A stretch of DNA of 63,271 nt, counting the filler, from Reticulomyxa filosa (lineage: Eukaryota; Protista; Foraminifera), in NCBI GenBank assembly GCA_000512085.1. It is 17 parts of 17 records of this genome, joined end to end, with 100 filler letters (N's around TTAATTAATTAA, not from the genome) between each part and the next. Parts side by side here need not be neighbours in the genome. Positions count along the whole stretch, not along the records: positions 37,486 to 44,042 come from ASPP01003664.1; 16 more parts are not named here. One strand, written 5' to 3'. A program made the translations under genes and the position numbers. The notes under the pieces are model-generated. The model was given only the letters and a program-made list of their open reading frames with translations, did no database searches and had not been told where the DNA came from. This document shows positions 1-63,271 of the stretch, piece by piece (the first letter of the stretch is position 1; the number at the start of each line of letters is the position of its first letter).

Positions 1-1174
1 ATTATTATTATCATTATCATTATCATTATTATTATCATTATCATAGTCCTTCTCTTTGTCTTGTTCATCTCGGGCTTTCCATTTGACTTGCTCGTCGGTG
101 GCAAACAAGTCACCAAGTAAGACTTGTAGAATATTCCACAAATAACAACCCATCAAAACGTGATACATGTCATTGAGAGTGGCATTTGCACGGACTTCCA
201 TCGCCGATGTCATGGTTTCAATGCCAAACCTGTCTGTCGTCTTCCATGAAAATAGAAAGGGATGCGTCAGACACGCTCTCGTCATCACAGTGAACGGGTC
301 TTGCGTACTTACCACGTCCTTATAGTCTACACCGTTTTCGTCCTGATCTCTCTCTCAGTCACACCCATTAGAGAAATTTCTAAACATTTGAAATGAAATG
401 AAACAAAACAAAAATAAAAAGTACACACACACACAAACAAAAGAGCATTACAAAAATGAATGTCTCAGAGGAAAGTGGTTCATCCGAGTTGGAGGAGCCA
501 AAGAGTGAGACCAAGCGTGCCCAACAACTTTGATAGAACTGATCCATTCCTTTGTGAGGGAACAGAGTCTTTTTGTCATTTGCATCTTTTTGTTGAAAAT
601 AATGCGTCGTCAATGTCGCCCAAATGCTGGAAACGACGGTGTTGTTGAACTGCAATTGTGTGGGGAGCTTGTCATGAATCTCTTGGCGAGACAGACTTCG
701 AAAGCGTGCCTCCAACGCGCTGATACTGTAAGATAACACATTGGATAAAAGGGAAGGAAATAACTGCCTTTTTGCTTCGTCAGGGATGCTCTGGTGTCCG
801 ATCCATCCAAACTCTATGGCATCTTTTTCTTTTTCTTTTAAATAAAAAAACAAATTGCTCAGTCGGCCAATATGCTCTTGTTTTATACGTCCTCCCTCTG
901 TCTTTTCATCTTGCAACAACAACTGCTCCTTCTCCGTGTCTCTTTCTTGTTCTTGCTGTTGTCGTTTCAGATGCTGGTGTGCGATTGCAGTATACGTGGT
1001 GTTCGACGTCTCGGCATGAATGTCACGACTACTCACTTCGGAGTTTAATCGATCACGATCCAAGAATTTGGGCATTTCGTTGAAAAAGTCTTTCTTTATG
1101 CGAATCTTGTTGGTCTCTCCGTGCACGTGAAGTGGACTTTCCATTAGCAATGAGTTTCGACTCACTGCTTCCAA
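1..1174 (-). CDS. Internal exons of a large protein, possibly the C-terminal region of a UBR-family (N-recognin) E3 ligase; partial
   Basis: Exon ORF 380-1174 contains LLSNVLSYSISALEARFRS. A second exon (~342-1) reads STQDPFTVMTRACL...CYLWNILQVLL. Both resemble UBR1/2 C-terminal segments from memory; this is a weak match. Confidence 0.35.
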
Positions 1175-1242
1175 AGGAATTAAAAGATTGGATAGTGTCT
1201 TAAAAAAAAAAAAAAAAAAAAAAATTTTTTTTTTTTTTTTTT

Positions 1243-1342
1243 NNNNNNNNNNNNNNNNNNNNNNNNNNNNNNNNNNNNNNNNNNNNTTAATTAATTAANN
1301 NNNNNNNNNNNNNNNNNNNNNNNNNNNNNNNNNNNNNNNNNN
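1243..1342. other. Artificial contig-joining linker (N44-TTAATTAATTAA-N44); 16 copies in the window
   Basis: Identical 100-nt spacer with stops in all six frames at 1243-1342, 3329-3428, 8234-8333, 11793-11892, 12904-13003, 19696-19795, 20817-20916, 23553-23652, 25245-25344, 28426-28525, 36191-36290, 37386-37485, 44043-44142, 49435-49534, 54233-54332 and 57901-58000. Sequences on either side are not biological neighbours. Confidence 0.98.
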
Positions 1343-1509
1343 ATGTAAGTAAAGAGACTATTGAAGACATTAGAAAAGTCTTCTCAAGGACTGAAGAAAG
1401 AAATAATAAAACAAAGAATCGTAAATCAGAGATTGGTTCAATTATCAAAAAACACAACTGTGGTTATTTGGCAACCATGTGGATCAAGTCGTCGAGCACA
1501 TATTAGATA

Positions 1510-1622
1510 ATTGAAAAAATCTTAATTGAAAGAAAATATTCACTCACAACCATTGCCGAGAAAGAAATTGTGCGAAACATTAATGAAAGATTGCATATGT
1601 TGCTTTGGATTATGATGAATTG
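1510..1622 (+). pseudogene. Actin pseudogene fragment
   Basis: Translates IEKILIERKYSLTTIAEKEIVRNINERL/[frameshift]AYVALDYDEL, compared with actin [34 protein letters not shown]. Confidence 0.8.
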
Positions 1623-1912
1623 AAAACCACTTCGTATGCTAATCAGTGGTATTTATAACATTAAGAAGTGGGTGGTGTAATCACTGGATGTATTGAACAA
1701 AGAACAATTACCTCTGGTGTCCCTATTCGTTTTTATCCAGCGAACGCAACTGGCAAAGCATTTTCTATTGAAATGCACACAAAACAGTCGACAAAGCAGA
1801 AGTTAGTGATAACGTCGGTGTAAACGTGAAAAACTTGAAAAAAGAAAATGTGCCGCACATTAGTGATGTGATGTGCATTGATGACCCTGCTGTAGATCCT
1901 AGCTCACCAAAA
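1623..1912 (+). pseudogene. Elongation factor-like (EFL, EF-1alpha-related) pseudogene fragment, domain II
   Basis: KPLRMLISGIYNIK/[fs]VGGVITGCIEQRTITSGVPIRFYPANATGKAFSIEMH/[fs]TVDKAEVSDNVGVNVKNLKKENVPHISDVMCIDD. The ISGIYxIK, IEQ and MP..GDVM-like segments match EFL rather than canonical EF-1alpha. Two frameshifts. Confidence 0.8.
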
Positions 1913-3428
1913 AATTGAAAAAGCAACAAACAAAGCAAAAGTTGAGAGCGTCACTTTCATTGAATCCAGTGACAAGCTGACGTCATATTTGCCCCAAAAA
2001 TACAACTTTTAATTTGGTGGTGCTGTTTCGTTTTTTGTCTAGTATCAAATCGAAATTGTAAAAAAAATTTAAAAAACGTGTTACAAGGGGAGTGCAGTTT
2101 GACATCATTGGCAATGGCTTTCTTGCTACTTTTTCGAGACAAGACAAAGCAAATAGAAAAAACTTTGAATAAAATGTGAAAAGACGACACCGACGTCTAG
2201 CGCCAGTTAAGGCAATTTTAATTTTATTTTGATCAGATTTGAGACATGTATACTCTTGAACGGCACGGACATATTCAAAGTTTCTTGATTAGCCAGTCAT
2301 TTCCAATCATCATCTGTCTTGTTTATCTTATAAACACTCTGGAGTTTGTGTTCTTCAAAGTGTTGTAAGCTAAGTGAATAAAAACTATATTCTGCCTAAA
2401 GTTAAAAAAAAAACGAAATTACACATTGAAAAACTATTCTCAGCATCAAATACCAAAAAAATTGAAAAATAAGTTTCCAAAAAAAGAACTCAAAGGGAGG
2501 TTGTTTCCTTTTTTTTATTCAAAAAAATAGATCAAGATTGAAGTCTTTTACCTCCTAATTACGATATCTGCTGTTTGAAGGCGAATCTTCTGTTTCATCA
2601 TTGTTTTCAGCCTAAGTTGTGACACTTTTGTTAAGTTAATTGCGTTTGCAACGACAACAACTCAACGTACGTGGAAAAGGCTTTGCATTTCGTGAATATT
2701 TGTTCTGCAAACAATTGGGCAATAATTTCCTTATCAATACAAAAACGCAATAATTTGTCGTGTGAAGGTTTTCTTTCTCTGTGAATGTGTCATGAATGAC
2801 GGAGAAAAAAAACAAAAACTAATTTGAAACAAGTGCAAAAATTGACACAAAATTACAATGCTTTTTCTGTAAAAACCTCTATACCATTTCGCTTTATTTC
2901 ATAAATGAACAATGAGTCAACGGTCACAATGATGACATTCTTTATTGTATATACGTACCTCAAAATGCGAAAAATCGTGTTTTCAAATAAAAAAGATAAA
3001 TTGCATCAACGCAATCAAAATGAATGCATATTTTTGCTTGCCACCGCTATTCATAACATGTTCATTTAATTTCCAATTGCAGCAGAACCACACTTGTACA
3101 GTACTATTATAACCAATCAAAAATAATGCACGACTGTGAACAGATAGGAAAAAATCAAAGTTTTTCTATTCGTTTTGCAATGAATAAAGAAAAAATTTGT
3201 TGGAAGCAGCATTTTTGTTTTGGGTGCTACGAGTAAATATTTTGACACAAGCAGCGTTTGGATTGGATTAATATCTATTGAAAATACAGTCATCTCATTG
3301 AAGTAACTATCTGGAGACGCACTATTATNNNNNNNNNNNNNNNNNNNNNNNNNNNNNNNNNNNNNNNNNNNNTTAATTAATTAANNNNNNNNNNNNNNNN
3401 NNNNNNNNNNNNNNNNNNNNNNNNNNNN

Positions 3429-3463
<35 letters not shown>

Positions 3464-3486
3464 AAATTTAAACTTAAAAAAAAATA

Positions 3487-4417
3487 CCAAGTTGTTCTCG
3501 CCCAAATCTTTTATGTAATAACACCGATACGACTAAACCACTCACACCAGCCGAGGCATGAATCACAATACCCCCTGCGAAATCTTCAAATCCCAATTTG
3601 CACAGCCATCCCCTTCTATTCATCGTCACACAGTCAAAAATACTTACAATATTTTTTGGATTTTTCTAACTTTTAAACAAAAAAAAAATTCTAAAGAAAT
3701 TTCTCCCTCTCCTCGCCCCCCCTTTTTTTTTTTTTGTAACATACTGAATTTTTGGAGGTGTACCAAAAAAAAAAAAAAAATGTACCTTCCCGACTTAACG
3801 GATGCCAACTCCAATGGGCCAGTGGGTAATACACCAAAATTGGCCAAACAATCAAAAAAATCACAACGGACTTGAAACTCATTCGCTCGACCCACGAACC
3901 ACTTACTATCAACGGCGTCATTAATGCAAACATCATTTGAAAACTCGCAAACAAAACCGCTGGAATGTTTGGAGCTGTCTCTTGATGATACGGTTTCTTT
4001 ATCGACACATTTGTAAAAAATACATATTCGAACGGATCACCTATCAACCCCAAATCTCCCAAACTCCTTCCGAATGTCAATCCAAATCCGCATATTATCC
4101 ATAACAATGCACCAATTGTCATTCCTAAAAATGTTTGTGCTAACATTGACAATGCATTCTTTTCTCGGATTAAACCTGCCTGAGTCAATCCCATTCCTGG
4201 TGTCTGCAACATCACCAACGTCGTTGCAAACAGCCTATTTTGTTGATTTTTGTTATGGTTATGTGATGTGTGGTCACTTTTTTTTATTTGCATGTTTTTC
4301 CCCCCTCCTCAGCTCTACTTGTTTAAGTTTATCGTTTGAAGCTGATTTGATAGAGCAAAAAAATTTTGCAGTTTCTCACATGTAAGCTGTATCTGCGGTA
4401 TTTATTTCACTGGACAT
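3487..4417 (-). CDS. amt: Ammonium transporter (Amt/MEP family), 5' part, at least 3 exons; 3' end truncated at contig end
   Basis: Exon 1 MSSEINTADTAYM (4417-4380). Exon 2 LFATTLVMLQTPGMGLTQAGLIREKN...FQMMFALMTPLIVSGSWVERM...VYYPLAHWSW. Exon 3 GWLCKLGFEDFAGGIVIHASAG carries the DFAGG...H motif. GT-AG introns. Confidence 0.93.
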
Positions 4418-5646
4418 GGCAAGCTATGACTAATTTTTTGCACTCCAAAAAAAAAGTTCGGCATAATTTTATTCAAGAAAACGTTTAGTCCTTTTTTTGC
4501 TTTCAACCAAGTATTATTTGAAGACGCTGGTCGGGTATGCCAATACACAAAAGAATGTTCGATTTTTTAAACAACGATTAGATAGTCTGCAAATTGTAGA
4601 TGCCTAAAGCAAAGTGCATCTGCAAGCTTGCGATGCTTAAAAATGTACGTATTTATATTTTCACAAACCCTCAAAAGTATATGTTTCTGTGACATTTATT
4701 CCTTTTGATCGATTTTTTGACAGGCGATCTTTCATGAAAAAAGCTTTGATAGTTCAAACAATTTTTTTATTTAGTTGGATTGTTTGTAATAACTTGCAAC
4801 TATGTAAGAACAACAAAAAATTCAAACGGTCAACATAAATTCAGCCTTTTTCTTACTATTTTCGCCTAAATAATAGTTTAAATTTGTAAAAAAAGCATAA
4901 ATTTGGTTATGCTTGTTTTTCCCTTGTCAAGTGCTTAAATATTTTTGACTTCAACATCAATAAATCCGCAAATGCGAACGCAGTTTTGAAAAAAAAAAAA
5001 GTAACAAAAAAATGTTAAGATAAAAGCTAATGCAGTTCTTTACATGACCACTTGCAATAATTCTGCCTGCAATAACCAGAAAATGTTAACTTACAATTTG
5101 ACAGTGTCAAAGACAAGAAATGATTACAAAGAAAAAAATAAAAAATCTGCGATAGCACTGAGCTTGTGAGAGCCCCTTAGCGTATCTTGTCACAGTAAAA
5201 ATTGCTCATACAATTTCTTTGTTTGGATGTATCCAAAGCATTCTTCAAAAGAAACTTTGTTTGGTAGTAAAAAATAACTTTTACAAAGTTTTGACTTGCA
5301 GCGCATATTTCTTCAAATTAGTTTATTTTAGACTAATTTTAAATAGATTTGTAGCTTCGTGTCAAATTGGCCAATTTCTACATTATTTTAAATGGGATAA
5401 CGTGAGGTTATGTTATTTTGTTTCACCTAAAGTGATTTCGTTTATATGTTAGTTTTGGTCAAAAAATATTGATCACTTTCGAAACAAACGAATGATGGCA
5501 AAGAAGGAAACAAATTACTTTTTGTACAACAAACTAAAAGTCTGAGGTCTTTGCTAGTCGGAACCGTGTCAGTGAACTTTCGCCAGTTGATTCTATTTTA
5601 TTTTTTTGCTTGGTTTTTGCAATCAAATTAGCGACTTGAAACCAAC

Positions 5647-6555
5647 ATGGGTAAGCTTATACGCCTTTATTGACGTTGCTCTAGCTATTGGAGGCTTGCT
5701 TGGATGGATAAATGGTATTTTTTTCTTTTTGTTGTGAACAGGTATTTCGCGCTCAGGACGATTCAAGCGAAAAAACACAGGTGGACGTCGATCAAAAGCA
5801 AAAAAGAAGAGAGCTTATGAACGCGCCAGACCACCAAGTCAAACCAAAATCGGCGGACGACGGTATGTTGAAAATAACTTGAGTTTTTCCCCTTTTTTTA
5901 AATAAAAAAGTGAATGTGATAATTTTTATGTGTGCACCAAAACATCACAAATTAAAAAACGGATGACCGAAACCTTTTTGATGGTAATGGCATAGTGTGC
6001 GACTGGTGAGAGTTCGTGGTGGTAAATTTAAATTGCGTGCCTTGCGATTGAACCACGGAAACTTTGCTTGGCGTTCGGAACAAGCAACACGCAAAACAAG
6101 AATAGTTGATGTATTGTATCACGCCGCTAACAACGAATACGTGCGTACCAAAACGTTGACCAAATCAGCCATTATACAAATTGATGCAACACCATTTAGA
6201 CAGTGGTTTCATAATCACTATAACGTTGACTTGTCCGATGGAACATTTAAAAAAATAGAAAGCGATGTTAAGCAACAAAAAAAAAAAAATCGGCGCAATT
6301 TCGGGGAAAAAAAAAAACAATAAAAAAATTAAAACACAGACGGAAAAATTCAGCAAACTACAACTTAATCAATTTCGAAGACGACAATCGAAACAAAATG
6401 TGCCTGAAAACATTATACAACAATTTAAGACAGGTCGATTGTTGGCCGCGCTATCTTCCAAACCAGGACAAGTTGGAAGAGCTGATGGATATATATTGGA
6501 AGGCGATGAACTAGAGTTCTATCAAAAGAAAATCGCAGCCAGACACAAAAAATAA
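5647..6555 (+). CDS. RPS8: 40S ribosomal protein S8 (eS8), 4 exons
   Basis: [18 protein letters not shown]...[22 protein letters not shown]...[23 protein letters not shown]. Introns at 5651-5741, 5863-5996 and 6267-6339. Confidence 0.97.
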
Positions 6556-8185
6556 AGAAAAAAAGAAATTGTTCTGTTCAATCTCTCACAATTGGCTTTT
6601 TTATTTTTGTTTTTTCAATGTGGATTATTTGTTTTTTTTAAAATTCCTTTTTTTAAGTCGTCACAAAAAAAGGAAGTTGACAATAAAGGCCTCGGTTGTA
6701 TTTTTTAACAAGGCAAAAAAATTAACATTCATTTATGGAGATTGTTCTTGTTAAATTTTGTGCTGCATGGCAATCTTAGCACAACTGGATGTGGAAATCG
6801 AGTTGTTGCTATGAGTCGATAACAAATTATGTTCGAGTAGGAGCTTGGATGTTTCAGCATATATATTTTTTGTTTCAATTCCTGGTCAAATTGCGAAAAA
6901 AATATACGAAAGTTTAGATGTGAGGCTGTACTCTTTTGCTTTTATCCAACAAATAACTTACTTTTATTGTATTCTGCTTTTTCACTTAGCAATCGCTATC
7001 CTTGTCACCATACAAGTTCTTTTGTAAATGAAAACAAATTTGCTTGAGAATTTTTCCACTTTTCAGTATTTATGATCTGTTTTACACCGTTTTATTTACC
7101 ATGTGTTATTATAACCAAAAACTGTAAAAAGAGGCTTTCATTCCAGGTTTTTTGAAATTTTTTTTGAAATGATTCATGCAAAATTATTAACCTGAATTTG
7201 CTTTCTTGTGAAATTTCAAGAAAAAAACAAACAAAAACCTTTTTTAACCTCGAGGATAAGACCGTGTTTTTGAGCTTTGCTTGAATTTGTGAAGGTTTTT
7301 TTGGTTGTTTTGTTTTGTTTTTTTTTAATTGACCTGGAAAGAAAGGTCAAAAGAAAAAACCAGCAAACCAAAAAAAGAAAAAAGGTAAAATAAAGTAAAA
7401 TAAAAAAAGAAAGCCAAATCCCAATAGACGTTTTGGTGCTTTTTGTTTGTTTTGTATTGTATTGTTTTTTTCTTGTTTTTTTGCATTTGCATATTTTGCG
7501 TGTCGAACATTGAACTGTTTAGTGTTCTATTTTTTTGTTTTTGCCGCATTTATTTAATACACGATAACTTAATACGTTTTAACATCTTACAAACTTCGGA
7601 CTCAATACTAACAAGTAATATAACAACAACAAACAATAACAATAAATTCCTTCTCTCCGCAAGTGATTGTGGCGAGGTGAGTGGAGGCGAGGAAAGAAAG
7701 AAGGAAACAAAAATTGTTAATTTGCGTGTTTGTGGTGCCTGCATGTGATTTTCTTTGTTTGTCTTTTGTTCGTTGTTTTTGGTTTTGTTGTTGATTCGGG
7801 ACCATTTTATTGACTTATTACAATAAGGAACCCTTCTGCCTTTCTGGTAATTGATTGGTTGAGCGTTTGTTTGATTGCTTTGTTTTTATACAAAAGAAAC
7901 AAACCTATTTATTTTTTTAATTTTTTAATTTTTATTTTTTGTTTTTTTTTTTTTTGGGTGGGGGTCAATCTGGGAGATATGCCTCAAACAAAAGAACCAC
8001 CAACTACGATCAAACACCACTTCATACCCTCACGAACAGTGGCTGGAGGAGAACACTACCCTTTGCAATAAACATTACAATGGAAGGACAGTCGACAATA
8101 ACACTTTTCATTCGTCCATTCATCAAAAGCACTCAAATTGCCATCATGTCCACCCAGTTGTGTTTCATATCAACTCCAATATTTG

Positions 8186-8221
<36 letters not shown>

Positions 8222-8333
8222 GGGGGGGTGTTTNNNNNNNNNNNNNNNNNNNNNNNNNNNNNNNNNNNNNNNNNNNNTTAATTAATTAANNNNNNNNNNN
8301 NNNNNNNNNNNNNNNNNNNNNNNNNNNNNNNNN

Positions 8334-9626
8334 GGTATTTGTTTTCAAGAAAATTGCAAGTTGGACTTTTTTTTTTTGTTTTGTAAAAACAACAAAGACA
8401 AGTAGAATTGTGCATGACAAGCAAAAATGCCAGTTTTTTGATATACGCAGAAGGACAAGACCAATCCCCAATCAGAATAATGGGATTGATTGCATCCACG
8501 AGGTACAGACGAATATCTGAACTCAAGAATACTGTGGCCATTTTGTCCGGCAAAAGACAGCTGATGTTGCAAGCAGCATCTGCCAAGGATTTTGAAGCTT
8601 GGATGAATGCCTTAAGAAACGCACGTTAAGTGAACAATTTCTATTCGAGTAATGTGTGCAGAAACAGAGGAGTGAAAGAACACATGACAGGCACTCCTTT
8701 TTATTTGTTTGTTTGTTTGTTTGTTTGTTTGTTAGTGAAGCATGTTGGTGCAGAAATGGAGGAAGAAGAGCATATTCGATATTTTCGAGGAAAATTGGGG
8801 TACGAAATAACAGAAGTAACGAAACTGAACCAACGCAGACCTATGAAGAATCGAGCCTCCAACAACAATAACAATAACAACAACAACAACTTGGAACTTC
8901 AAAAATTACAACAGGAAAACGCCAAAATGCGACAGGAAATCCAAGCACACAAGGCTCAAGTGACCGAGCTGACAACACAGTTGGAAAACATTGAAACTAA
9001 AATCTCAACAATGGACACAGGAGAAAAAGAGCTGCGACAACGTAGCTGGCGCCAATTCAAACAAGAGATGGAGGCCTTTGAGGATCTCCATACAAGTGAG
9101 ATGGAGAGGCTGCGGATAGCAATTGAAGATTTGCAGTGCAAGATCGAACAGAAAAATCTTGTAGAAGGATATTTTAAAGTGGGAATACTTTTTGACAATG
9201 GCTTTGACAAAGAGTTTATTTATATATATTTTTATATATTTTTTTTTTATTGAGGTATTAATAAGTTGCAAACTTGTTTTGGGCGTGTGAAGAAATCAAA
9301 CAGATGTTCACATCGCAGAAGAAAAAGTGGCATACAACGACAACAAAGGTGTAAGAGCGATTGTTGAAAAGAAAGAGCAAAAGTACAACATAGACGGACA
9401 GCTTGAAGATTATGAAGTAGACATTCAACAAACTGGTCCCACTCACAAGATGACTTACAAGAATTTACACAAGCACAATCATGTTCATGTCTTGAACCAT
9501 CGCCACTATCATTATCATAACGATACATCAGAAAAAGAACTTGTGTTCACCCAAACAGAAACGTTCGCGCACACTATAGTCCACACGTCGACACAATTTC
9601 AAATTAAACGTAACGTTTTTGGTTAA
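8334..9626 (+). CDS. PH-domain protein with coiled-coil and His-rich segment (5'-partial, multi-exon)
   Basis: LMLQAASAKDFEAWMNAL is a typical PH-domain C-terminal helix. It is followed by a coiled-coil exon (LQKLQQENAKMRQEIQ...) and an exon containing HKHNHVHVLNHRHYHYH. The 3' boundary is uncertain. Confidence 0.6.
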
Positions 9627-10071
9627 CCCTTAGCCTTTTCTAATTTTTTAGATATTAGCAAAGCAGGAGCAGATGCTGCTTTCCTGTTATGTGAAGGAAG
9701 TTGTATCTTGGACAGATTGGTTGTACAAACTAACAAAAAAGTGGACCTTCATATGGAATTGCGATTTTATTTTATTTTTTTTAAAATGTTTTAGCTTTAA
9801 GTTTAAACCTTATTTTAAGCGTTAGATTGTAAGAACGAAAGGGTGGTCCAAGTGTGCTTGCAAATATATGTGGTCATTTCACAAGAGCAACCAACTAGTT
9901 GCATCAACAAAATGACAAAATCCAGAATGTTTTTGAGCCAGGTAAAAAAAAAAGTAAAGCAGTGTGAAAGTAAAAAATATTCGTATACACAATAATTTTT
10001 GCACTTTTTTTTCACTCTTCTTTCAAAGTGTAAAAATTAAAAAAAAAAGAGCCATTTCACGTCTGTATCCT

Positions 10072-10796
10072 TCAGCATTCACTATAAGATCATATCCATA
10101 TTGAAGTAAGCAAGATTGTATAAAAAAATAAAAAAATGTGTTTAAAACAGAAGTAACCTGCTGTACAAATGGGCAGTACATTTGGTGCCATTGATCAAAG
10201 GAGTGGTATCAACTGGAAGATTGGAAGGCGGATCGACGATGAACATAGTGTTTCTTTGCGTGATATAATCCTCGCACGCATACAATGCTGGAGCTGGGGT
10301 CGGTGCTCTTGGACCCATCCAAATGTCAATTCTGATTTTGTGGACAAGATACACACGCATTACATTCCCTTGCACTATAAGATGAACGTGTAAACATGCA
10401 ATGTTACCTATAAGCTTTGTCAGCATCCCAATCTTGAATACACTCGGAACAGGAATCCTCCATGACGACATACTTTCTCAAATGGCAAACATACACAAAT
10501 GCACCAATCGGTATTTCATTTTTGTCGGTGGCCATTGTTATTGGGTCGCTATACTCCCCTGTGCCCTCGTATGCTTCGTTGTGTACTGTTGGATATCCAT
10601 CATCTTTTGGGTAAGCAATTTCAGCACTTGGAGGAGAGTTGTCGTCCCAACCGTAGGAGGTCTGGTACCCAGTATGATTCCACGTCGAGGCACGCAGACC
10701 CGTTCGACCTATGATAGGTCTCGGATGGGCAAGTGAAAAATGTAACAAGGCCAACAAACATGTTGCAATAGTCCAGATAACACGGCTAGTCATCAT
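10072..10796 (-). CDS. Secreted protein with a 3D-domain-like (MltA/double-psi beta-barrel) fold
   Basis: Signal peptide MMTSRVIWTIATCLLALLHFSLA. ATDKNEIPIGAFVYV...MEDSC...RIDIWMG provides three spaced Asp residues. A GT-AG intron at 10407-10332 joins AYR|IDIW in frame. Probable tiny last exon ending at 10072. Confidence 0.6.
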
Positions 10797-11164
10797 GCTC
10801 AATTTCTTTTTGTTTGCAGTTTTCAAGTTTTACTCTTTGAGAGTGACCTCTTCACTTTTTTTTTTCCCCTTCACTTATGCAAACCACAAAATGTTGGAGT
10901 GATCTTAATCAACCTGAGCCACTTTTCTAGAGATGAATATCAAAGCACATGTTTCTAATTCTTGTACTTATTCATTCTCTAAGGGTTTCTTGGAAAATAA
11001 TTTGCAAAAAAAAAAATTAATATTAGCGTTTACTTTGATGCCTTTTTTTAAATGTGGTTATGTTCGCAAAAATCTCAAAAGGTTTTGGCTAGACAGCTGA
11101 ATTTTCTTTTTTATTAAAAAGGATAATCGTGTATTCTGAAATCTTGCTGATAAAATCTTGAATC

Positions 11165-11751
11165 ATGGCAAAAAAACTCAAAGTAAAAGCCGCCACAGAA
11201 TGGAAAAGACGGTTTGTGGAAGAATTGTCATTGGACGAAAATGATGAATTGGAAGTACTGAAGGCAAGTAAAAAACAAGCAAAAAGGTTGTGCAAGTTTT
11301 TGCACGAAAAGAACAAAAGAATAAAAGAATAAAACAAAAACAATGAACAGACAAGTATGAGTGGTTGGTGGTATTGTGAAGACGCAAAAGGAAGAGATGG
11401 ATTGGTTCCGTTTATATATTTGGAAGTGGTGTCCGGGACATATGCGGACTTTACGGATCTGTCATTTACAGATTACGAGCACATAGAAAACACGGTGTTT
11501 GGATGGGATATAAAGGAAATCACCCAAGTGATATTCCAGCGAATGAAGCAAACGGCAGATGAGCAAAACACGTTATTGCATGCTTTGAGAAGACTGTTTG
11601 CATTGTGTCACAAAGAGGAGGATCGATATGAGTTTTTGTCCCAAGGGGGATTGGATCGACTTGTCGAAATCTTGTCTCACACGCATGACATTGCACAAAG
11701 CATGTTTTGTTTAAGAAACATTATATTATTGGCACCAACCCAAGGTTGTTA

Positions 11752-11792
<41 letters not shown>
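11165..11792 (+). CDS. SH3-domain plus armadillo-like repeat protein (3'-partial)
   Basis: KVKAATEWKRRFVEELSLDENDELEVLK|TSMSGWWYCEDAKGRDGLVPFIYLE is an SH3 domain. FLSQGGLDRLVEIL is ARM-like. Confidence 0.75.
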
Positions 11793-11892
11793 NNNNNNNN
11801 NNNNNNNNNNNNNNNNNNNNNNNNNNNNNNNNNNNNTTAATTAATTAANNNNNNNNNNNNNNNNNNNNNNNNNNNNNNNNNNNNNNNNNNNN

Positions 11893-12845
11893 AACAAACC
11901 AGTGGAACGACGACGAACAATGGGTGAGTCAACACGATTCGTTGTGTCACCAAAAGCTTGACCATCTAGCAGGCTATTAAAGTTTTCGATTACTGTTCGG
12001 TTATCCTCATTGTCAAGTGCTTGTGAGTCCATTATGCCATTATTGTGAGGTGTCAATAGTGCTGCGATTTCATTTCCCTTTAAACTTTCCTTTTTTTTTT
12101 TTTTTTTTGTAACAAAAAAAAAATTACTAAATATATACATATATGTGCATACACATAATATATATGTTCATATACATGTATATGTGTATATACATTCACA
12201 CACATATACACACACACAAAAAAATTGGTGAAATAAACTAAACTTTCTTGACCAACCGATTCAATTCTTCTTCCATCTCTTTTGATACGTCATCAAAATC
12301 TTCTTTGGACCATTTGTCACCAGTTACATCTCTATCGCGAATCACATTTCTTTTTTCAATCATTCGCGACTTTTTTTTAAAAAATTTTTTTTTTTGATTT
12401 TTTGATTTTGTCAAGCTTATGAACCCACGATTGTGATCCCAGATGGGGTAATGAGAAGAGAGAAAGATAAGTGAGGAAGAACTTGTCAAAAACAAAAAAA
12501 CCTAAACGAAACAACTCTACGAATTTGAGATGCTTGAAACTCTTTTTCCATGAAATTGTCATGTTCCTTTTGCTTCTCATCGTCGTCCTCATCATCGGCT
12601 TGTTTTTTCTTATCTTTGCTTTGGATGGAGGACTTTCTGGTATTGTTATCGTTCAAACTATTATTATTATTATTATTATTATTGCTATTGCTGCTATTGT
12701 TATTGTTATTGTTATTGTTATTGTTGCTCTTATTGCTTGCCACTTTTTTCGCGTTTGGCTTGGCAGTGTCCACATCACTCGGAGGGTTGGATGATACTTG
12801 CACTGACTCATCCTCCTCTTCCAATTCACTCTCACTATTTTGTGT
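11893..12845 (-). CDS. Internal exons of an unidentified low-complexity (Asn/acidic) protein
   Basis: Three minus-strand open segments (12486-12824, 12238-12370, 11893-12090) with protein-like composition, separated by poly-A/T and (TA)-rich introns. Confidence 0.45.
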
Positions 12846-13003
12846 CTTTTTTTTTTTTTAAAAAAAAAAAAAAAAGATTGTGTTATTGGAATTGGGCAAA
12901 TTTNNNNNNNNNNNNNNNNNNNNNNNNNNNNNNNNNNNNNNNNNNNNTTAATTAATTAANNNNNNNNNNNNNNNNNNNNNNNNNNNNNNNNNNNNNNNNN
13001 NNN

Positions 13004-16000
13004 AAAAAAAAAAACTTAAATAATAAAGAACGAGGAAGAAACCAAATCGGGAGAAGGAAAGGAAACAAGTAGCAATGACAAAGATGGCGAGGAGACGAAA
13101 AAAGCAGAAGTGAAGAAGGATGAAGAAGATGATGATGACGACGGTGCGAAAGATTTTATTGCATCGTTGAATAAGAAAAAGGCGACGAATGACAAAACAA
13201 CGGAGGGTGACGACACGGACCAAGAAAAAGAAGCGAAAGAATTGGACCCCGATCATCGCATGCTAATCAATTGCGCCAATAACTTGGTGTACTCGATGAA
13301 TTCGGCCGTCGTGTTGGGCGTCGTTCGATTGTTGTATTATTGTGCGCCGTTAGAAGATTGCCATGTGGCTGTGCGCGCGCTGATGGAACATCTCGATGAT
13401 CATCGCGAAGTGTCGTTTTGCTTGTTGGCCAATGTCGCCACAATGTGCGCTCATCGAGCCGATTTGTTCAGCAACTATTCCAAAGAGTTTTACATCCGCG
13501 CCACCGAGCCCGTCTATGTCAAGGAATTGAAGCTCGACATTCTCAGCAAAATCGCCAACGAAAACAATATCAATGGCATTTTGAGAGAGTTCCAAGCCTA
13601 TGTGCGTGACACCGATGTCAAATTCCGTTGTGCCACGATCGATGTTATGTTATCATCCTTTGTTTCTTGTTGTTTTGTTATTTATTTATTTATTTTTTGG
13701 CTTTAATTAATAGTGACTTAATTGTGAAAGAAAGGGGAAGGGGGAGAAGAGAGAGAGAGGGATTGGAAAGGTACATGTATATATTTTCGTGTGCATTTAA
13801 CCAACCTCGTGATTCAACTTTTGTTCATTTTAGGCAATGGGTCGCTGCGCATCCACTATTCCTGAGGTCGCGGATCAGACTATGGGTTCATTGATGGTAT
13901 TACATTTCTATTTCATTTTTTGTAACATATATATATATATATATATATGTGTATGTAATGTGTAGCAAATGGTGCAAACGGATTGCTCAGAAGTGGTAGC
14001 AGCCTCCGTGGTTGTCATTCGACAAATCATTCAAAGAGACCCATCGAAGTACTCTAAAAGAATGGTTAGCTTGCTGCGTTTGTTAAATAAAACCAATGTG
14101 CCTGAGGCCAGGTGCGCGATCGTGTGGATCATTGGTGAGTATCGACAATATATTTCTCAGTACGCACCAGACGCATTGCGCATTTTAGCCAAGACTTTTA
14201 TACGAGAAGTTTTGTGTATATGGAGTTGTATCTGATTTATATTGTATTGTATAATACCAAAAAAAAAAATAATAGTCAGACGATGTCAAAATGCAAATAC
14301 TAAACCTGGCAGTCAAAGTGTACTTATCCAATCCGCAGCAAGTGAGTAAACTATTCAAGTACATATTGGATATTTGTAAATATGACATGAACTACGACTT
14401 AAGAGACCGTACGTGTTTATTACATTTTTATCTTTTTTTTTTTTTTTTTTTATCTTCATTTGGGACAATTTAGCCAAAGGGGGAGGGGGAAGGGTAAAGC
14501 ACGTGTATGTATACATATACATATATTTTTTTTATTTTTTTTTTCTTTCATATTAATTTGGAAATATTTGTATGTCCAGGTGCTCGATTGGTCCGCGCCG
14601 TGTTTTACCAAAAAAAAGGACAAAGATAAGGAAGAGAACGAAAAAGAGATCGGTGACGTGGCGGTGGATCCGAACAGCGAAATCGCACGAAAGTTACGAA
14701 CGTCAATGCAAGAAATGTTTTTATCCGCAAAGCAGATCCCTGAAGTGATGTCACCGTTTTCGGATCGTGATCGGTTTGTGATGGGTACATTGTCGCATAT
14801 GGTCATTCATAACACGGGCGAAGGCTATGAAGCGTTGGAAGATTTTCCCAAAATCCTACCAGACACGCACGACAAACGCAATCCTCCCAACAGCGCGTTC
14901 GGCGATCTCGCCTCTCCTCGAGCTGGCGGTGCCGATTGGGATAAGACCGAAGCCGATGATCACATCGAAGAGTATACGACCGATGGAGACGAAGTATGCG
15001 AAGAGGATAGCGTAGAAGACTCAGACTCCATAGAGATAGAAGTAGAAGAAGAAGAAGAAGAAGAAGAAGAAAAGGAGAAGAAAAAGAAGATAATGATGAC
15101 GAAAATGCCACTTCCGAAGAAGTGGAAGACTCGTCCTCTGAAGAAGGGGCATCCACCACGGAAGAGTCAGACGTGCCGGTAAAATCCACTCCAAGACAAA
15201 AAGAAGTAGCGATCGTGTCCGAACAAAAAGAATCCAAAAAGCCTGTCGCTGCCAATAGCAAAAAGGAAAAGGAAGTAGCCAATACCTCCAAAGCAACGAA
15301 GCAACCCAGCAAAAGTTCCAAAAAAGTGGCATCTGAAGAAGAAGAGGAAGACGAAGACGAAGAAGAAGAAGAAGAAGAAGAAGAGGATAAAGATAAGAAC
15401 AAGAAAAAGGGCAATGGAAAAAACCCAAAGAAAAAAACAGAACGCGAAGCCTCTTCAAGCGACGAACTGAACCATGAAATACTCGTCGATGTGAATAAAA
15501 AAGTACAGAAAAAAACGGGTGAGGAGTCAGATCCGGCAAGTGATGATGGCACACACACCGCAAAAAAACAACCGTCACAAAAATTTAAGAAAAAACCTCC
15601 AAAGGACGAAACGGAAAGCGAAAGCGATGAAGACATAGGCAACAAAAAACCAGGCAAAATCGCAAAAATAAACACAAAGGAGAAAACCACAACAAAAAAA
15701 TCGGCGACACAACAAAAAGAAAAAGATAAGGACAAAGAAAAAAGAAAAGATAAGGAAAAAGAAAAAGAAAAAGAGCCACCAAAAGTAGTAAATCAAACTC
15801 CAGATTTGCTTGATTTTTTGGTTTGTTTTTTTATTTTTATTTAATTTTTTGTTGTTGTTGCTGTTGTTTGTGTAGATGTTATGATTATGATTTTTTTTTT
15901 TTTTTTTGCGTGTTAGACTATGACAATAGAGGAAAAAGACAAAACTAAAACTTCTTCAACCACACCTATCATGGAATTGTTTCGAACTGTCAAAAATCCC

Positions 16001-16261
16001 GAAGAAAAGCAGCCTGAGGTTAAACCAGAGACGAAGTCAGATGACAACACTAAACCCCCTGAAGAGAGTCAACAAAAAGAACCCGAAAAAGAACAAGCAC
16101 CTGCCCCAACCAAAAATGCCCCACCTCCAAAAAATAATGCCAATATCTTTGATGACGTTATTGCCGAGACTATGCCATTCCACTCCGGTCTGCAGTCCGG
16201 TCAACAGAACAATCCTCTCTTACCTCAATGGGGCTCTGGTGTTGACAACAAGAAATCCTAA
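13004..16261 (+). CDS. AP3B: AP-3 adaptor complex subunit beta (5'-partial, multi-exon, long acidic/Lys-rich hinge)
   Basis: LDPDHRMLINCANNLVYSMNSAVVLGV, VKELKLDILSKIANENNINGILREFQAYV, ARCAIVWIIGEY...APDALRILAKTF, KYDMNYDLRDR and FVMGTLSH are all AP3B trunk signatures. Confidence 0.93.
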
Positions 16262-17340
16262 TTTTTATCTTCCTTCCGATTTTCCTTCAACAAAAACATT
16301 TTTTTTTTTTTTGGTTAGGTTTTTTATTATTCCTTAACTATTCATTAATTATTGCAAAAGAGCACCCAATTGTTGCCACTAAACCTTTTTTGGCTCATTG
16401 TCTCACGTTAGTATTGCAAAAAAGTGAGAACAGCAAATTTGATAAGTAAATTTACTTACACTTGAAAATCATTTCTCTGGTAAATTGGACGCGTTGTCAT
16501 ATAAAAAAAAATTTCAACTTTGGGAGTCACATCCTACATTTTTGACTAAAAAGGGCTCAGTTTTCGTTGGGCTAGAGTTTGTAGTGACAATGTAATCACT
16601 AAATTCTGGTTTGTAACTGGGCAATTCTTGTTTTCTCAAGCGGCAAGTACTTTGTTTATTTTGGGTTGTTTCTTGTTGTATGTGGAGTATAATAAAGAAG
16701 CCGACTTTGTTTGCAAGGCAAAGTAGGCTCATTCTGCTTAGAATTTTGCTGGAAACAAATTGTGAAATATATACAATCATGTAGAAATAGAAAATATTAA
16801 GATCAATATACAATTTTTTGATCCAGGCTACGGTGCAAAGGATATTATAACATTTTTTTAAGAAAAGAATCATCACCGAAGGAAGTGGATCAATTTTATG
16901 AACAAAATAATCAGAAAGGACTTAAATACAACGTTTATTGTGATAGCGTAGTACGACTTTTTTGGATAAAAACACGTCCCAAATAAGATTAAAAAATAAT
17001 GAAAAAGTAAGCGTTGTGTCGCTTTGAAAATGTAGTTACTGTTTTTTTTGCCAGTATATTTCGCAATTCACCAACAATAAGCTCTACCTTTTGCAAGTTT
17101 CAAAACTAGTATAATTCATCACAAGAAAATAGGTTTACCTTGGTTTTCCAAGTTTAAATATACTAATTTCTCGATATCTTTATGGTAATTTTGGGTATAT
17201 TTTATGAGTATACGCATACACAAATGCTTGAGATTTATTTTCAGAAAAACGAACTTGTCCAAATAACAGCAAAAGTTTATTCAGGGAAAAAGAGGACTCA
17301 CTAAAAAATATAATTAGCTTTATTCTCGTCTTTGGCACAC

Positions 17341-18489
17341 ATGCCATCTAGAGAATGCACGTCTTCATCAGACACATTTCGGTATTTTTCTCTTGGAGAC
17401 GCCTTTGGCTATCAAGTGTCGGTTCTTGTACTTCAAACCTTTTCTTGTATTTACTGTGTATATCGCTTTTATTATCGCTGGAACCCTGATTTAAGTCGCA
17501 AGCTAGTTATATTGTGCGTTTTATATCATATTTGGGCGTGGTTATTCATACTCGAAGAAGTAATATATATAATTGGAATACTGAACAATTGGACGTATGA
17601 AATAGTAGAGTTTTGTTCGATTGCGCTGGCAATCTTATCATTTACACAAATCATTGCGTACATAATAAGCATGATGTTTTGGCTGCATAAGCTAGGTACG
17701 TGCATATTATAAAGATTACATGCATATATTGCACACACCAAAAAAAAAAAAAAAAAGTACATTTATAAATACTTATTGAGATTAGTGATAGTATTTGAAG
17801 ACTCTTTATTTGGTATTAGCAAGCGTTCGTTAAAGATGTTGCATATTGGTTATTCAATGGGCGCATTGATAACACTTGGCTTGTGTTGTTGGATGGCCAC
17901 CGCTGCCAATTGTGTTTGGTCATTTCCGGTGCTCGATCGCGACATCATTAGACCCATATCACAAAAAGTCAAAACCACAAAATTGTATTGGACTTGCGAG
18001 TTGTCGCCCATCGTCTTCGATGTCGCTGTTATCTTTGGCGCAATAGTATCTTTGATCATCAATGCAAGTATCGTGTACATGTACCTTTCTCGTATGATTC
18101 AAACTATACGCTCTATCCAACGCAATGAGGAGTTGGATGCCGGCCAACTTCCTTATAACGCTTCAGACACCCCTCTTGGTGATACTCCCTTTTCTGTTGC
18201 TACACGTCAAATGTTAAGCCATGTCACTAAATTTGGTATCATTGCTTTCACTAGCATTTTCAGTACTATGCTTTCTTCATTGATTGTTATCATCACAAGC
18301 AATATTTTTTCTACCGAAGCCGACTTTTGGCTAAATGGTATTTTGATTTTTTGTAGTTTCACATTTGGAGAAAAATTGTACAATTTTCTATTTGGATGGT
18401 GCAACAAATTTTTAGAAAAAAAAATTTCCTCAATTCTTGGCCATGCTAATCAACCACATGCAATTGAAATATATTCACAAACCAAATGA
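17341..18489 (+). CDS. Multi-pass (about 7 TM) membrane protein, 2 exons
   Basis: ORFs 17332-17712 and 17776-18489 are joined by a GT-AG intron (~17696-17779). About seven hydrophobic segments; no recognisable family motif. Confidence 0.65.
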
Positions 18490-18950
18490 AAAAAAATTTT
18501 CACTTTTACACTTTTGTCGTTCTACATTTTTTTTTTTTTTTTTTTTTATTATTTGTTGCTTTGCCTTTTTTTTGTTTTTTCAATCCTTTTGTCTGTCTCA
18601 AATCTGTTTCTACCTTTGTTTTGTTGTCACTTGCTTAGGGTAAATCATTTCTTTCATTAATAATGTAATTATTCCTTCAGATGCGCTCTTTTTTACGGCG
18701 AAAATATCTCTAGGTAGGTTTATGTTACCGACTTTTTGGTCATATAGAGGACTTTCTTCAATAAACATAATGCAGCGACAACTTCATTCGTACATAGTTC
18801 CAATTTTTGGTGACCAATTTTGAAAATTTAAATTTCAGAGTCCTTGTTTGAAGCAGCAAGCCTTAAATTTTTTTTCTAGCAACAAAACTAAGACAACTTG
18901 TGTGTTAGTTGGTAGACACTAACACAAGGCTCCTTACGTAAAAAATTCAA

Positions 18951-19695
18951 ATGAATATCGCGAATAGGATGAGACAGTTGAGAAACATATGGCCTCATTT
19001 GGAGTGGAAGGTTAGTATGAACCCACGTAACCTTGTGGGAATAATTTTCCACAAATTTTCATGTTCATGTTACTTTAAAAAAAAAGAAAATTCCAAGGCG
19101 CGCCCTATCCATACGATCAAGTGTTTACCCGGACGACATTGGGCAGTTCAATGAGCTATTAAAAAATATAACACCAATTATTCAAACCCATCTTGCACAC
19201 AGTTCTGACCCAGTTAGCCCAATTGTAGCACGAAAGACTCCGTTCGAACTTCGTCAAGAGGTAGGCTAATGTGTTAATAGAGAGCCCATTTTGTTTATTC
19301 CAGTACGAAATCTATCATTTTTTGTTGTTGTTTGCACATTTTCTTGCCCAACTTTAACTGAATGGGGGGGGGGGGGAAAATTAGTTATGTATTAACGAAA
19401 CAGCATCCATAAGCAAGAATGGAATCTTGCCATTGAACGAAGGCCTGTCGGTGGAAGAGATAAAAGAAAAAATTGAACGTATATTAGCATACAGTGTACG
19501 TACTAATAAGCCTTGCTTTGTCGATAAGCTGTACAGTGGGAGTGACAGTATTGGACAGATGTCTTCTTGGTTGCTCTCAATATTAAATCAAAATGTGCAC
19601 ACGTATCACTCAGCACCAATGCTGACCGTGATTGAGACCGTTCTTATCGAAGAACTCTGTAGAATGTTTTTCAAAGACCAAGCACACAAGTCCCC
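18951..19695 (+). CDS. Group II PLP-dependent decarboxylase (GAD/CSAD-like), 5' part
   Basis: ILAYSVRTNKPCFVDKLYSGSDSIGQMSSWLLSILNQNVHTYHSAPMLTVIE aligns by eye with GAD LKYSVRTGHPRFFNQL...NTNMFTYEIAPVFVLME. Confidence 0.85.
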
Positions 19696-19795
19696 NNNNN
19701 NNNNNNNNNNNNNNNNNNNNNNNNNNNNNNNNNNNNNNNTTAATTAATTAANNNNNNNNNNNNNNNNNNNNNNNNNNNNNNNNNNNNNNNNNNNN

Positions 19796-20816
19796 TTGAT
19801 TGATCGATTATCCGATGAACAGGAAGATGAAGATAATCGCAATTACTGGAGAATTCTCAATAAAATGGAATACAAACAATTGAATGATGCTTTCAATTCT
19901 TTAAAATACATGCTCAATAAAGATGATTATTGGAAGTATAGAGAAGCACTTGGGACAATTACACTGAAATTGTCTGGGAAACAATTCGATAATGCTTTTA
20001 ATTATTTAATTTATGAAGAGAAAAATACATACGTTGATCTACTTAAAATGATTGTCCAGAGATTGGATGAAAAACAAATGGACATTGCATTGAATTATTT
20101 TGTGGATAAGTTAAATGATAAAAATGAACATCCAAATATTTGTATCAAGTACATTCAATTACTTACAGAAATTTCAAATAAATATAATGAACAACAATTG
20201 AATGAAGCTTTTAACTCTTCAATGCATATATTCATTGACACAAATAATAATACAGATGTGCAGAATTGCTTGGGATAATTGCAGTTGATCTAAATGGAAG
20301 ACATTTCGATGATGCTTTTCAATGTTTGAAAAATGGATTAAAAGATAGCGATTTAAATGTTCAGAAGTCATGTGTAAAATCCTTTTCAAAGAAATGGAAT
20401 GAAAATCAATTGAATATTACTGTTCAATGTTTGACTGATGGATTCAAAATATAATTGGATATGATTGTGCTATATTCAGAGTTTACTTAAAGGAATTGCA
20501 ATAAAGTTAAATAAAACACAAATCGATTCTCTTTTCACATGTCCGATCAATAAATTCAAAGATAAAAGTGAATGGGGTTGTGAATTGTATGCAATATCTA
20601 TTGGATATGTTTCAACAAAATTAAATAAAAGGCAATTGGGTAACGTTTTCGAATGTTTGAATGGATTAAAAGATGAACATAAGTGTATTCGTGCATTATA
20701 TAAAAAATCACTTGAAACAATTTCAACAAAATTAAATGATAAACAATTGGATAGAGTTTTCAGTGCTTTCAGTCATGGGTTAAAAGATTTAGATAAATGG
20801 GTTTGTATATTATGTG
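19796..20816 (+). pseudogene. HEAT/alpha-solenoid repeat gene fragment with frameshifts
   Basis: Repeats of about 40 aa (KLNxKQLDxAFxCLxxGLKD) are spread over three reading frames, with shifts near 20268 and 20463. Very AT-rich and no introns. Confidence 0.7.
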
Positions 20817-21057
20817 NNNNNNNNNNNNNNNNNNNNNNNNNNNNNNNNNNNNNNNNNNNNTTAATTAATTAANNNNNNNNNNNNNNNNNNNNNNNNNNNN
20901 NNNNNNNNNNNNNNNNAGAGAGAGAGAAAGAGAAAGAAAGAGAAGGACGAAAAAGAGAAAGAAAAAACAATTTTTTTTTTTTTTTTAAAAAAAAAAAAAA
21001 CGACAACAACAAAATAAAATAAAATGAAATAAAAAAAAAAAAAAAAGACCTTATCAG

Positions 21058-21962
21058 GTGCAAACCGTGCGATGGATGTGTACGCGTGAGCGGCATCCCA
21101 ATGGAATGTTTGGTGATTTGTTTGAAAGAAGACAATTTACCGACGGCACGAGTTACTATTATTCGCCGCATTTGAACCGCATTTGGTTTGATCCTTTGCC
21201 CAATGTATGGGGTGGAATAGTTGCTGAAGAAATGGGTTTGGGCAAAACCATTGAAGCTATTGCTTTGATTCAATTGCATCCCCGACCTGCCCCGCACCTC
21301 TTTTCTTCTTCGTCTTTGTCTTTTATACAGCCGCAGCAAGAACGTACCTATGACAAAGAGAGTGAAGAAACAGAGTGTTTCCCCGTTAAGAGCACATTAA
21401 TTATTGTGCCGTCAGGTTTAGTTGCGCAATGGGAAGATGAGATAAAAAAGCAATGCACCCATCCTCTGTCCATGTACACGTATCGCGAGACCAATCGAGT
21501 GCAAGACCCAAGACAATTGGGACAATACGATGTTGTCATCACGACTTTTGCAGTCTTGTCTTCGGAAGGAAGCGAAAAATCTCCGCCGTTGAGGTCTTCC
21601 AGCAATCGAAAATATACACTGCATCGATGCCAATGGTGGCGTGTCATTGTCGATGAAGGACACATATTGAAAGCTGCTGCAACTAAACGGTCTCAAATCA
21701 TCATGGAGTTGAAGGCGGTGAACAAATGGATCTTAACCTGCAGTCCCTTCAGTAACTCAGTTCGTAACCTCCAAAATATATTCCGATTTTTGGAGTTGCA
21801 CTTTTGCTGCTCCTTTTGGTGGGACCGTGTTGTTCGTTGCTTTCACTCACGTAGAACCTTGGATTTTCATCTTATCAATCAATTATTTACTATGTATTCT
21901 TTTGTCCAATCTCTCAACTGAATAATCTTTTCTTTTAAATAATAGTTGTTTATTTTGCCTAT

Positions 21963-21997
<35 letters not shown>

Positions 21998-23325
21998 TTC
22001 GACAGGTAACCATGCGACATGTGAAGTCAAAAAAATTTGATGGAGTGGATATAGTATCACTGCCAATGAAACACGAACAGATAATAAAGGTTGAGTTTAC
22101 AAAAGAACAAAAAGGATGGTATGACAAGCTTTATCAAGTGGCAGTCAATCGCTATCAATGCTCGAAATCCAAACCTAATCATAACATTCAGTCAGCCTAT
22201 TTCATGCTGTCTCATGTAAGGAGGGTCTGTAGTGCTTGCTGCTTTCCCATTTCCCTTATTCATCAACTGTTGACCGAATTTCAATTGCCCAGTTGTTTGT
22301 TTTTTTTTATACCATTTATTCTTTTTTTTTTTTTTTTGATACGTATATTTTGTTTCAAGAAATGTTTTTTGTACAATTTATGGATTGACGAATAATACAG
22401 TAAAAAATGGAGTATTTGAAGTCTCCAGTGCAATTGCATTCAATCAGCCCAGCACGGAAGGAGACATGGAAGAGTGTCCAATTTGCTCTGGAGTGATGGA
22501 AGATCCCTTCATTACTCCATGCAGACACTTGTTTTGCTGTAAATGTATTTGCAAATGGATTCATGAAAAGAAATCTTGCCCACTTTGCCGTTCTGAGATC
22601 AAAGGAGAAGATAAATTGAAAAAGCATGTTCGGCAACAAAAAAAAGAAGAAGTAGATGAAAAACGAGAGGATGAAAAAAAAGAAGAAAAAAGTAATGCAA
22701 TAGTATTTGATGGGAAAGTCAAAGTACTCATGAAGCAATTAAATAAATTGCGAGAAGAAAAACCAACTGACAAAATTTTGATATTCACAATGTTTTCTGA
22801 GTGTGCCAGTTGGTTGACACAAGAATTACAAAAGAATCATTTCAATTATCAAACTCTTCACAGTGGAATGACTATTCGAAAACGACAAGAAGCTTTAAAG
22901 TCTTTTCAACATGACCCTAATGTCAATGTTTTTGTTCTTACTATTCGTACTGGTGCCATTGGGGTATGTTTTCTCTTTTTTTTTCCCCCTTTCAAAAAAA
23001 CAAAACAAAAACTTTTGCAATTCACAATTTAGGTAACACTGACTGCTGCTAATCATGTTTTCTTAATGGTATTGTTATCTTTTTTTTTTATACATTGTCT
23101 GTCTTACATGAATAACTAAACAAACAAACAAAGGAACCTTGTTTGAATCCAGCATTATTTCGTCAAGCACTCAATCAAGTATATCGATTAGGTCAAAAAA
23201 AAGAGGTCTATATTTATACACTAGTAATGAAAAATTCGATGGAAGAAAAAATACTTTCGCTAAATTTTGACATGTCATGCTCTTCTTGTTTCCTTCAACA
23301 AGCTCTTTGCAAGTTACTGACCTGA
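21058..23325 (+). CDS. SNF2-family helicase with internal RING finger (RAD5/HLTF/SHPRH-like), 5'-partial
   Basis: GGIVAEEMGLGKT, TLIIVPSGLVAQW, RVIVDEGH, RING CPIC...TPCRHLFCCKC...CPLCR, and HELICc segments KILIFTMF and GVTLTAANHVFLMEP. Confidence 0.9.
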
Positions 23326-23770
23326 TCTTCTTTCACTTCAAAGGTCAAAGTGTTTCAGATTTGTTTTTTCATGTTGATTTGTGTTTGGCTCACCAAACTG
23401 CGATTTACTTGTTTCCCAGAATGGTGATGCGTTTTTCCTTTTTTTTATTGGTGTGCTTGCCATTGATGTGTGACGAGGTGTGTAATTCTTATTTTTTTCA
23501 TGCTTCTCTGAGACGTGTGGAAGACTAGCCAACTGGTTCTCTTTTGCAGGAGNNNNNNNNNNNNNNNNNNNNNNNNNNNNNNNNNNNNNNNNNNNNTTAA
23601 TTAATTAANNNNNNNNNNNNNNNNNNNNNNNNNNNNNNNNNNNNNNNNNNNNGAGATTGAGAGTGTAAGTCAATTGATCGCATTGGAAAAAGATTTCAGG
23701 CGATATTTGCAAGGAATTAGATATAAATTTTGGTAAAAACGCAAAATTTATTGAAGCAGTACGTGGAGCA

Positions 23771-24707
23771 ATGAAAGGTCAACAGAAAAAAAAAGAAGAA
23801 AAAGAAAACGAACAAGTTAAAAAATCAGAGCTATTAAAAGGTCATAATCAAACTCCAAAAAAGAAAGTATCATTACTATTTTTAGATGAAACCGGTGTTG
23901 GTAAATTGACTCTGTTACAAGCGCTACAAGATTATACCAACGGAGTGAAATATGAACAAGTTAAAAAAATGTTTAGAGTGTATGCGTAATCCCAAAAAAA
24001 AAGAGTAATTTTTTTATTGGATCTAAATTCTTTTTACAGAAAAAATACATGCTGGAGGTGAATCTCAGACACATGATATGAAACAGTACTTAATGTCAAA
24101 TGATCGTTGAGTAGTGAACATAATTGACTCCTGGACTTGGAGATACAAAAAGTGGAGCAATTGACGAGAAGCACATGAACAATATAATTGATTTTGTTGG
24201 ATCTTTTGGGGATTTTAACACCGTGTGTTTTATTAAAAAAAGGATTAGTACGTTTAACTGCAACGACATCATAAGTCGTTGAAGATCAAATGTTTGTTAA
24301 AATCAAGAGAGATAAACTCAAAGAAAGTGTAGCAATACTTAAATTAAAGATTGATGCATCTTTAGATTTGGAGATAAAAATTAATGAAGATTTGAAGAGC
24401 TTAAATGTTGCAAATAGTGATAAAATAACATATGCTAATTTTAATAGAACAACAATTTATGAATAGTAATCATATGTTAAAATCAATGGGAAAATTACTA
24501 CACTTTGTAATGCATGCAATAAGGTGTCATATTGATTGTGATCTCAGCTACGATGGTGATTTGAATTGTTGTAGTGCTATGAGAGATGGTGGTTGTACTC
24601 AGTATGGACATTTTGTCAGTAGTCATACTCACATAGGATGGCGGATTGTTACAACAACCAAATCTAGACAAGATAGAGATCCCATTCAAAATTTTGTTTT
24701 CAGATAA
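23771..24707 (+). pseudogene. Decayed P-loop GTPase (septin/AIG1-like) gene with Cys/His-rich tail
   Basis: Degenerate Walker A LLFLDETGVGKLTLL; GESQTH; VVNIIDS/GLGDT (G3-like, frameshifted); multiple stops; CHIDCDL...CCSAM...C..GH...H tail. Confidence 0.65.
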
Positions 24708-25344
24708 TCGCGTTTACAACAACTTTTACTTCTCAGAGAATTAACATAGCAATCAAGTATTTTCGTTTTTAGTATTGATTGTGGTATATTATCAAAAAAA
24801 GGCGCAAATTTATTACAATTATTACTGTTTCGTTCATTATCGTTACATATATTTTTTTTACAATTGTCACTGAATAATGGAAGAGAACAGGATAAAGAAA
24901 TTCCTTTCTCAGCAATTTTTTTATACCATTGTTCGGCTGGAAAACATCCTCCCGAAACACACCGAGCAATGGAAATAATGCAACCATTTCGGAATCCAAG
25001 TTCAGTCAGCTTTTTTGTTAAATGGAGCAACTCTAAAATTAAGACAAAATTGAAAGCAAATACAAGTATTAAGATAAGTCTACTGAACAATAGCTAGAAA
25101 TTTGATCTATTAACCACGATTCTACTCCCAAAGATAGTACTACAATGATAAGAATATTACACTCTTATTTTTCTGAAAGAATTACTTTCTTGTAAGACTA
25201 TGACAAAAATCTAATTCAAAGAAAAACTATCAATTTTTTTACTTNNNNNNNNNNNNNNNNNNNNNNNNNNNNNNNNNNNNNNNNNNNNTTAATTAATTAA
25301 NNNNNNNNNNNNNNNNNNNNNNNNNNNNNNNNNNNNNNNNNNNN

Positions 25345-25791
25345 TAGCATAAAGTGTAATACGAAAGTGTGTCTTTTTTTTTTTTTTGATTGGTTGCAAT
25401 GTCTATGTTGACGTAAGATACCTCGTGTGGTTGTTCTTGAACTTGAGTTTGGCTGAAGAAATACCAACTCGTCACCGTCAAACATGTCACACTGCATTCC
25501 TTTTCCTATTTTCTTTGTATTGATGAAGGTCCCATTGGCGCTACAGTCTATCACCTGACAATACATTACTTTCTTGTTGGTGGTCACTCGGCGGATTATG
25601 CAGTGCACACTTGATATTTGGGGTTCCGTTATCTGGTGATCTACTTGTTGTTTGTCACGGCCGAACTTTGTTTCGTCAGCCACTAACTCTAGCACTTGAT
25701 ATGAGGCTGAGGCTGGAATCAATCTTCCCCATACTAGGTCTGCTTCTTCATCCCCTCCATTCGTTAAACTTTGTGTATCTACAATGGCCAT
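25345..25791 (-). CDS. FHA-domain protein, N-terminal exon (CHK2/CHFR-type FHA); 3'-partial
   Basis: VWGRL...KFGRD...ISSVHCII...IDCSANGTFIN...FDGDELVF contains the GR, SxxH and NGT FHA motifs. Confidence 0.88.
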
Positions 25792-26073
25792 TTTTTTTTT
25801 TCTTGCTGGTAACAAAAAACTCTAGTCGACCTCTAAGTTTCTTTGTCGACAGGCTCTTTAATTCGATGAAACAATTTAACATTCGGTTATGAGAAAAAAA
25901 AGATGCTACTGGTGAGCAAAAAAACATCTTATTTGTGGAGGTTCGCAAAGGCGTTAAAGAACTTTGAAGAAAAAAAATAAATTTTGTATGGAGCTACCCC
26001 TTTCTTTTTTATTGATATATTTTTCATATTTAATCTCAAATAAAGATGTCGAAATTAGTAGATTATTCTTCGA

Positions 26074-26577
26074 GTGAAGATGAAGAAGAAAATGCCAATG
26101 AACATGCACGCGTGGACCAGGACAGGCAAGAGTAAGGACGACAGCGCAGCAAAAAGGAGAAAGCGTCCATTGAGTGAGCTGAGGTCGGACAATGAAGAAA
26201 AAGAAGAAGACCAAGCGCTTCCAAAGGCCAAGAGAATGAAGTTTGAGGAAGTAGAAAGCGTCAAAGTCGAAAAGAACGGCATTCTGACAACAAAGGAAAG
26301 CAACGATCCAACAAAATCATCGGATCCATCCAACGAGAATGACAATGCAAACAAAGACACAACAAAAAAAAAAATGCAAATATAAATGTAAATGCAAGTG
26401 AAAGTGAAAGTGAAGAAAAGGATACAACGACAACGACGACGAGAGATAAAAAAAAAGAGAGGAAAAAGCAACTGAAAATAGGACAACAACACGCGATAGA
26501 AAAAAAAAAGGGGACTCGATGGAATGTGAGTTTTTGGACGGAAGAATGAAGTTAATGATGATTCAGAAAATGAATGA
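26074..26577 (+). CDS. Hypothetical charged low-complexity protein with NLS-like basic clusters
   Basis: ORF 26074-26385 (AAKRRKRP, PKAKRMK), followed by further protein-like sequence across poly-A runs. No known domain. Confidence 0.35.
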
Positions 26578-26988
26578 CCAATTGGTCCACTTTGGAGAGC
26601 ACTGCAAAGAAAAATGTTAAAAAAATTTCCGCAAAGTTGGAAGGCTGGGGTCCTTTTTTTTTAATTGGTTTTTTTGTGGGAAAATTATGAGCCATCTTTT
26701 CCACAAAGAATGATCAACCATTTTTACAAAAAATATCACAAAACATCGTAACACCCTTGCATCAATTCGTCCATTTCTTTGAGCAAAAACAACTAATGCT
26801 GACACACTTTAATCTGAGCGCTGCACATAACAAAGCAATTCATTCTTTTTGTTTTTCTAAACTGATCAAAAGAAAAAAAAAAGCCAGCACAACGTGTTGA
26901 GCAACATAAAACTACGACGAGTCAAAGGACAAATGGGGAGTGGATTTTTTTTAACAAATATATTAGCTTGATAAATAAAGTTTACATA

Positions 26989-28378
26989 ATGCAATTGAAT
27001 GATCTGCCAGAAGCTCTTTTGGCATTGATATTTACTTATTTCACAGATTTGAGAATTTTGTTACTGTATCAGCGTGTTTGTCAATTTTGGCAAAAGCAAA
27101 TCCAGAGGTTCGAGAGAAGAGAGGGGGGGGGGGAAAAACAAAAACGAAAGGATGAAATGACACACCAAAAAAAAAAAAAAAAAAAAAACTGAGTAGACAA
27201 AATGTGCACTAATAATGCGAAGATATCGAGAGTATACAGCAAAAGAATGGTCAGAGATAAGTGACAGTATCCGGAAAAACTTGAACAAGAGACAGGCGAC
27301 ATATTACATAAGTATCCACCGATGTAACATCGACACGGCATCGTTGTTGAAGCTAGTGGAAGGGAGCAACTTGCAATACTTTGACATAAGAGAGTGTCGT
27401 AAACTTCGAAACAGCTACACATCGGAGTCATGTCCGCCGAAAGACTTGTTGGAAACAGTGGTTTTGAAGCACAAATGTCCAATACTGTCGTCGATGAGAT
27501 GCACTGCAATGGGCAATTTGTACGAGCGCTTTTTCATACCTTTTTTAACGCCAGGGACGACCTCTTCGTCACAAGTGCCGTCCAATCCTTTCATTTCACC
27601 ATTTCAACATTTGCGATGTCTGCTGTTAAATGGTAACTTGAACGCCGATCGGTTGGAAGAGTTTCCTCAGCCTTTTTACTTTGATCGTATTTTCAGTTGG
27701 GTCCTTGTTTCAATATTATTAACAAAAAAAAAAAAAAAAAAAACATTTACATTTGGGTGTGTTCCCCTTTTATATACATATATGTATACGTAACGTATAT
27801 ATATGTATATAAATATATATATATATAGTATACGTATTATTTATGTATGTATACATATATGTACATGTACATCGTGTATACATACACATGCACGCATGTA
27901 TACGTATATATATATATATATATATATATATTGCACATGCACACAGAACAAGAGAATTTTCCACAGTTGGAATGCCTGGCGCTGACAAACGAATGTCTGT
28001 CGCAGGTGTCGATTGACTTTTTGCTGCGCTTGTCGTCGCTGCGCTACTTGTTCTTAGGGGGGTCGATGTTGATCAACCCGCTGTCTGTGACGAACGATCA
28101 CGAGTCACCCTCGATCATCTATCCGGAGACGTACCTATTGCACCAAGAGTCTAAAGAGGAAAAGCATTTGCTCGACAACGACAACGACAATGACGACGAC
28201 GACGACGACGACGATAACGATAACAACGACTATAACCCAGAATCGAAACAAGATCAAAACCCTTTGGCTGTTTTGAAGAAGCTAAAGCGAATCGGTCATA
28301 TCACACACGTTACAAAAGTCTTGCTTATTTTGGTCCAAAGATTAAAGTGGCTAGAATTGACCTTCCAACACCCTAAAG

Positions 28379-28380
<2 letters not shown>
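26989..28380 (+). CDS. F-box / leucine-rich-repeat protein (3'-partial)
   Basis: F-box MQLNDLPEALLALIFTYF...RVCQFW, plus LRR-like LQYFDIREC, LRCLLLNGN, FPQLECLAL and LRYLFLGG. Confidence 0.82.
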
Positions 28381-28424
<44 letters not shown>

Positions 28425-28543
28425 TNNNNNNNNNNNNNNNNNNNNNNNNNNNNNNNNNNNNNNNNNNNNTTAATTAATTAANNNNNNNNNNNNNNNNNNN
28501 NNNNNNNNNNNNNNNNNNNNNNNNNAAAAAAAAAAAATTATGT

Positions 28544-29959
28544 TCAAGTACTTTTTTCTGAGCTACTCCCTAATCTACGACCGGCTCCACCTCGGCGCCA
28601 TCGTAGAGAGCCGCTGGGAATGTTAGAAAGCTGAACATTGCGATTGAAGTTGGAATGAAAGAAGGAGGACACATAGTTGCGCAAGTCAGCCTGCGCGGAT
28701 TGAGTATGTTTCCAAATGTAATAGCAGGCCACACCAGTGGCAAACCCACTGACATGAACAATGGGCGACACATCGCCCGAAGATTGGGACTGACTTATAT
28801 CCTGTATCATTGACCACAGTTCGGGATGCAATCTTTGATAGTCTCCATACAGCGAAAGTACATCCCAAAAGCATGCAAAGGCAATTGTGGGTAGCATCGA
28901 TATTTGATCTCTTCCACTATTTTGCTTTTTTTTTTTTTTTTTAAAGGGGGGACTTAAGTTCAGTTTTTTTTTTCAAAAAAAAAAAAAATAAAATAAAATA
29001 AATAACATTTGAAATCAAACTTGTTGAGAATAGATGGATTTGACTTTGCGGATCAACTCCTCCAGAGTCCAAAAGAAATCGAACCCGGACAGAGCAAAGA
29101 CACATGCGCTGCTACCGACGAACATGTTGTGATCATTGACGAGTTTGTAAAGGAAATCGCTCGCCCGTCCGCTGTAGTAATCCACGTGCGAGCCGACTGC
29201 ATCCTTCACCGGCTCCCACCAGTTGTCCTTCACTTCATTTATGCCCGACGGAATCGCCGTCGTCACTGGCGCGGGCCTCTCGGGCTGTCGGCGAGATCGC
29301 CATACCACTGCCAAGTTGCCAATCACGCCACCACTCAAATACGTCAGCCAAAACATTGGACCACCTTTTTTTTTTTTTTTTTTTTTAATGTTCATTGCTT
29401 TGTATGAGTTTGGGGGAGCCCCCTTTTTTGATGGTTTGAGACAGCGATTGAACGACTTAAAAAAATACACAAAATTTTTTTCATTCATTCGTTTTTATTT
29501 GTTATTAGCTGTCATCTCCCATGGCTATTCAGAAAACATCTTACCGATGTTGGGGATCAAGTGGATTGCTTTAAATGTAAACGGCAAAAAGTTCGACCAC
29601 CAATGGTCAAACCCTCGGTGCACTATTGCTGACGTCGCCAGTGTGTGGTATCGGTGAGCGTCCCAATTCGTCAGCGAAAACACAAAGTGCTTCGAAAATA
29701 TACTTGATGACACTGGGTAGAAACGAAAGTCATTGTCTTTCAATTGTCTCTAGTTTTTTAAAAATTGTTCACGTCTTTCAAAGTGACTCAAACAACCCCC
29801 AAAAGAGGCGAGAAACGAAGGAGCTTTTTCTACGTATTTGTACGTATATAGCTTCTCTTCATAAAATACCTCGCTGAGAACGAACGGAATTTGGACAAAA
29901 AAAAGAGCCAACAAGTGAGGAGTTGCTGTTGGCAATTGTATGGAAACGTTCAAATCCAT
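28544..29959 (-). CDS. Rhomboid-family intramembrane serine protease (PARL-like), multi-exon
   Basis: RYHTLATSAIVHRGFDHWWSN (HxxxxHxxxN), YLSGGVIGNL, catalytic FVGSSA (GxS) and IVHVSGFATG (HxxG). Confidence 0.8.
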
Positions 29960-30423
29960 TTTTTCCCGTACAGATTAAAAAAAAAATGCACTTTACAAGG
30001 GGGACTAAACTTCTTTTACGAACTTACTATCTTTTTTTGCAAAGCAAACAACATTTTAAAAAAATTAATTCCAATTGGATTGCAAGATATCAAATATTGT
30101 GTTTTTTTTATTGAAAATTAATATTACTTTTTTAAATTGTTTTTTTTCTACATCATCAACAATACAATTAATTTTGAAATGTAATTATATGTGCGTCCAC
30201 TAAAAATCAGCACACATCACCATTTCTATCACTAAACAATAAGTATCAATTAAGAATATTTATACTTTTTTTAAAATTTTATATTCTTAAACAAAATACC
30301 AAACATAAAAACTTTTAAACGCTAAACCGCTCACATGTACTTTTTTTTTAAGACACTAAAAACTAATTTTACTTTGCAATGTTATCCAAGCCTCTAACAG
30401 AAAACTTTCGTCGAAGACTACAG

Positions 30424-30969
30424 TATGTTACCTTAAAAATTCAAAAATTGGCCCCATTATTTTGGTGCTTGCGCAAGATGAAATTGAGCTGCTGACAGAT
30501 GCACGAAGCTCACTGGGACACCAATAACATTGTTCAAACGTTTGTCTCGTTTTTCATGAATTCTCAATGGAGCCGTTCTGCTTTATTTTTTGTTTTTTGT
30601 GTTGCGCTTTATTTCGCAAAAGCATTACAAACTGAACCACTTATACATGTTATTATAAATAATAATACGTCAAGTGATCTGATGCGAAAGATTTTTTTGT
30701 GTAAGCAAATGATCAGATCGAATGAACAAAAAGTTTGTGGAAAAATCAAACAAAATATTTTTGCTTGATTGTTTGAATAATATATATTTAGCATTTGTGT
30801 TCGAAGCATTTGGCGACAATTTATTGATGTTGTCAACGCGTACAGTTATCGTGGTTTCCTTTGGCAATAATGAAGCAGATCGCAAAAGAAGTGTTAAGAA
30901 TTAGCTTATTTGCACGATCACTGCAGCATTGTACACACAGGCTTGAAGCAGGAAAATGTCATATTGCCC
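30424..30969 (+). pseudogene. SR-protein kinase (SRPK-like) pseudogene fragment
   Basis: YVTLKIQKLAP/[fs]..AQDEIELL; FVFEAFGDNLL/[fs]..AYSYRGF; AYLHDHCSIVHTGLKQENVIL (canonical IIHTDLKPENVLL, catalytic Asp lost). Frameshifts and stops present. Confidence 0.78.
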
Positions 30970-32582
30970 AATCGAGTTGGAGAACTCCAAATGCATTACG
31001 CTTTGAAATCAACTAGTTTGATTTTTTTTTAAGTTTAATTTTATTTGTCGATATGCATACATCAACAAATAAGAAAACATTTAAAAAAATTTTATATAAA
31101 TGGGCCCTTTGATATATTTGAAATAAAATTGTAAATGAAAAACAAAAAAATCAACGCGGACTCAATCAATTGGAAAAGCAAATGGCAGATATGAAACATA
31201 AGGGCGAGCAACATATTGAAAAAATAAATGAATTTAGATCAAAGATAACAAGTTTGTAAGCAGAAATTACACAATATCAACAGTATACTAGCAACAACAC
31301 ATCAGAATATTACTGACTAAGTAAGGCGACTATGAATTTGTTGCAAAGTGAGAAAAAAGGATAAAATTAAAATGATAGTCCGTAAAGGCTATTGAAACAG
31401 TTTTTTGAAGTTCTTTTTAAAAAAAGTTGTCAAGCACATACATTTTTTTTTTTGAAATAAAAAAAAATAGTGCATTTACTGCCATAAAATAAAAGAAAAT
31501 CGTCTTTATGAAAATGACAAATTGCAAAATATTGTAACTCAAATAGCGAAAATTGTATATTTGGGAAATGCTTGTAAGATGATAGTCACATTATTCTTAA
31601 CACAAAAAATATTATTTATAAAAGGAAATAATAAAAGCTAAAATATAAATTTCGTTGTATTAACTATTTTTAAAAAAATTAAATTTGATAATTTATTAAT
31701 AATTTGAAAAAGATTTATTTGCATACTTCAAACTAATTTTTCATGCTTTAATGAAAAAAAATTATAGAAAAAAACGTTGTTGGATTAGCTCATATGCTGA
31801 ATCGACCATGAGCAACCGGAACACACAAGCTGACCAGCCAAAGCGGTGCTTATGTTAGCCACTATGCCCCTACAGCAAGCAGAAACAATATGACTAGTAT
31901 AGTGTTAATGCAGTAAGTACATAATATCATTATTTCACTAACTTGTACAATACATCTTTATTTTTTGTGAATCACAATTCTTATTATTTTTTCTTGGGTA
32001 GCAGGACCAAACAAGACTAATATCTGCAACGCTAGCCCAAAATTTACACTGAATGATACTTTCGCAATATACCGAAATTAGGCTATTGGCTGTTGTATGA
32101 CGTCATGCACCAAAATACAAATTCCGACCATCACCCACATAATGTGACAAGAGACACCTCTTTTAGTCATTATCTTTTTTTCCCCTTCATTGTGTAAACA
32201 GTAAGACCGAAGAGTCGTACGCCCAAACTTACCTTGACATAAACAACATTACTCAAAAATAGCATAAATAAAAGTGAATACTGGCACTCTGGCAAAGAAA
32301 CTGGCAGAATGCTTCATGAAATAGTTTCGATACTATAAGGTAATGATCTTAGTTTGAGACACAAAAAAGGAACTAATGTATCCTGTAGCCGAGAGTACAA
32401 AAGGCATATTATGCCACACCAAGAAAGCTATATCCAATTTTTTTTTTTAGACAATGTTTTAAATTAAATTGTATTACTCCTCACATTTGAATAGCAAATG
32501 TGGTTAAGGGCATTCATGGGCCAATTATATGAAGCCCATCGGCAAAAAATCTATGAAGGTAAAAAATATTAGTAATGCTATC

Positions 32583-34023
32583 TCACAGACGAGTTTTATT
32601 CCTGGTGTGTAGTATGATATACTCTTGTTTCCAATGTTTGACAACGGGCCCCCATTGGAGTGCAAGGTGGGCGGCATACTGTGTCGGATCAGTAAATCCA
32701 GGAATGCCATATTTTTTGCTCAAAAGACTCAAAATGGTTTGATCATGTCTATTTTCTCTGAAGCCAACCAAGTTGGGTGCTAATTCGGAGGGCCGATCGG
32801 TAAGAATGCGATCGTCCATGGACCAGTACAGCCACTCGTTTAAGAAATGGATGCTATCTGGGTTTTTTTGGAAGCATGCGAAGCTGGCTTGTTTATGCAA
32901 CGTGTTATACATTATCACGCGGTCAACTTTCATCAAGATGAATGCATCCCTCTTACTCCAATACCGTTCCCTTTGCCACTCACTTGGCTTCTGATTAAAT
33001 GTTAAGACTCCATACTTTATTTTGGAGGTCAGCTCCCAAAATGCACCTGCCGAATTTATCCACGTCGTGCCAGTGTCGGTATAACATACAATATCGCACG
33101 CCTTCAACTGGCGTAGCATCACATCAAGTATTATATAAGGCTTCCACAGCCAATATCCTGTTTCATTGATTTTCATTATTTTTATTATTATTTGTATGCG
33201 TTTGTTTTTTTTAGGTACGTATAAATGTATACGTACTTATATGTTGTATACGTATTTGCTGTATTTTTTTTTTGTAACCTGCTCCTCTGGTTTGGGATAA
33301 AATGTGACTATTGACAGTTCGAAATCTCGAAGTAAGATTGTGCATAGTGTAGTGAATGACCCGGTCAAAGCCTCCACTATGTAAAGCACTCCGAGCATGC
33401 TCGGGACCACTCGCTTCGCAACATGCATGTGTAAAGTACACTGCAATCTTTTGTACTTTGTCCAAACCTTTGTCTCTGTCGGAAAAGACACTGTCCTTAG
33501 AATTCAGTATAGCGCAACTCGGATGAGCCCCTTTCAAATATTTGCCTTTGTCAATATGGCTATGGGACTGGCTCCATACCTTGTGCATGTACTCGGATGT
33601 ATACTCATTCCACTCTCTCGAATACACGTAGTATCTCTTATCTCTCTTAAATGCCTTTCGATATCCCAAAAGTAACTTTTTACCTTATTTTTTTCAAAAA
33701 AAAAAGTGAAACAAATACAAACACCAAATTTATATTCGCTATTCTAGAGTTGGTTTTCGTTTTACTTTTAGTCATCCACAAAATGTGAACCCAGTAGATG
33801 TGCATAGCTAACTGATGTTTTGGAACAAAAGCAACTCTTCGTTAAACAATTTTTTGCGAAGTTGGATGTCGTCTGCATAAAAGATCCTTTTTTTGAAAGG
33901 CCCGAGCTTGTGAAACACGAGCAAGGTTGCAACGTTTTCCGCGCTAAAATGGACCAGGAAGAATCTCAACATGACCAAAAATACCAGGATGCCAAACAGA
34001 CAAAGGTTGTTGTTTGGACGCAT
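32583..34023 (-). CDS. Type II membrane putative glycosyltransferase ('GYWxWKP...DxG...RHDQ' family), multi-exon
   Basis: N-terminal TM anchor (LCLFGILVFLVMLRFFLV). Spliced RGAG|YWLWKPYII, then IVCYTDTG, WSKRDAF and ENRHDQTILSLL. Confidence 0.6.
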
Positions 34024-34489
34024 CCAAGTTAATAATGCTTGTCAAATGGAAGCTTTTGTTTGTGCAAAGATGTGTGCAAAAAAAAAGGCTCATTCTCTTT
34101 GAACGTTTTGTTCTTTCCCGACGATTTTTTTTTTTTTTTGCGGTCACCAGCCCTTTTCTTAGTCTTTGAGATACTGGATTCATCGAAACATTTGGTTTGC
34201 AAGTTTTGTGGTCGGCAAAGTTTAATTTTTAGGAAACATGGACAGAAATATTTGTCAAAATAAAAAAAAGAAAAAGCCAAGAGTGAAATAGCAAAACGCT
34301 GATTACCTTTAAGTATAGGAAAGATTTATTTTTTTATTTTTTTCCTCAAGTTTAAGTTGGAAATGTAATGACGAAGCACAAAAAGAGGGCAAAAGAAAAA
34401 CAAACGAAGGTACACAGTCAATAGTAAAAAAAAAAAAAAAAATTGTGTGAATTCTGTAGATATTAAAAACAAAACCAAAAAAAATAAAT

Positions 34490-36043
34490 CTAAGGTTTAT
34501 GATAAGGGGAAGGGATAATTTTAAGTATATCAGTGGTGTCAAGCGTGCATCCATAAACAGCAATTCTGCCCACAGATCCTTCGTGCCATGTGCCATTGGC
34601 ATTTCCGCCCAAGCATTCGACATGTCCGGTGACGTGTTTGCGGTCTCCCTTTTCGTTGAGGACTTTGATCAAAATGGACCCGCCACTGCCCCCTCCGCCA
34701 CCAAAGTAGTCACTGCCGTCCAGTCCATTGCATTGGATTTTGCCATAATTGATCAAGTGTTGACTGACGACAATTTCGATAATGCCACCACCGCAGCCTC
34801 CGCCACTGCCAACCATTGCTACACCACCACCACTTCCAAAGTGTATCTCTTTGAGCAGCGTCTCTTCGCCGTAGGCCTTTCCGCCTTGTTTGCTCGGCGC
34901 ATCGGCGCCATGTCCAGCACCAGCGCCAAGCTTGCCAGCGCCGGGTCCCTTCATGGACTTGTAGCCCAAGCCATTGCAATGGATGACGCATGTGTCGTTT
35001 GCCAAGAGCAAGTGACTGCATCGAAGGCGCAAATGGCCAAAGCCTTCATTCGCGCAGTCACAGGTGATTTCGATGTTCTTCCCCAGCAAGTACACCCCAT
35101 ATTTGTACTCGTTCCACTCCTTATTCTTCATTTCAATCTTGGCGTTGTTCTTTTCAACGAGCAAGTAGTCCCTGCCATTCTCCAAGTTTTTCGGAGGAGA
35201 AAACATTAGTGCACGCACCATATCTTCGCAAGAGAGTTGGCTTATGTCCAGCAGCGCATCTGGTTGTTCATTTTCAGCTGTCTTATTGTGATCTTTTTCC
35301 TTTTCTTTTTCTTTTTCTTTTTCTTTCTCTTTTATCTTAATTCTCTCTCTTTCCTTTTCCTTTTCCTCTTCCTCTTTTCTCTCCCTCTCTCTTTGTTTTT
35401 CTTCTTCTTCTTCTTCTTCTTCTTTTTCCTTTTGTCTTTGTTTTTCCCTCTCTTTTTCTTTTTCTTTTTCTCGTTCTCTTTCTTTTTCTCGTTCTCTTTC
35501 TCGTTCTTGCTCTTTTTCCTTTTCTTTTTTTTCGTCTGCAGCCTTTGACGACAAGGGCGTATTCCCCGAGTTTGCAATCTGGTTGACTTTCTGTTTGAGC
35601 TGTTCATTTTCGGTTTGTAGTTGCACGATCTGCTGTTTGAGCAGCGCCTTTTTGCTGGGTTTGTTGGGGTCGTTTTTGCGCTTGTGTTCCTTGAACGTGG
35701 ATGTGGACGACGTGATGTTGGCGACACCTGAGGCGGTGGTGATGGTGGTGGCGCCCGTGGCGGCATTGGTGGTCGCATTGGAAGTCGTCGTTGTTGTTGT
35801 TGTTGTTGTCGTCGCTGCGACAGTGCCTGACGATGATAGCGACGTGCGCTTGGGATCACTGGCGCTGTCCACGCTTTTGCTATGTTCCAGCGAGATATCT
35901 CGGTGTGATGACACCTGCGTCTGCAGACGTTCCACCGTTTGCCTCAGCTCTTCGATTGTCTTGTCTTTGGTCTGCACGAGCAACTGCAGCTTCTTCACCT
36001 CCTCGTCCTCTTTCCCGTCACTCGTGGTCCCATTCCCATCCAT
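34490..36043 (-). CDS. Coiled-coil / E-K-rich protein with C-terminal glycine-rich domain
   Basis: Uninterrupted 517-aa ORF. The C-terminus has GAGAGHG...HFGSGGG...GGCGGGIIEI...IQCNG...GGGGSGGSILI...GSVGRIAVY. Confidence 0.8.
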   Translation of the reverse strand: MDGNGTTSDGKEDEEVKKLQLLVQTKDKTIEELRQTVERLQTQVSSHRDISLEHSKSVDSASDPKRTSLSSSGTVAATTTTTTTTTTSNATTNAATGATTITTASGVANITSSTSTFKEHKRKNDPNKPSKKALLKQQIVQLQTENEQLKQKVNQIANSGNTPLSSKAADEKKEKEKEQEREREREKEREREKEKEKEREKQRQKEKEEEEEEEEKQRERERKEEEEKEKERERIKIKEKEKEKEKEKEKDHNKTAENEQPDALLDISQLSCEDMVRALMFSPPKNLENGRDYLLVEKNNAKIEMKNKEWNEYKYGVYLLGKNIEITCDCANEGFGHLRLRCSHLLLANDTCVIHCNGLGYKSMKGPGAGKLGAGAGHGADAPSKQGGKAYGEETLLKEIHFGSGGGVAMVGSGGGCGGGIIEIVVSQHLINYGKIQCNGLDGSDYFGGGGGSGGSILIKVLNEKGDRKHVTGHVECLGGNANGTWHEGSVGRIAVYGCTLDTTDILKIIPSPYHKP

Positions 36044-36156
36044 CGTATCGCTCTCTCCATCATTTGCATTTGCATTTGCATTTGCATTGGAGGAAGAGAA
36101 TGATGAGGAGCCAAGGCCAAGACTTCCAAGGCCAAGTCTTTTTTTTTTTATATTAC

Positions 36157-36190
<34 letters not shown>

Positions 36191-36290
36191 NNNNNNNNNN
36201 NNNNNNNNNNNNNNNNNNNNNNNNNNNNNNNNNNTTAATTAATTAANNNNNNNNNNNNNNNNNNNNNNNNNNNNNNNNNNNNNNNNNNNN

Positions 36291-37155
36291 GCCCTGGCCC
36301 GCCATTGCCATCACGGCGACGAGGCCCACGGAGATGATGGCTCCCTGCCCGATGTTGAGCAGCGACAGCGTGCGGCTCGAGCGGATCGCGGCATCCTCGT
36401 AGCGCCGGCGGCCGACATCGTATCGCCTTGCCTCGTGCGGCTCGTTGCCGAAATACTTCACGGTCTCGAAGTTCAGCAGGCTGTCGATCGCCTTGGCGTT
36501 CGAGTCGGTGTCGGCCTCGTTCATCGAGCGCACGAACTTGATGCGCCATTCCGAGAAGACGATCGAGAAGACGATGTAGACGCCGACCACGACCAGCGTC
36601 ACGACGGAGAAGCGCCAGTCGTAGAGGCTCCACAGGATGCCGCCGACCAGGACGATCTCGAACAGCGTCGGCAGGATGTTGAAGGTCGTGAAGCGGATCA
36701 GGAATCCATGCCCTGGTGCCGCGCTCGATGACGCGACTGATGCCGCCGGTCTGCCGCTCGAGATGGAACCGCAGGGACAATGCATGGAGATGGCCGAACA
36801 CTTCGAGCGCCAGATTGCGGATGGCGCGCTGGGCGACAGGGGCGAAGATGGCGTCGCGGATTTCGCCGAAGGCCTGCGCGGCCACGCGCGCGAAGCCGTA
36901 GGCGACGATCAGGGCGATCGGCACCGCGACTGCCTGGGCGGCGGGCGTTCCCAGCGCGTCAACGGCGTCCTTGTAGAGCAGCGGGACGTAGACGTTCGTG
37001 ACCTTGGCCACCACCAGCAGGACGAGGGCGATTGCGACCCGCACGCGGAGCGCCAGTTCATTCTTCGGCCACAAATGGCGCCCGAGAATCTTGATCACCC
37101 CCCAGGCGCGGGGTCCGTCGACCTGGGGGATGCCGTCAGGGCCGGGATTCGACAT
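36291..37155 (-). CDS. atm1: Bacterial ATM1/HMT1-type ABCB transporter, permease domain; one apparent frameshift; 3'-truncated
   Basis: GC-rich and intronless. HLHALSLRFHLERQTGGISRVIERG and AIDSLLNFETVKYFGNE are ATM1 signatures. Frame change near 36705-36715. Confidence 0.9.
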
Positions 37156-37261
37156 GAACGAAAAATGCCTTATTGGGCCACCATCTTCGATGGCGAAGGG
37201 AGCGTCGGCCTTCTATCGTGCCAAGGGAGCCGAGGTAAGCCCTTCCGGGAAAGGGAGTCTC

Positions 37262-37385
37262 ATGAGATTTCGTAGGGCCCTGGCAGCGATTGCCTTGAGC
37301 ACGGCCGTGCCGGCGGTGGCAGCGGCCCAGAGCGCCGCGCCGGACGCGCGACAGGTCGACATCGCCTACGAGATCACCTTCGCGG
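37262..37385 (+). CDS. Bacterial secreted protein, N-terminus (possibly DUF3108-like); 3'-truncated
   Basis: GGGAG Shine-Dalgarno-like sequence just upstream of the ATG; signal peptide MRFRRALAAIALSTAVPAVAAA; mature start ...VDIAYEITFA. Confidence 0.55.
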
Positions 37386-38678
37386 NNNNNNNNNNNNNNN
37401 NNNNNNNNNNNNNNNNNNNNNNNNNNNNNTTAATTAATTAANNNNNNNNNNNNNNNNNNNNNNNNNNNNNNNNNNNNNNNNNNNNTTCAACATTTCAAAT
37501 AGTGGCCATCCACAGCACAAATCATTATTTCAAAAAAAATCAAAATACATAATCAAATAATTAATGAAAAGGCGTTAACATAAAAAAAAGAACTCCCATT
37601 TGTTTTTTTTGTTGGGAGAATCCTCCCTAATGTTGTGAATAGAAGGAAGTTAAAAAAAATTTTAAAAATTTAGAAAAAAAAATACTTTAATTTTTATGAA
37701 AGTGAAATATTTTTAATTTGTGATTAATCTTAAACTCTAATAATGAAACTATACATAATATCAAATTTGAATTTTTTTTTAAGTTTTAAATGGATAGTTT
37801 TGTAGTAAATTAGATTATCTTTTATTTTGCTATTACAAATTTTTTATTTTGATATTTAATACACAGTATTTTGCAAAAAAAACATGAAAGCTACTTTGAA
37901 ATTTTAAATATAATACTGTCCTTTAAATAAAGTCATTTTAGGCTAAACAATTTTTCACTTTTACAATTTGAAATTTTTTAAAATATTTTTTATCATTTTG
38001 TTAAATCTCATTTAGTGTTGATAATAACTTGAATTTGTTTTGGCATTCAATTAAGTTTTTGCAATGTCTTTTTATTATTTTTTTCAAATTTTTCTGTGGT
38101 TGATCAACTTTGTAAAGTTTTGCTTTAATTATTGCATAGATCATGCAAATTTATATTGAATTTAATCACGTTCATTTTGTTTTATTTCAATACTTATTTA
38201 CTGTTTTATATTTGTGTCGTTTTGCGTTATATTGTAAAAACGATCTGTTTCTATTATTGTATAAGCAATATGTAGTGCTTATTAGCATTTCATATAATAT
38301 TTCTTTATAAATTGCTTTATGTTCTTCATAAGTTTCAGTTTTATCTTTTTTATAGTTGTATATAATGATTTAACTTCAAGTATTTGTTATTATCAAATAA
38401 AAAACTATGATTTCACTTTCGAACGCTGGTTTCTTGAGTAAAACCATTTTAGTATTATATTTAGTATAACCTCTTCAAGCTGACGTACAACATGTTTTTT
38501 TATGAAGTTTAGATTATATAATTTTCTTTTTTAAGAAATAACTATAATATAGCATAAAACATATTACCAAATTAAACAAGCAAATTTTTCCACATCAAAC
38601 ACAGCGCTTCAAAGAAAAAATAAAAAAAGCAACAAATTGTTTCAAAAAATCATACCTGCACAAAAAAAAGCACAAGAC

Positions 38679-39675
38679 TTAATTTTTTTGGAGTTTATAG
38701 CCAAAGAAAGTATGTGAAGACCCAATTTCAGATTGAATGTGTTTATGGTGATTAATAAAATCGGCAACATATTGTGGCGACGTAGCAATCATAGCGTTGA
38801 CAGTGTGCAGCGCATGTTTCAATTCGTCAGGAGGGGCCAAAGCAAATGTAGAGTGTCCAGCCCTCCAAGCAAAATCGTTGATACCTTTCAAATCGTAATA
38901 AACATCCTCTTTCACATGAATCTCACAAATCCTTTCGCTTCGAACATCTTCAAATTTGCAATCTTCCAACATTTTCTTCATGTAATCTTTTTTTGGCAAT
39001 CGTTTGCATGCTTGTGCAGACGCTATGTACATACATATTTTTTAACGATCTATCATACGTATAAAATATAAATATTATATATTTACACATATATGTATAT
39101 ACCTTGGGGAATGAATTGACTAAACCAGAGGCCAGACAATACTTGTTCGATTGCACAAAAATTGATTAAGACTACCGAGCACTTGTCATTGTTTAAACAG
39201 CGATAAAATTGTTGCAACACTTTTCGGGTGTTTGTAAATCCAGAGGTTATACTGGATTCCGTTTCTAAATGGTGTATCACTTGGTTCAACATTATACAGT
39301 CAAATGCCTCGTCATCAAACGGCAATCGATCACTCAGTAAATTGCCTTGTGTGATTTGCAACACCTTCGACTCGATTAGTGATTGATTCTTTTTCATGCA
39401 CTCGTTGATCATTGACTTGTTCAGTTCGATTGCGTACATACGCCGAACTCCGCAATTGTGCAATACTTGCAAATAATTACCCGTTCCACAACCTGCGTCC
39501 AACACTTTCAACTCCTCAATCGGCTTATTTTTCTCGCTGACAACAAGTTTAGCGTATCTCGGATTTGGGAGACACCAACGGGCCTTCTTGACATGTCATA
39601 GCAAGAAGCACTTTTATGATAATCATAGTAATTTGAAAAGTGTCGTCGAATGACAATATGAAGTCTTGAAGACAT
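38679..39675 (-). CDS. Class I SAM-dependent methyltransferase (UbiE/Methyltransf_11-like), 2 exons, possible mitochondrial presequence
   Basis: Motif I VLDAGCGTGNY; LPFDDEAFDCIMLNQVIHHL. The N-terminus MSSRLHIVIRRHFS joins after a 1-nt homopolymer frameshift near 39548. Intron ~39102-39021. Confidence 0.85.
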
Positions 39676-39886
39676 GAGCTCTTGCAATTATTTTATTACA
39701 AAAAAAGGGAACAAGGTTTTTTTTAGAAAAAACCGAATAGTTCAGTGTCATATGTTTAATTATGCTGTCCTATTTTAGTCTTTAACAATGTGATTAAAGC
39801 CAACTATTGCCTAAACAAAAAAAAAGAGACGCTATCATAAGATAAATATATTTTCCAAAATAAAATTAAAAATTAAATAAGATAAA

Positions 39887-40637
39887 TTAACTTTTGATTT
39901 CATTCGGACTTGCGAAGTGATTAAAACGGATGATATCACTCAAGCAGAAATAAAAAAAAAAAGTGAAATTAAATAAATTTAAAAAAATACACAGCATACG
40001 CCCGTTACAACAAAGCCCCTGCCAAAGAGGGCTCAAATTTTTTTTTTGGACTCTGGCCCACCTCTTTTGTAAGTCTTTTTTGGTCCAATTGATCTGAAAC
40101 TTATCCGAGTAATTTCGATGGATGTCATCCCACTTTTCACCAAATTGCTTTACCAAATCTTCCAGCAACTGTTGGTCGTGTGCACTCCATTGACGGCGAG
40201 GTGCCCTCTGTCTTCTCTGAGATGTGACTCCTGGCATTGCTTTTTCCGTGGTGATGGGATTAAACGTGAACGACATCGAGTTGGTGGCTGTGTACGTCGA
40301 CTCCACATCGCTGTCCATCTCATAATCATTATCGTTACCGGTATCAAGCGCAAAATCTTTCGCACGTTCAATGTCAATGTCATTTACATGCAGCTCCAAG
40401 TCGTCTGCATCGCCCAGCGACAAGTTGTCATTCCTCGTCGTCATCACACTCGAAGTAGCCGCATGCAGGGCATTGCCAGGTTCGGACAGCGCTTGGCAAG
40501 GGGACAAAGTAGTATACGGAGAAACTCCAAACTTTTTCAAGCTAGCTCCACAATGGACTGATTCCTTTCCAGCACTCGGGACGCGAACGCTATTTTTTGA
40601 TGCTGAGCGAGCTGGCTGTTGATATATTAAGAAATTG

Positions 40638-40683
<46 letters not shown>

Positions 40684-41949
40684 GACAAAAGGAAAGAAAT
40701 GATATAAAACTTAACGGTAACCAAATTAGTGAAAAGAGAAACAGGTGTCTTGTTAACAAATGACGCCTTTTTATTTTCGATGTTTTCATTGTTATTATTG
40801 TTGTTGCTGTTGTTATTGTTGTGCATGTCATTGTTGCCATTGATAACATTGTTGTTAATGTTGTTGTTGTTGTTGTTGATATTATTGTTGTTATTATTGC
40901 TATTATTATTGCTGTTGCCATTGCTGTTCGTAGAATGTTCAAGGAACTGGATTCGCTGTTTCAAATGATCGATCTTGTCGTTTTTGTACTCTTGCATGCG
41001 ACGACAAAACAGAGGCCACAGATCGTCGTAGAACCTGGATATGAATTCGGTCAAGTTCAAGCGATTCCAAAACAGGAAGCGGTCGCTGATGTTGTTATCC
41101 ACAGGCCATTGTTGTGCCGCCGCAGTCACACTGTTGCAGGTCACCATGAAGCAGTACTGTTTATGCTTTGCGGAGAGCACCCCCCACAGGTCTCTAACCT
41201 GAGGTTCGCTCACTTTCGTATTTTTCCTTTTTTTTTTTTTAAAAAAAAAAAAAGGGGTCACAATTCAATTTTAAAAAAAACCATTCAAACACATTTACAT
41301 ATTATATATATATATATATATATATAATATGTAAATGTGTTTGAATGAATTTAGTCTTTCGATACCTGTATTGCTTGACCTGTACCATCCCCTCGCCCTT
41401 TTCTTTATGGAACAGCAACAGATCAATTCCCCCGTCTTTGGTCTTGCCAACGTGCTCCACTTCGTATCCAAGACACGTGAAGATGCACCCGACGAACAGT
41501 TCAAACTCCGTCGCCGACATCTTGTTTTCCGCAAAGTCGAGCAGCGTTTTACACTTTTGCTCGTGCTTCCTCTGATCCTCCAGCACGAGGTGCTCGTAGT
41601 GAGTCGACTTCAACTTCAACTCGTTTGCTTCCGATAACAACACACTAATCTTGTTCTCGTACCATTCTTTCATTTCCTGGCACTTCTGTGTCCATTCTTT
41701 TGTCCTTTGATGGATGTTCGCCTCGTGGCTTCGACATACGCTCTCAAGCTGCTTCACCACGTTCCTTAACATGTCGTTCACTTTTTGCTGCTCTTCAAAC
41801 GCTATCCCAAAATCGGGAATTGATCCGTAACGACGGTCCGAGTTCGGCGTGTCGCTGCGGTAGCTTGCTGCCGAACTTGCTGCGTTACCTTTCGGACTTT
41901 GATTTCCTCCACCTCCATAACCATGAAATCCATCAAATATGTTACTCAT
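39887..41949 (-). CDS. Coiled-coil + Mrr-like restriction-endonuclease domain + C-terminal Myb/SANT domain protein, 3 exons
   Basis: Exon 1 (41949-41366): MSATEFELFVGCIFTCLGYEVEHVGKTKDGGIDLLL...MVQVKQYR. Exon 2 (41226-~40716): KNTKVSEPQVRDLWGVL...CFMVTCNSVTAAAQQW. Exon 3 (from 40615): RRQWSAHDQQLLEDLVKQFGEKWDDI...TKKDLQKRW. Both GT-AG junctions are in frame. The exact stop is uncertain because of a poly-A run. Confidence 0.82.
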
Positions 41950-42366
41950 CTTCCAACCTTTTTTTGAATAATGATAATAAACAATACAACAAAAATGAGC
42001 GCCCGAAATGTTCAAGAGCTTTCTTCTTTTTTAGTTCCAGAAAGCGACCAAGAGAGATTCCTGAAATACACTAATTTTTACATTTTTAAAGGTTAGTCAC
42101 GAAATAAAAATTAGAATTGTAATCTTTTTTGGTCTTTTTTGAATTGTTGTGCACTAATTTTTTAACTTCTTATGACAAGCTTAAAATACTGCTTTTATTT
42201 TTATTGTTATTTGTCAGATTTATTTTGTTTCTTAGGGGTGCGCGTAACGTTTCTCCTAGAAACAAACCAAACCAGACGAACCAAAAAAAAACCACAAGAT
42301 AAACTTAGGTTTTTTTAGGACTTTGAACATTTTATCTACTATTAATTGAATTGGAGCCCGACAGCA

Positions 42367-43912
42367 ATGTATGATGAGATAAAAATCTTCGCAATCGATC
42401 GTTCGTCACCGGCTGAGTTGCAAGAGCAAGGACTGGGCAATTACACCAAGCTTGCGGTTGTGAAAGAGTTGCAAAAGTATGGAGACACAGAAGAATTGGA
42501 AAAGTTGTTGCAAGCACAAAACACATTGACATTTTCAGCTGTCTTTGACGAGCCCATCGGATTTTATTTGATCAAATGTTTCTTGGAAACTGAGAATTCC
42601 ATTGACAAAGTGAAGTATACTTTCCCTCCGTATTTCGTTGCTGTGACAACACATTTTTTTTTGGTGCGGCAGTGTTTTCATTTGACACGCTTGTGTGTAT
42701 GGTGTGTATCTATCTATCTACCTCTCAACAAAAGGCGATATTCGTCAAAGACGTCCAAGTGTACAAGTCTTTGCAAGACCGAGCTGCTCGCTTGCACATT
42801 GCAAAAAAAATCTACAATCGTTTTTGTACCTCTGAATCTTGTCTTCCAAAAAAAGAGCTTTCCGTATTCGATACCAATGTATACATATATATATTATATA
42901 AATATAAATATGTATACTTATTTAAAATAAGGAGAACAATAATAACAATAATAATAATAATAATGACACTTTGAGCAAAAAGGGATACTTTTTTTTTTTT
43001 AAGTTGCCAAGAGTTTCCTCTTTTGTACATGAATTTTTTTTTTTTTTTTGAAAAAAAAAAAAAATGAATAAAGAGTGAAAATGGGCAAAAAGAAAACATG
43101 TCACGAGCGTTGGAAGAACTTATGACGCTGGACTACAAGTGCAACGAGAGTCATTTGAGGGGACCAAGTTCGCAAACGCGAGGAGCGAGCGACATCATTT
43201 GTAGTGATAACGACGACAACAATAACAACAAAGAAAACGCAAACAGTGGCAACAAGAGCATGTTGAAAAAGAGATTCAATCCCGATATGCACAAGGTCAG
43301 TATCACCGCAACGGCGAGCTCTCAGCCAACTGCTAGTTCCAACATCAGTGGGACTGATGGCACATTATCCTTGCTCACCGAAGAAAGCAACATCATTGGT
43401 GTTCATGGACGGCCTATTGAACGACTTAAGGTGTTTTTTTTTAATAAATAAATAAAAAAAAAAAAAAAAGAAAGAAATAAAAAAATTATCAAAAAAAAAA
43501 AAAAAAGAAACAAATTGAAGAAAAGGCAGCTTCAATCGACTTGTTTGATGAGATTGTAAACGAAGTGGTTCAAGAGTTAACATTGGACGTATTTCCGCGA
43601 TTTTGCATGTCAAAGTGGTACAAATTGTACATTAAGTGTAAGTCGATAGAAAAAAGCACTGTGAGTACCAAAGACTTCCATCAGCTGCATACTCTTGGCA
43701 GAGGCGCGTTCGGCTCTGTCCATGCATGCAAAAAAAAGTCCACTGGAAAATTGTACGCCATGAAACAGCTGAACAAACGCCGGATTCAAGAAACTGAAAG
43801 TGCCATCGCCGTCAACGCAGAGCGAAACTTTTTAGCTTTAATGAAAAGCAGATTTGTTACCACTTTGAAATACGCATTTATGGACGATAACACATTGTTT
43901 TTGATGTTTTAG
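42367..43912 (+). CDS. GRK: G protein-coupled receptor kinase (RGS-homology + AGC kinase domain), 3'-partial
   Basis: RH domain LTFSAVFDEPIGFYLIKCFL...AIFVKDVQVYK...IAKKIYNRF...DVFPRFCMS. Kinase DFHQLHTLGRGAFGSVHACKKKSTGKLYAMKQLNKRRI...FVTTLKYAF. Confidence 0.88.
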
Positions 43913-45093
43913 TACTTTATTATTATTATTCATCTATTTTTTTTTTTTTTTTGTATACGTTTTTTTGCAAGAGGAACAAAAAAAAAAAAAAAAAAAGGAT
44001 TAATACCCAAAGTTTCAAATCTGCAAAAAAAAAAAAAAAAAANNNNNNNNNNNNNNNNNNNNNNNNNNNNNNNNNNNNNNNNNNNNTTAATTAATTAANN
44101 NNNNNNNNNNNNNNNNNNNNNNNNNNNNNNNNNNNNNNNNNNATTTCAAATTTCAAAATATTTTTAAGAAATATTATTTTTATCTTCAGTGCTTAAAACT
44201 TTTTTAAAAAATGTGTAATGAATGTACTTTTGTTTGAACGTATGATAAATATATTTTAAATATAAGTAATTAAACAAATTATATTTTCTTTAATTAAAAA
44301 CATATTATGAAATATATAAAAATAAAAATTTTCAATTTTTTATTATTTCATTTTTTCATTTATATAATATCTAGTGTCAAAAAATATGCACATACATGAC
44401 ACTTTTTAAAAAGAATAATAATTTTGGCTGAAATAACAAAAATTTCACAGATTTTGCAGAAATTGATATTTTAAATTAAAATATTTCATTAATAACATTA
44501 CCAGATTGTACAAATAATTATTTAAAAAAAATGCCTTTTAACAGATAATGTGATGATTTTGTCAAATCGATGAAGTAACAAAATTAAAAAAGATTATCTA
44601 ACTTATGACTTTTGAATTTTTTTTATTGAATACTTCTGAATTTCTGGTTTCTTGGAAAATATTCAGTTATTCGTAAAACGTTACTGTTCAGAAATGCTTA
44701 GATATCAACAACAAAAATAAATCAAAAGTACAATGACAATAATAATACATCTGTTTCATGTCGTGTATTTCATATTGATATTTTTTATATCCTTTTTTTG
44801 ATTCAATAAAGAAAGTGATTAAAATCTTCAATTATTAATATTATTTTGTGATATTATGAAAACTAAGAATATAAATCATTTTGCTTTTCTTCTTTTTCTA
44901 AGGTAGAATACATGTAGTTGTGCGGATATATATATTTACACCTGATTTCATTACATTCTGCGCTTAATAAATATTTTTCTTTTCGGCTTCAAATTTTGTA
45001 TGAACGTTTTTTAGCAAGAAATAACAAAATTGAAACTTATGCAGTCGTTGGAATCAGTTTATTTGTTTTAACCCCCTTGCTCCACAACATTTA

Positions 45094-46522
45094 ATGGCCT
45101 CTCGTCGTGTTTCATATTACCTACAACAACTCCATGATCAGTGTCGTAATCAAAGTTCTACTTCGAGTGATAATGCACAACTCATTTTCCTTAACTTACG
45201 AGATGTTGCCTTGCGCGATCTTAACGTCGAAGAACAAAGCATGTGTTCTCAACTGCTTTTCTCATCCTCATCCGAAACAGTCCCTAATCTACTCTCCATA
45301 TTTTCGGATACTCTAAGTGACAAAAATTTTGCTCGTCTTCGATTTGAAATAATTAAATTTTTGATGGTATCACACATGTTTTGTTTGTTGTTTTAATTCT
45401 TTTAATATCTTCTTTCTTTCACTTCCATGTTCCCAGAACGTTCTTGCACTTTTTTAAAAATTATTGTATGTGTGTGTGTGTGTGTGTTGTGAAGATGTAT
45501 ATTGAACATATTGATCGTATGATTGATCAATTTGCCGGGCATATTCAATCAGTTTTATTCAAATGTGTGAATGTGGATGAATCGGATCGATGCAGACAAA
45601 GCGCATTGCAATGCTTGGATAGCATCTATGTAGTGAACGACATTGAATTGCATTCACATGACATGTCATTGTCGAATGAGCCCAAACAAGAGGCGAAAGA
45701 AGACGTGGCCATGGCAGAAGCAAGTCAAAAAAGCGCATTTCAACCCGAAGCTTTGGATACAATAATTAGCAAGCTTTTTTCAATGTTGACACTTGGAGTC
45801 TCTAAACTGAGTCATGGAGGTTATATTCTTACTCTTTCACTTTTGTTTAACTCTATCCATTGGTTGGGTCTCCTTCTTACCAATAACAAATAATGATATG
45901 TGTATCTCATTAAAAAAAAAAAAAATGAAGTGCGTGGCAGTATCGTACGATTGTTAGGTATTTTAAGTGACCGATACCCGTCCAAGTTTTCGGAGATGCA
46001 TTTGAAAAAACTTGCGGCGCTATATACAAAAAATATTGACGACGCTGTGAAGAATCCGAATAGCATGAACAGACAAGTATATCCCATCTCCATCTTTTTC
46101 CCCCAATGTGTGTGTGTGTGTGTCTGCCCTTATCTATCACATTGCACATAATGCATGCATATACACAAGCTGATAGCAGGGTGCTTGACAGGATTGGAAT
46201 ATTTTTTGAATGAGCATTCCAGCTTTATCCCATTAGGTTAAGAACATGCATTTCATCATTAGAATGGAAGAGGGAGGGGAGGAGGATCAAGTTTTAATAT
46301 CTTAATGTTTGTGTTCTGATTTGGATGATTGGCTGTTTAAAAAAAAAAAGCTCCCAAAAGTCGTGGAGATGGACACTGCATGCAAACGGTGTTTGTATTG
46401 GTGCTATTGCTGGTCAAGGATGTTTACAGCGAGAGTCGATATGATGTTGTCAAAGGTAGGAATGTCTTTTCAAAAAAAAAAAAAAAAGAATGATATTGAG
46501 TACATGAAATCATAACAATAAC

Positions 46523-46555
<33 letters not shown>

Positions 46556-46851
46556 GCGTCAATGAACCTGTTATGTCGACATGCAGGGATATTTGTCAAG
46601 TTTGTGATGCCATTGCTATTACACAGTGCGGACGATAAGAATATGTTGCAATTGGTTGTGAATGTATGTCGCCATGGCAACCGACAAGTGATGGAACATG
46701 CAACCTTGTGTTTGGAGGCATTGCTGCGTGAAGTCACTCAGCAACTTTGCAGTGATCCGGAAAAAATGGACCACAAAAAAATATTTGCACTATTGTTTAA
46801 ACAATTTATACAACTGCTGTCCAAAGCATTGCATTTTGACAGCAGCGCGAA

Positions 46852-46891
<40 letters not shown>

Positions 46892-47109
46892 GCTAATAGT
46901 AATAGTGATGATGCATCGTCGCGGAGTTCATTCACTGGCAGGGATGCGTCGTTGTCTATTCGTGCCTTTGGAGAGTTGGCTCAAACTATTCGAGTGTTTC
47001 AAGGCGTCGATCAATTGCAACAGGTGCTTTTCAAACTCATCGAAATATGCAAAAAATCTTTTTTCACAACAGCTTTGTCTTTGGATTCTCTTCCTTTCGA
47101 CCACTCTTT

Positions 47110-47141
<32 letters not shown>

Positions 47142-47477
47142 CATCCTCATCTGTCAATCCCAATGCAAAGAATATCGACGCCAATGACGACAGTGTTGGA
47201 GGAGATCTCTCCTTGCACTCTTCGTCCTTGCACCGCGAGCAATCTCCAGTCCAACAGTTCCCCGCATTCATAACAGCCTTTGGGTCGATCCTGTTTCACT
47301 TGGATTCTGTCCACGACACGGTCATTACTCATTTGTCGTCGATGGTGTCCACCATTTTCCAATTGTTCCCAAAAACGTGGAACCGATTGCGCAAAAACAT
47401 TTACATTAGTTTGACCAGATTGTTCGTGGTGTTGCATTTGAAAGGACATGTATTCCAGCAATTGCTTGATCACTTTG
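45094..47477 (+). CDS. PRKDC: DNA-dependent protein kinase catalytic subunit, N-terminal HEAT region only
   Basis: Colinear matches to the DNA-PKcs N-terminus: RFEIIKFL, LLGILSDRYP, LIAGCLTGL, RYDVVKASMNLLCRHA, CRHGN...LEALLREV, SLSIRAFGELA, QFPAFITAF and LFVVLHLKGHV. Confidence 0.8.
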
Positions 47478-47478
47478 G

Positions 47479-47532
<54 letters not shown>
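47479..47532. repeat. (TA)n microsatellite
   Basis: Perfect TA run of about 54 nt. Other (TA)n runs occur at ~27905-27931, 28383-28423 and 41303-41326. Confidence 0.95.
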
Positions 47533-47541
<9 letters not shown>

Positions 47542-47574
47542 CATATATATATTTGTATATGTATACATATATAC

Positions 47575-48852
47575 TTATATAATAATCCAGTTCGTTGAGA
47601 CAAAACTTTCCGAATGGAAAGGTAACAAGTCAATACAGACGTTGTTCTTTTCTGGGGGGTTGTGGAAAATAAACCAGAGATAGGTCCAACGAGAGTCATT
47701 CAAACAATTGATTTGTTGCTTTTCTTCCTCTTCCATCATTTGCTTAATTTTCTCCACTGATCTTTTGTTGTCGTTTTTTTGATCCTTTTTCTCTTCTTTG
47801 TCGTCGCTTTGTCTATAATAAAAAAAAAAAAAAAGCAAATATTTTATTACACATATATGTACAGATACATATGTAAATATAAATATAAATAAAAAATATA
47901 AATATAAATATAAACATATATACATATATATAAATATATATTTATAAAATTTTTTTTTCAAAAAAAAAAACAAACCTCCAAAATAATTGTTGCAACATTG
48001 TTAAATGAAGGTTTTTCTGTTTGCCCAAATCAATGGACACATTAAACATCTCTTCGCTTGTGTGTATTTTCTTATTGCTGTCGATAATGAATATTCGCAC
48101 ACATAAACGCGGGAGATATTGCGCCAAGTCCTGTTCGCTTTTTCCGGCATAGACATACAGATCCCAACAGTAGTCTCGGGCAAACTCATACAATTCGTTC
48201 AACTGAATGTTGGTGTGACAATATGGAGTCACTCCCAAACTTAGCTCTTCTTCTTTCCCATTTTCCTCATACAAATACAGTAATTCATAACACATTTGTC
48301 CAACAAACTTTAGCGATCTCCTCGTTGTCATTCGTCGCTCCAATTTTAATATTGCAACTGCCTCTTCTGTGTGCATCTCCAATTTGTGAGTGCTTAATGT
48401 TACCTCGGCTAAACATGCATCTACCGTACTATTCGCTTTTTTGGTTTTGTTTTGTTTTGTTTTGTTTTGTTTTGTTTTGTTTTTCTCCCATCTACACACA
48501 TCCCCCCCCCCTCTTGTAATCTCCACACATTTCTGTCAATCTATTTTTTATTTAAAAAAATAAAAAGAGTATATATACCAGTTGGAGTTTCAAATGTATA
48601 TGTTTCGCTTTGATCGCTTTGTGTACTTATCTTGATCTCATAAATTTGTCCTGCAGTCAAACCTTCCACTACTGTAGACACATTGTCCACATGAAATGAT
48701 CGGTCACGTTCATGGCTTTTACGGTAAGAAACAGTATAACCACCTTTTGGCGGTGGTCCTCCGTACACGTTCCATTCCACGTGCACTTCGTTATGTGACA
48801 TTTTTATTATTTCAGGATTTAGCTTTGCAAGCGTGTTGCGATTTCTACTCAT
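47575..48852 (-). CDS. Fibronectin type III domain-containing protein, multi-exon
   Basis: HNEVHVEWN...GYTVSYR...TVVEGLTAGQIYEIKI shows the FN3 W/Y/L-Y pattern. Further exons at 48430-47975 and ~47812-47575. Confidence 0.7.
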
Positions 48853-49404
48853 TTTATTTAATTTATTCACAATAATCGAAGAGCGAGGTTCATTTACAAT
48901 TTCAAAAAGGTTAATTACTTTGCACAACAAAAGATTACATAACTATAAACTATTCGTTTCCTCAAAATGTTATAAAAAGCTACAGCAAATTGAGTTTTAA
49001 TTAAACTATGGTACTAACGATTTTATGATTTACTGTTTCTTCAATATATCATTTATCTTACAAAATGCAAATAAGCAAACTTTGCTCATAATAAACTGTA
49101 AGTGTATAATGTAAGTCATTGTTATAATTCTCAAAGAACCTTGGAGCGCCAGTTTGCTAAACTCTCTTTCTATATTGTTAATCTTTTGTTTGTTTTGCTT
49201 CATTATTGTCGTTAATTTACTTTCTTTTCATTGAAATTTGTTTTAGTAACTAAATTCCTTTCATATTACACTTAGCTGCAATCACTGACCCTACAGAAGA
49301 AAACACAACAAACTTAAAAACTGTTATCTTGAATTTGTTAGCAAATCGAATATCACACAAACGAACACTTTTCATTTGACCCAGATAATATTGTATTTTC
49401 ACTA

Positions 49405-49434
49405 CTACAGTAGGTTGCAAAAAAAACTGAACAC
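49405..49434 (+). mobile_element. Candidate Tc1/mariner-type terminal inverted repeat (copy 1)
   Basis: TA|CAGTAGGTTGCAAAAAAAACTGAACA at the contig end, 28/29 identical to 54161-54189. Confidence 0.5.
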
Positions 49435-49579
49435 NNNNNNNNNNNNNNNNNNNNNNNNNNNNNNNNNNNNNNNNNNNNTTAATTAATTAANNNNNNNNNN
49501 NNNNNNNNNNNNNNNNNNNNNNNNNNNNNNNNNNTATATATATGTATGTATATATATGCACGTATTAACAAAATACAAT

Positions 49580-50565
49580 AAAGGGTGGCCAAAGTTTGCT
49601 CAAGGTATATTCTTCATTCCAAGCGGAACACCGAATAGCGCCGCGATTGGCTTGTATGCTCCTGCTTACACTACGTTTCCAAGTCAAATCGGTGGTGGTG
49701 CTGTTGTCAACATAAGCACAAACTATCCATTCCATGACGACATTCAAGTCGATGTCACTTGCCAACAGCCATTCACTTTATTTTTAAGTTAAGCAATTTT
49801 TTTTTATTTTATTTTTTTTTTTTAGATGAACGAATTGCAAATATGCAATTTCATAATATTAACGTAAGGGATCCCATGTTGGAGTGACTCAACGAAACTG
49901 AGCCTAAGTGTAAACGGCGTGCGCGCAAACAACAGCGACGTTCAAAACTGCACGATGTATCCAGTGTCTATCAAACCGGGAAAGACAACCATCGATTTGA
50001 ATTTCCATCCCGACTTCCAACTCTATCGAGGATACAATGACTCTGTCGGTTTGGTTACTCTTCTTTGTTTTCCCTCTTTTTTTTTTTCCCAATATAAAAG
50101 CACATATCATTCAAACAATTCCAAAAAAAAAAAGGCATTTTGCGTGGATCGATACTATTCTCCAAACCCAATGGTGAACTGTTCACTGTTGTCGGAGTGT
50201 ACCCTTACCAAAGCAGAGACTATGAAATCCGACCCACAGATACTTGGAATTTTGCACTGGTGTTAAATGACCTAAATGACTTGTCCAAAGACCTGACAAT
50301 CAAATTCAGTCACTACAATTTCATGCAAAATACCACCTTGGCACCGTTCAATCGGACCAACATCCCGGTTTTTGTCTATGGGCAAGTCGCTTCCGTCGGT
50401 GCCTGGGACGAATATGAAAACGCTGCCTCGCCGCCACCTATTTCACCTGCGTGCATCGAATCGGGCATGTGTGGCGCTCCACAAGAAACTGTTTTTGTGC
50501 CTCATGGAAGCACTGACTTGAGAATCGGAGAGTTTCCCTTAGCATACACAAGTGATGAGTTGTAA
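49580..50565 (+). CDS. Glycoside hydrolase GH127/GH146-like (beta-L-arabinofuranosidase family), C-terminal exons
   Basis: GWPKFAQ, IGLYAP, TNYPF, FTLFLRIPCW (spliced), RGSILF, WNFAL and VPHGSTDLRIGEFP. Confidence 0.72.
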
Positions 50566-50894
50566 AAAGTCCAATGCTTGTTTTTCTTTCAAATAAGTAT
50601 ATTTGCTCTTTTTCCCTCTCTCTCTCTCTTTATTTCCCAAGTTATATTATACACAAATAAACACTTGGCATAAAGCAATATTCTCTAATTTGCTTTTCAA
50701 AAAGGATTTTATTTTTTAAAAAAAAAAAGTGGAAAAAAAGTCGAAACGGCTTCAATTGCGTTTAAAATATCTGTTACCTTTTTTTAATTTAAGCAAAAAA
50801 AATGACGAAGACCAGAAACAAATGGACAAAAATTGAAATACAACCGAATGGGATCTCTAGCTTTTTTTAAAAATTTTTTTTTAAGAAAGAAAGA

Positions 50895-51335
50895 TTATTT
50901 CTTTTGAGAAAGATGGTCCGGCGTTTTTGTTTTGGCTTGCTCTGGCTCACTCGCTTTTGAAACAAAAAATTTGGAGTTTTTGAAGACCATTTCATCAGTG
51001 AGACAGTCGTGTTTGGTTTTGAATTTGAAAGAAGTGGTTTCTTTGTCGTAGAAGAAGTTGCACTGAAAGACGTTGACCCCGTCGATGGCATGAGAGCTCG
51101 ACGGATACCACTCGCTTTGGCAAGACAAAAGGAAGACTCGGTTGAGAATACACTCTGCGCTATTGATCGTGGAGAACGTGCCTTCGAACACTTCATTTCT
51201 TGTTATTGCCATGGGTTTGAGCGTGGCAATGGGCGAGTTTTCAAATGTAGTTTTCCACTTTTGAAAAGGGGATTGAGACGCAATATCATTGTCAGACATC
51301 GAAGTGCGTGATTTGCGAAAAGATGAAGAAGAAGA

Positions 51336-51367
<32 letters not shown>

Positions 51368-52313
51368 AAGAAGAAGAAGGACCATTTTCTGAGGAATCTG
51401 ATTCCTGTTCCCATTCTCTTCTTCGTTCCCGTCCTCTTCCTCGTTCTCGTGAGCGTTCCGGCTCCTGTTCCGTTTCCTGTTCCGCTTGCGTTTTGTTCCA
51501 ATCGTCCATGATTTGATCAAAGAACCAAAACCATTGCAGCTTAATGAAGACCTCGTTGTCTTCGACGTGAATGCCAACGATGCGAGCGATCCATGGATTG
51601 GGGATGACAGATAAAATTTCGCCCGACACTTTGATGACGTCATTGTTATAAAAGCGCACTCCCGACACAACTTTCCAAATGCCAATGACTTGTTTTTCCC
51701 GAGCGCCTTTGTTCACAATGGCTCTCCAAGGGTCGGTCGTGTCGTCACCGTTGTCAAATACAATTCGTTTAATATGCTCCTCTGGCCTCAGCGGATACGA
51801 TTCCATGTAATATTTCAAATACTTGCGAAACTCTTGCAATGTATGCTTGTGTGTATCCACAAACACATTTCCACTTCCTCTCCTTCGGTATATCTGTTGC
51901 TTCGTTTTGCTTGCTTGTCGTTTCAGAATGCGAAAAATCTTTTCCAATATTTTTGTTGTCACTCTTTCCACTTGTCCTTCTTCTTGATCCTTTACGTATA
52001 CTATTATCTTATCATACTTCTCTTCTGATCCTTGCAAGTCGTAGGACATCAACATTGCCTTCAGTGCTTTCAACAAGCTTCTCAACAGTCGATCGCTTCC
52101 TGGCATACTCTTCTTCTCACTGTAACGATGCTTAAACAACTCCAACAGTGTACGCATTATCTCGTTCAACTCCTTGCTCACTTCCAAATATACTCCTTCA
52201 TCCAACACTTCTCCTTTGTTCAAGGTCAACGACGACGAATCTATATCTTTCATATCTACCACTAGTCCGCTCATCGTACCTGAGTCTTCTGAGGACTGAT
52301 GAAACATTATCAA
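50895..52313 (-). CDS. BAH-domain chromatin protein (main exon; 5' sequence probably extends to ~52830)
   Basis: FYNNDVIKV...PWIARIVGI...IKLQWFW...NEVFE...INSAECILNRVFLL...FQCNFFYD follows the BAH consensus. Confidence 0.75.
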
Positions 52314-53403
52314 AATTTTTTTTTTTTTTTTGGGTATATGCCCTCATCCCCCCCCCCAACGTCGTTGAACTGCCAACAAAATAGCTACAGGTTTCATCTT
52401 TTTCAACATTGCAACGGGTTGATTCAATTTTTTTTTCCACAATTGTTATTATTTCCTCTTTGCTTGTCCCGTTGTTGTACAATTCCACTTTGCGGGATTG
52501 TAAAGTTATATGATGACCATTTCTCGCTTGCAGATAATCATCACTTTTGATCTGCTCAGCAAACTGAAAGAATAAAATTATGTTGTACTTTTAAAATAAG
52601 CAGTGGCAGTACAGTTCTTTATTATAGTGTATTCGAAATTTTGTGTTTATATGCCAAGATTGTGTTCCAACATTGGTAATCTATATTTGAAAAGAAAAAT
52701 CTAAGACAAATTCAAACCAAAGAAGAATAGCGTTCCGCATAGGAACGGCCGTCTGATAATCCTCTTGAAGATGTTCATTGAACTTTTTTTTGATGGATCA
52801 ATGAGTGAAGGCTTTAAACTGAGGTTTGTGATCATAGAAAAAGGAAACAAAGGAAGGGCACGTTGTGGAGAAAAAAAACAAACTTGATCAGAAAAGATAT
52901 GGGAAAAAAATATCCTAAAAAAAAGTTGTTTATCTCTTCACTTTTGTGTATAAAAAAGTTTCCAATAGCGAAAGTTTAAATTCTTAAAATAAGAACTTTT
53001 TTCGCAATATGAAAAATTTTCATAAATCATGTCCCTTCTCCCAATTTCTTTGCAAGTATTATACACTATTGAACAAATAATATGTCATTTCTTTTTTTTG
53101 GCATTTGTGATATATGGACATGACACACTATCTGCTTTCTTATTATCGCACAATCCAAAATGGGAATATAATAGATATTTAAAAGAACATTTTTGAGATG
53201 TATGGTATGAAGATATGTTTAAAAGGAATTGTGATAAAACAACCTTCAACTTAAGACATTTGTTAGCTTTTTAAGATTTTTTTGTGCAAAGGGTACTTAA
53301 ATGTCATTTGTTAAGGAGTTGCAATCCTTCTTATTCACATACTGTCATCAACAAAAAAGAGACAATGCAACAATTGGTAAACCTTCTTCACTGTATTTCA
53401 TAA

Positions 53404-53983
53404 ACGGAATGGACTGACAAAAAAAAACGACAGTCAGAAAAAGTGATAAAAATAATAATTGAAAACTGGATTCGGATATTGAGTGGAAAATTAGGATGGA
53501 TTAACGATTTCAACAACATTGTGATCAAATATGTTGAGTAATGTTCTTTTAAATGTAAATGATCCCATGTTACTATAAAATAGTTTAAATACTCAAATAT
53601 AGGCTAAAAATTTTGAGTTGAGAAAAATTTTGCAAGGACACAACCGTGGAGTAAATAGTGTAAAATTTTCTCCAAATGGCCAATTTGTGGCATCCTGTTC
53701 AAATGATAAAACAATTCGAATATGGGATGCAGAATCAGAGGTGGTAGTAATGCAGCTGAAAGGATCTTTAGATCTTGTGAGAGATTTGAAATATTTTCCA
53801 GATGGCCAAACTATTGTATCGTGTTCGATCGACAAAATCATTTGTCTGTGGGATGTAAAATCAGGAAATGAAATACAAAGATTAGAAGGACATTTCCATT
53901 TGATTACAGGATTAGATATTTCACCAGATGGCAGTGTTATTGCAACATGTTCTCTTGATCAAACGATCCACATTTGGGAATGA
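53404..53983 (+). CDS. WD40-repeat protein of the lineage-expanded 'WIRILxxKLGWINDF' family
   Basis: Exon ENWIRILSGKLGWINDFNNIVIKY, then three WD40 repeats (GHNRGVNSVKFSPNGQ...IRIWD). The start is unclear and it may be a decaying copy. Confidence 0.8.
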
Positions 53984-54160
53984 ATAAAAATATTTGCTTT
54001 TTTTTTTTGGTATAAATAAATAACTTTCCAAAGTAACATATTTTGATTAGAAACAAAAATTAATATTTCTCTCTATTTAAGAGCAGTCAGAGATAGGCAT
54101 ATCCATACAAAAAAAAAGTATGAAACAGTCCTCATTGTGCAAAAGCGAAAAAATCTAAAA

Positions 54161-54232
54161 CTACAGTATGTTGCAAAAAAAACTGAACATCTAAAATGCC
54201 ACCTTATGAAGATGATAGATTTTCTTAATGAA
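54161..54232 (+). mobile_element. Candidate Tc1/mariner-type terminal inverted repeat (copy 2) and adjacent element sequence
   Basis: TA|CAGTATGTTGCAAAAAAAACTGAACA, ending 43 nt before the contig end. Confidence 0.5.
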
Positions 54233-54332
54233 NNNNNNNNNNNNNNNNNNNNNNNNNNNNNNNNNNNNNNNNNNNNTTAATTAATTAANNNNNNNNNNNN
54301 NNNNNNNNNNNNNNNNNNNNNNNNNNNNNNNN

Positions 54333-55313
54333 AATTCAAACCCTTTCGGTTCCAACTGCAAGAGTTGGTCGATAACGCACGGCAAGTTGTGCAAGAATTT
54401 AAAACGTACATGTACAGAAATGTTCCTACTTTGTTGGTCCAGTTAAGAGCAAAACATTAAAAAAATAAATCATTTTGATTGGAAGGAAAAAAAAAAATAA
54501 TTTGAAACTCAATATACATACATATACATATATATATATTTTATTTATTTATTTATTTATTTTTTTTAATACAATGACAAATATGCATCAGCCTGGGATC
54601 TCCGACAGACAAGGAGTCCATCTCTTATGATATTAAACAAGCAAGATGGAACCGAAAAGATTTGAGCTCAGAACCGAGTGCATACGTAACCAAATTGTTG
54701 TCCATGTTTGCGCAAGTTGAAGAAGTATTATCTTCTCATCCGACACTGCCGAAATTTATCCATCACAAACTGAATACGGAGGCAATCATTTATGTTCAAG
54801 AACAACTAGTTTCTGCTTATGCAGATGCTCCCAAATGCACTACAGAAGGTCGAGCATTAATGTCCCTAGACCAAAGCGAATTGAAAAAAGGATTGCAGCA
54901 ATTGAAAAACACTGAGTTTGCTTTTGTTTCTTTTGCTTGTTGTGCAAATCGGTATTTTTATTGACATTCATGCATATCATTTTAAACACAAAAAAAAAAA
55001 AAAGGCCCATGCCCAGTTTCGATTATGTTACTAACTTCATACAAGCATTTTATTTAACTGAGCAGGATTTATTGCAATGGGTGCAAGAACATCCAGTTTA
55101 CTTTTGTCTTCTTTTCTCTCCCCTCCTTCCCTTTGAACACAATATTTAATTCATTATAACGCATGACAGGAATACCCCTTGAAAGTACATACATCGTTCA
55201 GCCGTGTGGGAAGAGCAGCAGAAGCAATAAAACCAAAGGAAAAAACTCTCTTGGAACAAAAAATTGAAGAGGCATATAAAATTGGAAAATCAAAACAAAA
55301 AGAAACTAAATGA
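54333..55313 (+). CDS. VPS50: Syndetin/VPS50 (EARP complex), C-terminal exons
   Basis: LVSAYADAPKCTTEGRALMSLD and RPMPSFDYVTNFIQAFYLTEQDLLQWVQEHPEY, compared with VPS50 KKCSNEGRALMQLD...RPIPDKEFVETYIKAYYL. Confidence 0.9.
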
Positions 55314-55581
55314 GATATGTGGTGATATGTATTGACATTTGTATGTTTGTGATTTTTCCAAAGTTATTCAAATTTATTAAAGATAAACAGGGTAACGCAA
55401 GTAAAGTAATTTTGAGACAAATTAATGTATTCGAGTCTTTATTTTCAAGAAGTTCAAAAACGGTTTGAATCAAACCTTCGAAATGAATTTTAAGAAAAAC
55501 AATCGCAACTTTTCTTTTTTTTTTTGCATTCAAAAAAAGAAAGGCAAGGGTGAGATCATGCAGAATCTCCATTTGAATCAA

Positions 55582-57890
55582 TTACCGTTGCTCCATCTCC
55601 TTCATTTTTTTTTCATTTTTTAAGACACTAGCATCTATTTCTGGTCCCAGCAATCGATGCATATCCGGGTTTTCATTATTCACTACTTTTGGTTGACTCT
55701 CCCACCACTCGGCAGCTCCAGCAACGTCTAAGTAAATATTCTGTTCTCCAATGATAGAGATGGCTTCTTCAATATCTAAAATAAGTCGCACTGGCTGTTT
55801 TAATTCTGCACAAGGACAACAGAGCAGTAACATAAAAACGTGCCGTGTAAAAGGTACTGCGTGCAAGTATACCTGCAGCTAAAATGGTAAGTTCTGGTTC
55901 TGATTTCTTGAGTCTGTTGAGAAGTTTCTTCAATTCTTGGGTCGCGGTGACATCAATGTCATTAATGCCTGCAAATGAGAGTAATAAAGCCCAGGGTTTT
56001 TCTGTTACTCCAGGATTGCGAATTTTGAAGCGTTCTAGTATTTTATTTGTAAAAAATTTTGTTTGAAGCAGTCGTCACGATACTGAATAAATAAATGAAC
56101 TGATTTCTTTCAAAATTTTAGTTCGAAACGACAATGAATTTCCAAAAAACAAGCTGGCATCCCAACGGATGATCAGTAAGTCTGGTTGTACTTTGGCATC
56201 GGGATAATTCTTGATATTTCTAATACAAACAATTATTTGTGCCAAAGGAGTAAATAAAGGGGGGAAAAAAACAAACATAAGTTTACATGTGTGTTTTGAT
56301 ACAAAACCCAACTTATAAACCCCTTTTTTCTCACGAATTTCACCTAGCACTGCATAATGAGGACTCGACGCCCTTTGAATGAACATGAAGACAGAGGCAA
56401 TTACACCACTCAACAGACCCATTTCAATGCCAAGTATCAAAGTGCAAAGAAAAGTGATCATCGCAACATAAAAATCAGTGCGTTTCACTGTCCACAAACG
56501 GAACAAATTCTTTAAATCCGCAAGACTAAGAACAGAGACGATGACAGTGGCACCTTTTTGAACAATTTAAAAAAAAATTGCAAAGGTGTATTGTGTACGT
56601 GTGCAAAAAAAAAAAAAAATTATCAATTTGTTTTTTGTTTTGCGTGTATGATATCGCATACCTAAAGCAGCGTTAGGCAACCATCGAAAAAGTTGAATAA
56701 AAACCCCTAATGCAAAGATCATAAAAACTCCACTGACAAGTGAAGAAAGTGGCGTGACCGAGCCAGCAGCATCTAAGACAGCGCTACGAGCGAAGCCACC
56801 AGTGATGACAAATCCCTGAAACCAAGCCCCGATAAGATTGCAAACCCCAACTGCAATTAACTCTTGAGATGGACTGACCTGGTACCCTCTTTTTTCGGAA
56901 TACGTGGCAGCGACAGAAAAGCTTGACACAAAGCTGATTAACGCAGTCAATAAAGCGGAAGGCAAAAGCGCAGTTATTTCTGATGCCTTTACCGCATCAA
57001 ACATGTTCACGGACGCAGGAAATCCTTTTGGAATTGTTCCAACAATCTTTTGTGTGTACGTGTGTGTGTGTGGTAGGGAAAAAAATATATACAATTTTAT
57101 TTTTTTATTTTTTTTATTTTTTAAAAAATGTATCTATATAAAAAGAAGGCTATGTTAAAAAACTAAACTTTCCATGTACTCGGGTCATGAATCGCATAAG
57201 AAATTGCTGTTGCAACAACAACAACAACCAAAGCGCCGGGAACAAAAACCACATAATCAGAGCCCGGCCAATTTTTACGACGCTTCCACTGGCTTAACAA
57301 CAGCAAAATAGCCATGCATCCCAGTCCCAACAACAACGCCTTCCAATTCATGTCAGAAATATTCTTAAAAAACTGGGTCACCATTCCAAGAAACACACTG
57401 CTAGTCATTTTGATGCCAAACAAGTGTTTTACCTGACCCATTGCTTTTTTTTTTTTTTTAGTAATTTTTTTTTAAACTACTTTTTTTTTTTTTTTTAAAA
57501 AAAACAAAAAAAAAAAAAAGAAAAAAGAAAATTCAATGAATTAAAAAAAAAAAAAAAAAAAAGCCGGAAACCTATTGTCCACGACGAAGCCAGAATAAAA
57601 CCTAGAAGGACGGGACGTGACAACATGTTTGCCAATATACCTGCGTTCAATAAGCCTAAGACGGTTTGGATCAATCCCACTTCCAACGCAAAAACACTGG
57701 ACAAAGCCATAAAGGTCTTGTCATACGTCGGGTCGGAAGGCTTCTTTTTTATCACGCTTTCGATAGCCGCTGCGTTCAGATACGACACAAGGGCCACTGG
57801 TGCGACGCTCAGTTGTCCGCACGTACCAAAGAACGTATATACACCACCCCAAATTGAGGAATATTCTCCGACAACAGGGGGTAGTCCTTT
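55582..57890 (-). CDS. SulP/SLC26 anion transporter with STAS domain (5'-partial, multi-exon)
   Basis: GLPPVVGEYSS...YTFFGTCGQLSVAPVALVS, SQELIAVGVCN...GGFARSAV, and STAS IIRWDASLFFGN. Confidence 0.92.
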
Positions 57891-60800
57891 TTTTTTTTTT
57901 NNNNNNNNNNNNNNNNNNNNNNNNNNNNNNNNNNNNNNNNNNNNTTAATTAATTAANNNNNNNNNNNNNNNNNNNNNNNNNNNNNNNNNNNNNNNNNNNN
58001 TTGTGCAAAACACAAATGTAATTTCTTAAATTGAATACCAACAATGTGCCATTTATGAATGTTATACCAAGGGAGTGGACCCAATCGATTCATCGCCTTC
58101 ACATTACCATACTTTTATTCAATGTTTTTGGAAGTGATATTCCAAACATTACCTGCTTTGCTTTGTGTTTAATCCATAATTTCTTTGGCTGCTTGTGAGA
58201 TCCGAAATTTTCTTATTCTTGCTTTTTGAAATTATTTGGTTCCTCAAAAGCATTCAATGTTCTTCCAAAGAATCGCAATGTGTACTTTTTTATTATATAA
58301 AAAAGGAGTGTTTGTGTCTTTTTATTATTTTATTTCTTTAATCCAAAAAAGATAGAATATAATTGTACAGTCATTGGCAAAATTTCATCAAAGGAATTGG
58401 CATATAAATACACGTCACAAATTTTATTTTGTACTGAAAAAAAGTTGGCAGTATTTTCAATTTGTTCCAAAAAATTTCTTTCAGTTCTTCCAAATCGAAG
58501 AAAATAACAAATCTTGCCAACTCTTGAAAGTTTTGTGCTTTGCTTAATCGATGTAATACTTGCTTGTACATGTAAAAAAGGTGTGTTTCTATGAAAGTTA
58601 TGGAAAAGTTCATCTTTTTTTAAGAAGATTATTGAAGACTTTTTTGACAATCACTAAGTTCAAAAAAAAAAAGTTCGTTCGCAACCAAACAAAAATATGC
58701 CTCGATGTTTGCTATAGTTCAAATATCTTAAATATTTAATTTTTTTAAATTTCATTTGTGATTATACAAAGTAAAGAGAAAACATTGAATAAGAGTCGAA
58801 AGTTTAAATACGGGCAATGAGTTACTGACTGACAGCTTTTAATTTGTCAATGGAAACAATAATTCTGCCTTTTTTCGTTTAATCAATTTTATTATTTCGT
58901 AGATTAAACAATATTTTAAATGCAAAGAATAGTAATCAATATACTTTATTTTCTTTAATTTGTATTGAAAGAAAAGTAAAAATATTGCATATTCTATATC
59001 TTATGTAGTCAAGGTATTGTTATTAGTCCTCTTTATTGTTTTTGTTTCTCAAATGCTCCAAATGGTGACAAATATACCAAATATAAAGGTTGCTGAATGA
59101 AACGCCGTGTTATGATAAAACATAAAATTCTGTTACTATTCAGAAATGTAGAATATATTTTTAAAAATTTCAACGCTGATACAGAAAACGAAATCGAGAA
59201 TAATATGAGAAAGCCACAATTTTTCAATAATAAATGTGGAACACTTGTAGTAACATCTCTTACTACTCAAACGCATTCACGACAAACAAATTTGCAAGCA
59301 CATAAAAGTCTTATCCCAAAAAACAAAAACGTTTCAAACAATAAAACAAAACAACTAAAGTTGTCACGAATATATTTTTTTATTTACTTGTTTAAACGAA
59401 AATAAAACTCAATTGTTGAAATCATATTTTTGTTTACAAATAATCTTCATAAGGTAGTATTTTTATGCATTTATTGTTTGATTCAATAAACTGTAATAAA
59501 CTGCAATAGAATTTTTACTTAAATACAAAGATTTGTTATCTTTTCAGCCCTTTGACCTTAAACAATCCATCAAAACAATAAATTATTCTTTGTCATTTTT
59601 AGTATAATTTTTAAAATTATCGCCACTTATTTAATCCTTGAAGTGATGAAAAAAATTGCACAAACAAAAACCAAAGAAATATTTATTGTGTCTTGAAAGA
59701 TATCAATATAAATTATTGACAATTTTTATAGTAAGGGATAATTTTCAATTTGAATTTATGTTCCTTTGATTGAAATCATTGAATAATGATAATGTTAACT
59801 CAGATTCACAATTCTTTGACAATTGAGAAACTTATACTTTTTTGGATGATAAATTTTTGCAATTAGTTAATAAGAAAAGTAGATTATTGAATCAAGTGAA
59901 GGTGTTATGAAAGAATTTAAAAAAGCCAACCTTCATTTAAAATAATTTGGACTCTATTGCAACCAATCATAATTGGAAAAACAATTAAAAAATCCATCCG
60001 TGGTTATGATTGTAATTGTGAATATATGAATACACAGAGGTGAATAATTTTCCAAATGTGAAAGAAACAGGTGTAAAAAATTTCACAATTGTTTAAAAAA
60101 AGAATTGAATTATCAACTTGAATGTATTCTACACTTTTCAAATTGATTACACGGTTTTTCTTTATTTTCAAATTTACTCTTTTTTTTTTGTTTGAAACTC
60201 TGGGAAAAAAATCTTTCTAATGAAAATCCAAAAAAAAATCTCTGAATCTTCTCTAATATCAATCAGTGAACTTATTCAATTGAAGAAGAGATAGCTGAGT
60301 ATGTCTTCAAAGAAGAAGTAAACGTCACGTTTCAACAAAGATTGGATATTTAGAATATTTGTTTGCTGTTCCTTTTAAATGTCCACCAATATTTGCAATT
60401 AGATTTAGTTGTTTTGCATTATCATTTTTTTTGTGTTCTTTTTGTTATTGTATCAAATGGAAATTCGATTGCAACAAACAATCTATTCATGCAGATATAA
60501 TAACGTGGACAAACAAAATTATTATTTTTTCTATGCTACAAATTTTCCTTTTTAAATGGCACTTAGGTAATTGTTATCATTTTTCCTTTCATATTCAAGT
60601 AAAACAGATTGATTTGTGCAAAAGACAAAATATAATGTGGTGTTACAAAGAGAATACATTTCCATATAACAATGTACAATCAAGCAAATTAATAATTAAT
60701 TTAAATTTACAGTTTCAACGCAAAACTAAAATATTTTAAAAACACTTTTTACTTTAATATAAATGAAAAAAATGTTGTTTAGTTTGAATTTTGACAATTA

Positions 60801-60907
60801 AAGAGAAAAATATTTAAACTAGCATTTCATTAAAAAAAAAAATAAGTTCATCCAAAAAAACGGGGAATTAACTCTTCAAATTTTTTGTTTGCAAAATTTT
60901 CCTCATT

Positions 60908-61492
60908 ATGGCGTCAGCTGAAACAAAGATAAGTTTATTTATTTATTTCAAGAAAAAAAACAATACATTAATAAATATCACAGTCAAGTTGGGAGTGGAA
61001 AAAAAAAGGGTAATTGGATTCCGTATGATGACGATACAATTAAGAAAATATAGAACTTAACAATCAATTCTTCAGTTAAGTTTTGTAAAAATTTTTATAT
61101 TTCAAAGTTTGTTTTGTCTTTTTATTATTTTTTTATAGATTTTTATTAAGGTGCATTCGAGAAAGTATAAAATAACGAAGCTGTCATCTAAAACTGGAAT
61201 ACAGCAGAATAGTATCAATAAATCAATCATTGATGTTATAAAAGTTGAAAAAGGTTTGTGTTTTTTTTTTTTTTATTATACTAAATTTTTAAAAAAAATA
61301 ATATGCGCAGATGATTTAAGTTGTAAATTAGATTGCAGCAAAATGTGTGTTAAATGTCGTCTTAATGAATATACCTGTATTGTATTTACTTGTTTTCATT
61401 TTTGTGTTTGTGAAAGATGTGCTAGCACTTTAAAAAAGTGCACTGTTTGTAAACAACCAATCTATGGGATATTTCGTATGTTTACCCCATAA
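60908..61492 (+). CDS. Small RING-HC (C3HC4, IAP-like) finger protein, multi-exon
   Basis: CVKC...FTCFHFCVCERCASTLKKCTVCKQPI. The 5' exons are tentative. Confidence 0.75.
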
Positions 61493-62189
61493 TAAGTAAC
61501 TTTTGTTTATAATTGCAATTTTCTTGTTCTTTCACTGCATATTAACACGTAATTGTGTTTTTTAAAAGCATTCAAAAGAAAAATAAATTGAAATAAACAA
61601 CTTCTTTTAAAACAAAACAAAAATCAAAATATCCAAAAGATCAAAACCTGAGAATGAAAAATGCGCCAAATGGGAAAGAAGAAAAAAGAATGTAGTCATT
61701 TCATGAGTCGTCGTTTCATTCCGAAATTTCCACATCATTTTTTTCGACGAAAAAGAAAATTATATTTTTCTTTCTGGCGTTGATGTGACAAAAGGTAATG
61801 TAATTCCTTTTTTGTGTTCTAATGTATTTGTTTATCAACTTTAACAAGAAAAATTTCTTCAAAGTTGGAAAAAAAGAATAGATACAAGAAAACTTTACAC
61901 AAATTGTCAATACCCTGTTCATTTGTATGACGTAAGTGAAAATTGTTTACAAAGATTTGAAAAAAGAACGTGAAAAATATTTGACTCTATAAAGCATTTG
62001 AAGTAGTGTTTTAACCCATATATCGACTTATTAAAAAAAAAAAGAGAACGGGTTCCGAAAGAAATTTTTTTTTTTGAAGTAAAATCATTATCATAAACAT
62101 ATATTTTTTTATTAATCAGCAATGAGCGTAAAGTGCTTTTCGCAGGTAAAAAAAAAATGCTTGGCATATGTGACAGAAAACAGCTGAAT

Positions 62190-63214
62190 AAAAGTATGGG
62201 AGCTGAAAGGACAGTTGGACGTATCATCGGTGAGCAACAAGAACAACGTGGGGACATTGATGACAGAGATATCGGAGCGAAAGCAATTGGGGTAATATCA
62301 AAGTGTATTAAATTGACTTGCTAATTGTTTTGCACAAAAAGAACCATCAATTGATTAAAAAAAAAAAACAATAGAAATCATTACCATGATCGAAGTCCAT
62401 ATCGTGGCAGAGGCTCATATCGCGGAAGGAATAGCCGAGTGGTGTATTATGAACCGAAGGCGTCCACCTCTACTACACAAACAACTTTGCAAGATCCTGC
62501 CGGACAATAGCAAGAGTAGCGGCAATAATAACAACACGACAGATACTGCTGCAACAACAACAACAGCTACTACTACTGCCTCTGTTATGAACAACTACGA
62601 TGAAAGTTTTGTCTGTTTTAATACGTGCCATCGTATTCAGTGCAGTTTGCATTAAGTCTTATCGGCACAAGCATAAAATGTCGTCCGTGTGATAGTTTGT
62701 ATGTACATGTGTGCATATTGTGTTGTATGATATTCCTCCTTGTAGAGCACGACAAGCCCAATGAAGGAAGAGTCACTGAAAAAGTCAAATCCAATTATCA
62801 TTCGTCCCATCCATCGAGTTTAATCTTTTATTCTTTATTCTATATTCCTTCGATAAAAAAAAACAACTGTTGTGCAATGCAGATACTACCAACAACACGC
62901 GTGGTCGCGGTCGTGGTCGTGGTCGTGGCCGAGGTCAAGGTGGACGAGGCCGTGGACGAGGACGTGGACGTGGCTATGATAATCAACGCAACGCAGAGAG
63001 TGACAACACACGTGTGGTAATCAAGTTGAGTGGAAGCAAGAAGTATCATACGCCAGACAACGGGTCATCCAATGTTCACAAAACGGATTCCGGGATGAAT
63101 GAGTCAAAAACATGGACAAGTCTAACCTCGCGTCACATCGCTACAGATACAGCCACCAATGCCAATACTAACGCTACAGCTATTACTGTGGTCACTGTTG
63201 CTGCCAATAACAAT

Positions 63215-63270
<56 letters not shown>

Positions 63271-63271
63271 C
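62190..63271 (+). CDS. RG-repeat / Asn-Thr-rich disordered protein (3'-partial)
   Basis: Exon from 62883 reads TRGRGRGRGRGRGQGGRGRGRGRGRGY. An earlier exon reads YRGRGSYRGR. The region ends in an (AAC)n tract. Confidence 0.6.
63205..63271 (+). repeat. (AAC)n trinucleotide repeat (poly-Asn coding)
   Basis: Directly visible tandem repeat running to the window end. Confidence 0.95.

What the first reader, a model, noticed from the sequence alone, without database searches (positions are those of the whole stretch)
39887..41949. Spliced eukaryotic gene fusing an intact Mrr-type restriction endonuclease domain to a Myb/SANT DNA-binding domain
Seen: joining three minus-strand exons at in-frame GT-AG junctions (introns 41365-41227 and ~40715-40616) gives one protein. 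It has an N-terminal coiled coil, then MSATEFELFVGCIFTCLGYEVEHVGKTKDGGIDLLLFHKEKGEGMVQVKQYR-KNTKVSEPQVRDLWGVL...FMVTCNSVTAAA, an Asn/Ser-rich linker, and RRQWSAHDQQLLEDLVKQFGEKWDDIHRNY...TKKDLQKRW. Known: FE...LGY...DGGID...QxK.Y...V....VR...G...VT is the Mrr_cat signature of prokaryotic type IV restriction enzymes, a PD-(D/E)xK variant with D...QxK. Three spaced Trp residues define a Myb/SANT repeat, and DLQKRW resembles the telobox motif DLKDKW. The catalytic D, Q and K are all present. An intron inside the nuclease domain shows it is a host gene, not contamination. Inference: a domesticated bacterial restriction nuclease given a eukaryotic targeting module and a possible dimerising coiled coil, i.e. 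a natural sequence- or chromatin-targeted nuclease. It could act in telomere processing, programmed DNA elimination or defence against foreign DNA. I do not know of a described Mrr+Myb architecture. The ORF track splits it into three pieces, so it is easy to miss.
Basis: partly seen in the sequence, partly recalled or inferred. Interest (0 to 1): 0.92.

Follow-up and report, generated by a model that had tools for sequence, protein, structure and literature searches.

The report
Foraminiferal Mrr nuclease fused to Myb
This is a real three-exon gene of the foraminifer Reticulomyxa filosa, joining a bacterial-type Mrr restriction-nuclease domain with intact catalytic residues to a C-terminal Myb-like DNA-binding domain; the family is conserved in Foraminifera but has never been studied.

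Summary
The piece is a 6,557-bp Reticulomyxa filosa contig. The minus-strand gene at 39887-41949 is the public protein ETO33109.1 (RFI_03998, 600 aa, "hypothetical" / "Myb-like domain-containing protein").

- **Nuclease domain:** Pfam Mrr_cat matches exon 1 (profile 2-57) and exon 2 (profile 59-99) without a break across the GT-AG intron. On the annotated protein it scores E 1.4e-19.
- **Fusion is real:** about eleven relatives have the same plan (coiled coil, Mrr_cat, long linker, C-terminal Myb). The named ones are all Foraminifera (Bolivina, Nonionella). Several encode Mrr to Myb in one uninterrupted ORF, so the fusion does not depend on the R. filosa splice model.
- **Catalytic site:** E150, D172, D176, Q190 and K192 are invariant. 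The Mrr domain is the most constrained part (dN/dS about 0.05). Its model (pLDDT 94) best matches MspJI, AspBHI and AF1548.
- **Myb domain:** a three-helix Myb/SANT fold, below Pfam's cut-off in R. filosa itself. It leans only mildly towards the telomere-binding (TRF/Tbf1) type.
- **Dimer:** a parallel coiled-coil homodimer is predicted (0.63, best control 0.00).
- **Origin:** the nearest relatives outside the family are small bacterial Mrr proteins.

Nuclease activity, DNA target and biological role are untested. Intron 2 has two equally valid in-frame positions and no RNA evidence. This is a new architecture built from known domains, of moderate to high interest.

The parts
41366..41949 (-). 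Exon 1 (ATG 41949; residues 1-194 plus two bases of codon 195): N-terminal region, coiled coil and first half of Mrr_cat
   Evidence: 100% identical to residues 1-194 of P0001
41533..41811 (-). N-terminal parallel coiled coil (residues about 47-139)
   Evidence: heptad-spaced, in-register contacts in the homodimer prediction, score 0.63 against best control 0.00; weak coiled-coil Pfam hits
41097..41526 (-). Mrr_cat nuclease domain (residues 142-238), interrupted by intron 1. Putative catalytic codons: E150 41500-41502, D172 41434-41436, D176 41422-41424, Q190 41380-41382, K192 41374-41376
   Evidence: Pfam PF04471 E 1.4e-19; invariant residues; model pLDDT 94.4; Foldseek best matches MspJI, AspBHI, AF1548; profile aligns D...QxK with MspJI and LlaBIII
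41227..41365 (-). Intron 1 (GT-AG, 139 nt, phase 2) inside the nuclease domain; holds a 76-nt palindrome at 41277-41352
   Evidence: Pfam profile is continuous across it; homologues align without a gap at QYR|KNTKV; palindrome; hairpin fold z -10
40716..41226 (-). Exon 2: second half of Mrr_cat, a C-terminal helix and an Asn-rich linker (the public annotation ends it at 40711)
40938..41027 (-). Long helix after the nuclease domain (residues about 262-291), predicted as a second parallel coiled-coil segment
40770..40930 (-). Asn/Ser-rich low-complexity linker
   Evidence: flagged as repeat
40616..40715 (-). The public annotation uses 40590-40710 instead. Holds a perfect 46-nt palindrome at 40638-40683
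   Evidence: no RNA evidence separates the two versions
39887..40615 (-). Exon 3: acidic linker, basic arm, Myb-like domain, and an uncertain ~50-codon tail to the stop at 39887
   Evidence: one Logan contig at 40338-40525
40040..40225 (-). Basic arm plus single Myb/SANT-type three-helix domain
   Evidence: PF00249 21.6 bits against a cut-off of 24.4; family alignment; homologue P0009 scores 27.4 bits; three helices with core pLDDT about 90; Foldseek matches are all Myb/SANT

Best explanation
This is a nuclear-encoded Reticulomyxa filosa gene (RFI_03998). It belongs to a small protein family so far named only in Foraminifera.

Likely history: an ancestor of Foraminifera captured the catalytic Mrr-type PD-(D/E)xK nuclease domain of a small bacterial restriction-type protein. 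The bacterial targeting context is gone. In its place the domain sits between two coiled-coil segments that would make a parallel homodimer. A long disordered linker then tethers it to a single C-terminal Myb-type domain with a basic N-terminal arm.

Most likely mechanism (inferred): the two Myb domains of a dimer bind a short, probably repeated, double-stranded DNA motif. The paired and otherwise non-specific Mrr domains then cut DNA nearby. That is a FokI/MspJI-like division of labour between recognition and cleavage.

My odds:
- One gene encoding Mrr_cat plus Myb, conserved in Foraminifera: about 0.95.
- The Mrr domain is catalytically active: about 0.65.
- The Myb domain binds DNA: about 0.65.
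- The protein is a Myb-directed nuclease: about 0.45.
- The target is specifically telomeric: about 0.1.

The overall confidence of 0.5 refers to the whole statement, mechanism included.
For: Shown:
- The Pfam Mrr_cat profile runs without a break across intron 1 and scores E 1.4e-19 on P0001.
- The same architecture occurs in P0004, P0008, P0009, P0010, P0013, P0028, P0029, P0030 and P0032.
- Mrr to Myb lies in one uninterrupted ORF in L001, L002, L003 and L016.
- L017 is an intron-free, transcript-like contig carrying the whole 619-aa ORF. The related genomic contigs L003 and L016 have an N-terminal exon separated from the main ORF by about 400 bp.
- Every named member is a foraminifer.
- E150, D172, D176, Q190 and K192 are invariant. 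They align with the D...QxK of MspJI and LlaBIII.
- dN/dS is 0.04-0.06 in Mrr, against 0.17-0.28 in the linker and 0.18-0.23 in Myb.
- The Mrr model has pLDDT 94.4 and best matches MspJI, AspBHI and AF1548.
- The Myb model is a three-helix domain whose matches are only Myb/SANT domains.
- Homodimer prediction scores 0.63 against a best control of 0.00. That mark was reached by 21 of 30 proteins solved as pairs and 0 of 23 solved as single chains. The runs agree in at least 96% of contacts, with partner pLDDT at least 87.
- The nearest non-family relatives are bacterial Mrr proteins, and the foraminiferal clade has 94% SH-aLRT support.

Inferred: active nuclease, DNA binding, cleavage near Myb sites, nuclear location.
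Against: - There is no biochemical evidence of any kind.
- No RNA evidence exists for the R. filosa junctions.
- The Myb match in R. filosa is below Pfam's cut-off, and SANT-type domains that bind histones rather than DNA match the model equally well.
- PF22722, a family named as an inactive restriction endonuclease, also matches above its cut-off. However, active-type bacterial Mrr clusters co-match it too.
- REase-fold domains have become non-catalytic elsewhere; the Rpb5 N-terminal domain appears among the fold matches.
- The coiled-coil dimer prediction may be generic, and the tool's eukaryote calibration is weaker.
- dS is near saturation, so the dN/dS values are rough.
Confidence: 0.5

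Rival explanations
1. The Mrr_cat domain no longer cuts DNA. It serves as a DNA-binding or protein-interaction module, and the protein is a dimeric Myb/SANT chromatin or transcription factor.
For: PF22722 NA-iREase1, named as an inactive REase, matches at 31.8-47.6 bits above its cut-off of 27. The non-catalytic Rpb5 N-terminal domain shares the fold. SANT domains such as DMAP1 match the Myb model as well as DNA-binding Mybs do. A constitutive nuclear nuclease would be hazardous.
Against: All five catalytic-site residues are invariant in all 13 family sequences aligned, which fall into three well-supported subclades. The Mrr domain is the most constrained region. Mrr_cat scores far higher than NA-iREase1, and most bacterial Mrr clusters co-match NA-iREase1 anyway.
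Confidence: 0.3
2. The gene belongs to a mobile element, for example a homing-type or transposon-encoded nuclease with a Myb targeting domain, as in R2 or Harbinger elements, rather than being a host gene.
For: Myb combined with a restriction-like endonuclease is the targeting and cleavage logic of R2 retrotransposons. The R2 protein appears as a weak fold match (rank 39).
Against: No reverse transcriptase or transposase is present. Each database cluster was seen on only 1-2 contigs. The inverted-repeat scan of the piece listed no repeats flanking the gene within its 200-nt limit. The members fall into distinct sequence subclades. Neighbouring genes are unrelated ordinary genes. Strong purifying selection acts across species.
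Confidence: 0.05
3. In R. filosa the Myb exon is a separate gene, or the model is an annotation artefact or bacterial contamination.
For: No RNA read spans either junction. Intron 2 has two possible positions. The Myb score is sub-threshold.
Against: Homologues carry both domains in single ORFs. A spliceosomal-type intron splits the Mrr domain exactly at a point where the profile is continuous. Neighbours are a eukaryotic-type kinase with introns and a methyltransferase. Exon 2 read through runs into a stop at 40680.
Confidence: 0.03

Closest known systems
Mrr-like catalytic domains of modification-dependent (type IV) restriction enzymes: E. coli Mrr, MspJI, AspBHI; also the N-terminal nuclease of type ISP LlaBIII/LlaGI
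   Same: Same Pfam family (PF04471), same fold and same D...(Q/E)xK catalytic arrangement. In those enzymes, too, the domain is a non-specific cutter aimed by a fused recognition module.
   Different: There is no Mrr_N winged-helix or SRA-like modified-base reader, no helicase and no methyltransferase. Instead there are flanking coiled coils, a long disordered linker and a eukaryotic Myb domain. The gene is eukaryotic and has introns.
Small stand-alone bacterial Mrr-type restriction endonucleases (e.g. Anaerolineae MBN1261111.1, Prosthecochloris WP_041702133.1)
   Same: They are the nearest sequence relatives outside the family. Identity over the domain is 23-31% and the motifs are shared.
   Different: They are 140-310 aa, bacterial, and have no Myb. 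The foraminiferal clade is separate, with 94% SH-aLRT support.
TRF1/TRF2/Taz1/Tbf1 telomere-repeat binding proteins
   Same: Same overall plan: dimerisation region, flexible linker, and a single C-terminal Myb with a basic N-terminal arm and an LKD motif in helix 3. The best full-length single-domain profile match is Tbf1 (domain score 19.6 bits; whole-sequence 20.9), and TRF1 scores 17.7 bits whole-sequence. Human TRF1 superposes at 1.2-1.3 A with 28-30% identity.
   Different: There is no TRFH domain. The matches are weak, and c-Myb and SANT domains score similarly. The family ends in an LKPKL motif like c-Myb repeats. No TRF protein carries a nuclease.
R2 retrotransposon protein (Myb and zinc-finger targeting plus a restriction-like PD-(D/E)xK endonuclease); FokI as the general recognition-plus-cleavage design
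   Same: One polypeptide combines sequence-specific DNA binding with a REase-fold cutter. This comparison rests on my own knowledge of R2 and FokI; both appear as weak fold matches.
   Different: The REase subfamily is different. There is no reverse transcriptase, and the gene is not a mobile element.
Fungal Rrg7 (PF10356) and NACHT-associated inactive REase (PF22722)
   Same: Same REase clan, found in eukaryotes or in conflict systems.
   Different: RRG7 matches are insignificant (E 0.004-0.036, below cut-off). No NACHT domain is present and the catalytic residues are retained.

Membership tests
Mrr_cat (PF04471) | Profile score above the curated cut-off (21 bits) | tested here: met
   70.7 bits, E 1.4e-19 on P0001. 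Homologues score 66-84 bits. Exon 1 scores 39.3 bits and exon 2 scores 19.9 bits, on adjoining profile positions.
Mrr_cat (PF04471) | PD-(D/E)xK restriction-endonuclease fold | tested here: met
   AF2 model pLDDT 94.4. Foldseek matches: MspJI E 1.2e-6, AspBHI 8.9e-5, AF1548 6.7e-4.
Mrr_cat (PF04471) | Catalytic motif: two Asp in motif II and (Q/E)xK in motif III (as summarised in PMC12292046) | tested here: met
   D172-G-G-I-D176 and Q190-V-K192 are invariant in the family. They align with the corresponding residues of MspJI and LlaBIII.
Mrr_cat (PF04471) | Metal-dependent DNA cleavage | not testable with these tools
   Needs biochemistry.
Type IV (modification-dependent) restriction enzyme | A domain that reads modified DNA (Mrr_N winged helix, SRA-like, etc.) | tested here: not met
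   No such Pfam match at E up to 0.1. The N-terminal region is predicted as coiled coil.
Myb_DNA-binding (PF00249) | Profile score above the curated cut-off (24.4 bits) | tested here: not met
   R. filosa scores 19.7-21.6 bits. Only homologue P0009 passes, at 27.4 bits.
Myb/SANT fold | Three-helix bundle with regularly spaced aromatic residues | tested here: met
   Helices at model residues 24-37, 41-51 and 58-73, with core pLDDT about 90. W22, W41 and F52 are invariant, and W/Y closes helix 3. All top Foldseek matches are Myb/SANT, probability 0.9-1.0 but E > 0.1.
Telobox / TRF-type Myb | Single C-terminal Myb with a basic arm, an LKDKW-type helix 3, and telomeric-repeat binding | tested here: inconclusive
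   A basic arm and an LKD motif are present. Tbf1 and TRF1 are the best full-length single-domain matches but are weak (E 0.003-0.03). Binding cannot be tested here.
NA-iREase1 (PF22722) | Loss of catalytic residues and association with NACHT | tested here: not met
   The score passes the cut-off (31.8 against 27) but is well below Mrr_cat. Catalytic residues are retained and no NACHT is present. Bacterial Mrr clusters co-match this family.
RRG7 (PF10356) | Profile score above the cut-off (22 bits) | tested here: not met
   No match on P0001. Homologues reach 13.9-16.9 bits.

The most novel reading that the evidence does not exclude
Foraminifera use this dimeric, Myb-guided, restriction-type nuclease to cut their own nuclear DNA at defined repeated sites. 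Examples would be the large-scale genome elimination and remodelling of their life cycle, or telomere or rDNA processing. That would make it a natural eukaryotic counterpart of engineered 'DNA-binding domain plus nuclease' enzymes.
Probability: 0.12. Interest if true: 0.85.

Novelty: new variant of a known kind. Interest (0 to 1): 0.6.

Why it matters
If the protein is active, it shows how a eukaryotic lineage re-aimed a bacterial restriction-nuclease module. The bacterial context was swapped for a eukaryotic Myb domain and a coiled-coil dimeriser, and the result was kept under strong purifying selection in every member found, across three distinct subclades of the family.

It gives a concrete candidate to test for the poorly understood genome dynamics of Foraminifera (endoreplication, genome elimination). 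It is also a compact natural design of recognition plus dimeric cleavage.

If the nuclease is inactive, it is still a clean case of a laterally acquired REase fold being put to use in chromatin biology.

Tried and rejected
- **RNA evidence.** One run was found, of guessed RNA type. It gave a single 192-nt contig inside exon 3 and no junctions.
- **Exon 3 protein search.** No hit in the allowed length range.
- **Profile search with the whole-family alignment.** Swamped by low-complexity words; only 2 hits.
- **PDB sequence searches.** Exon 1 alone found nothing. The Myb part of P0013 alone gave only one chance-level hit.
- **Metagenome contig scan.** Only distant, bacterial-type Mrr hits at 22-40% identity.
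- **Viral contig scan.** Nothing.
- **Hits to a giant Steinernema repeat protein (P0002) and to P0012.** The one P0002 repeat examined is a weak match (29% over 41 aa) that adds up over 31 repeats, so I took these hits as spurious. P0012 was not examined further.
- **Contamination, a separate Myb gene, and Rrg7 membership.** Considered and rejected; see the rival explanations and membership tests.
- **Joining the exons.** Exon-wise searches used window references, and whole-protein work used the public protein P0001 that a search returned.

Full report
**What is in the sequence.**
Reading the minus strand gives an ATG at 41949 and an open exon to 41366, followed by GT at 41365. A 139-nt AT-rich intron ends in AG at 41228-41227, and a second exon starts at 41226. 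The split codon AG|G encodes R195. The mechanical ORF list splits the gene into three pieces, 41302-42015, 40680-41261 and 39887-40942. GC content is 45-50% in the proposed exons and 25-35% in the introns and flanks.

**Domains, exon by exon.**
- Exon 1 matches Pfam Mrr_cat at E 8e-10, profile positions 2-57.
- Exon 2 matches at E 8.5e-4, positions 59-99.
- The two halves of one domain therefore abut exactly at the proposed junction.
- Exon 3 matches Myb_DNA-binding at E 2.4e-4 with 21.6 bits, below the cut-off of 24.4.

**Identity of the gene.**
A full-library phmmer search with exon 1 returned a 600-aa protein identical over residues 1-194 (P0001). It is ETO33109.1, hypothetical protein RFI_03998 of Reticulomyxa filosa. 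UniRef X6P4V1 names it "Myb-like domain-containing protein", and it sits on a 6,557-bp contig, the size of this piece.
- It places intron 2 at 40710-40590 instead of 40715-40616.
- Both versions are GT-AG and in frame, and they differ by a few linker residues. Nothing here decides between them.
- On P0001, Mrr_cat scores 70.7 bits (E 1.4e-19) over residues 142-238, and Myb scores 19.7 bits.

**A conserved family.**
The same search found about eleven related cluster representatives, and two further searches added more.
- P0004 (619 aa), P0008, P0009 (953 aa), P0010, P0013, P0028, P0029, P0030 and P0032 share one plan: a short N-terminus, coiled coil, Mrr_cat, a variable low-complexity linker, a basic arm and a C-terminal Myb-like domain.
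- All named members are Foraminifera: R. filosa, Bolivina argentea and Nonionella stella (EukProt). To my knowledge the last two come from the transcriptomes of PMC8153729.
- In metagenomic contigs the Mrr-to-Myb span is one uninterrupted ORF: L002 (953 aa, TARA), L001, L003 and L016.
- L017 carries a complete 619-aa ORF with short flanks and no intron. The related genomic contigs L003 and L016 have the N-terminal exon separated from the main ORF by about 400 bp. L017 therefore looks like a spliced transcript.
- The fusion is thus independent of the R. filosa splice model. Intron 1 inside the Mrr domain is absent from the four homologue contigs whose DNA I examined, and those have an intron elsewhere.

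**Is the nuclease intact?**
- E150, D172, D176, Q190 and K192 are invariant in the family. E, D, D and K are also invariant against twelve bacterial relatives, and Q nearly so.
- A family profile matches the Mrr-like nuclease domains of LlaBIII (E 2.7e-6), AspBHI and MspJI, with DGGxD and QxK aligned.
- The AlphaFold model of residues 125-290 has pLDDT 94.4. Its best structural matches are MspJI, AspBHI and AF1548.
- Where dS could be estimated it is near saturation, so the values are rough. dN/dS is 0.04-0.06 in the Mrr domain, 0.17-0.28 in the linker and 0.18-0.23 in Myb.
- PF22722, a family named as inactive, also matches. It scores lower, and most bacterial Mrr clusters co-match it.
- No modified-DNA reader domain is present, so this is not a type IV restriction enzyme as such.

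**The Myb domain.**
- The family alignment shows an invariant basic arm (R..RR.W), W, W, F, an LKD motif in helix 3 and a terminal LKPKL.
- The model has three helices with core pLDDT about 90.
- All top Foldseek matches are Myb/SANT domains: DMAP1 SANT, TRF1/TRF2, Trichomonas Myb2 and c-Myb. E-values exceed 0.1 because the domain is small.
- In the profile search, the best full-length single-domain matches are Tbf1 (domain score 19.6 bits; whole-sequence 20.9) and TRF1 (17.7 bits whole-sequence). The c-Myb-type proteins score through several partial repeats.
- I read this as a mild lean towards the TRF type and no more.

**Dimerisation.**
Two copies of residues 45-292 scored 0.63 against a best control of 0.00.
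- That mark was reached by 21 of 30 proteins solved as pairs and 0 of 23 solved as single chains.
- The runs agree in at least 96% of contacts, and partner pLDDT is at least 87.
- Contacts are in register and heptad-spaced over residues about 47-139 and 262-291. This is a parallel coiled coil on both sides of the nuclease domain.
- Coiled coils can score well generically, and the tool's eukaryote calibration is weaker.

**Origin.**
- The nearest relatives outside the family are small bacterial Mrr-type proteins, from Anaerolineae, Prosthecochloris and metagenomes.
- The Atlas structural neighbours with recorded taxa are 92-100% bacterial clusters.
- The foraminiferal sequences form one clade with 94% SH-aLRT support, and R. 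filosa pairs with a metagenomic relative, P0005.
- No viral relative was found.
- Lateral capture from bacteria is plausible and has precedent. Reticulomyxa carries restriction-modification-derived methyltransferases (PMC4738411), and 69% of its prokaryote-derived genes have introns (bioRxiv 10.1101/2023.01.27.525846).
- No donor was identified.

**Mechanism and novelty.**
The anatomy is dimeriser, non-specific REase-type cutter, long tether and single basic Myb. That fits a Myb-directed dimeric endonuclease. Every functional step is inference.

Literature searches found no description of a Mrr plus Myb protein or of this family. The protein is already public but unstudied. I rate it as a new architecture of known parts, of moderate to high interest.

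Noticed in passing
window 41277-41352 (intron 1) and 40638-40683 (intron 2); also 42879-42917, 43022-43072 and 43937-43996 near the neighbouring gene: Both introns of this gene are built around near-perfect zero-spacer palindromes: 38-nt arms at 95% complementarity, and 23-nt arms at 100%. They fold as long hairpins (z -10 and -6.9). Inverted repeats, mostly T-run/A-run, also lie in non-coding stretches around the neighbouring kinase gene. Hairpin-centred introns may be a general R. filosa feature, or a trace of how the introns arose.
   Followed up: partly
window 41227-41365; L001 3912-4000; L003 and L016 upstream of the main ORF: Intron positions differ within the family. R. filosa has an intron inside the Mrr domain, which L001, L002, L003 and L016 lack. 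L001, L003 and L016 instead have an intron between the coiled-coil exon and the Mrr domain.
   Followed up: partly
window 39887-40047: After an A10 run (40038-40047) the frame stays open for about 50 more codons in AT-rich sequence. Homologues end 5-25 residues after the Myb domain. The annotated C-terminal tail may be a homopolymer-length error or read-through of the 3' UTR.
   Followed up: no
window 39083-39511 (-) and 42346-43912 (+): The neighbours are a class I SAM-dependent methyltransferase (Methyltransf_11, E 6e-16) and a multi-exon protein kinase (Pkinase, E 3e-13). The kinase's upstream exon looks RGS/GRK-like to my eye; that was not tested.
   Followed up: partly
P0004, P0008, P0010, P0013, P0028-P0030 and P0032 linkers (alignment A1): The members outside the R. 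filosa and P0009/P0011 subclades share short linker motifs: PSSxLSSAKKR, KxWxxxKF, and an acidic DSSLLIDESQSD(D/E) stretch that resembles a SUMO-interaction motif. All three are diverged or absent in R. filosa.
   Followed up: no
L001 (contig labelled chicken_3__NODE_20481, ENA ERZ28548065): One family member comes from an assembly whose record name begins 'chicken_3'. That is an unexpected label for a foraminifer-like gene. The contig is AT-rich, has an intron, and carries Sel1-repeat neighbours. Its origin is unresolved.
   Followed up: no
P0002 and P0012 against window 41722-41895 (residues 19-76): A giant Steinernema hermaphroditum repeat protein and a metagenomic protein score highly. The score is a sum of 11-31 matching stretches; the one P0002 repeat I compared is weak (29% over 41 aa). 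I take this as a scoring artefact, not homology.
   Followed up: yes
window 40036-41985 compared with 38686-39585 and 43036-43935: The exons of this gene are richer in G+C (45-51%) than the coding parts of both neighbours (about 33-43%).
   Followed up: no
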